Origin: a virus
Length of the DNA: 64,000 nt
IMG/VR virus record: IMGVR_UViG_3300033149_002311
Span: 25,265 to 89,264 of that record
Direction: 5' to 3' (one strand)
Under the pieces are notes generated by a model. That model made no database searches. It saw only the letters and a list, made by a program, of their open reading frames with translations, and was not told the DNA's origin. The first letter of the stretch is position 1. Every line of letters starts with the position of its first letter. Positions 1 to 64,000 of the stretch are shown here, piece after piece. The translations under genes and the position numbers were made by a program.

Positions 1-245
1 TTGAATTTAGTTGAGGATTTCCATAGAATATGATTAATGCATTTATCAATGCATTTAAAGTATTCCATAGGGTTGTGCTTTCATGCACAGCAGTGGAAGA
101 AACGCGGACACCCGTAAATATCCGCGTAATTATAGAAAAATACAAATGGCCAATACTGCCTTGGGGGTCCTTGCCTCCCCCTGACACTTAGCTAGGGTAA
201 CGGGAACGGGGAAAAATTAAGAGAGAATTAGAGGGAAGTGTAATA

Positions 246-464
246 ATGGAAATTGATAAAGTTTATAGAATCGATCATTCCCGTAAGGGTATTTTTATAC
301 TAAAAATCACCAGTCAGGATGACACATGGACTACTGGTGTGATTGTTGAAGGTAAGACCACCACCCTCAACCCAGCTAATTCATGCGGGGAAGGTGAAAA
401 GGTGACTCTGCGTACTGCATTCATTCGGTCTGCCAAAGAAATAGGGCTTAAAGATCATGGCTAG
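246..464 (+). CDS. hypothetical protein
   Basis: 72-aa ORF with GAGGGA SD-like sequence upstream; overlaps the next gene. Confidence 0.6.
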   Translation: MEIDKVYRIDHSRKGIFILKITSQDDTWTTGVIVEGKTTTLNPANSCGEGEKVTLRTAFIRSAKEIGLKDHG

Positions 465-1083
465 TGTTAATGGACTGTCCGCTGGTTATGTGCCAGAGAC
501 CCCACCAGAACCGCCCAAGAAAAAGCGGAAACGTAAAAAGGCATTAGGGGGGCATACCTGCGAGGCTTGTGGTGAGGACTACACAGCCAAGGTATCTGTA
601 TTTTATACCCCTGATGAGCATGGTACTTATTGTCTGGGCTGTATGGCTTTCTTTGGGATGGGACAATGGGGAGCGGGTTGCACCAATGTTGATCCCAAGA
701 CCACAATCAAGAAGTTGGCTGAGATCAAGGAGGCCCAGTGGGCGATCATGTTGGCCAGTCGAAGGTTCGGCGGGGCCGTGTACAACACAATTGAATTGGG
801 CTTTGGTGATGTGTTTAAGGTTACTAGAGTGGGGGGTAAATCGGGAGGTCCGAAGTGTACTTTGAAAGAAGCACATTCCCGCTTTAGCATTGATGTGGCT
901 GTAGGGGAAGAGCGAGTTACCCTGTACCCACATGAAGTAGCAGCGATGCCCTTTTTGGATATACTGCAATTGAAAAATGGGGGGCTGTACGAAGAGAGTT
1001 TTGTGACCCCGGAAGACCAGGGGTATTTTAACCCCACTAAAAAAGGAAAGGCTGAGATTATCGATACCTTTGGAGATAGATAA
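457..1083 (+). CDS. hypothetical protein with CxxC...CxxC zinc-finger-like N-terminus
   Basis: 208 aa; CEAC and CLGC pairs; stop overlaps next start (TAATG). Confidence 0.65.
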   Translation: MASVNGLSAGYVPETPPEPPKKKRKRKKALGGHTCEACGEDYTAKVSVFYTPDEHGTYCLGCMAFFGMGQWGAGCTNVDPKTTIKKLAEIKEAQWAIMLASRRFGGAVYNTIELGFGDVFKVTRVGGKSGGPKCTLKEAHSRFSIDVAVGEERVTLYPHEVAAMPFLDILQLKNGGLYEESFVTPEDQGYFNPTKKGKAEIIDTFGDR

Positions 1084-1418
1084 TGAATAAGCATAAGGAC
1101 TGTAAAAGAGGTTTCATCCAACTCTCAAGAGCTTGGTACGCAGATGCGTGTTTAAAGGGTATTGATGATATAACGATCGGTTTCTACCACCCGGAAGGTG
1201 GGACAACTGGGGAATTTTCGATTAAATGGGAAAAACTAGGTGGTAAGGTGGTACCTAAACTCACTGCATTCGATGATGCTTGGGATGCTTTATTAAATTT
1301 TAAGGACTTACTGGAATTGATGGCTACTGTTGATAGTCAAAACATCACACCGAACGAATTCTGTATATTGTTAAGGTCTCTTGGCATTGAAGATAGAACG
1401 AAGGAAATAAGAAATTGA
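1083..1418 (+). CDS. hypothetical protein
   Basis: 111-aa ORF coupled to the previous gene. Confidence 0.6.
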   Translation: MNKHKDCKRGFIQLSRAWYADACLKGIDDITIGFYHPEGGTTGEFSIKWEKLGGKVVPKLTAFDDAWDALLNFKDLLELMATVDSQNITPNEFCILLRSLGIEDRTKEIRN

Positions 1419-1498
1419 AAGGTATAATTATCACTATATTACTAACAGCGTTTATTATTTGGTTATTCGAATCAGATATAGCATATATGGGGTGATCA

Positions 1499-1717
1499 AT
1501 GGACGTTAATGAAATATTGATAGCGCGAAAACAACTGAATAAGGATATATGGGTATTGCTTAATGATTTTGAAAAAACAACTGGCATGGAAGTTAGTTGT
1601 GTGGATTTAACAAAGCATAAAGTTAAATTTGGGAGAGAAATTGTTGGGGGCGTGGGCGTGGAATTACAGTTATCTATTTATTTAAACCCAATACCTGATG
1701 ACTCATTTAATAGGTAG
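1499..1717 (+). CDS. hypothetical protein
   Basis: 72-aa ORF with GGGGTGA SD-like sequence. Confidence 0.5.
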   Translation: MDVNEILIARKQLNKDIWVLLNDFEKTTGMEVSCVDLTKHKVKFGREIVGGVGVELQLSIYLNPIPDDSFNR

Positions 1718-1720
1718 TGG

Positions 1721-1749
1721 TTATCAGCAGCCCATGTCCGTGGTATACT
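1721..1749 (+). promoter_or_regulatory. sigma70-type promoter, extended -10
   Basis: TTATCA-17 bp-TATACT with TGn; followed by GAGGAG SD and ATG 1766. Confidence 0.55.
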
Positions 1750-1765
1750 ATATAGAGGAGCGTAT

Positions 1766-1966
1766 ATGACTGATATCACAGATATCGATATTGGTAAATC
1801 CAACGAGCGTCTTGCTGCAGTTGAAGCTATGAGGCGTGATTATAATGCAATTGTTGAACAAGTTAAGATAGTAGCTAAGATTAGAAAGGCCAGTTTTGAT
1901 GCCCACATCGAAGAGGGGTTTACGCCGGGACAGGCATTAAGATTATGTCAATCAATGACAATATAA
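1766..1966 (+). CDS. hypothetical protein
   Basis: 66 aa, strong SD. Confidence 0.65.
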   Translation: MTDITDIDIGKSNERLAAVEAMRRDYNAIVEQVKIVAKIRKASFDAHIEEGFTPGQALRLCQSMTI

Positions 1967-1976
1967 GGGGAGTGAA

Positions 1977-2306
1977 ATGAATACAGAAAATATGATTAAT
2001 GTAACACACCTAGACACACGTAAGTTGATTAAAAGTGTATATGAGATAAGTGTACCTGTAGGTATGGGGTTTCTTCAGGCAGTTGGTGGTAGTCTAAGTG
2101 ACGAGGATACCGACGCGATCATCGCAGATGGTGGTACAAGATTTTTTAATGGTCAGCGTTGTATCGTGTCGATGGATTATATCTATGGTCGTCAATGTAA
2201 ATTTGGAATTTTTGAAGATGAACAAGGTGAACGTTGGATTAGAAATGAATGGTATGACCATACACCCACTCAACTTGAAAAATTACTGGAAATGGCGGCA
2301 TCATGA
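1977..2306 (+). CDS. hypothetical protein
   Basis: 109 aa, GGGGAG SD. Confidence 0.65.
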   Translation: MNTENMINVTHLDTRKLIKSVYEISVPVGMGFLQAVGGSLSDEDTDAIIADGGTRFFNGQRCIVSMDYIYGRQCKFGIFEDEQGERWIRNEWYDHTPTQLEKLLEMAAS

Positions 2307-2632
2307 ACGCTAATATCGAGAAGATGCGAGAACTGGCCGAAGAAGATTTATCCAATCTGTCAAAAATAACCACGATTGAAGAATTAGGCGATTATATGAA
2401 TTCATTAACTGATGATTTTATGTTAGTTATGAATGAAATTACCAACGGTGGGAAGATTAGCATCAGAATAATCGGCATGATATCTGATATCATGATACAA
2501 TATAAATTCTTCTTTGAGGCATATTCTGAAAACAAATCAGTGATCGAAATGGTCAGTGTGATAATGGCCAATAGACGTAAATTTCTAGAAGACGTATTCA
2601 AGGTGATGGAGGAGGATGCCAATGGGGTGTAA
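2303..2632 (+). CDS. hypothetical protein
   Basis: 109 aa, ATGA overlap with previous gene. Confidence 0.6.
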   Translation: MNANIEKMRELAEEDLSNLSKITTIEELGDYMNSLTDDFMLVMNEITNGGKISIRIIGMISDIMIQYKFFFEAYSENKSVIEMVSVIMANRRKFLEDVFKVMEEDANGV

Positions 2633-3041
2633 TATGGAAAGCGTTATTCGGATAGATTATCAAATAAAAGAGTTGTAAGAGAAGAGGCAATTAATTATCG
2701 AGAAGGTTATTGATAAGTATTGCCCAGTGAAAATAGGTGACGTAGTTATAGTTAATGGTTATTCGTATGGAGGTAAAAGGATGGATATTGAGGTAGCAGC
2801 GGCTAAAACAAAGAGCCTTATTTATTCAAGGAGAGGGTCAGAAGCATTTGAAGTCTTTGAAAATTTCCCGCGCAAAAAATCCGCCCTCCTTCATGTGATG
2901 ATATTACTGGATGCAGTTGAATCTGGGCAAAAGGTAGTGGGGGAAAAAGCTAACCGTTGGCTCGGGTGGTCGCAATGTGCTGCATATAATTCTGGTGTAG
3001 TTACTTTAGATGAAATGAAGCAAATTAATAATGAGGCATAG
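2622..3041 (+). CDS. hypothetical protein with an in-frame TAA at 2676-2678 (possible pseudogene, or two genes)
   Basis: GGAGG then ATG 2622 reads in the same frame as ORF 2727..3041, with a single TAA between them. Confidence 0.4.
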
Positions 3042-3237
3042 TATGTATATAACATATGATTGTTATTTTGAATTCAATGGAACAAAGACAGTTGTAAAGT
3101 CTAATAGGGGGATCAGTACCTTTAAAGACGGATTTTGGGTTACTGATTTACTTCAATTGTCGCAGAAATCATTAGATAATATATATTGGATACCACCCTC
3201 CAGAATATTACACATTACAAAAGTAAATGAACATTAA
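3031..3237 (+). CDS. hypothetical protein
   Basis: 68-aa ORF in a chain of overlapping genes. Confidence 0.5.
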   Translation: MRHSMYITYDCYFEFNGTKTVVKSNRGISTFKDGFWVTDLLQLSQKSLDNIYWIPPSRILHITKVNEH

Positions 3238-3466
3238 AATCGAATTACTTGATAGGGATGGTAACGTTCTTGCTACAACGGAAACGCCTAGTAATCATAA
3301 GCCCGTTGGGATGTATATTAATGGGGCTGCTAAAATTTATCGCGCTCGATATACACTCGAAGGTTGCGTATCATATGGGTTAATAGAGCCTGAAACATTG
3401 GCCCGTGGTTATATAACCATTCACCCAGGACCAAAGGGATTTTTAGAATTCAATGAATCGCGATGA
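3227..3466 (+). CDS. hypothetical protein
   Basis: 79-aa ORF in a chain of overlapping genes. Confidence 0.5.
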   Translation: MNIKIELLDRDGNVLATTETPSNHKPVGMYINGAAKIYRARYTLEGCVSYGLIEPETLARGYITIHPGPKGFLEFNESR

Positions 3467-3740
3467 ATTAATGAAATTATCCGCGGATAAGGCCCTTAAG
3501 GAGTTAGATTGGGATAGTATAGAATATTTATTTAAACCAAGAAACATGGGTGCTCTGTTGTTGCGCCTTGATTTCGAAGGGTTTAAAAATAAAGTGTATG
3601 AGGCATTCGTTGATGATTCACCGACTGCCATGCCACACCGATTTAGAGGGCAATATTGGCCAGCATGGCATTCAGCGATCGAAGTAGAAGAATTCTACAG
3701 GGTAATTAAAGCTAAGCATGATGAATTATTGGGTCATTGA
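3453..3740 (+). CDS. hypothetical protein
   Basis: 95-aa ORF in a chain of overlapping genes. Confidence 0.55.
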   Translation: MNRDELMKLSADKALKELDWDSIEYLFKPRNMGALLLRLDFEGFKNKVYEAFVDDSPTAMPHRFRGQYWPAWHSAIEVEEFYRVIKAKHDELLGH

Positions 3741-4131
3741 TAAACGCGATTTGAGCATTACCGGTCCGGTTAAATCCGTAGATCATGTTTCGAATATGGA
3801 TTTTCACTTGGTAGTAATCACGAATTGGTATGATGTAAAAGCACAATTTACACCCACCCAAAAAGAAGATTTATTTGAAAAACTAAAAAATTCACGTAAA
3901 TATCCCATGTGCATCGACCAAGCGATATTTTGGGCTCTACCGGGGAACAAGAAACCGAAAGCGATAAGGAGAGCCCCCACGACGACCGACAGTGCCACAC
4001 TGGACGAGGTATATCGGCAGGCAGCGGGAGTCCTAGGAGAGCCAGAGAAGGCTCTCCGGGATAGATATGCACACCTAGGTGCTGGTCTACAGTCCATGAA
4101 CCTCAGGAATAGGATGAGAAAGTATGATTAA
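3718..4131 (+). CDS. hypothetical phage protein
   Basis: 137 aa; overlaps both neighbours. Confidence 0.6.
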   Translation: MMNYWVIDKRDLSITGPVKSVDHVSNMDFHLVVITNWYDVKAQFTPTQKEDLFEKLKNSRKYPMCIDQAIFWALPGNKKPKAIRRAPTTTDSATLDEVYRQAAGVLGEPEKALRDRYAHLGAGLQSMNLRNRMRKYD

Positions 4132-4543
4132 TGATTGGATTAATGGTGGTATCGAACTGGTTGGTGCATATTTCACGTGGATGAATGCTTGGGTATTATA
4201 TAAAGATCGGGAAATAAAAGGTATATACTGGCCCGCTATGGCTTTTTTTGCATTTTGGGGCTTATGGAATCTTTATTATTACCCCAGCTTAGATCAGTGG
4301 GTGAGTTTCGCAGCAGGAATCGTATTAGTAGCAGGTAATTTAACTTGGGTAGTGATGGCTATTAATATTAAATATGGAATGTATGATTATATTTGGTGGC
4401 ATTGGATTATAAAGGGTAATTTTTGGCATAAAAGGATGAATTCCGCTTATTGGTACAATAGAACTAAAAATATAGATTCAGCGATAAGTTTATGTCAACA
4501 AAATCGTGATCGATATGAAAGATGTGAGGTTAAATACGGCTGA
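4124..4543 (+). CDS. membrane protein with about 3 TM helices (PQ-loop/SemiSWEET-like size)
   Basis: Three hydrophobic segments in the first 85 aa; family assignment tentative. Confidence 0.5.
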   Translation: MINDWINGGIELVGAYFTWMNAWVLYKDREIKGIYWPAMAFFAFWGLWNLYYYPSLDQWVSFAAGIVLVAGNLTWVVMAINIKYGMYDYIWWHWIIKGNFWHKRMNSAYWYNRTKNIDSAISLCQQNRDRYERCEVKYG

Positions 4544-4697
4544 TATAACAATGGAAGATATGATCAAGCAGATTGCTAAAGGTAATAATATCGATCTAGA
4601 TGTGGAAGCTATTAATACTATTAGGCGGTTGCGAAATGAAGGTGATACCCATGCTGCTAATGTTATTGAAAGATTGCTTATGGAGTTAAAGAAATGA
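4506..4697 (+). CDS. hypothetical protein
   Basis: 63 aa; ATGA overlap with next gene. Confidence 0.5.
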   Translation: MIDMKDVRLNTADITMEDMIKQIAKGNNIDLDVEAINTIRRLRNEGDTHAANVIERLLMELKK

Positions 4698-5086
4698 TTT
4701 CAGCCTTAATGTGCCTAGCACTTAATATTTATTTTGAAGCGGCAGTTGAATCAATCCCCGGTAAATGGGCAGTCGGTCAAGTAGTTATTAATAGAGTTGA
4801 AAGTAGACGATACCCCGATACTATTTGTAAAGTTATTAAACAATACAAACAGTTTTCGTGGTATTGGGATGGTAAGTCAGATAAACCAGATAAAAAATCA
4901 AAAGCTTGGAAGGATTCGTATAAAGTGGCTGAGATATTGATATATAACCGGTATAATGACATCCACGATTTTTCTGAAGGGGCTAGTCATTATTATAACC
5001 CAAATATAGCTAGCCCTAATTGGCAAAATTCAGGAAAATTGACAACTGTTATAGGTAATCACGTTTTTAGAAGATTAAAATTATAA
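4694..5086 (+). CDS. cell wall hydrolase, SleB/Hydrolase_2 family
   Basis: CLALNIYFEA...AVGQVVINRV...YPDTICKVI.Q..QFSW...GASHYY...IGNHVF motifs. Confidence 0.85.
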   Translation: MISALMCLALNIYFEAAVESIPGKWAVGQVVINRVESRRYPDTICKVIKQYKQFSWYWDGKSDKPDKKSKAWKDSYKVAEILIYNRYNDIHDFSEGASHYYNPNIASPNWQNSGKLTTVIGNHVFRRLKL

Positions 5087-5095
5087 TCACACCCA

Positions 5096-5124
5096 TTGTC
5101 AGCGACATGTGGATGTGGTATACT
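5096..5124 (+). promoter_or_regulatory. sigma70-type promoter, extended -10
   Basis: TTGTCA-17 bp-TATACT with TGn; AGGAG SD downstream. Confidence 0.65.
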
Positions 5125-5139
5125 AGCTTATAGGAGAGA

Positions 5140-5565
5140 GTGAGTATGGGAACTAATTATTACGTAGAAGCAGAAATTGGTGATGCATGCCCGGTGTGCA
5201 AACACCGTAAAGAAATTGAGAAAGAATTACATATTGGTAAGTCATCCAGGGGGTGGTGTTTCGCCCTGCACTCGATTCCCGAACTAGGTTTAACCAACTG
5301 GCATAATTGGCAAGTTTTTCTTAAAGATAAATCCATTAAAAATGAATATAGAGAACAAATAACTCTCGATGAACTTTCAGATATCGTACTTAACAGAAGC
5401 CGCACTCCGTGTTGGGATCACCCACCACTTGCATACACTAGTTGGGAAAAATTCCATGAGTTAAATCATTCCATGGAAGGGCCGAATGGTATGATCCGTA
5501 GTGCGAGGAATGATGGCCACGGTGGTGATGAGCCTTGGGACTTATATGAGAATGAGTTTTGCTAA
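5140..5565 (+). CDS. hypothetical phage protein
   Basis: MGTNYY...CPVC...LHIGKSSRGWCF pattern common in phage hypotheticals. Confidence 0.65.
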   Translation: MSMGTNYYVEAEIGDACPVCKHRKEIEKELHIGKSSRGWCFALHSIPELGLTNWHNWQVFLKDKSIKNEYREQITLDELSDIVLNRSRTPCWDHPPLAYTSWEKFHELNHSMEGPNGMIRSARNDGHGGDEPWDLYENEFC

Positions 5566-5951
5566 TGAACAGACGCACCTTTTTAAAGTTGGTTGCTGGA
5601 GCTATCATTACTCCTTATGTCGTGCAAGCGAACATACCGGAATATAAATCGGGGCCAGATGGTTATCTGAAAGTCTATATTAAAACTAGTGATGGTGAGT
5701 TTGTTTACGAAGCCCCTTATACAATGGAAATTAAAGAGAATGTAATAAAATTATTATCTATTGAAGATTTGGTTATACACCCCAAAAAAGAAATCTATGT
5801 TAGAAGCATATCGGTGTCCATCCCTGATGATTTCAAGCCATACACTCATAGGAAAAAATTATTACTATGGGACGGATTTACACCAGTATCGGCAGATAGT
5901 AGTCTAACTATAGAGTGGGAAACTAATGGTATCATGGAGATCGCAATATAG
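5559..5951 (+). CDS. protein with twin-arginine (Tat)-like signal
   Basis: N-terminus MNRRTFLKLVAGAII. Confidence 0.55.
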   Translation: MLMNRRTFLKLVAGAIITPYVVQANIPEYKSGPDGYLKVYIKTSDGEFVYEAPYTMEIKENVIKLLSIEDLVIHPKKEIYVRSISVSIPDDFKPYTHRKKLLLWDGFTPVSADSSLTIEWETNGIMEIAI

Positions 5952-6160
5952 TGGCTAGTAAAGTCATAGATAAGATGGATGCTAATTTGGCAGAATTGAT
6001 GTCTTGGGTCCCAGATGAATTACATCAAGCATTAAAGCAGGCATACGTGCTGGGGGCAAGAGAAGTTTATAAAAGCACAATAAATATGCAGACCCTTTAT
6101 GAAGAGTATGATAATATGCTGAAAGGTAAATATCTGTGGGATAAGAAAGATTCGACGTAG
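5951..6160 (+). CDS. hypothetical protein
   Basis: 69 aa, coupled start. Confidence 0.5.
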   Translation: MASKVIDKMDANLAELMSWVPDELHQALKQAYVLGAREVYKSTINMQTLYEEYDNMLKGKYLWDKKDST

Positions 6161-6165
6161 AGTGG

Positions 6166-6194
6166 TTGTATAGTACATATGACTGTGATATACT
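6166..6194 (+). promoter_or_regulatory. sigma70-type promoter, extended -10
   Basis: TTGTAT-17 bp-TATACT with TGn; GAGGAG SD then ATG 6217. Confidence 0.55.
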
Positions 6195-6216
6195 ATATAT
6201 AGAGGAGAGATTAATC

Positions 6217-6378
6217 ATGAAGAAAGAAGCAACGCATTTTCGAAAAGGTAAGACGATCCGTGGTCCTGAAGGTGATAAAACGTACCGATACCACAATGAA
6301 GCTAAACGTGCATCACGCGCCATCCAAAAGAGTGGTGGGATTTTACGTAATGTAGAGAAGTTCCCTAATGTCGGTTAA
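6217..6378 (+). CDS. small basic hypothetical protein
   Basis: SD-supported ATG 6217 within track ORF 6166..6378. Confidence 0.55.
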   Translation: MKKEATHFRKGKTIRGPEGDKTYRYHNEAKRASRAIQKSGGILRNVEKFPNVG

Positions 6379-6622
6379 TATTATAAAATCGAATGGTGAT
6401 CATGAAGCCAAAAAGTTTATCAACGTACCGACACTACAGGAATTACAGGAATTAATCGGGGGTTATATTAAAATAATTTGTTTAGGTGGCAATAGACAAA
6501 TGATTGTTGATGAAGATGGTTTACTTAAGGGTAAACTAGCCAATCAGGAAGCATCTGCACTAGCAAAGCGTTTAATTGTCGGGGATATAGTTATTCTCGA
6601 GGGAAGTCATAGAATATTATGA
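6368..6622 (+). CDS. DUF3846-like protein
   Basis: LQELIGGYI...IVDEDG......N..AS...IVGD pattern. Confidence 0.65.
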   Translation: MSVNIIKSNGDHEAKKFINVPTLQELQELIGGYIKIICLGGNRQMIVDEDGLLKGKLANQEASALAKRLIVGDIVILEGSHRIL

Positions 6623-6882
6623 ATCAGATGCAATTACGAAGAGAGCGAGATGTAGTATTCATTGCATTAGAGAAAAAATCCCGGAATGGTGTAACCGTTA
6701 AAGATTTAATGGAAAGTAACTCTGAATTATTCAATAACACCACCAACACCAGAGATTACATTAGAAATTTACGTAACAGGTGTGACTCGGTACAAGTAAG
6801 GATTCATCACAGTATAACGCATTATCATATAGCACCGAATTTATATGATATGTTTCATTTTAAACGGGAGAAAAGAGTATGA
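6619..6882 (+). CDS. hypothetical protein (possibly winged helix)
   Basis: 87 aa, ATGA-coupled. Confidence 0.5.
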   Translation: MNQMQLRRERDVVFIALEKKSRNGVTVKDLMESNSELFNNTTNTRDYIRNLRNRCDSVQVRIHHSITHYHIAPNLYDMFHFKREKRV

Positions 6883-7364
6883 ATTTGCACGATTTGGTAT
6901 CAACACCACGTGGTAAAGGTAGAATAATAGCTTTAAGTGTCGATAAACGGGCTATCAGGGTCCGACATCCGGGTGCACGTGGTTATCGCGAATACCCAAT
7001 GTCGGATGTAAGTGTGGTGCATAAAGCCAAGAAAAAAGACAAGTCTTGGAAGTTTAAGGTAATGAACAGTAGTGCCATTGATTGGGATTTGGTTATCGAA
7101 GACTTAAATCGTGACAATCCGATACAGTTGATCACAATGAATGAACAGCGGTACGTGGCTGTGCACCATACTCTATTTATGAAAGCCGATGATATCGATA
7201 TGACGTTGCCTGCAGGTTTGACATCCATTGAATTGAAGGGTGCTACTATTTTTATTACTCCCGGCCATTTCTCGGCATGGGTGGACTGGGCTAGAAAAGT
7301 GAAGTCTGCTAAATGGGTGAATCGCAACCCATGTACTGTTGAAATTTCAATGCCAAGTATCTAA
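6879..7364 (+). CDS. hypothetical protein
   Basis: 161 aa, coupled on both sides. Confidence 0.6.
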   Translation: MNLHDLVSTPRGKGRIIALSVDKRAIRVRHPGARGYREYPMSDVSVVHKAKKKDKSWKFKVMNSSAIDWDLVIEDLNRDNPIQLITMNEQRYVAVHHTLFMKADDIDMTLPAGLTSIELKGATIFITPGHFSAWVDWARKVKSAKWVNRNPCTVEISMPSI

Positions 7365-7954
7365 TGGAGATCGATAATTTCTTAAGTTTTATTGACAGGG
7401 GTGAAATCCCACCAAAACCACCGGGGTGCACCATGATGGGGCGACAAGGGTTGGATATCGGTTTTGATGGTCGATCTGAATGCATAAAGCGTGGGATGTG
7501 GGCTATTGTTGAAAGACAGTGGGTGAGGAAGTTAGCCGAATGGATCGATGGCCGTAATTGTCTTGAAGTAATGGCTGGGGCCGGTTGGTTAGCAAAAGCC
7601 TTAGATGATGAAGGGGTGGGTATAATTGCTACTGATGATTATTCGTGGGATGGGAATCAACATCCTGTGAATATGACTAGGGTGCACCCAGTACAGTGCA
7701 CCCCGGCCATCGACGTGGTGGCATCCCCCGAGCCCGACGTGCTCATCATCTCATGGCCCCCCTATGGCAGTAGCGATATTATCGACATATGCTCCCGATG
7801 GGGTCCTGATCGCCCGATAGTATATATCGGGGAAGAGGGCGGGTGTAATGCGCCCGAGGAATTTTTTGATAATTTTGAGATAACGGGTCCGGACATTCAT
7901 CTACCGCAATGGTACGGTCTGCATGATCAAATTATGATAGGGCATTATAAATGA
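7364..7954 (+). CDS. class I SAM-dependent methyltransferase-like protein
   Basis: LEVMAGAGW motif I, IIATD, ISWPPY. Confidence 0.65.
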   Translation: MEIDNFLSFIDRGEIPPKPPGCTMMGRQGLDIGFDGRSECIKRGMWAIVERQWVRKLAEWIDGRNCLEVMAGAGWLAKALDDEGVGIIATDDYSWDGNQHPVNMTRVHPVQCTPAIDVVASPEPDVLIISWPPYGSSDIIDICSRWGPDRPIVYIGEEGGCNAPEEFFDNFEITGPDIHLPQWYGLHDQIMIGHYK

Positions 7955-8110
7955 ATGATCAGGAATTTGACCGTATTATTGCTAAGGTTGATGAAAGTCT
8001 TAACGAAGAAAATCAAGCTAGATTCAGGGCCATGGACCGAGAAGTGCAAAAAATAGTAGTGTGGGATATGTTAGACCATAAAATTATTGATTTTAATGTG
8101 GGGCATTGAA

Positions 8111-9175
8111 ATGTTAAGTAAATCATATGAATTATCGCTGTCAAAGAACTACGTCAATCATTGGGGTATGGTGGAGGGTGTGCGTGAATTGTTGCAGAAT
8201 GCCATTGATAGTGACTCACCGTTTGAGTGGGAACTTGATGATGGTAAGTTGTTATTACACTCCCGATTCAGTAAGTTAGAGCCAAGAACGTTATTACTCG
8301 GTTCATCATCTAAAACGGATGACCCTGATTCTATCGGTAATTTCGGTGAGGGTTATAAGATCGCTATGTTAGTATTAACCCGGTTGGGTTATGATATGAA
8401 GATATATAATGGTCGAAACACTTGGGTACCAGAATTCCGCTTTAATCGCAAGTATGAGTCTGATATGTTATATGTGGTTTCATCATCCGCCAGTGTTATT
8501 AATGAAGGCGTAACGTTTGAAGTATCGGGTCTGTCCGATTTTGATATAGACCAGATAAAAGATATGTGCCTACATCTGCAAGACGACATCGGTGAGATTA
8601 AACAGACCAATTATGGTAGGATTTTAATCAATAAACCGGGGCGTTTATATGTTGGTGGTTTGTTCATCTGTAACACTGAATTAAAATATGGATATGACAT
8701 CGATCCGAAGCATATCACACTGGAACGAGATCGCCAAACAGTTAGCAACTGGGATTTACAAAAACTTACCACTAAGATGTGGTTTGAAACCAGTGATATG
8801 GACTTAGTAGTAAGCCTGATTGAGGCCAATTTAGATGATGTAGGTTATGCTGATTGGGGCACACCTGAAGTAATAAAGGATGCCTGTTATAGGCATTTTA
8901 GAGCCAAGTGTCCCGAGGAAGTTATAGCTAAGGATCAGGCAGAACTTGAAGCCTTAGTGGAAAGAGGTATGAAGGTATATGTATCCAGTGGTTATTATGG
9001 GAATATAGTTAAGAGTACCTCTGCATATCGGGCCGATGTTAAGGGTTATAAGTTAAACATCAGCATCAATCAGGAAATGGAAGAATGGTTTAAAAAGAAT
9101 AGACGATATATGCGGCGACATGCTATAGTGGCTTTTAAGAAATTATTGCTGGAGTCTAAGAAATGGAAACGATAG
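8111..9175 (+). CDS. GHKL (Hsp90/MORC-like) ATPase domain protein
   Basis: VRELLQNAID N-box and IGNFGEGYK G-box; ATG 8111 preferred over TTG 8087. Confidence 0.8.
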   Translation: MLSKSYELSLSKNYVNHWGMVEGVRELLQNAIDSDSPFEWELDDGKLLLHSRFSKLEPRTLLLGSSSKTDDPDSIGNFGEGYKIAMLVLTRLGYDMKIYNGRNTWVPEFRFNRKYESDMLYVVSSSASVINEGVTFEVSGLSDFDIDQIKDMCLHLQDDIGEIKQTNYGRILINKPGRLYVGGLFICNTELKYGYDIDPKHITLERDRQTVSNWDLQKLTTKMWFETSDMDLVVSLIEANLDDVGYADWGTPEVIKDACYRHFRAKCPEEVIAKDQAELEALVERGMKVYVSSGYYGNIVKSTSAYRADVKGYKLNISINQEMEEWFKKNRRYMRRHAIVAFKKLLLESKKWKR

Positions 9176-9567
9176 ATTTCAAAAAAGGCATGCCAGTTCG
9201 GCATATACCACCGCACGTTAATGGAGATGAAAATCATTCAGATTGTGAGAATGGCATAGTTTCCTCGATAAATGATAAGTGGGTATTTGTAAAGTATGAT
9301 AATTTGTGTTGTAATATGGTAACGGGGGATGAACCATACACTGCGCAGGCTACTAGCCCTGAGAATTTGATAATAAGAAAAAAAGCAAGAATATTGAAGG
9401 ATGATATTATCAGCAGATTCATGGCCGGGGAAATTGGTATTTTATTAAAGAATGATTTTGATAAATATGATTACTTTGTTCAGTTGCCACCTGTTATGTT
9501 AAATGGAGAAGAAATACATAGGTCTTATTATTTTTATAAAGACGAGGTTGAATTAATTAATGAGTGA
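9163..9567 (+). CDS. hypothetical protein
   Basis: 134 aa, GGAG SD. Confidence 0.6.
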   Translation: METIDFKKGMPVRHIPPHVNGDENHSDCENGIVSSINDKWVFVKYDNLCCNMVTGDEPYTAQATSPENLIIRKKARILKDDIISRFMAGEIGILLKNDFDKYDYFVQLPPVMLNGEEIHRSYYFYKDEVELINE

Positions 9568-17201: not shown

Positions 17202-17452
17202 TGAAAGCAGCTAATTTAAAACAGAATATTAATGGTGGTGTATTTAGTGACTTAAAAAGTATTCTAAATACTTATAACCTTGAAAGTGTGGCAGAATTGG
17301 CTGGCTGTGCACATGGCACATTATATAATTGGATGACTGGGAGGACCAAATCACCACGACTGTGTACAATTATTAAAGTGGCTAAGGCCGTGGGTTGCGA
17401 ATTGAAATTAACCCAATTAAGTAGAACCCCGACCCTGAGGATAGTGAAATGA
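17201..17452 (+). CDS. XRE-family HTH regulator
   Basis: LESVAELAGCAHGTLYNW..G.TKSP.L.TI.KVA.A.G. Confidence 0.75.
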   Translation: MKAANLKQNINGGVFSDLKSILNTYNLESVAELAGCAHGTLYNWMTGRTKSPRLCTIIKVAKAVGCELKLTQLSRTPTLRIVK

Positions 17453-17706
17453 AAACGATCCATGAATACCCACTATCCCCTGGATTTAATTCCGTCATAT
17501 TACCAGCTGGTGCAAAAATATTAACAGTGCATGAACAACACGGCGGCATTAACGTGTGGGCTGAGATTGATACAGACAGGGAATTAACAAGTATAATTTT
17601 CAATGTCTATGGTACCGGGCATGAAATCAATGTTGAAAATTCAAAATATATCGGTACCATATTTATGGATAATGGTTACAAAGTGTGGCATGTCTACAAA
17701 GGTTAA
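17449..17706 (+). CDS. conserved phage hypothetical protein
   Basis: LP.GAKIL.V..Q......WA...GTGH...YIGT...VWHV pattern. Confidence 0.65.
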   Translation: MKTIHEYPLSPGFNSVILPAGAKILTVHEQHGGINVWAEIDTDRELTSIIFNVYGTGHEINVENSKYIGTIFMDNGYKVWHVYKG

Positions 17707-17722
17707 CAAAGGAGAAAGACAC

Positions 17723-18046
17723 ATGAACTGGGAAAAAGTAGAAGATAATATAACTAGCGGCCCAATGGGTCTTTTTAAATGGGTAGCAATACTTGCGGTA
17801 TTGATGGGTATTTTATTTGGTGGAATTAGTTTTATTATGAAACCGGCAAGCATGGCCATTGATCGTGTAGTGATGAAGCATAGCTTTCAATATCGTGAAG
17901 GGATGGAACAGCGAGGCGCAATTCTTGAGGCAAGCATTATAGAGATTGATATTGCCTTGCAAAGTAATCCAGAAAATCGCCAAGATTTAATCAATCAAAA
18001 GCGTATTTTAACCGCTCAGTTACGAGCAATCACTATAAATAAATAA
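17723..18046 (+). CDS. membrane-anchored protein
   Basis: AGGAG SD; N-terminal TM helix. Confidence 0.6.
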   Translation: MNWEKVEDNITSGPMGLFKWVAILAVLMGILFGGISFIMKPASMAIDRVVMKHSFQYREGMEQRGAILEASIIEIDIALQSNPENRQDLINQKRILTAQLRAITINK

Positions 18047-18056
18047 AGGGGAAGTT

Positions 18057-18611
18057 ATGAAAAAGTTAATTATCTTTATGGCTATTATATTGGCTCTTGT
18101 TGGGTGTAATGCTAATGATTCTCAAAGCACGAAGATTGCTCAATCTGTAGAGCGGCAACAGTCACAATATGCTACTGGGCAGCCAGTGCCAGCATATGAC
18201 TGGAGTTTAGAGCGTGACTTGGTTATCCAGTTATATAATATTCGCAATATGAAAGCACTAACACATTCTGTTTGGCGTAGCGATCGCGGCTTAGTCGAGG
18301 GCGATTGCGCAAGCATCGGGTTTGGCATCCCTTATGACACCAGCTTAACAAATCCACTTGTTGCTACCGACGAAGATCAAAATGGATATAGCAACAACGC
18401 ACTAACATCAATCGAACAGCCGGAGCCTAATGGCATATTTGCCAGTAAAAATACCTCAGCAACATGGGTAATGTGCGCCGGTGACACTGGAATGATTGAA
18501 CCGGTTTATATCGAAACGAAGGTAACTGTTTATCCATATTCGGTAAAAGTTGATTATGCTAATAACCGAGTCACTAAATCTGGAAAAGCCAGTGTTACTC
18601 TAAAAAGATAA
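18057..18611 (+). CDS. lipoprotein
   Basis: Signal peptide with LVGC lipobox. Confidence 0.75.
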   Translation: MKKLIIFMAIILALVGCNANDSQSTKIAQSVERQQSQYATGQPVPAYDWSLERDLVIQLYNIRNMKALTHSVWRSDRGLVEGDCASIGFGIPYDTSLTNPLVATDEDQNGYSNNALTSIEQPEPNGIFASKNTSATWVMCAGDTGMIEPVYIETKVTVYPYSVKVDYANNRVTKSGKASVTLKR

Positions 18612-18616
18612 TCCAT

Positions 18617-18673
18617 ATGAAAAAATTTATAAACGGAACTAGGAGTGATCGGCCCGTAGGAGGTGTAATATGA
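18617..18673 (+). CDS. 18-aa leader ORF coupled to the helicase start
   Basis: MKKFINGTRSDRPVGGVI*; its TGA overlaps the helicase ATG (ATGA). Confidence 0.4.
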   Translation: MKKFINGTRSDRPVGGVI

Positions 18674-18695
18674 AAGCTTACGCCATCTACGGGCC
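18651..18695 (+). promoter_or_regulatory. mRNA hairpin sequestering the helicase SD
   Basis: GGCCCGUAGG-A-GGUGUAA pairs with UUACGCC-A-UCUACGGGCC; GGAGG in the stem, AUG in the loop. Confidence 0.7.
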
Positions 18696-20085
18696 ACCGT
18701 GACCGGGTACCGGGAAAACTACTGAATTAATTAGAATTCAGAGGGATATCATAAAACAGGGTCGAAACCCGAAGCATATAGCTTTTTTATCACATACCAA
18801 AACGGCTGCTGCAGAAATAGTTGGTAGAGCCCCAGAAGGTGAGAGGGCGGGTCATGCATCTACAATACATAGTATGGTATATAGATTATGTGGTATCAGC
18901 AATGGCCAAGTAATTGACATCGATAAATTAAAGGAATTCAGTAAGTTGGTTCACGTTCCTATTGTAGGCCGAGGACCAGAGGTAGAAGAGGTTGAAATTG
19001 GTGACGAATTTTTAGCAATTTATGATCTTTCTAGGGCTAAAATCGAGAGTCCGGAAGTAACATATGCAAATTCCCATAGGCCGGGGTCATTCGCTTTATT
19101 TACTAAATTCCACACAGCATATGAGGAATGGAAAAAGACGTACGGATATGTCGATTTTACCGACATGCTTCAAAAGTATATAGATAAGCCGATCAATCAC
19201 AATATTGCTATTTTCATAATTGATGAGGCTCAAGACTTGTCACCCCTGCAATGGAAAGTTATCGATGAAATGGCCAAATGGGCCTATCATATTATTATTT
19301 CAGGTGATGATGACCAAGCGGTATTCTATTGGGGTGGTGCCGATCCACAAGGGATGGTTAAATTTGAAAAGAAATATAAGGCCAAGCGGAAAATACTGGC
19401 GCAATCATGGCGCATACCGTTAGTGGTCCATAATTTGGCAAATAAAATAATTAATCCCATTAAAAATCGTGTTGAAAAAGAATACAAACCACGTGATGAA
19501 GAGGGTAAATTATTTAGACATTCTACATTTATGACGGTTCCGTTGGAAGGTAACATTCTAATTTTATTTAGAAATCACTCCATTAGAAAGGATATGGAAG
19601 AAATCATTATCGACCACGCACTCCCATATAAAGTTAGATCAGGCATGCCGGGGTTGCTTCAAAATCGATATGCCAATGCTATACGAAAATGGAAAAAATT
19701 GATGGATGAAGGGTCATTAACTGATAAAGATGCCTCAGCAATAAGGAGGTGTGCCTACCCACACACTGCTCAATATTTAGCTGATAAAAATTTTACTAAA
19801 TTATCAACGATGACATGGCAAAAAGCACTAAAGATACCGCATTGGATGTTAGACTATTACAATAAGATTGATTTTGATATAGAGCCGAAAATTGAATTAT
19901 CAAGTATACACGGTGCTAAGGGCCATGAATCAGACGTGGTGGTGGTGAATACAGGTATGACACAACGAACCGTGGAATCAGCAGTAAAAGACCCGGATTC
20001 TGAAGCTAGGGTCTGGTATGTAGCGGTGACTAGAGCTAAACACGAATTACATATTGTAGAAGGGGAGAGTGGGTATTTATTATGA
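18670..20085 (+). CDS. UvrD/Rep-like SF1 helicase with an in-frame TGA (18700-18702) inside Walker A
   Basis: GGAGG SD, MKAYAIYGPP*PGTGKTT in frame with track ORF 18874..20085 (STIHS, IDEAQD, GDDDQA, QSWR, SSIHGAKGHE, YVAVTRAK). Confidence 0.85.
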
Positions 20086-20975
20086 AACAATATCTTGAAT
20101 TATGTAAAAAAACGATGGAAAATGGTATTAGAAAAACTAATCGTACCGGTATTGACCACATTGGTTACACTGGTGATATGATGAAATTCGATCTATCTAA
20201 AGGATTCCCGGCGGTAACCACCAAGAAGCTGGCCTTCAAATCTGTAGTGGCCGAAATGCTGGGATTCTTGCGCGGGTACGATAATGCTGCTGACTTTCGA
20301 GCCCTTGGTTGCAAGGTATGGGATATGAATGCCAACGAAAATCAGCAGTGGTTAAACAATGAAAACCGAAAAGGTGAGGACGATCTTGGCCGTATTTATG
20401 GCGTACAGGGCAGACGATATAAGAAAATTAATGTTTTCAAGGACACTAAAGTATTTCCATCGGGTGGCGTGACTACTGTCGAGACTCAGGAAATTGATCA
20501 GTTGCGTATGGTGTATGACGACCTACGGCAAGGTATCGACAACCGTCGCGAAATTGTTACCCACTGGAATCCGGGAGAAATGGATATGATGGCCCTACCT
20601 CCTTGCCACATGTTCTACCAGTTCGGCATTCATGGTGACAAGCTTAACCTGTCCATGTATCAGCGTAGCTGTGATGTACCCCTTGGCATACCCTTCAACA
20701 TTGCCGGTTATACGTGGCTGTTGAGCGTGATGGCGCGGATCACTGGACATGTTCCGGGTGAATTTACTCACTTCATGCACGACATTCACATCTATGAAAA
20801 CCAGATGGATGATATGCATATTCAGATTGCGCGCGAGCCGTTCAGATTGCCACGGATGCATATGAACCCCAATATCAAGACGTTGGAGGATTTAGAGACG
20901 TGGACCACACCCGATGATTTTCGTTTATTGAATTACCAGCATCATGAGCATATTAAGTATGCATTTGCAGTATAA
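20082..20975 (+). CDS. thyA: thymidylate synthase
   Basis: RTG, TTKK, GRIYG, LPPCH, YQRSCD..LG.PFN, HIYENQ. Confidence 0.95.
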   Translation: MKQYLELCKKTMENGIRKTNRTGIDHIGYTGDMMKFDLSKGFPAVTTKKLAFKSVVAEMLGFLRGYDNAADFRALGCKVWDMNANENQQWLNNENRKGEDDLGRIYGVQGRRYKKINVFKDTKVFPSGGVTTVETQEIDQLRMVYDDLRQGIDNRREIVTHWNPGEMDMMALPPCHMFYQFGIHGDKLNLSMYQRSCDVPLGIPFNIAGYTWLLSVMARITGHVPGEFTHFMHDIHIYENQMDDMHIQIAREPFRLPRMHMNPNIKTLEDLETWTTPDDFRLLNYQHHEHIKYAFAV

Positions 20976-21239
20976 ATGGTGGAACAATCAAAACTAGAAT
21001 CGAAAATTGAATCAAGTGTAAATATTGCGAGTGGATTTTTAATTTCATTAGCAGTTTGGGCATTGATCATTAGACCTTTGATTAGGTATGGATATTTAAC
21101 GATTGATGATAAAGTAATTATTGTTTCAATCTTTACTGTCACGTCATGGTTGCGCTCATATTTTTGGAGAAGATTTTTTGCTAGAGGATTTCACAAAGTA
21201 ATACATAAATTTTTAAAAAAGTGGGTGAGGTTAAATTGA
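20976..21239 (+). CDS. small membrane protein
   Basis: QSK.ES.IE...N...G and two TM helices, R.Y..RR.F. Confidence 0.65.
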   Translation: MVEQSKLESKIESSVNIASGFLISLAVWALIIRPLIRYGYLTIDDKVIIVSIFTVTSWLRSYFWRRFFARGFHKVIHKFLKKWVRLN

Positions 21240-21490
21240 TAACACTGATCATCACAATTTTGATAATTATTGCAATATTTTTTGCCCAACGATTAGACCC
21301 TTTTATAGCTGGCTTAATGGCCGTTGTACCAATAAAAATAATAGCTACTGCCTTATTTACCTCTAAGCATGGGGGAGAAGAACATTTAGTAATAGCTATA
21401 AAAGGGATGTTGATTGGTCAGTTTGTTTGGGGTTTTATTTTACTTATAACATATATATATATAATTAATAATCTATTAGGAGGGAAATAA
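21221..21490 (+). CDS. membrane protein
   Basis: Highly hydrophobic 89 aa. Confidence 0.5.
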   Translation: MGEVKLITLIITILIIIAIFFAQRLDPFIAGLMAVVPIKIIATALFTSKHGGEEHLVIAIKGMLIGQFVWGFILLITYIYIINNLLGGK

Positions 21491-21491
21491 A

Positions 21492-21758
21492 ATGGGATAT
21501 GATAATACAAATTCTGGATCATTATTCAAGAATGACAAGCGGGAAAAAGAAACACACCCAACACACACAGGCACTATCGATATTGAAGGTAAAGAATATT
21601 GGCTTTCTGCTTGGGTAATGGAAGTAAAAAACAAGGATAGTAAAATATTCGGGCAGAAATTCTTTTCACTGAGGGTTAAGCCAAAAGAAGCTGGTGGCGG
21701 CACACCCAGTAGCCCAATAAATAATGATTTCGACCCATCGGAAGATATACCATTTTAA
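21492..21758 (+). CDS. small SSB-like protein
   Basis: GSLFKN...P...G.I.I.G.EYWLSAW and SSB-type acidic tail ending EDIPF. Confidence 0.7.
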   Translation: MGYDNTNSGSLFKNDKREKETHPTHTGTIDIEGKEYWLSAWVMEVKNKDSKIFGQKFFSLRVKPKEAGGGTPSSPINNDFDPSEDIPF

Positions 21759-21784
21759 TATTTAGAATGTAAGGAGTTAGAGAA

Positions 21785-22122
21785 ATGGATATAGAAGATA
21801 TCGCAAAAGTAGCTCATGAAGTTAATCGCGCTTATTGTATCTCAATCGGTGATAATAGTCAACAATCTTGGGAATGTTCACCGGAATGGCAGAAAAAAGT
21901 GCTATAAATGGTGTAGAATTTCATTTAAAGAACCCAGATGCCACACCAGAAGGTAGCCATAATAGTTGGCTGGAAGAAAAAATTAAGGATGGGTGGGTGC
22001 ATGGTGAGGTAAAAGATCCCAATGCTAAAACACACCCGTGTATTAGGATATATGATAAACTACCCCAGGAACAACGGTCCAAGGATTATATATTTTCTTG
22101 CATAGTTAAGGAACTAAAATAA
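21785..22122 (+). CDS. RyR-domain-like protein with a -1 frame disruption at the A6 run 21893-21898
   Basis: AAGGAG SD; MDIEDIAKVAHEVNRAYC...WQKK continues in the -1 frame as SAINGV...SHNSW...GWVHG...KTHPC...YD.LP. Confidence 0.6.
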
Positions 22123-22805
22123 TGAATTTAAACGAAGATATTGTCATTATCGATACCGAGACTACTGGCGTTGACAGTGAAAAAGATAAAGTAATTGAAA
22201 TCGCCGCTATTCGGGTATCATCCGACTGGGAAATTATTGATACTTTTGAACAATTAATAAACCCCGAAATGGACATCCCACCAGAAGCAAGTGCGGTGCA
22301 CCATTTAACTGCGCGTGATGTGGTCGGTAAGCCAACGATGTCCGATGTATACCGAGACTTAGTGATATTCATCGGAAGCACTACTTTAGTAGCTCATAAT
22401 GCTGAATTTGATTCAGGAATGTTACCTAAATTAGATAATGATTGGTTGTGTACGTTGCGACTATCCCGACATTTATGGCCAGAGCAATCACATAAGATGC
22501 AATCACTCCGATATTGGTTAGGTTTAATTGATATTGATCTAAAAGGTTTAGCACCGCATCGAGCGCTTGCTGACATCTTAGTTACCTTAGAAGTGTTTAA
22601 AATGATGGTTAAAAGTTGTGATGGTAAAACAGTTGGCGAAATGATCGAGTTTGCCAACAGTCCGATCGATGTTAAAATTATGCCATTTGGTAAACATCGC
22701 GGTGAGCCGTTAGTTGCTGTGCCACAGGGTTATAAATCATGGGCTTTAAAGAATATTGGTGATATGGACCCCGATTTAAGGACATCAATAGAGAAATCAA
22801 TGTAG
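22122..22805 (+). CDS. DEDDh 3'-5' exonuclease (DnaQ/ExoX-like)
   Basis: IDTETTG, VAHNAEFD, HRALAD; C-terminal MPFGKHRG. Confidence 0.9.
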   Translation: MNLNEDIVIIDTETTGVDSEKDKVIEIAAIRVSSDWEIIDTFEQLINPEMDIPPEASAVHHLTARDVVGKPTMSDVYRDLVIFIGSTTLVAHNAEFDSGMLPKLDNDWLCTLRLSRHLWPEQSHKMQSLRYWLGLIDIDLKGLAPHRALADILVTLEVFKMMVKSCDGKTVGEMIEFANSPIDVKIMPFGKHRGEPLVAVPQGYKSWALKNIGDMDPDLRTSIEKSM

Positions 22806-22821
22806 AAACTTAAAGACTATA

Positions 22822-22850
22822 TTGACTAGATAGTGGGCATGTGATATAAT
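22822..22850 (+). promoter_or_regulatory. sigma70-type promoter for the polymerase/Z cluster
   Basis: TTGACT-17 bp-TATAAT with TGn. Confidence 0.7.
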
Positions 22851-22859
22851 GGGGATACA

Positions 22860-24692
22860 ATGAATTTTCCTAATTTAAGTAATTATCCTTGTATCTCTCT
22901 GGACACAGAGACAACTGGATTAAAATTTTGGGTAGATAAAGTGTTCGGTATATCAATATCAACACCTGATGGTAAAGATTATTATTGGGATATAAGACAG
23001 ACACCGAAAGTTATACCGTGGTTAAATAATGAATTAAAAAGAGTAAAATTAATAATATTCGCTAATGCTAAATTTGATATGCACATGCTCCGGGAAATTG
23101 GGGTCCATGTGCCGGAAGATAAAGTTGATGATGTTATAATCAGAGCAGCTTTAATTGATGAGCATTTATTGGCATATAATCTGGATTATCTCGGTAAAAA
23201 GTATCTTGGTGTGGGTAAAACCGAAGAAATATGGGATGATCTAGCTAGGATGTTTGGTGGTAGGGCCACCCGGAACGTGCAAGCAGAAAATTTGCAACGA
23301 GCACCGGTAGAATTAGTAAGTAAATATGCCAAACAAGACACGCGTGTGACATTAGATCTATGGGTATACCAACAACCGATCATTGAAGAACAAGAATTAG
23401 TAAAAGTTCATAAATTAGAGTGTGATTTAATACCGGCACTCCTTGATATGGAATACCGAGGAGTTAGAATTAACGTTGATAAAGTTGAGCAGACAATCGA
23501 TGAAGTTACTATATTGATTGATGACCAACAGAAAGATTTAAACAAGACGGCTGGGTTTATGGTTAATCCCAACCCCAGTGGTAGCATTCACAAATTATTT
23601 GAACCAAAACAAGATAGTGAGGGCACTTGGATAGCTAATGATGGAACTAGGTTAGTAAAAACCGGAGCAGGGAAAGCGTCAATTAATGCCGACGCGTTGA
23701 GAGCAATGAAACACCCCGCCGCCTCTAAGATTTTATCGTTACGTAAATTGCTTAAGACCCGAGACACATTCCTTAAGGGCCATATTTTAGGCCATCATCA
23801 CAATGGCATCATTCATTGTAATTACAATCAGACAAAAAGCGATAATGACCTAGGAACAGGAACAGGCCGTTTAAGTGTAAATAGCCCAGCTCTCCAGCAA
23901 ATTCATAAAAGAGACAAAGCAATTGCCAGTATTGTCCGGGCTCTGTTTTTGCCGGATGAAGGACAGCAATGGAATTGTCGCGATTGGTCACAGATGGATT
24001 TTCGGGTTGCCGGTCATTATGTTAACGCCGAAGCATTGAATATAGCGTATGCTAATGATCCCGATGCCGATTTTCACCAAATGATTGCTGATATGACTGG
24101 TATACCCAGATCACCAGAGGGAGGTAATCCTCTAAACGCCAAGCAAATAAACTTAGGATTACTATTTGGCATGGGCAGCGGTAAACTAGCTGCCGAGATG
24201 GGACTACCATATACCCTTGCATCATTTGAAAAAAATGGTAAAAAGCACACCTATTTAAAGCCCGGACCCGAAGCCATGGAAATATTCGATAATTATCACG
24301 GTAAATTCCCGGAATTTAAGACTATGTTAGGTAAGGCATCTAGTATAGCAAAATCTCGCGGTTATGTAAAAACTATCATGGGCAGGCGTTTAAGATTTCC
24401 CGGTGGAAATTTTACACATAAAGCGGGAGGTGTTATATTTCAAGGATCAGCTGCAGATGCTTTAAAATTGAAAATAATTGAGATATATAATTTTTTAAAA
24501 GGAACTGAGGGTAGATTGCTGCTAAACGTGCATGATGAGATGGACTGTAGTGTACCTAAAGATGATGTAAAATTAGATGCGGGGATTAAAGAGATAATGG
24601 AGACGTTTGATTCTAATTCCCTGATACACTTCAGGGTCCCGATTCGATCTGACAGCGGAATCGGTCCCGACTGGTGGCAAGCTAGCAAATGA
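22860..24692 (+). CDS. dpoZ: family A DNA polymerase, DpoZ-like
   Basis: Exo motifs DTETTG, NAKFD, YA.QD; TGRLS...P.LQQI; motif A DWSQMDFR; motif B AKQINLGLLFGMG; motif C VHDE; no 5'-3' exonuclease; next to purZ. The DpoZ label is inferred from context. Confidence 0.8.
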   Translation: MNFPNLSNYPCISLDTETTGLKFWVDKVFGISISTPDGKDYYWDIRQTPKVIPWLNNELKRVKLIIFANAKFDMHMLREIGVHVPEDKVDDVIIRAALIDEHLLAYNLDYLGKKYLGVGKTEEIWDDLARMFGGRATRNVQAENLQRAPVELVSKYAKQDTRVTLDLWVYQQPIIEEQELVKVHKLECDLIPALLDMEYRGVRINVDKVEQTIDEVTILIDDQQKDLNKTAGFMVNPNPSGSIHKLFEPKQDSEGTWIANDGTRLVKTGAGKASINADALRAMKHPAASKILSLRKLLKTRDTFLKGHILGHHHNGIIHCNYNQTKSDNDLGTGTGRLSVNSPALQQIHKRDKAIASIVRALFLPDEGQQWNCRDWSQMDFRVAGHYVNAEALNIAYANDPDADFHQMIADMTGIPRSPEGGNPLNAKQINLGLLFGMGSGKLAAEMGLPYTLASFEKNGKKHTYLKPGPEAMEIFDNYHGKFPEFKTMLGKASSIAKSRGYVKTIMGRRLRFPGGNFTHKAGGVIFQGSAADALKLKIIEIYNFLKGTEGRLLLNVHDEMDCSVPKDDVKLDAGIKEIMETFDSNSLIHFRVPIRSDSGIGPDWWQASK

Positions 24693-25132
24693 CAACTCGA
24701 TCAGAGGCTAAAGAGGCGGGATCAAAAAGATATCATGGTTGTCCGTGCATCAGGTGTAATAAAACCGAAAAATATACATCTAACGGAGGGTGTATAATTT
24801 GTAAGGCGGCTAGAAGAATAAAATACCACAGCGAGAACAAAGCGAAGGAAAAAATTCGTAGAAGAAAATATTATCAAGCCAATAAAAGAACTGAAATAGC
24901 TAACCGATCGGCATATGGTAGACGTAGAATTGAAAGACAAGCCACACCACCATGGGCCAGTAAGAAGATTATGATAAAATTATATAGAGAGGGACATCTA
25001 TCGGGTATGCATGTTGATCATATCATACCTTTAACTAATAATATGGTGTGTGGTTTACATTGGGAAGAAAACATGCAATTATTAACCCCGGAAGCGAATA
25101 TAGCCAAGGGTAATAAATTTATAGAGGATTAG
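24689..25132 (+). CDS. HNH endonuclease
   Basis: HVDHIIPL....CGLH...N.Q.L....N..K.N. Confidence 0.85.
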   Translation: MTTRSEAKEAGSKRYHGCPCIRCNKTEKYTSNGGCIICKAARRIKYHSENKAKEKIRRRKYYQANKRTEIANRSAYGRRRIERQATPPWASKKIMIKLYREGHLSGMHVDHIIPLTNNMVCGLHWEENMQLLTPEANIAKGNKFIED

Positions 25133-25135
25133 TAA

Positions 25136-25378
25136 ATGAGTCATGAGGATTGGCTGAAAGATAAAGGTGAAATCTATTTGGATTATACTTTCGATGAGAT
25201 TAAGCGAAAATGGAATGGTAGGATTATAGCATATAAAGGCCATGTTATATTATATGAAACTGAAGGACATAATGATGAAGAGTGTGTTAAAGATGCTCTA
25301 AAACTGATATTTGATGAAATCAACGAGGAATTAAGTGATGGCGGAGAAATTGAAAACCTGTCGTGTTTGCAAAGATGA
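25136..25378 (+). CDS. hypothetical protein
   Basis: 80 aa, GAGG SD. Confidence 0.55.
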   Translation: MSHEDWLKDKGEIYLDYTFDEIKRKWNGRIIAYKGHVILYETEGHNDEECVKDALKLIFDEINEELSDGGEIENLSCLQR

Positions 25379-25523
25379 TTTCGAGGTGAAAACTGGATTC
25401 TACCCATCCAGAGCTAAAAGGTATGATTGGATTTGCAAAGGCTGCTCCGGAATTAAACAAAAAGATTGGCGTAAAAATAAAAAGGGGGTTGGTGATGAAA
25501 GTGTGCCCGTTCTGCCAAAGTAA
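25335..25523 (+). CDS. small zinc-finger protein
   Basis: CRVC...FY...CKGC. Confidence 0.55.
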   Translation: MMAEKLKTCRVCKDDFEVKTGFYPSRAKRYDWICKGCSGIKQKDWRKNKKGVGDESVPVLPK

Positions 25524-25701
25524 AGATTTAATAATGCTCAATGTTCCGTTCAGTGAGAAACGTTATGTTAAATGTAATAAATGCGGGGGTAGCGGCCCTA
25601 TAGCACTTGATAAAGCAATGGCTGAGAAAAAGTGGGATTACCGACCAATACCACAGAGAATAGAAATGGGTATACTTAAAGGGGAAAGTGACAATGGATA
25701 A
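25495..25701 (+). CDS. Lar-like (restriction alleviation family) zinc-finger protein
   Basis: CPFC...V.C.KCG..GP......A...W. Confidence 0.6.
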   Translation: MKVCPFCQSKDLIMLNVPFSEKRYVKCNKCGGSGPIALDKAMAEKKWDYRPIPQRIEMGILKGESDNG

Positions 25702-35174: not shown

Positions 35175-35971
35175 GAACGAAGTCCCATTAATTGCATCCC
35201 TAAGGTCATCGTATTAGGTCTATCAAATTTGGGGGGCATCGGAAAGCCATCCATCCAACAAAACACAGCGTCATCATAATCAGGATTCCATGAATACCAA
35301 AATGGTTTTACTTCGGCATGATCTATGAACGTGCTCCAGTCATCACGAGCAAATGCTAATGTTTGAATTGTAAATGATAAACTAAATTTAACACCCTTCC
35401 TTATAATTGATCGACCTATAAATTGACCACCCTCTGAAGTTTGATTTATTATCTTATCCATCCGGGATTCTTTAGGTAACATAGCCCCTGAGCCTACGGC
35501 GCGATCCATTTCTAAGGATGCTCCAATTGATGCTACCCCGATAGCACTAGCTGCACCTGTGGAAGTAATTTTAAGACGCCAATATCTGGCAGAAGTTAGA
35601 GTAAAAACATTAAAAATTGGACTGCTATCAACCGGTGTTACCAAATCACCTATATCAACAATACTAGCAGAAAAATTATCCGTGCTGTACTGACATTGAA
35701 TGGTAGCAGCATTATCAAATAAAGTGTGGGCAGCTATACCAAAAAAATCAGCCGGTCTAGCTGATCCATAGTCAACTGTTAAATAAACCACCCCCGCAGC
35801 ATTTGCCTTCCAATAATCATAAGTATTCCAATCATAGGCATTTTCCTTGGGGAAACCGGTGGCCTCACTAGTGACTGTTACTGTCCCAGTGGTAAAGAAG
35901 TTTTCGTATCCGAATTTTGGTTTAGCCACGTTAAGTTCCTTCCCAAATCTTACTAGATGAGCTGTTTGCAT
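35171..35971 (-). CDS. distal-tail-like virion protein
   Basis: Position and discoidin-like ARYWRL motif. Confidence 0.55.
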   Translation of the reverse strand: MQTAHLVRFGKELNVAKPKFGYENFFTTGTVTVTSEATGFPKENAYDWNTYDYWKANAAGVVYLTVDYGSARPADFFGIAAHTLFDNAATIQCQYSTDNFSASIVDIGDLVTPVDSSPIFNVFTLTSARYWRLKITSTGAASAIGVASIGASLEMDRAVGSGAMLPKESRMDKIINQTSEGGQFIGRSIIRKGVKFSLSFTIQTLAFARDDWSTFIDHAEVKPFWYSWNPDYDDAVFCWMDGFPMPPKFDRPNTMTLGMQLMGLRS

Positions 35972-37226
35972 CAGCTATGATTAAGCAACCATCATTACCT
36001 TCCACTGCTGCTACTTGTGGGCCCAATGTACCTAAATTTGACCACGTTATACCATCAACTGAAGTTTGATACATACCAAAGTCACCCGATGCTATCCACC
36101 CAGTACCATAATAGGCTATATTTCTATGGTGCTTACCTGATACGGGTTTTTCGTTTTGGGCCTGTCTCTCAGTCCAAGTAACTCCATTAATGCTAGTAAG
36201 TATTTGACCAAGACTACCGACAGCAACCCATAAATTGTTCGCATAAAGCATACCAAACATGATACCTGAAATATTACGCCAACCTTGAGTCCATGAAACA
36301 CCATTATCTGACGAATAAGCTTGCCAATTTGTTGTTAATGTCCAATTCCCAGCCCCGTCTGTAGCAACTGAAGCACCAGCAGTGCCCGTGCCCGTATTAC
36401 CCCAAGTTAATCCATCATCGATAGATATCCTGGCATTACCTATATATGGTGCAACCCACACACCATTACCATAAGTTATGTTTCGTATACGATTAACCGA
36501 GGTTACTGTATCTACAAGAGTCCAAGTGTTACCGATATCCGTAGATCGGAATATCCAGTTAGTTGTACCGTCGGTGCAAGTGGTTATCCATGTACCTGCT
36601 CCATTTGATTCCACAATATAAGTAATTTGATCAGCCGACATAATTTGTGGCAATGATACTGTTGGAACCCAAGTAGATCGATCAGTTGATTTCCACATTA
36701 CTAATACCGCTGCGATCATCCATGTACCGGTTGAAACGTCAAATGCTATGTCATATTGGGACGCTTCAGACGGTGTTGATGGAGTTCTGTCAGTAAATGT
36801 AAACACCGTTGGTATGGTACATGTTGTGAAACGTGTCATCACAAATGCACCAGAACCTTCTAACGACATCGACACAGTTTCTTCTGCAGTGTGTTCACCA
36901 CCCCTAACAAAGGAAGTTATAGCAAAATTACCGGAAAGAATATCACCATTTTCAAATACTACTTGCATCGATAAGATATTCCTATTATAACAGGCATCCT
37001 CAATAAATTGCGCCGCTGCATCACCAGTGAATATTCCAGAACCAGATGCTGAAATCGATCTGGTGCCCAATCCATCAGGGTTAAGTTCTCTCCAATCATT
37101 AGAATCAAGATTTGTAATTTCTATTGTTTCATTATTGATAGTAATAGTTTTAGAGCGTAAGGCACCTATAGTCGTCATCGTACCACTGATATCAACTTGT
37201 AATAACAAATTTCTACCTTTTGCCAT
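35931..37226 (-). CDS. tail-tube-domain protein fused to a BNR/Asp-box beta-propeller-like domain
   Basis: N-terminal ~133 aa paralogous to 40159..40572; repeated S.DG.TW boxes. Confidence 0.7.
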   Translation of the reverse strand: MAKGRNLLLQVDISGTMTTIGALRSKTITINNETIEITNLDSNDWRELNPDGLGTRSISASGSGIFTGDAAAQFIEDACYNRNILSMQVVFENGDILSGNFAITSFVRGGEHTAEETVSMSLEGSGAFVMTRFTTCTIPTVFTFTDRTPSTPSEASQYDIAFDVSTGTWMIAAVLVMWKSTDRSTWVPTVSLPQIMSADQITYIVESNGAGTWITTCTDGTTNWIFRSTDIGNTWTLVDTVTSVNRIRNITYGNGVWVAPYIGNARISIDDGLTWGNTGTGTAGASVATDGAGNWTLTTNWQAYSSDNGVSWTQGWRNISGIMFGMLYANNLWVAVGSLGQILTSINGVTWTERQAQNEKPVSGKHHRNIAYYGTGWIASGDFGMYQTSVDGITWSNLGTLGPQVAAVEGNDGCLIIADANSSSSKIWEGT

Positions 37227-39535
37227 TACGCAACACCTATACTGGCTATAGTTGCGCCATCTGCTATTTCATCATTAATCTTATCGATTAAACGGCGAAT
37301 GGCACTTTTACTAATTAAGTCATCATCATCACCTAAATTAATCCTAAGATCAACCGCCCCCGCCCCGCCCGCACCCACAGTAGTGGGGGCAGCTATTGTT
37401 GGGGCGGTTGGCGCTGCAACAGAAGCACCACCACCACCACCACCACCACCGCCCCCGCCGCCGCCTACTACCCTTAATTGTTGGGCACCCTGGAGTGCAG
37501 CACCCGCAGCTAAAGCTAAATTAACGGGATAAAACGGGGTAGCATGCAAAGCAAGCATTATAGCCTGCGCAGTAGATGCTATTATACCGGCACGTGCAAA
37601 TAATTTTTGTTGAGCATTCATTTTCGCACCAGCTTTACCTGACAATGATGCTAAGGCATTAAAAATGTTAGCTGCGGCACCCAATCCAGCAGTTAGCATA
37701 AATCGGCGGGTATTTTCACCCTCTTGTGTAATTCTATTTTTATTTTTTTGGTATTCATCTTCCAGCAGTAATAATCTTTCTTTACCTTCCCCCTCTATCA
37801 ATTCTTGTTCGGTGAAAGCGTCAGTAACTATTTGAACACGCTGGTTATAATTTAATGCTAGTAAATCCAATTCACTCAATAATGATTCATCTAATGCTGC
37901 AAGTCGGCTGGCGACTGTTTCAGGATCGAGACCTCCTAAAGCTTCTTTGCGGGTAATACTAGTCAAGGCTTCTTGGTATTCCTCTTCTAATTCTATCATT
38001 TTAGCTTTAGCGGCTGTTATATTTATAATTTGAAGAGCAAGAGCATTAGTAATTATAGCAGTTTGCTCATTGTAACCGAGAGCTAACAACTGCTTTTCGT
38101 TCATCATAGATCTATCAAGTTCTGCAAGTCGACTGGTTGCCATTTCCTTAGTAGTATCACTTAAGGCAACCTTTTGATTTTCAAATGCCTGAATAGTTTC
38201 TATTAACCTATTTATGACTTCTTTTTGTGGGCCACTTAGGGATAACAACGATGCCTTATACTGCAATATCTGAACATTGGTATTACCTAATGTAGCAATT
38301 TGTTTTTCTAAAGAAGCCTGAAATTTATCGTTCGCTTCTTTTATTTTATTCGCCGCAGCTACGTCTTCATCTACTTTTCTTTGCGCTTTTACTTTTTTAG
38401 GACCTTCCGCTGCTAGTTTTCTCAACTCTCTTCTAAGTTTGATTTCTTTTCTAAGAGCCTCCTCCATAGCTTTGGATTTTTTAAAATCATTACTGATACC
38501 AGTTCTAGTTAAAAAGTTTGCTTCTGTAAAGGCTTTCCTTTGTTCCGCCAGCTGAAAAGTCACCATCCTATGCTGACCGACCAATTCTTCGAGGCTGAGA
38601 TCGGAATATGCTTTGGTACTACCGATTAGTGATTTTAAGCCTGCATTAATAGAATCAGATACGGATTTAAGGGATCCAAGGGCACCACTATTCTTTATCA
38701 CTTGTTCAGTGAATTTACTCATTCTCTCATTCATTGTATCGAGGGAACCAGCTAATGTTTTTTGAGATGCTGCTAAACCCGTCCCGCCGACCTGTTTAGC
38801 TACTCCTTCTAATATTAATTCTTGTGCTTTAAATAATTGATTAGTTGCAACTAAATTCTTTATAATATCAGTTTGAGTTTGTGAAAATATAACACCCTGA
38901 CGACGAAGAGCGGTCATACCCCTAACAGGGTCTTCTAAAGCTTTAGCTAAAGAAAGCACATTAGTTTTTAGGGAACCAAAACCAGCCTGTGATAAATCTT
39001 GAGCTAATCTTAGCGTTTCCTTAAAAGCTTCACCTGATATAGATCGAAATGTAAGTAGTATTCCTGATGCTTCTCTAACCGCTTTTGCTGATGTCAGTGT
39101 AGCATCACCAAGACCCACCGCAAACTTATCTATTTGTTTGGATGTTAACCCTGCAGCATAGCCAGTAGCCTTAACTTGACCTTCTAATTGCTGTAATTGA
39201 ACTTCAGCGGCAATTCCCATAGAGATAGCTTTGCGGAGTGCTAAGGTAAAAGCAGCAAAAGCTAAACCCCCCACTAAAATAAGGGGGTTTACACGACCTA
39301 GTGCCGCGCCAAGGGCACCAATTCTACCGGCAATCGGCCCTAATGGCCCTTGTAAAATAGCAACAGATGATGCCATTTCCCTGAGAGCACTGGAAGCATC
39401 AGTGACACCTTTTTTAGTTTTTTTAGTTTTTTTATTGAATTTTTCAACTTTATTACTAGCCTTATCAAACTGTTGAGTAAATTGTTTGATATTAGCTCTT
39501 AATTCAACAATTAAGTCTTCAACTCTAGTGGTCAT
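37226..39535 (-). CDS. tape measure protein
   Basis: 769 aa helical protein; LAKALEDP..G..AL.R.G motif; follows the chaperones. Confidence 0.88.
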   Translation of the reverse strand: MTTRVEDLIVELRANIKQFTQQFDKASNKVEKFNKKTKKTKKGVTDASSALREMASSVAILQGPLGPIAGRIGALGAALGRVNPLILVGGLAFAAFTLALRKAISMGIAAEVQLQQLEGQVKATGYAAGLTSKQIDKFAVGLGDATLTSAKAVREASGILLTFRSISGEAFKETLRLAQDLSQAGFGSLKTNVLSLAKALEDPVRGMTALRRQGVIFSQTQTDIIKNLVATNQLFKAQELILEGVAKQVGGTGLAASQKTLAGSLDTMNERMSKFTEQVIKNSGALGSLKSVSDSINAGLKSLIGSTKAYSDLSLEELVGQHRMVTFQLAEQRKAFTEANFLTRTGISNDFKKSKAMEEALRKEIKLRRELRKLAAEGPKKVKAQRKVDEDVAAANKIKEANDKFQASLEKQIATLGNTNVQILQYKASLLSLSGPQKEVINRLIETIQAFENQKVALSDTTKEMATSRLAELDRSMMNEKQLLALGYNEQTAIITNALALQIINITAAKAKMIELEEEYQEALTSITRKEALGGLDPETVASRLAALDESLLSELDLLALNYNQRVQIVTDAFTEQELIEGEGKERLLLLEDEYQKNKNRITQEGENTRRFMLTAGLGAAANIFNALASLSGKAGAKMNAQQKLFARAGIIASTAQAIMLALHATPFYPVNLALAAGAALQGAQQLRVVGGGGGGGGGGGGGASVAAPTAPTIAAPTTVGAGGAGAVDLRINLGDDDDLISKSAIRRLIDKINDEIADGATIASIGVA

Positions 39536-40136
39536 GATTTTTTATCCAATAATTCCTTCAAATCATTGAATTCCTTCCTAGTCATAGGCTTATCCTCAGA
39601 TTCAATGGTATTAGCTTTAGTATACCCTTCACTAGCGGCTAATAATTCACACATTGTCGATTCCCAAAATTGTTGAGGCGACCACATTAACACTCCTAGA
39701 GCAAATCTCATGTGAAGACGGAAATCCTTAGCCTCCTCGTCTTCACTTACTTTTTTGGGTCTTCAGTTTGTTCCTCCGCAGATTTACTACCGGAAATACC
39801 ATATACCAAATAAGTTATAATCGGACCAGCATCCTCTACCATAGAGCCTTTAACTAAATCCTGATTAACTATATTTAACATACCATCATCAACTACCATT
39901 TGCCCGATCTCATTTATACTAGGGGCTTCATCTTTATTATAACCCCAAATACCTGACCAAACTACGGCAGTCACCTTTTTAAGTGAAACGCTCCCCGTTT
40001 GTAAATCTATCACTAATTGAGGGAGCGTTGTATTCAACACATCTTCCAATTCACATAGTGCCTCAAATGATGGCCTCATAATATAAGTTTTACCTGACAA
40101 ATTAATACTAACTTCCCCGCGCTGACTATTAGCCAT
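39532..40136 (-). CDS. tail assembly chaperone GT (programmed -1 frameshift product)
   Basis: A-AAA-AAG slippery heptamer (39750-39756) just before the stop; -1 frame open to 39532 encoding ...ALGVLMWSPQQFWEST..EL...PMTRKEF. Confidence 0.8.
39747..40136 (-). CDS. tail assembly chaperone G (GTA-gp10-like)
   Basis: MANSQRGEV.I.L.G..Y.MRPSF.AL.ELE. Confidence 0.8.
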   Translation of the reverse strand: MANSQRGEVSINLSGKTYIMRPSFEALCELEDVLNTTLPQLVIDLQTGSVSLKKVTAVVWSGIWGYNKDEAPSINEIGQMVVDDGMLNIVNQDLVKGSMVEDAGPIITYLVYGISGSKSAEEQTEDPKK

Positions 40137-40158
40137 CGTATTGCTCCTTTGATAAATA

Positions 40159-40572
40159 TTAAGCCCGAATTAATGTTACATTCGCTGAACTTTCGAATGA
40201 TGCGCTGAAAGTTTGTTCAGCAGTATGTTCACCACCATACTCAAATGACGTAACTTGGAAGAAACCTTGGATGATATCACCATTTTCAAATACCATCTGA
40301 AATTCCTGTGTTAAACCATCCATAGCTAAATCTTCAATATCATTCACAGCAGCATCATCTTGAAATACACCAGAACCACTCATTGATACAGAGCGGATAC
40401 CAGTATTACCCAATAATTGACGCCACGGGGCATCATCACTTGTGGTAATGTCAACAGTTTCGTTATTGATAGTGATAGTTTTAGATCGCAATCCTGCAAT
40501 AGTGGTGAATGTACCCGGTGAGGTACCATCACTGATCTTCAATAAAATATTACGTCCTCTACTGGCTGCCAT
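40159..40572 (-). CDS. major tail tube protein (TP901-1/GTA type)
   Basis: GR..LLKI...IAGLR......N.ETVD.T......WR.LL...G.RS....GSG.F. Confidence 0.88.
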   Translation of the reverse strand: MAASRGRNILLKISDGTSPGTFTTIAGLRSKTITINNETVDITTSDDAPWRQLLGNTGIRSVSMSGSGVFQDDAAVNDIEDLAMDGLTQEFQMVFENGDIIQGFFQVTSFEYGGEHTAEQTFSASFESSANVTLIRA

Positions 40573-40586
40573 TTTCAGTTCCTCTA

Positions 40587-41240
40587 TTAATTAAACATAT
40601 AAATATAATCGCTTTTAATGCGATCGACTTTTTCTGCACCAAGCTCTTTTAAAAAATTTAATGGTGCATACATATCATTATTAAATCTTTCCGCCATCCC
40701 TTTCTTTATTTCAACAAAAACTACGGGCTTGTGTCTACATATCGTTTCCTTTGCCCCCTTTAATGCTAAATATTCAGCGCCTTCTAGATCTAATTTCAAT
40801 AATCCCAGTGATGGTAAATCTAAATTATCAATGCTATCCATTGGGATTTCACCATTAGGGTCTTGTTTAACAAATCTAGACCCTGTATTACCCGGTCTAG
40901 TTATATCATCCATTGAAGTTACAAGTCCCTGACGATCACCCAGCGCTTCATTAAATTGTTCTATATTTAGAAATTCTTTTGTATTCCTACATAAACATTC
41001 AAACGTGTCGGGTGCTGGTTCAAATGATAAGACATACTTAAATTGTTTAGCCATCTCAATCGACCATGTTCCCACGTGGGAACCACCATCGATAGCATAT
41101 CCCCATGATGTCACATAAGATAAAGCTATATTAAGACGATCTATCTGAAAACCATTCTCCTTTTCAAATATTTTACCAAAATATTGATCGCTATCGGGCA
41201 ACCATAAACCGCCATGCTGTTTCATACTTTCCTCTGCCAA
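40587..41240 (-). CDS. FkbM-family methyltransferase
   Basis: IDGGSHVG.W, SFEP, ALG, LKLDLEG.E...L.GA..TI....P. Confidence 0.85.
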   Translation of the reverse strand: MAEESMKQHGGLWLPDSDQYFGKIFEKENGFQIDRLNIALSYVTSWGYAIDGGSHVGTWSIEMAKQFKYVLSFEPAPDTFECLCRNTKEFLNIEQFNEALGDRQGLVTSMDDITRPGNTGSRFVKQDPNGEIPMDSIDNLDLPSLGLLKLDLEGAEYLALKGAKETICRHKPVVFVEIKKGMAERFNNDMYAPLNFLKELGAEKVDRIKSDYIYMFN

Positions 41241-42022
41241 TATTTATGCTCATGCATCGTTGTTAAATCTATATCATTGGATCTACCAGACTTCTTCCTA
41301 TCGCCTTTTAAATGATCCATAACACTACCTAAGATGCTATTAATAAATATATGACCGCGATTTGGTGATGGTATACCATAACCCGGAATATTTTTAGAAA
41401 TTCTAATTTTATCAAATACATATGAATCATGCCACTCGGCAAAATCTATAACCTTACCATTTTTATATACATCAGCAAACTCGGAAATAAAGGGGTGGCA
41501 GGCTGGGTGATTTAAATTATACCCAACAAAACCACATTCGCTATATGATCCGGGGCGATTTAAAAAGCTGAGAGCGACATTATTCGGCAGAAGGCTGTCT
41601 AAAAAATCAATAGAAATTTTAGCAAAAGTTAATACATCAGCGTCTACCCAGAACATCTTCCCGGTTTTATTAACTGATGCTGCATCCTCGATAGCAAATA
41701 CTTTTCGAGCAAACTTTATCATATCAAATCTGTAGTTATATCCTTCCATTATACATTTCTTTTTCCATGGTAGGGGCTGATTAACCAAGGCCCCATTAAA
41801 TAATGGGTTATCTGAATATTCCCCCAAAAAAGTATAGCAGTTCTTGACATATTTTATCAAGTTTACATTATGATGTCGTAACACAATGGGGTCATCAGAC
41901 CCCTCGTGGTATATCATGAGGGATACTTCGGGGGGCCAAAATTGTTTAAAAGTCTCTATGAATCTACGGCCATACTCATGAAACCCCTTTTTACTAAAGC
42001 TTGTTACGACTGTATAATTCAT
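41222..42022 (-). CDS. GT-A fold glycosyltransferase
   Basis: KVFA...WVDAD (DxD)...SECGF...WHDSYVFD...H.KG. Confidence 0.75.
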   Translation of the reverse strand: MNYTVVTSFSKKGFHEYGRRFIETFKQFWPPEVSLMIYHEGSDDPIVLRHHNVNLIKYVKNCYTFLGEYSDNPLFNGALVNQPLPWKKKCIMEGYNYRFDMIKFARKVFAIEDAASVNKTGKMFWVDADVLTFAKISIDFLDSLLPNNVALSFLNRPGSYSECGFVGYNLNHPACHPFISEFADVYKNGKVIDFAEWHDSYVFDKIRISKNIPGYGIPSPNRGHIFINSILGSVMDHLKGDRKKSGRSNDIDLTTMHEHKYWQRKV

Positions 42023-42885
42023 GACAATTGTTCCTTAAGATATTGCATGGCCTCCCCATTTTTTAACTCTTCTAAAGTCCATTGACAATATGCTAAATCA
42101 TATGCCCATTGTAACCGTTCAGACTCAGAGGGAAAAAACAATTCTTTTTTAAGATTTATTAATTCAGCATTAGCTACTGGATTAGCAATACACTCCCCCA
42201 AACTAATGGCAGGGATACCGAAAAATATCGCATCTAATGAAGCATTACTACCGTGGGTAACAAGGCAATGAACACGATCTAATTCAGCATATATTTTTTT
42301 ATTTGGGCCAGAAAATATTGTCCCTTCAATCGGTGTGGCATTTTTAAACGAGGGTTTGGGCCGATATATAATCGGTTTTTTTGTACATTTGCGAATTCGA
42401 GCAATTATTTTAGCGGCAAATTTATTTGCATCACCCAATCGCCACCAATCACAATATTTTTGTGATTTACCGGCAAACAAAATATATTCACCCTCCGTAT
42501 ATCGTGGGCGCATACTGATACCAAGAGCATCCCAGCGATCAGATGGTCTTGATTTTTTCTGAAAATATGCCATTGGTTGAAAAGCATCTACTGAAAATCT
42601 CCATAATTGTGGCATTGTTTTATGTGCACCTTGTTCTTTACAACGTACATAACCTTTGTCCACATATATGATATGCTTTCCGCAAGCTAAATGATCATTC
42701 ATACAACGTTTACTTTTTCCTTTAACCGAAATTATCATAGCAATATCTGTATCATCCGTGGGGTCTTCATAATCTGCCATACGTCGTATTTCACAATCAA
42801 AACCGTGTATAACTGCACCACTGAGCATGTCATCTGCGATATTTCTTTCATGCGGTTTATCAGAACGGTAAATAACAATTTTCAT
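42019..42885 (-). CDS. capsule-synthesis (KpsS-like) glycosyltransferase paralog
   Basis: D.GY, IIYRPKP, LVTH.SN....A...GIP, LAY.QW...E. Confidence 0.6.
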   Translation of the reverse strand: MKIVIYRSDKPHERNIADDMLSGAVIHGFDCEIRRMADYEDPTDDTDIAMIISVKGKSKRCMNDHLACGKHIIYVDKGYVRCKEQGAHKTMPQLWRFSVDAFQPMAYFQKKSRPSDRWDALGISMRPRYTEGEYILFAGKSQKYCDWWRLGDANKFAAKIIARIRKCTKKPIIYRPKPSFKNATPIEGTIFSGPNKKIYAELDRVHCLVTHGSNASLDAIFFGIPAISLGECIANPVANAELINLKKELFFPSESERLQWAYDLAYCQWTLEELKNGEAMQYLKEQLS

Positions 42886-42886
42886 T

Positions 42887-43738
42887 TTAAAATACCTCCT
42901 TAATTAAATAATCCCACGCCAATCCAGAACGAATTTCAGGCATACTCCATTGCGTGTATGCCACATCATTAAATAATTGTTGGCGTATTTCACTTGATGG
43001 ATATAATGGATGTTCAATATCCTTTAAACCCATCTTAGATAAAGGTTTTGCTAAACCTTCTAATGTGAAAGAAGGGATTCCTTTAACCAAAGCATCGATC
43101 CCAACGTTACTATGGTGTGTTACCACCGCCCATGCACTATCGAGTACCTCTTCTAATTCCTGTTCGGGGGGTGAATATGTTGTCCCATCAATTGGACCAG
43201 CCCCCGGCCAAGAAGGTTTTGGACGATAAATAATTTGTCGAGATGTATATCCTTTTAAAGTTGCGATAGCATTTTGTTCCCATTCTTCGGGGGCAAGGCC
43301 GAATACCCATGCTGCCTTTTCAGATTGCCCACATAATAAAATATGGCCTTCTTCATTTTTCTTCATCGGACAGGGGGTGATATTAAATCGTTGCACACGA
43401 TCGGTTCCATGTTTTATGTTTTGGAAATAATCACTGGCATGAAGAGAATCTACAGCTATTCGGTGGTATCCTTCTAATTGACCTCCTTCCGTTCTTCCCC
43501 AATAACCGAGATCAATGAAAACTGCATGCGCATCTTTACACTTAGAATATGTGCGTTGAATTTTTCTTAATTTATCTTTAAGTCCATAAAATATGGCAAT
43601 ATCAGCTTCTATCCCACCGCCCCACCCATTTACAGATTTTACACGATGACTGATACCGCGATTAATAAGTCCTGCCCGCCATGCTGTACATACCTCATGT
43701 GATCTTTTCCCATCACCTTGATAAATTATCGCATGCAT
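42887..43738 (-). CDS. capsule-synthesis (KpsS-like) glycosyltransferase paralog
   Basis: Same motifs as neighbours (DLGY, IIYRPKP, VVTHHSN, AYTQW); start at MHAII. Confidence 0.6.
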   Translation of the reverse strand: MHAIIYQGDGKRSHEVCTAWRAGLINRGISHRVKSVNGWGGGIEADIAIFYGLKDKLRKIQRTYSKCKDAHAVFIDLGYWGRTEGGQLEGYHRIAVDSLHASDYFQNIKHGTDRVQRFNITPCPMKKNEEGHILLCGQSEKAAWVFGLAPEEWEQNAIATLKGYTSRQIIYRPKPSWPGAGPIDGTTYSPPEQELEEVLDSAWAVVTHHSNVGIDALVKGIPSFTLEGLAKPLSKMGLKDIEHPLYPSSEIRQQLFNDVAYTQWSMPEIRSGLAWDYLIKEVF

Positions 43739-43739
43739 T

Positions 43740-44555
43740 TCAATAACCCCCCTTTTGTAATAATTTAAATGGCAACCCCTGTTTAATTTCTTCCTTGGAC
43801 CATTGTAAATAAGCGAGGTTGTAAAAAAATTGTTCGCGTGGTAATTTTTTAGGATCTTCAATATTCAACAAACTTCCCGCGCTTAATTTTTTTGCTATAC
43901 AATTCGGGGCATCTATGAATACAGGAATACCTTTAAGTAATGCTTTATTGGTAATTGAAGGACTGTTCCAAGTTACAATAGCATGTGCATTATCGAGTTG
44001 TTCCATAAGAGGCGTGGTATTGTCAACATTAACATTAGCATAAGAATTTTGCGGAAATTTAGATTTTATTGGTTTAGGCCGATATATGATTGGTCTATCT
44101 GTTATTTTTCTTAGTCGTGTAATTATGTCATCTGGCCAATCACGCGACATAGAATAACGAGTATCTTGATGGCCAAATTGGCCTATAACTAATATTGCTT
44201 CGCCATTCTCTTTCCATGGTTCAATTGCTAAATTAAAATTATCCCAACGATCAGAGGAATGATCAATAACCATCCCCAAACCATTGCCATTATAACCATT
44301 GACATCCACAGCATAATATCGTTGACCATTAATATGGGGGATATAACCATTTTCCATTACAATCCATAATTTATCTTGACTTTTATGGAATTCTCCAGCA
44401 TGATGGTGAGATGAATTACTCCATGGTAGCCATGTAACAAGAACATCTGCGTCAATATACTGAGAAACAAACTCACATCCTGCGTTGCGAAGCCCTTGTT
44501 GAACTTCCCCCCAAGGGTATCCATCGCGATGTTTTATTAAATTACACGCTTTCAT
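43740..44555 (-). CDS. capsule-synthesis (KpsS-like) glycosyltransferase paralog
   Basis: ENGY, IIYRPKP, VTWNS, GIPV, LAYLQW. Confidence 0.6.
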   Translation of the reverse strand: MKACNLIKHRDGYPWGEVQQGLRNAGCEFVSQYIDADVLVTWLPWSNSSHHHAGEFHKSQDKLWIVMENGYIPHINGQRYYAVDVNGYNGNGLGMVIDHSSDRWDNFNLAIEPWKENGEAILVIGQFGHQDTRYSMSRDWPDDIITRLRKITDRPIIYRPKPIKSKFPQNSYANVNVDNTTPLMEQLDNAHAIVTWNSPSITNKALLKGIPVFIDAPNCIAKKLSAGSLLNIEDPKKLPREQFFYNLAYLQWSKEEIKQGLPFKLLQKGGY

Positions 44556-45139
44556 ATTAAATGAGCCCCACCTAAAGGTGTTTTATAAAATTCTTTTAAT
44601 TCTGAATCTTCACACGCATTTAATACCACAATTCCCATACTATCCAGTTTTTCCGCCATCGATTTAAAACACGGTAGCATATTTTTATATTGTTTGGGTC
44701 TACTAGCTACTGGATATCCATCATGCCAATGAGACTCTTTTCCATTGAATTTCATATCGAATCCGAGTAAAACTATTATTCTAGCCCCGAGATGAACCGC
44801 TAAATTCATAGCTGCATAACCAGAATTATTACCATGTTTTAATTGCATATGACCTAAATCAATTCCTTTACACCCAGTTAATTTATAATTTTGTATATCA
44901 GGGTGGTCAACATTTTTATCACCAGTTATTTTAACACCACTGTGTGCTATTAAACCATTTTTATGCCAATTAAAAAATCTCTTGTCTGTGAAATATACTA
45001 CTTCAGCCCGTGGTATAACTTCATATGATCTATTAACGGCGATTATTCTTTTATTCTTTAAAAGGTCCCAATCATAACCTTTTAAAGACGGGCCACCACC
45101 AGCTATATAAATTACCCTTTCATCGTTGCGAAGTTCCAT
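44552..45139 (-). CDS. DUF115/MptE-like (Maf-type glycosyltransferase-related) protein
   Basis: GGGPSL, IAVN, NSG..A..LA...GA..I.LLGFD....HW. Confidence 0.7.
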   Translation of the reverse strand: MELRNDERVIYIAGGGPSLKGYDWDLLKNKRIIAVNRSYEVIPRAEVVYFTDKRFFNWHKNGLIAHSGVKITGDKNVDHPDIQNYKLTGCKGIDLGHMQLKHGNNSGYAAMNLAVHLGARIIVLLGFDMKFNGKESHWHDGYPVASRPKQYKNMLPCFKSMAEKLDSMGIVVLNACEDSELKEFYKTPLGGAHLI

Positions 45140-45495
45140 GATAACTCCGGTCTGTTGTCTTCTCGGTCATAACCCAATGGGATAGGGCCGGATTGTAAAG
45201 GGAAAACATATATATAGCCTGATATAGTAGAATCATTTAAACTATCGAACACCTCCTGTATTTTGATTCTAGCAGCCTCATAACCAAATTTACTGCCGCG
45301 GACCCTAACCTGAAAAGTTGGGTATTCATATTTAGTCCCAGGGGTTTGATCAGGGGCGTCACCCCCAGTCTCAAATAATGCGATCACGTTATCGGGAGTG
45401 GGTGGCATATATGATTTAGCAAGTACCCAGTCGGTTACCCCACCAACTACGCCATCAGACGTTAATTCAGCACCAATATCATCTAATATGCTCAT
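45112..45495 (-). CDS. tail terminator/minor virion protein
   Basis: YPTFQVRVRG...LG.D...R..NF; neck-module position. Confidence 0.7.
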   Translation of the reverse strand: MSILDDIGAELTSDGVVGGVTDWVLAKSYMPPTPDNVIALFETGGDAPDQTPGTKYEYPTFQVRVRGSKFGYEAARIKIQEVFDSLNDSTISGYIYVFPLQSGPIPLGYDREDNRPELSWNFATMKG

Positions 45496-45878
45496 CTTTT
45501 AAGACTCTTTGTGGCTATCTTAATATCCTTTGCAATTCGTTTGCTCATCCCAGATATAGCCTTTCTAGCTGGTATTTCTAAAAATTTAGCCATACCATTG
45601 GTGTGCCAAGCATCAATTATTTCATGGACAGCAGCCGCATAATTCACATTCCCACCACCAAATTTAATAGAGATAACATTACCAATCGGCCCGGTAACTT
45701 TACCGGAATCCCTTAATGCACCAGTGGCTACAGGGACCAATTCTTTGCTCTGTATTAAAATACCATTCGCCTCCTCTTTTAAAGATTTAGTAAGAGCCGC
45801 CTCAGCTATTTCACCATATCTTTTCATCTGGGATTGAATTTTATTAATCCCTTTAATATCCATAGATATGGTTGTCAT
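45492..45878 (-). CDS. HK97 gp10-like tail completion protein
   Basis: VPV.TG.LR.S...YA..VHE...AKFLE. Confidence 0.75.
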   Translation of the reverse strand: MTTISMDIKGINKIQSQMKRYGEIAEAALTKSLKEEANGILIQSKELVPVATGALRDSGKVTGPIGNVISIKFGGGNVNYAAAVHEIIDAWHTNGMAKFLEIPARKAISGMSKRIAKDIKIATKSLKR

Positions 45879-46204
45879 ATTACCTCCTGACCGAAAAATA
45901 TTTTAACATGATGATCACCGCCCTCATCAGTAAATTTTTCAACATTAAATATCGGGGGCGCAGTACCATCAGGTAAAGTTACACTATCCTCAGGACCCAT
46001 AGATGGTATACCACCCACCCAACATTGAAGCCTAGATACAAGTTCAGAACCATCAGAACCACGGATTATCGTATCCTTATGAACAATTCTGGCAGAGTAG
46101 GGAGTAGGATCACCATAAGTAGGTACATTATATTCATCCCGACTAATTAATGGCCTGTGTACAACAGTAGCTGGCATCATATCTAGAAAATCGTTAATAG
46201 CCAT
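45875..46204 (-). CDS. head closure/stopper protein
   Basis: D.Y..PTY...I.TLPDG; neck-module order. Confidence 0.6.
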   Translation of the reverse strand: MAINDFLDMMPATVVHRPLISRDEYNVPTYGDPTPYSARIVHKDTIIRGSDGSELVSRLQCWVGGIPSMGPEDSVTLPDGTAPPIFNVEKFTDEGGDHHVKIFFGQEVI

Positions 46205-46206
46205 TT

Positions 46207-46569
46207 TTAAATACTCGGTACTGTAGTTAATGAATCCCGGATAAACCATTCAAAAAATTCAGAGCCATACCGGTTTGTACCATCCCCAACCCACATTATA
46301 CCCCGGTACATACCGACTGTCAATAGATCATTTTCATGCCACACATATTGGGTTATACCACTAGAAGGTGTTGGTACAGATGATACTCCTTGACCAAGAT
46401 TTCCAGGGTCAACGCCATCATCAATTCTAATTATCTCAAATTGAGCAGTGAACCCCGATAAATCTAAAATAGCCCCAGCATCATTTTTAAAACTTATTTG
46501 CAAAGCTTGCGGGATTTCACCTTTAAGATATGCGCCAATCATTTGTTGTGTAGTGTATATAGCAGCCAT
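46207..46569 (-). CDS. BppU-N-like virion protein
   Basis: KG......I...G...DLSG.T.....G...Y.W...DL...G.Y. Confidence 0.55.
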   Translation of the reverse strand: MAAIYTTQQMIGAYLKGEIPQALQISFKNDAGAILDLSGFTAQFEIIRIDDGVDPGNLGQGVSSVPTPSSGITQYVWHENDLLTVGMYRGIMWVGDGTNRYGSEFFEWFIRDSLTTVPSI

Positions 46570-47693
46570 TATGATATTCCTGTATTTTTCGTACGATCTA
46601 ACCGCGTAGTTATAAACCCGGTGCCCGGTTCTGTAGACGTTAAACTTTTAGCTGGGTATGCTACTGTAACAGCTGAAACTACCGGCGCAGTGGTACTTAA
46701 TATTAAATCAACTACTGGTATAACTAAATTTATTGTAGTAGTTTCACCAATTATTGGAACAGATGTTGATAATAATAAATCAACTTGTGGGATTTCGATA
46801 TTAATATTAACCGGTACTGAAACAATAGGTGCAGTTGTTGAAATATTAAGGGCTGCAACTGGGATGATAACATCTATATTGATACCGATGCCAACTATCG
46901 GAGCAGATGTTGATAAAACTAAATCAACCGTTGGGGTCTCAATATCAATAACAGCGCTAACACCAACTGTCGGAGCGGATGTTGATAAAATCAAATCAAC
47001 TGCTGGGATATCAATACTAACGTGGGCCGTAGTAAATACAACTGGGGCCGCTGTTGATAACACTAAATCAACTGTGGGGGTCTCAATACCTGTACCCAAT
47101 AATACTACAGGTGCGGTAGTTGGTAATAATAAGTTAACTACCGGGACTTCAATATTTCTATTTTCAGTGGTTAGTGCTGCTGGTGCAACCGTTGATAAAA
47201 CTAAATTTGTAGCTGGTATTATAATATCAATACCAGCACTAATTTCCACCGATGGAGCAGTTGTTAAAAATGTTAAATCGGTAACAGGTACTTCAATGTC
47301 TACATGATCAGTAATGACTACCGTCGGGGCTGTTGTAGAAAGCGTCAAACTAGCAACAGGTACTTCAATGTCTACATGATCAGTAATGACTACCGTCGGG
47401 GCTGTTGTTAATAAGGAGAGGTTCACTACTGGTATATTAATACCTATCCCAACTGAAGGAGCAACAGTTGTTAAAGTAAGATTTACAGCAGGAACCTCAA
47501 AACTAATACCAACCGATGTCACATCTACGGTTGGTGCTGTTGTTGATAAAATTAAATTAGAACTTGGTACTTCTATAGATACACCAGCAGGTGATGCCTC
47601 ATTAAAATACCCACCCCCAGGAATTAGGTATTCATTACCATCATCAGCAACTTCATAGTAGCCGACACTAGGGATTAGGATTACATCGGCCAT
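46569..47693 (-). CDS. repeat-rich (Val/Thr/Ile/Pro) virion fibre-like protein
   Basis: About 14 imperfect 20-24-aa repeats I.VP.V.L.LSTTAP.V. Confidence 0.7.
   Translation of the reverse strand: MADVILIPSVGYYEVADDGNEYLIPGGGYFNEASPAGVSIEVPSSNLILSTTAPTVDVTSVGISFEVPAVNLTLTTVAPSVGIGINIPVVNLSLLTTAPTVVITDHVDIEVPVASLTLSTTAPTVVITDHVDIEVPVTDLTFLTTAPSVEISAGIDIIIPATNLVLSTVAPAALTTENRNIEVPVVNLLLPTTAPVVLLGTGIETPTVDLVLSTAAPVVFTTAHVSIDIPAVDLILSTSAPTVGVSAVIDIETPTVDLVLSTSAPIVGIGINIDVIIPVAALNISTTAPIVSVPVNINIEIPQVDLLLSTSVPIIGETTTINLVIPVVDLILSTTAPVVSAVTVAYPAKSLTSTEPGTGFITTRLDRTKNTGIS
47283..47408. repeat. 54-nt exact direct repeat, 72-nt period
   Basis: 47283-47336 identical to 47355-47408. Confidence 0.9.
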
Positions 47694-48974
47694 TTATGTC
47701 ACCACAAAGGCAGGGTCAGCCCACAATGTATAACTAGCTTTTGTTATATTGATCCAAACTTCGGCCACGGCATTATCACCCGTTTCGGAAGTTGTGACGG
47801 CCATTTCCTGCTCGTTATTGTCTGTAAGGTCTTCTGTCCATACTTCTGAACTGGTTATGATATCGGACGGTGAAAGTACGTCACCTAGTGAATTCTCTAC
47901 CCATCCCTTGTTAGTCGTATCATCTTGATATACCAAATCAATAAATACTTCATCATCTGTAAGATTAGCTGCAGAGTCATGTAATATTTGCACTGTTACT
48001 GTTTTAGCTGTTGACGCATCCAAACGAACCATGCCCAACTTAACTCTGAATGGCTCAATGAAAGAGGCATTTGCAGTGGTGATTATCTTTTTAGAAAATG
48101 AAGTTGTACCATCACTTGCATTTAAATAGGTAGTAGTGTCAACCTCTGCCTTCCCGGAATAAGACATAAGAATATCTTCAAGATTATTATCACCACTGCT
48201 GCACCCTGATAAGATTATTTCGTCCAATAAGCTAAGAGCAGCGCTCGACTCATTGGTGTATGTACCTAAATCAACATTACTAAGATATAGATGAGCATCT
48301 CCTGCTGCATTCTCCAAAAGATTAGTACAATCTGGTAATGATCCTCCGCGCATAGTTACTGTTTGAGAAGCCGATCCCGCGCGAAAAATGCTTGTTACTG
48401 TTCCTCCTGCTGTTATATTTGTCCCAATCAACTCCAAATGACACCTAATAGAGGTTGTTTGTGCTCTGAAAAAACTAGTAAGATTATTGATAGAATGAAT
48501 AGTACAATAATGAAGCTTCGTTAATTTGTCAGCAGCAGAAGCTAACCAACCAAACTGGGCACCACCACTTACCGTTCCGATATGAAGTAAGCATTTATAG
48601 AAATTAGAATCATTACCCCACATATCATCAGCAGCTTTAAACGTCATAGAATGACAAATCGCATTGGTAATCGATAAATCAGCGCCAGCCGTTGTGCATT
48701 CTTCTATCGCACCGAAACTTTCAACATCACAATTTGCATCGTCGGCGCCGACTATTCTGGCTAATGTGATTAATGCCTGACTTGTGCCGTAATCGTGGTC
48801 GTGAACATCTGAGCAAATAATAAAATCACCAGAGCCAGCTCCATCTGTTATTGCTAACGTAATAGTTGCATAAACGTTGCCAACACCTAACGATGAATAA
48901 GCACCTGTTTGTTTTGTGGTGCCACCGCCTGCAATGCGTGTGCCATAACTTGATTTAACGTAGAAATATGCCAT
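47694..48974 (-). CDS. virion structural protein (beta-helix-like)
   Basis: 426 aa, Thr/Ala/Gly rich; structural-module position. Confidence 0.55.
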   Translation of the reverse strand: MAYFYVKSSYGTRIAGGGTTKQTGAYSSLGVGNVYATITLAITDGAGSGDFIICSDVHDHDYGTSQALITLARIVGADDANCDVESFGAIEECTTAGADLSITNAICHSMTFKAADDMWGNDSNFYKCLLHIGTVSGGAQFGWLASAADKLTKLHYCTIHSINNLTSFFRAQTTSIRCHLELIGTNITAGGTVTSIFRAGSASQTVTMRGGSLPDCTNLLENAAGDAHLYLSNVDLGTYTNESSAALSLLDEIILSGCSSGDNNLEDILMSYSGKAEVDTTTYLNASDGTTSFSKKIITTANASFIEPFRVKLGMVRLDASTAKTVTVQILHDSAANLTDDEVFIDLVYQDDTTNKGWVENSLGDVLSPSDIITSSEVWTEDLTDNNEQEMAVTTSETGDNAVAEVWINITKASYTLWADPAFVVT

Positions 48975-49507
48975 TACAAGAATGCCCCATTAATTTCAGT
49001 CCACCGATGTATAACCTCCAAATCTCGATACCACTGATTGGAGATTGCATCAACATAGCGATCATTAACTAAACCATACTCCTGGCTTGTTATACCAAGA
49101 TACGTAGCCCGTTGATTATTATTGGCTCCTTCGGTCTGAACGCGATCATAAACAGGCTGACAACTTAATAACGAATCTGTGTCAAGCAACATTGATGCGC
49201 CTAAAAAACGTCGATCAAAATCTATCTGTGTTTGGTGATCTGGCACCTTATCGGGATTACCATTCATAATGGCTACATTTATTTGCTGCTGCACTTCTTC
49301 CCATGCCAAATCGTTTTCTAGTACAGAGATAATCCCTAAACGTTCTGCTGAATATTCAACTTCAGTCCAGGCACCATTAACTTTTCTAGCACCACGAATA
49401 TGCACCTTCCCTAAATGATCAGTAAATTCATGGCGTATACTTCGCAAGCCACTTACTTGCGTGTCGCTATCTGCGATTGTTTGATTTGAAACTATGCTCA
49501 TCTGCAC
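48974..49507 (-). CDS. hypothetical protein
   Basis: 177 aa, TAATG-coupled. Confidence 0.55.
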   Translation of the reverse strand: MQMSIVSNQTIADSDTQVSGLRSIRHEFTDHLGKVHIRGARKVNGAWTEVEYSAERLGIISVLENDLAWEEVQQQINVAIMNGNPDKVPDHQTQIDFDRRFLGASMLLDTDSLLSCQPVYDRVQTEGANNNQRATYLGITSQEYGLVNDRYVDAISNQWYRDLEVIHRWTEINGAFL

Positions 49508-49965
49508 GCCCCCATTACCCGTCTACAAATCCTGTTAAGTCTGGATTTTATTGTTCCTAGCGCGACCCCGTATTTCTTCGCGAGTTCAGGCCCACTATAT
49601 CTAAGCACATATGACTGGAACAAAAGCCTGCGATGTTTGTGTGTGATATTTTCCGTAAGCATAAAAAACCAGATTAGATTGAATTGTTGCTCCTTCTCAA
49701 ACGGTTCGTCAGTAATCCCCACAACTTCCATTCTTGACTGTAGTTTTCTAGTTCTATCTATCTCTGCATTCTTTAATGTAACCCGGATGTAGGCACTAAC
49801 ATTTTTCGGCTGTTTATCTTCCCTCGAAACGTCCCACAAAGCGATCAACGCTTCCTGCTCTGCCTCTCGATCCGTGTAGCCCCAACTTCTTAGTACCTGT
49901 ATACCGATTGCCCGGATATTGGGTGTTGCTTTCAGAAGCTGGTTAAATGTCAGATTTGTACACAA
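49498..49965 (-). CDS. ECF-type sigma70-like factor
   Basis: AE..QEA.IALW (region 2-like), N..ID..RK, and ELAKKYGVALGTIKSRL.R (region 4). Confidence 0.7.
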   Translation of the reverse strand: MCTNLTFNQLLKATPNIRAIGIQVLRSWGYTDREAEQEALIALWDVSREDKQPKNVSAYIRVTLKNAEIDRTRKLQSRMEVVGITDEPFEKEQQFNLIWFFMLTENITHKHRRLLFQSYVLRYSGPELAKKYGVALGTIKSRLNRICRRVMGACR

Positions 49966-50486
49966 ATCGCCACCAGATGATTACCAAGTTCATCCTGGTA
50001 CGGAGTCATTCCGTCAGCATCAGTTTTCCATAAATAACGGTATTGCAGTGTTCTGGTCGTCGGTATCGCTAAAGCCCCACACGGTTCGCCAATTGTGGCG
50101 TATAGTGTTTTGTGTTCGATCAAATTGCCAGAAATAAACTTATAAGATGGCCTTTTAACCGCCGTAGGGTGGTGTTTGTGTACCACCCACTCAACAAGAT
50201 CTGGTGGGGGTAGTTGGATCACATTGGTGTCATTAATAATTGCGAGTTCTTCTTCATTTAAGATTCGCTGACTAGCCCCAAATATAAGCCCAAGCTCCCC
50301 GAGGGTAGCGGTTCCCTGCGGCCAACTGTCGTTGAAAGTCTTTAAGTTGAAAGCGCGATAGCCCATATTACAAACTACTGTGTCTACTACACGCACACAT
50401 TCGCCGACCGGAATAGCGGCAACAGCATTACTGCTCCCACCACCAATTAGGATCAATAGAAAAACCCAAAAATAGTTTTTCATCAC
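49950..50486 (-). CDS. secreted/membrane-anchored hypothetical protein
   Basis: AAGGAG SD; N-terminal signal-like segment. Confidence 0.55.
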   Translation of the reverse strand: MMKNYFWVFLLILIGGGSSNAVAAIPVGECVRVVDTVVCNMGYRAFNLKTFNDSWPQGTATLGELGLIFGASQRILNEEELAIINDTNVIQLPPPDLVEWVVHKHHPTAVKRPSYKFISGNLIEHKTLYATIGEPCGALAIPTTRTLQYRYLWKTDADGMTPYQDELGNHLVAICVQI

Positions 50487-50508
50487 ATCACTCCTTATTA
50501 TATTACAG

Positions 50509-50964
50509 TTAAGTTAACTCAAAGATACCAGTTGCACTTGGCGTCACTGTTAATGTATTGCCGTCAGTGACAGTAAACTGACTAGTTGAAAGTTGTGAAC
50601 TTGCAACTAATCTCTGAACACCGGCAGATGCACCCGTGGTTAAGTCATATAATACTGCAAACTTGGCATTAACAATACTACCACCTGAAGCGGACCAAAT
50701 AGTTGCAGTGGCATCAAACCGCATCACACCCGCGGATGCACCCTCTGCCCAAGTTATACCCAACAATGACTTACCACCCGCTGCATAGCCATTTGCTGCA
50801 GAAACTTCATTCGTCACCTGACTGCGTGTAGATAAAGTTGCTATTGCTGCATTTGATGCACTAGTGAATAAAGCCAACATAAAAGTATCACCATCAAGAT
50901 CGATAGTGTTATCGGCCATATACTCCCGAAATTTATTGTAAATAATCCACGCTTGTGCTGCCAT
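50509..50964 (-). CDS. virion structural protein
   Basis: IDLD.DT...AL...NEVS..NGY..GG...GIF.L pattern; AGGAGG SD. Confidence 0.65.
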   Translation of the reverse strand: MAAQAWIIYNKFREYMADNTIDLDGDTFMLALFTSASNAAIATLSTRSQVTNEVSAANGYAAGGKSLLGITWAEGASAGVMRFDATATIWSASGGSIVNAKFAVLYDLTTGASAGVQRLVASSQLSTSQFTVTDGNTLTVTPSATGIFELT

Positions 50965-50965
50965 T

Positions 50966-52450
50966 TTAATTACCTCCTATGGTTAATTTTTCGCTAAGTT
51001 TAGCACCTTCTTTCATCATATGTGCGATTAATCCATTACCATGAACATTTAATTCAAATTTGTCACCTAAAGATATGATAAACCGTTGAAAATCTTCAAA
51101 TTGACTGGCCATCCATGCAGCGCACTTAAACGTTTTTCCCATACATACTAAATCATGTACTTCACATTCATCATTTTCTATTTGGTTGTATGCATGGTGT
51201 TCACCCCCCATGTAACAAGAATCAAACCCATATACTTCCATTTTTTTGAAACCCAGCATTCTCATCATCCAAATAGTTCTAAGAACTACTGTTGATCCAC
51301 CAACTACGAAATAATACTTACCAAAATAATGATTATCTAATATTTCTTTCTCCCCCATCTCATTTAAAACATGGAAAATTTGAACGTTCTGACCTTCCAG
51401 TGCATCAAATACATCAGGGTGGCATTGAGATGCCATTAAATATTTACATGTATCGATTGGGTTTTGCACAAATCTAACATTATGCTGCCTAGCGTCTACC
51501 ATTACATGCACAGACGGCTTAAACCCTCTTTCTACCAACCAATCATGTGTATTATTAACTGCCACCAACATATAACCCTCTTCCTCAACTTGTCGACGTA
51601 ATTCAGGTAGGGTGTCATTAAGAGATGGGCCGCCAGCAACAATTGCGATCTTTTGTTTATCATTGATTTCATAGGGTTTTACCTGAGGTAGTTGACGTTT
51701 AACATTAACACGGACATTTTCTAAAATATCCGCAATATTGGCGTTCATACCCATATTAATCTTAAGACGCTTTTTCCCCCATAACTCGGGCTGGATCACA
51801 GAATTAACCTTTAGATCGTCCCAACTTAATCCATCAGTTTGTTCAACAACTATCTTAAATGAACTGATATCACCCCTGATCAATGCATTTGCATCAACCT
51901 CGATAACATTAGCACTTGATTTCTTCAATGCTTCCATCCGGTTTAAATAACAATCTACCCATACTGCCCAGAATTCCCGATCGCGCGGGCCATATTTGGG
52001 GGTATTCATAAAGGGGGTTCGACAACAGGAATCGATCAACTCTTCGCGATCCCGGCGCACCACTACCCACGTAGCATCTGGGTATGAATGATGCCAATCA
52101 CGCCACATCAGGAGCAGTTTAGCATCCTTATACATCCACGGAGGCCCCTTAGGTATCTCGAAGTAACCATCGTCTACTAGTAGTCTATCAACAAGAGATT
52201 TGAGGTTAACGCCCGATGAGATATCATGGGGGGGCAGGGGGTGTATACCAAGATGATCCGCACCCAACATAGATAATGCAGTCTTCATAAGACCATCACG
52301 CAAATAACGATTTTCATAAAATCCATTCAGGTTTTCAGAACTGCCGGGTTCAGTTGTACCAGACCAAGCGCCACACTCATGTAAAAGATGGGCAACCATG
52401 GAGGTACCAGAACGGGCCACACCCGTCACAAATATTGGTTGTGGGGTCAT
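50966..52450 (-). CDS. sulfotransferase-like domain fused to DUF115/Maf-like domain
   Basis: N-terminal TGVARSGTS PAPS loop, N..GFYE, KD; C-terminal AGGPSL, VN, VD.R, ASQC.P, GGSTV, YGFDSC. Confidence 0.75.
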   Translation of the reverse strand: MTPQPIFVTGVARSGTSMVAHLLHECGAWSGTTEPGSSENLNGFYENRYLRDGLMKTALSMLGADHLGIHPLPPHDISSGVNLKSLVDRLLVDDGYFEIPKGPPWMYKDAKLLLMWRDWHHSYPDATWVVVRRDREELIDSCCRTPFMNTPKYGPRDREFWAVWVDCYLNRMEALKKSSANVIEVDANALIRGDISSFKIVVEQTDGLSWDDLKVNSVIQPELWGKKRLKINMGMNANIADILENVRVNVKRQLPQVKPYEINDKQKIAIVAGGPSLNDTLPELRRQVEEEGYMLVAVNNTHDWLVERGFKPSVHVMVDARQHNVRFVQNPIDTCKYLMASQCHPDVFDALEGQNVQIFHVLNEMGEKEILDNHYFGKYYFVVGGSTVVLRTIWMMRMLGFKKMEVYGFDSCYMGGEHHAYNQIENDECEVHDLVCMGKTFKCAAWMASQFEDFQRFIISLGDKFELNVHGNGLIAHMMKEGAKLSEKLTIGGN

Positions 52451-53055
52451 TAGTTCACCTCCTTTTCTACATAATACATGCCATTCGAGATTAAATCCCG
52501 TGCGTCGACGACATTACCTAATTCAGCTAGTTTATCACGCCACCACAAAAATGGTTTTACTGTTAAATGTAAAGGTGAACCAATAATTTGACCAAAACTG
52601 TCCGGTACCAAACAGATATAGAAAAAAGCACCTCTTTTACAGGTGTTAATAATATTTTGGAGGGTAGCCATTACATATTCAGTTGGGATATGCTCCATCA
52701 CATCACAACAATAAGCATAATCATAATCATGGGCGTGGCTCACCATGGCTGGTGAATCCCATAAATTGATTTCAAAAAAATTGAGATTTACCATATTAGA
52801 TATGCTATTCCGAACCTCATCATCCATCGATTGATTGGTAATATCCAACATCGTAACGCCGTAATCCTCTTTTGCCAATGCTAAACTAGCACGTGCCGTG
52901 CCGCTACCACAATCTACTATGCTACTAAATTCAAACGGTTTAACAATCTTTTTAAAAGCATTTAGACTATTTTCACCGGGGGAATGAATTCTATACCCAT
53001 CCGTGTCCCAACATTTTTCATACTTCTTTTTCTCTTCTTGATGTGTATTACCCAT
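52450..53055 (-). CDS. class I SAM-dependent methyltransferase
   Basis: VDCGSGTAR, CCDVMEHIP, LHLTV. Confidence 0.8.
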   Translation of the reverse strand: MGNTHQEEKKKYEKCWDTDGYRIHSPGENSLNAFKKIVKPFEFSSIVDCGSGTARASLALAKEDYGVTMLDITNQSMDDEVRNSISNMVNLNFFEINLWDSPAMVSHAHDYDYAYCCDVMEHIPTEYVMATLQNIINTCKRGAFFYICLVPDSFGQIIGSPLHLTVKPFLWWRDKLAELGNVVDARDLISNGMYYVEKEVN

Positions 53056-53125
53056 TTTTGCGCTCCTTAATTCGCTAATTACCTAACAAGTAAAATTTAT
53101 CATACCTATTTTTGTCAATCCCCAT

Positions 53126-53698
53126 TTAAACGGTCGGCCTAGGTGTATGCTGATACCAATGCAGAGTGATGGACGCCCGCATGGTTTGCCCACCAATATT
53201 AGTTATTCGTATTAAATGTGTACCAGGACCGGGTACGAATTCACCGAAACCACCTACCACCCCGCCTGCTGCATTACCACCAGAACCACCCGGAATATAT
53301 TCTGCAGGGTATGGGTCCCCCAAATCGGTAATAACCGGGTCGTGGTGTAGTGCTATATTGGATTCAACCATAGAATAGTAAGCCCTATTCCTTATAATAG
53401 CCAACGAGCCCACATTACTCGCTGTAACATTAGTAAAGAATTGTAATTCTGAATCCCTACCAACACTAACATTGTACAATAGATGTGGTGAATTATCGGG
53501 GGATATAGTGATAAGTAAATCAGCATATCCATCAGCCGCTATTATATCCCCCCATAAATGCCCCCCGATAAATGTCGTACCATCATGTGTTCTTAAATGG
53601 AAAACATCTATAACGGGTAAAGGCCAATCTGAACCGACTGGCCTTTTAAATTTAAGGTCTTGATCTTCGTAATAAATTGGTGCGGCCATATTATTCAA
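53126..53698 (-). CDS. hypothetical virion-associated protein
   Basis: 190-aa ORF. Confidence 0.55.
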   Translation of the reverse strand: MNNMAAPIYYEDQDLKFKRPVGSDWPLPVIDVFHLRTHDGTTFIGGHLWGDIIAADGYADLLITISPDNSPHLLYNVSVGRDSELQFFTNVTASNVGSLAIIRNRAYYSMVESNIALHHDPVITDLGDPYPAEYIPGGSGGNAAGGVVGGFGEFVPGPGTHLIRITNIGGQTMRASITLHWYQHTPRPTV

Positions 53699-53713
53699 CC
53701 ACCATGGTGTTCA

Positions 53714-54658
53714 TCAGTATGCTACACACTTCTCACAAACCGTCCCGGTTAAGTCTTTCTTTAAATGAGCCCTTCGAACCTCCTGAAATTTCTCTGAATT
53801 CCAAGCATCCATGAAAGATTCTTTTTTGAGGTCCCCAACTACAAAACGTCCATCCGCATCAAAACAACATAAGGAAAGTCCCCCGTCGGCCCTTACATGA
53901 CCTTCTGTGAACGCGCTCCAACAAGGAAGAGGTGGCCTTAATTGCCCCAACCGCCCTTGATTACCGGCAGTAGGACGATAACCTAGTTCTGCCTCTCTTT
54001 GAGTGGCTACAGAACCCATTGAATAAAGCGGTAGCCAATAATGTTCATCAATATAGGGTCTAACTTTCTCATCCAGCAAAGCCTCCATTTTTCCCTGCTG
54101 CTCCCCATCATATTTAATAGAAGAAGCATAAAGACCACATTTATGATTACCCCTGATCTCAAATGCAGCTTTCATATTAGCAAAAGCATTACCATAGAGT
54201 TTTGGCTTAACACCCATAACTTCCTTAAATTGGGCATCATCAGAGGCATTGATAGACCATTTCAGTGAATCAAGCCCTGCCTCCATGCATTTTAATACCA
54301 TATCAGGGAAAGCAATAGAGGCATTAGATGTTAGGAAAACATAGGGAATTTTAGCAACCTGTTTAGTAAAACGAATAGCCTCTACTAGAATATCGGGGGA
54401 CATGAATGATTCCCCCAAGTAGAAAACGCCTATCTCTTGTACCCCGGCATCCGCCATTTCCATGACGATCCGTTTATATAAATTGATATCCATATCTGTA
54501 TTTAATTGTTTATCCCTCGTCCTTAAAGCACAAAATCCGCACCGGTAATTACACTTATTAGTAAGTTCAATTTTTACTGACTTTGGGGCTGGTAGGATAG
54601 AGCGAAAATCTTCTACTTTGGTAATTGAATCAATCCTGTCAGTAATCATTATTATCAC
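53714..54658 (-). CDS. radical SAM/SPASM domain protein
   Basis: CNYRCGFC cluster motif; C-terminal C...DG...CC.D...C..C. Confidence 0.9.
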   Translation of the reverse strand: MIIMITDRIDSITKVEDFRSILPAPKSVKIELTNKCNYRCGFCALRTRDKQLNTDMDINLYKRIVMEMADAGVQEIGVFYLGESFMSPDILVEAIRFTKQVAKIPYVFLTSNASIAFPDMVLKCMEAGLDSLKWSINASDDAQFKEVMGVKPKLYGNAFANMKAAFEIRGNHKCGLYASSIKYDGEQQGKMEALLDEKVRPYIDEHYWLPLYSMGSVATQREAELGYRPTAGNQGRLGQLRPPLPCWSAFTEGHVRADGGLSLCCFDADGRFVVGDLKKESFMDAWNSEKFQEVRRAHLKKDLTGTVCEKCVAY

Positions 54659-55076
54659 TCTCTACATTATTAGATGGGTTATCATTCATTCCCTTAGTGA
54701 ACATAGGATCAGCACGATCTGAATTATCCCTCACAGAGTCCTTATCTGATACACTTATACCACCAGCATAAGCAATTGGAGCATATAAATTAGCATCAGA
54801 CTCCTCAAGAAATGTAGCCAAATCAACATAATGCTTATAGATTTGGCTGTATGATATCTTGAGGTCACCAACTGTTTTATCGACTTTTCTGGCATATTTA
54901 CCAGCTAGAGTTCTAACGATTCGAATTGCTGCTAAACGATTATTTGCTTCATTAGCGATAGCATATGCAATTTCCTCATCTTGAACTATTTTATCAGCAT
55001 TATCGGTATCACCAATTAAAAATCTAACTTCATCCCTATTATTAGCGCTAGGGTCGCCGGTGTATGTCCAAGTCAT
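54639..55076 (-). CDS. head-tail adaptor protein
   Basis: WTY.GDP....RD.VRFLIGDT......DEEI. Confidence 0.8.
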   Translation of the reverse strand: MTWTYTGDPSANNRDEVRFLIGDTDNADKIVQDEEIAYAIANEANNRLAAIRIVRTLAGKYARKVDKTVGDLKISYSQIYKHYVDLATFLEESDANLYAPIAYAGGISVSDKDSVRDNSDRADPMFTKGMNDNPSNNVESDNNDY

Positions 55077-55334
55077 TTAATGTACTATCCCAGTATTTTG
55101 ATATAGGGAGCCAATAACAGCCAATAAAATTACAATGGTAGCCCCCGCTACTATTAACCATCGATTGAAATGTTTATTATCCATTTCATCTAATTTACGG
55201 AATATAGCCTTTTGTCCAGACGCGATTTCTGCATAACGTTGGGAACAAACCCTTTCGTAAGATTCAATTTTTACAAGGGCTTCCGTGGCTTTTTCCAAAG
55301 CTCTGGTATCTACATTATCTTGAGCAGGCATCAT
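55077..55334 (-). CDS. small membrane-anchored coiled-coil protein
   Basis: E.VC..RY pattern plus C-terminal TM helix. Confidence 0.55.
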   Translation of the reverse strand: MMPAQDNVDTRALEKATEALVKIESYERVCSQRYAEIASGQKAIFRKLDEMDNKHFNRWLIVAGATIVILLAVIGSLYQNTGIVH

Positions 55335-55643
55335 CTATCTACTAGCCCCATGTAAATTTACTTTAGTTATACCAGCCCCAGCTGTGAGTACTGCGCTGCA
55401 TGCATTACCTTTTGTAATAGATAAGCCTTTAGGGAACAATACTTCACGCTGCTGATGTACATGGCCTTCCCAAATTACGTCGGTGTCATCCCTGATTTGC
55501 AATAAAAGAATTTCAGCAGCCCCCACAGCACTAGCATCGACAGAATGTATAATGTGTTGCCTATTCACATCAGCTACTTTAGTCGCTGTTGCAACACCAG
55601 CAGATGCGGTTGCAGGCTCCACCCAACCAGTTTGTTCAGCCAT
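55335..55643 (-). CDS. hypothetical virion protein
   Basis: GAGGTG SD, 102 aa. Confidence 0.6.
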   Translation of the reverse strand: MAEQTGWVEPATASAGVATATKVADVNRQHIIHSVDASAVGAAEILLLQIRDDTDVIWEGHVHQQREVLFPKGLSITKGNACSAVLTAGAGITKVNLHGASR

Positions 55644-55655
55644 GAATCACCTCTG

Positions 55656-64000: not shown

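What the first reader, a model, noticed from the sequence alone, without database searches (positions are those of the whole stretch)
18670..18720. Candidate programmed ribosomal stop-hop inside the Walker A motif of the SF1 helicase
Seen: strong SD, then ATG AAA GCT TAC GCC ATC TAC GGG CCA CCG TGA CCG GGT ACC GGG AAA ACT, in frame with the rest of an intact UvrD-like helicase. The stop is flanked by identical CCG codons. Take-off from the first CCG and landing on the second gives exactly G-P-P-G-T-G-K-T, the canonical SF1 Walker A. Simple readthrough would insert two residues and break the motif, and starting at 18874 would lose the motif. TGA ends many other genes here, so this is not global recoding. 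Established: matched take-off/landing codons around a stop are the core signal of translational bypassing (T4 gene 60, stop-hop constructs). Inference: helicase level is gated by a minimal 3-nt bypass.
Basis: partly seen in the sequence, partly recalled or inferred. Interest (0 to 1): 0.85.

Follow-up and report, generated by a model that had tools for sequence, protein, structure and literature searches.

The report
Ribosome-hop insert in phage helicase
Six extra bases, a stop codon plus a proline codon, sit inside the ATP-binding loop of this phage's helicase gene, and about 45 other phages carry the same kind of insert with a matching RNA hairpin and often a selfish nuclease gene, so ribosomes most likely hop over it, a tiny natural counterpart of the phage T4 gene 60 bypass.

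Summary
The frame reads GGG CCA CCG TGA CCG GGT ACC GGG AAA ACT and runs into an intact 460-codon UvrD-like helicase.

It is not a one-off. Pattern scans found 40 distinct phage helicases with GPP-stop-(CCN or CTN)-GxGKT, plus 5 distinct loci with 5-, 7-, 8- or 13-base inserts at the same spot.
- The first inserted codon is always a stop, never a sense codon.
- The second is only CCN or CTN.
- The take-off codon is never CCC.
- All 39 testable insert-bearing loci, the window included, carry an upstream stem-loop whose 3' arm abuts the take-off codon. Only 3 of 194 insert-less relatives reach the same score.
- An HNH endonuclease gene lies directly upstream in 19 of 39 insert-bearing loci and in 0 of 184 insert-less ones.
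- One pair of phages, 96-97% identical on both flanks, differs by exactly HNH gene plus insert.

Best reading (about 0.7): this is a homing-endonuclease cassette like T4 mobA/gene 60, and its insert is skipped by a tRNA-Pro stop-hop. The window keeps the hairpin and the insert but has no HNH gene. No protein or read data exist.

His "gating of helicase level" is not. This scan has reported similar inserts on other DNA.

The parts
17714..18669 (+). 956-nt insertion relative to the closest relative L004. It sits exactly where HNH genes sit in other insert-bearing phages. It holds an ORF for a membrane protein (17603-18046), a lipoprotein ORF (18057-18611), and a right end with the 5' hairpin arm and the SD.
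   Evidence: blastn of the window against L004 shows homology ending at 17713 and resuming at the ATG at 18670. Pfam finds nothing and PHROGs gives phrog_24725. There is no HNH homologue.
18651..18660 (+). 5' arm of the outer stem (GGCCCGTAGG). It overlaps the Shine-Dalgarno AGGAGG at 18658-18663.
   Evidence: Stem search and RNAfold of 18645-18712, which gives MFE -31.9 kcal/mol and z = -3.58.
18662..18685 (+). Inner 7-bp stem (18662-18668 pairing with 18679-18685). Its apical loop contains the helicase start codon ATG at 18670-18672.
   Evidence: RNAfold structure.
18686..18695 (+). 3' arm of the outer stem (TCTACGGGCC). It covers the Ile-Tyr-Gly-Pro1 codons and ends one base before the take-off codon.
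   Evidence: The equivalent stem is present in 39 of 39 insert-bearing loci tested, against 3 of 194 insert-less loci at score 8 or more.
18697..18699 (+). Proposed take-off codon CCG, the second Pro of GPP.
   Evidence: In the family the take-off codon is CCG 26, CCA 8, CCT 6 and CCC 0 of 40, against CCC in 50 of 194 insert-less relatives.
18700..18705 (+). The 6-nt insert: in-frame stop TGA (18700-18702) plus the proposed landing codon CCG (18703-18705). Decoding would resume at GGT 18706-18708.
   Evidence: The insert is absent from L004, PMBT28 and vB_AbaSI_2.
18670..20085 (+). UvrD/Rep-like SF1 helicase gene, intact apart from the insert. The Walker A coding region is 18691-18720.
   Evidence: Against L004, dN/dS is 0.03. 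The window's terminal branch is 0.015, against 0.035 for L004.

Best explanation
The 6-nt insert (TGA CCG) is the window's copy of a recurrent, mobile 'bypass cassette' of phage UvrD-like helicase genes.

In its full form the cassette has three parts:
1. a free-standing HNH homing-endonuclease gene placed directly upstream of the helicase start;
2. a short upstream sequence that pairs with the helicase codons just 5' of the second Pro codon of the Walker A, forming a stem-loop;
3. a tiny insert, beginning with a stop codon, right after that Pro codon.

Proposed origin (inferred by analogy with T4 mobA/gene 60): the endonuclease cuts the conserved Walker-A DNA of phages that lack the cassette. 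Repair then copies the cassette in, and the insert splits the target site so that the carrier is immune.

Proposed decoding (inferred): the ribosome stalls with peptidyl-tRNA-Pro on the take-off codon and a stop codon in the A site. This Pro-Pro-stop-C context is poor for termination. The tRNA unpairs, the mRNA slips 6 nt, the tRNA re-pairs to the CCN or CUN landing codon, and decoding resumes at the Gly codon. The product has the normal GPPGxGKT loop. Re-folding of the hairpin as its 3' arm leaves the ribosome probably helps to pull the mRNA forward.

The window has lost, or never had, the HNH gene. It keeps the hairpin and the insert, so its helicase is most likely still made by hopping.
For: RECURRENCE
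- A scan that left both inserted codons free found 28 loci. 20 were helicase N-termini, and all 20 had a stop as the first inserted codon.
- Across the first codon was allowed to be TGG and never was one in a helicase.
- After merging identical loci there are 40 distinct 6-nt cases: TAA 16, TGA 13, TAG 11.

LANDING CODON
- The second inserted codon was left free. It is only CCN (15) or CTN (25) in helicases.
- These are the codons that can pair with an NGG anticodon by Watson-Crick pairing or by G.U at the middle base.
- Its third base equals that of the take-off codon in 25 of 40, against 14.5 expected (permutation p about 1e-4).

TAKE-OFF CODON
- CCC occurs in 0 of 40, against 50 of 194 in insert-less relatives (p = 3e-5).
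- CCC before a stop is a known +1 shift-prone site (PMC3082878, passages read).

INSERTS NOT A MULTIPLE OF THREE, same spot, same family, intact ORFs of 463-547 aa, with the stem in 4 of the 5 (L321 scores only 6)
- CCG[TAA T CCT]GGT (7 nt)
- CCA[TGA TG CCG]GGC (8 nt)
- one further 7-nt, one 5-nt and one 13-nt form
- Read-through cannot rescue any of these.

FUNCTION KEPT
- Every complete insert-bearing locus has an open helicase frame of 460-547 aa or longer. L037 is the one exception.
- dN/dS between insert-bearing pairs is 0.05-0.25, at dS 0.8-2.5.
- HNH divergence tracks helicase divergence. For L303/L307, HNH is 83% identical with dS 1.06 and the helicase 87% with dS 0.85. The cassette has therefore been resident for a long time.

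HAIRPIN
- The best-stem score has a median of 11.5 in 39 insert-bearing loci and 4.5 in 194 insert-less loci. 36 of 39 against 3 of 194 reach 8 or more (Mann-Whitney p = 3e-23).
- The arms covary with the helicase codons.
- RNAalifold gives an 11-bp consensus stem, with compensatory changes in 4 of 13 pairs.
- The window's stem has MFE -31.9 kcal/mol and z = -3.58.

HNH
- The HNH_3 domain is found at E = 1.6e-15 to 3.7e-10.
- Counts are insert+HNH+ 19, insert+HNH- 20, insert-HNH+ 0 and insert-HNH- 184 (Fisher p = 4e-17).

A CLOSELY RELATED PAIR
- L284 and L135 are 96-97% identical on both flanks.
- They differ by a 549-nt HNH segment plus the 6-nt insert.
- Mismatches are denser next to the cassette: 13 in 160 nt against about 32 in 1400 nt.

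PRECEDENT
- MobA plus the gene 60 bypass form one mobile element, and the bypass protects against MobA nicking (bioRxiv 10.1101/2022.08.31.505936, sections 3 and 12 read).
- Pairing of exiting mRNA has been proposed as the forward driver of bypassing (bioRxiv 10.1101/2024.12.09.627546, passages read).
Against: - There is no protein, ribosome-profiling, RNA or read evidence for any member. All are metagenome assemblies, and no cultured phage with the insert was found.
- The window has no HNH gene, and its closest relative L004 lacks both insert and hairpin. The window's copy could be a recent, untested acquisition.
- Most family members land on CTN, which mismatches the anticodon at the middle base.
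- Three rare variants have no good landing codon: L324 (GCA), L321 (TCG) and L313 (none seen).
- By my recollection of Weiss et al. 1987, which I did not read here, synthetic stop-hops in E. coli were inefficient.
- The hairpin buries the SD and the start codon, so it could serve initiation control instead.
- The Fisher and permutation tests ignore shared ancestry.
- Insert-bearing loci were found with patterns that demanded GGN CCN CCN, so other contexts are unsampled.
- L037 has a second in-frame stop.
- Endonuclease targeting of the Walker-A DNA is pure analogy.
Confidence: 0.7

Rival explanations
1. Stop-codon read-through. A near-cognate or suppressor tRNA reads the stop, and the helicase works with two extra residues in its P-loop (GPP-x-P/L-GxGKT).
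For: The window's insert is in frame, as are the 40 distinct 6-nt cases. By recall, UGA followed by C is a leaky context in E. coli.
Against: - A sense codon would serve read-through better. None occurs in 40 distinct cases, although TGG is one transition away from TAG or TGA.
- All three stops are used, including TAA in 16.
- The same spot carries 5-, 7-, 8- and 13-nt inserts that read-through cannot rescue.
- No suppressor tRNA is present in the 89-kb record or in the 17 loci tested.
- Read-through would not explain third-base covariation, CCC avoidance or the 5' hairpin.
- The first Gly of GxxxxGK[ST] would be displaced.
Confidence: 0.07
2. Dead or dying gene. The insert, whether delivered by an endonuclease cassette or arising by mutation, simply inactivates the helicase. 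The phage tolerates this, and the open frame reflects a recent event, at least in the window.
For: The window's nearest relative lacks the insert. The insert state is a minority: 40 of 234 distinct loci, and those 40 were enriched by the search. The cassette is mobile, so some acquisitions may be recent. L037 has a further stop.
Against: - No other lesion occurs in any other complete insert-bearing locus.
- dN/dS is 0.05-0.25 between insert-bearing pairs whose HNH genes have diverged just as far, so the insert predates the divergence.
- The insert itself and the hairpin show constraint.
- The window's terminal branch is shorter than that of its intact relative.
Confidence: 0.13
3. Regulatory stop-hop. 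The hop exists to set or gate helicase dosage and is unrelated to mobile DNA.
For: The SD and start codon are sequestered in the hairpin, and the hop is probably sub-stoichiometric. Both would lower helicase output. The window has no endonuclease gene.
Against: The trait is tightly linked to an HNH gene (0 of 184 insert-less loci have one). It is patchy even among close relatives. It is gained or lost together with the HNH gene in the L284/L135 pair, which is 96-97% identical on both flanks. Most of the family does without it.
Confidence: 0.08
4. Sequencing or assembly artefact in this metagenome-assembled record.
For: The record is an uncultured viral contig, and reads could not be examined.
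Against: The same architecture occurs in about 45 distinct, divergent assemblies from many samples. It comes with a co-occurring hairpin, which the window also has.
Confidence: 0.02

Closest known systems
Phage T4 gene 60 translational bypass with the MobA HNH homing-endonuclease element (Manning and Atkins, bioRxiv 10.1101/2022.08.31.505936, sections 3 and 12 read; Bonocora et al. 2011 and Huang et al. 1988 known to me only as cited there)
   Same: A non-translatable insert lies in a conserved part of an essential replication gene. A stop codon follows the take-off codon directly, and the landing codon precedes the resume codon. A 5' stem-loop is present. The insert is linked to an HNH endonuclease gene directly upstream. 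The endonuclease is lost in some lineages while the insert stays. Distribution is patchy and horizontal.
   Different: The gene is a UvrD-like helicase, not topoisomerase. The gap is 3 nt (2-10 nt in variants), not 47 nt between codons. The hopping tRNA is Pro, not Gly. The nascent chain is only 9-22 residues long, so no long nascent-peptide signal is possible. The host gene is not split. There is no take-off stem-loop holding the stop. No sequence homology was seen, and the HNH genes were not compared with MobA.
Synthetic 'stop-hops' in E. coli, where 9 nt specify one amino acid (Weiss et al. 1987, as described in PMC5009743, passages read)
   Same: [quoted passage not shown] This is exactly the window's CCG TGA CCG.
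   Different: Those were engineered and weak. The review states that no natural in-frame stop-hop is known. Here there is a natural family with extra signals: a Pro-Pro context, C after the stop, and a 5' hairpin.
Mitochondrial 'byp' bypass elements of Magnusiomyces capitatus (as described in PMC5009743 and in bioRxiv 10.1101/2022.08.31.505936)
   Same: Short mobile inserts in coding sequence are skipped at translation. Take-off and landing codons are not always perfectly matched.
   Different: Those inserts are 27-55 nt, lie in a mitochondrial genome with relaxed decoding, have an unused sense codon in the A site, and have no endonuclease.
Shifty stops, +1 frameshifting at CCC_UGA or CCC_UAA (PMC3082878, passages read)
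   Same: A Pro-tRNA sits in the P site with a slow stop codon in the A site as the trigger.
   Different: Here CCC is strictly avoided, and the tRNA must re-pair to a non-overlapping codon.

Membership tests
UvrD/Rep-like SF1 helicase | UvrD-helicase / AAA_19 N-terminal domain and UvrD_C C-terminal domain above the Pfam cut-offs | tested here: met
   PF00580 scores 77.4 bits, PF13245 52.2 bits and PF13361 40.3 bits.
UvrD/Rep-like SF1 helicase | Contiguous Walker A GxxxxGK[ST] encoded in the DNA | tested here: not met
   The motif is interrupted by TGA CCG at 18700-18705. It is contiguous only if those 6 nt are skipped.
Stop-hop (translational bypass with a 3-nt gap) | Take-off codon, then a stop codon directly 3', then a landing codon cognate for the same tRNA, with the frame restored | tested here: met
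   The window reads CCG TGA CCG GGT. In the family 15 of 40 land on CCN and 25 of 40 on CTN.
Stop-hop (translational bypass with a 3-nt gap) | Protein product that lacks the residues of the gap and landing codon | not testable with these tools
   No proteomic or reporter data exist. No sequencing run was listed.
T4 gene 60 / MobA bypass cassette | HNH homing-endonuclease gene adjacent to the bypassed insert | tested here: not met
   The window and its whole 89-kb record have no HNH_3 match. The feature is met in 19 of 39 distinct insert-bearing relatives.
T4 gene 60 / MobA bypass cassette | About 50-nt coding gap with a take-off stem-loop, and a long nascent-peptide signal | tested here: not met
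   The gap is 3 nt and the nascent chain is 10 residues. The only structure is a 5' stem-loop that ends before the take-off codon.
T4 gene 60 / MobA bypass cassette | Insertion in the topoisomerase II large-subunit gene, with homology to the cassette | tested here: not met
   The host gene is a UvrD-like helicase. No comparison with the T4 sequence was run.
T4 gene 60 / MobA bypass cassette | The insert protects the carrier from cleavage by its own endonuclease | not testable with these tools
   This is inferred only from co-occurrence and from the L284/L135 pair, 96-97% identical on both flanks.
Programmed stop-codon read-through | The stop can be replaced by a sense codon in relatives, and the insert length is a multiple of three | tested here: not met
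   0 of 40 distinct cases have a sense codon. 5-, 7-, 8- and 13-nt inserts occur at the same spot.

The most novel reading that the evidence does not exclude
This is a natural family of minimal translational bypass elements, the first natural in-frame stop-hops. Gaps of 2-10 nt inside the Walker A of phage helicases are skipped by peptidyl-tRNA-Pro. The hop is stimulated by a Pro-Pro-stop-C stall and by a hairpin that re-forms at the mRNA exit and pulls the message forward. The elements are spread between distantly related phages by an HNH homing endonuclease, which uses the insert as self-immunity. This would be a second, independent and far simpler evolution of the T4 gene 60 solution.
Probability: 0.6. 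Interest if true: 0.9.

Novelty: new variant of a known kind. Interest (0 to 1): 0.85.

Why it matters
Programmed translational bypassing is known in bacteria and phages essentially from one system, T4 gene 60 and its homologues. The 2022 preprint I read calls that cassette "unique" and says no similar bypassing has been reported in other phages. The 2016 review I read says no natural in-frame stop-hop is known.

This family offers dozens of natural sequence variants of a bypass with only a few parts: a 10-20-codon leader, one hairpin, a Pro-Pro-stop and a landing codon. That makes several questions directly testable in simple reporters:
- what drives forward mRNA slippage;
- how much anticodon pairing a landing site needs (CCN against CUN against UCG);
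- how homing endonucleases invade conserved coding DNA without killing the gene.

It also matters for annotation. Gene callers will truncate these helicases or call them pseudogenes.

Tried and rejected
- Near and distant DNA searches of the helicase region against GenBank phages found nothing.
- Raw reads and RNA: the look-up of sequencing runs listed no run and no RNA holder. Neither the 6 nt nor expression could be checked, and read laying was not used.
- Suppressor tRNA or recoding: no tRNA was found in the window, in the whole 89-kb record or in 17 related loci, apart from one tRNA-Lys in L008. TGA is a common terminator here. Rejected.
- Homing endonuclease in the window: the two ORFs of the 956-nt upstream insertion have no Pfam hit and look like a membrane protein and a lipoprotein. 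The record has no HNH_3 match. My first idea, that the window's own upstream ORF is the endonuclease, was therefore wrong. The endonuclease turned up only in relatives.
- Cultured example: the nearest GenBank phage to the largest insert-bearing clade, Phage DSL-LC04 at 64.6% identity, has an uninterrupted helicase. HNH tblastn hits in GenBank phages were partial only.
- The metagenome-contig scan gave only four 34%-identical relatives, which I did not use further.
- Literature: searches found no paper describing a short stop insert in a phage helicase Walker A or a natural stop-hop. Supplements are closed and subscription journals are not covered.
- An internal restart after the stop was rejected. 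No ATG, GTG or TTG lies between the stop and the GKT codons, and landing codons such as CTA, CTT and CCN are not starts.
- A small pairing of the take-off CC with the resume GG, predicted by RNAalifold, never varies, so it says nothing.
Full report
THE OBSERVATION

The window comes from an 89,264-base uncultured viral record that CheckV rates 79% complete. At 18658-18663 there is an AGGAGG, and the ATG is at 18670, one base earlier than the finding implies. The codons then read AAA GCT TAC GCC ATC TAC GGG CCA CCG TGA CCG GGT ACC GGG AAA ACT.

With TGA shown as X, the frame is open to 20085. The product carries the UvrD-helicase, AAA_19 and UvrD_C domains. TGA terminates 43 of 111 long ORFs in the record, and no tRNA gene is present.

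Three homologues encode an uninterrupted ...YGPPGTGK[ST]... at the same distance from their start: Salmonella phage PMBT28, Acinetobacter phage vB_AbaSI_2 and the relative L004 at 94% amino-acid identity. The window therefore has a genuine 6-nt insertion, and the ten codons before it are the conserved helicase N-terminus.

IT IS RECURRENT

- The pattern GGN CCN CCN TRR CCN GGN ACN GGN AAR AC found 7 viral contigs. All 7 had a stop and none had TGG.
- With both inserted codons left free, 28 contigs matched. 20 were helicase N-termini, and every one had a stop as the first inserted codon, followed by CCN (7) or CTN (13). The other 8 were unrelated frames.
- A scan of one genome per prokaryote species gave 4 more, all in metagenome-assembled genomes, and 4 chance hits.
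- Freeing the middle Walker residue added 25 more, with GSGKT, GAGKT and GCGKT, and 2 chance hits.
- After merging identical loci there are 40 distinct 6-nt cases among 234 distinct helicase N-termini: TAA 16, TGA 13, TAG 11.
- The helicases are only 23-60% identical across groups.
- All complete loci have an open frame of 460-547 codons, or 824 and 962 in two fused forms, after the insert. L037 is the exception, with a second in-frame stop.

THE INSERT IS A MINORITY, PATCHY STATE

- Of the 80 closest relatives of the window's helicase, 77 showed their N-terminus, and 1 of those 77 had the insert.
- Of 80 relatives of the largest insert-bearing clade, 76 showed their N-terminus, and 3 of those 76 had it. 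An 81%-identical relative lacked it.
- On a tree of 97 helicases the 19 insert-bearing rows need at least 6 changes of state, against 17.6 for shuffled labels. Two clades, of 6 and 8 rows, are wholly insert-bearing. The insert-less rows on that tree were sampled by similarity to the window, and later showed insert-less members inside the larger clade.

THE LINK TO A HOMING ENDONUCLEASE

- The ORF directly upstream of the helicase is an HNH_3 endonuclease in L020, L022, L032 and L011, with E-values from 1.6e-15 to 3.7e-10.
- tblastn with these four proteins against all loci found homologues only in insert-bearing loci. They are always on the same strand and end 10-56 nt before the Gly codon.
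- Distinct loci with at least 450 nt of upstream flank divide as follows: insert with HNH 19, insert without HNH 20, HNH without insert 0, neither 184 (Fisher p = 4e-17, ignoring shared ancestry).
- Between clades the HNH proteins are more alike (45-55%) than their helicases (25-40%), which suggests transfer between lineages. Within the main clade the two diverge in step.
- L284 and L135 are 96-97% identical on both flanks. They differ by a 549-nt segment holding the HNH gene, in place of 245 nt, and by the 6-nt insert. Mismatches are denser in the 160 nt next to the cassette, 13 against about 32 in the following 1400 nt, as expected of a co-conversion tract.
- Two pairs are both insert-bearing but only one member has HNH: L299/L304 and L297/L291. 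This shows the endonuclease being lost while the insert stays.

EVIDENCE THAT THE INSERT IS SKIPPED AT TRANSLATION

1. No sense codon ever replaces the stop, although TGG is one transition away.
2. The second codon is only CCN or CTN, the codons able to pair with the NGG anticodon of tRNA-Pro. Its third base matches the take-off codon in 25 of 40, against 14.5 expected.
3. The take-off codon is never CCC (0 of 40, against 50 of 194 in insert-less relatives, p = 3e-5), while the preceding Pro codon is CCC in 17 of 40. CCC followed by a stop is a known +1 shift-prone site (PMC3082878, passages read), so the avoidance points to selection on decoding at this site.
4. The last scan found inserts at the same spot that are not multiples of three, in the same family, with intact ORFs. 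The stem is present in 4 of the 5, and L321 scores only 6. They are CCG[TAA T CCT]GGT, CCA[TGA TG CCG]GGC, CCG[TGA C TCG]GGG, CCA[TAG CA]GGG and a 13-nt form. Read-through cannot rescue these. The first two have clean CCN landing codons.
5. dN/dS between insert-bearing helicases is 0.05-0.25 at dS 0.8-2.5. Their HNH genes are equally diverged, so the helicases stayed under purifying selection while carrying the stop.

A CONSERVED HAIRPIN

- I searched the upstream 70 nt for the longest stem whose 3' arm ends between the Gly codon and the take-off codon. 39 insert-bearing loci gave a median score of 11.5, all at 7 or more and 36 at 8 or more. 194 insert-less loci gave a median of 4.5, with 3 at 8 or more (Mann-Whitney p = 3e-23).
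- The 5' arm changes with the helicase codons. Its pairings are GGGGCCGAAG with CTTCGGCCCC, GGGCCAT with ATGGCCC, GGGTCCTAGAA with TTCTAGGACCC, and GGCCCCAGG with CCTGGGGCC. In the window GGCCCGTAGG (18651-18660) pairs with TCTACGGGCC (18686-18695).
- RNAalifold on 18 sequences gives an 11-bp consensus stem, with compensatory changes in 4 of 13 pairs.
- The window's structure has a 10-bp outer stem and a 7-bp inner stem. The AUG lies in the apical loop and the SD in the stem. MFE is -31.9 kcal/mol and z is -3.58.
- L004, which has no insert, lacks the structure.

WHAT THE WINDOW HAS

Homology with L004 stops at 17713 and resumes exactly at the ATG at 18670. The 956 nt in between hold a membrane-protein ORF, a lipoprotein ORF and, at the right end, the 5' arm and the SD. 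No HNH gene is present.

The window therefore carries the hairpin and the insert at the position where other phages carry the full cassette. It is either a relic after loss or replacement of the endonuclease, or a cassette with other cargo.

Its helicase shows no decay. dN/dS against L004 is 0.03, and its terminal branch is 0.015 against 0.035 for L004.

HOW IT MOST LIKELY WORKS

Shown: the anatomy, the co-occurrence of the parts and the signatures of selection.

Inferred:
- The HNH enzyme targets uninterrupted Walker-A DNA, and the insert gives immunity. This rests on analogy with MobA (bioRxiv 10.1101/2022.08.31.505936, sections 3 and 12).
- Peptidyl-tRNA-Pro hops 6 nt over the stop.
- The hairpin, melted while its 3' arm lies in the ribosome, re-forms and helps to pull the mRNA forward. 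This is the model proposed for gene 60 (bioRxiv 10.1101/2024.12.09.627546, passages read).
- Pro-Pro before a stop, and C after it, slow termination. This is from recall. PMC3082878 mentions slow stops, "shifty stops" and tmRNA tagging after a C-terminal Pro.

COMPARISON WITH WHAT IS KNOWN

The logic is that of T4 mobA/gene 60. The gene, the tRNA, the gap length and the signals differ, and membership of that family fails on its defining features.

The window's CCG TGA CCG is formally the "stop-hop" of synthetic constructs. The 2016 review says that no natural in-frame stop-hop is known (PMC5009743, passages read). The 2022 preprint says the gene 60 cassette "remains unique".

My four literature searches found no description of this helicase cassette.

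This scan has already reported similar Walker-A inserts beside HNH genes in other phage helicases, and one in a polymerase. Another reader noted the hairpin in this same window. One note warns that part of a like claim on other DNA fell when it was checked, without saying which part.

VERDICT

- The hop is supported comparatively but is untested at the bench (confidence about 0.7).
- Novelty: a new variant of a known kind.
- Interest: 0.85.

Noticed in passing
window 14947-15102 (+), next to 15238-16815: The Rfam tRNA model matches a 156-nt stretch at 44.7 bits, but ARAGORN calls no tRNA there. It lies just upstream of a Ro60/TROVE gene. Window 15039-15126 is 95% identical to L004 while the flanking coding DNA is about 78% identical. 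This is probably a Y-RNA with a tRNA-like module.
   Followed up: partly
window 17714-18669: A 956-nt insertion relative to L004 encodes a membrane protein and a 184-aa lipoprotein (lipobox LVGC, phrog_24725). It could be a superinfection-exclusion or spanin-like pair, and it occupies the slot where relatives carry the HNH gene.
   Followed up: partly
L002 (Acinetobacter phage vB_AbaSI_2) and L001 (Salmonella phage PMBT28): In the nearest cultured relatives the helicase lies next to a polymerase, annotated DpoZ in vB_AbaSI_2 and DNA polymerase I in PMBT28. By recall, DpoZ marks 2-aminoadenine (Z) genomes. In the window the helicase is followed by thymidylate synthase, and PolA lies at 22860-24692.
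   Followed up: no
L037 7633-7998: This insert-bearing helicase, in a Bryobacteraceae metagenome-assembled genome, has a second in-frame stop 73 codons after the Walker A. Homology continues in frame beyond it. It could be a pseudogene, an error or another recoding site.
   Followed up: partly
L313 3868-3905; L324 and L321: L313 has a 13-nt insert (TGA CGGAAAGACA) with no CCN or CYN landing codon. L324 has a 5-nt insert landing on GCA. L321 has a 7-nt insert landing on TCG. All three have intact ORFs, and L313 and L324 also have the stem (L321 scores only 6). How they would be decoded is unexplained.
   Followed up: no
L008 and L023: These insert-bearing helicases are fused to long C-terminal extensions, giving 962 and 824 aa.
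   Followed up: no
L035 12197-12850 (-); L023 450-1052: The ORF upstream of the insert-bearing helicase in L035 has a weak LAGLIDADG_3 match (E = 7.7e-4, below the cut-off), so it may be a different endonuclease in the same slot. In L023 the upstream ORF is a Mom-family protein.
   Followed up: no
L037, L038, L040, L042: Near-identical helicase N-termini (..AEETREFRIFGPP..) occur in metagenome-assembled genomes assigned to four phyla: Acidobacteriota, Chloroflexota, Elusimicrobiota and Planctomycetota. These are probably phage contigs mis-binned into genomes.
   Followed up: no
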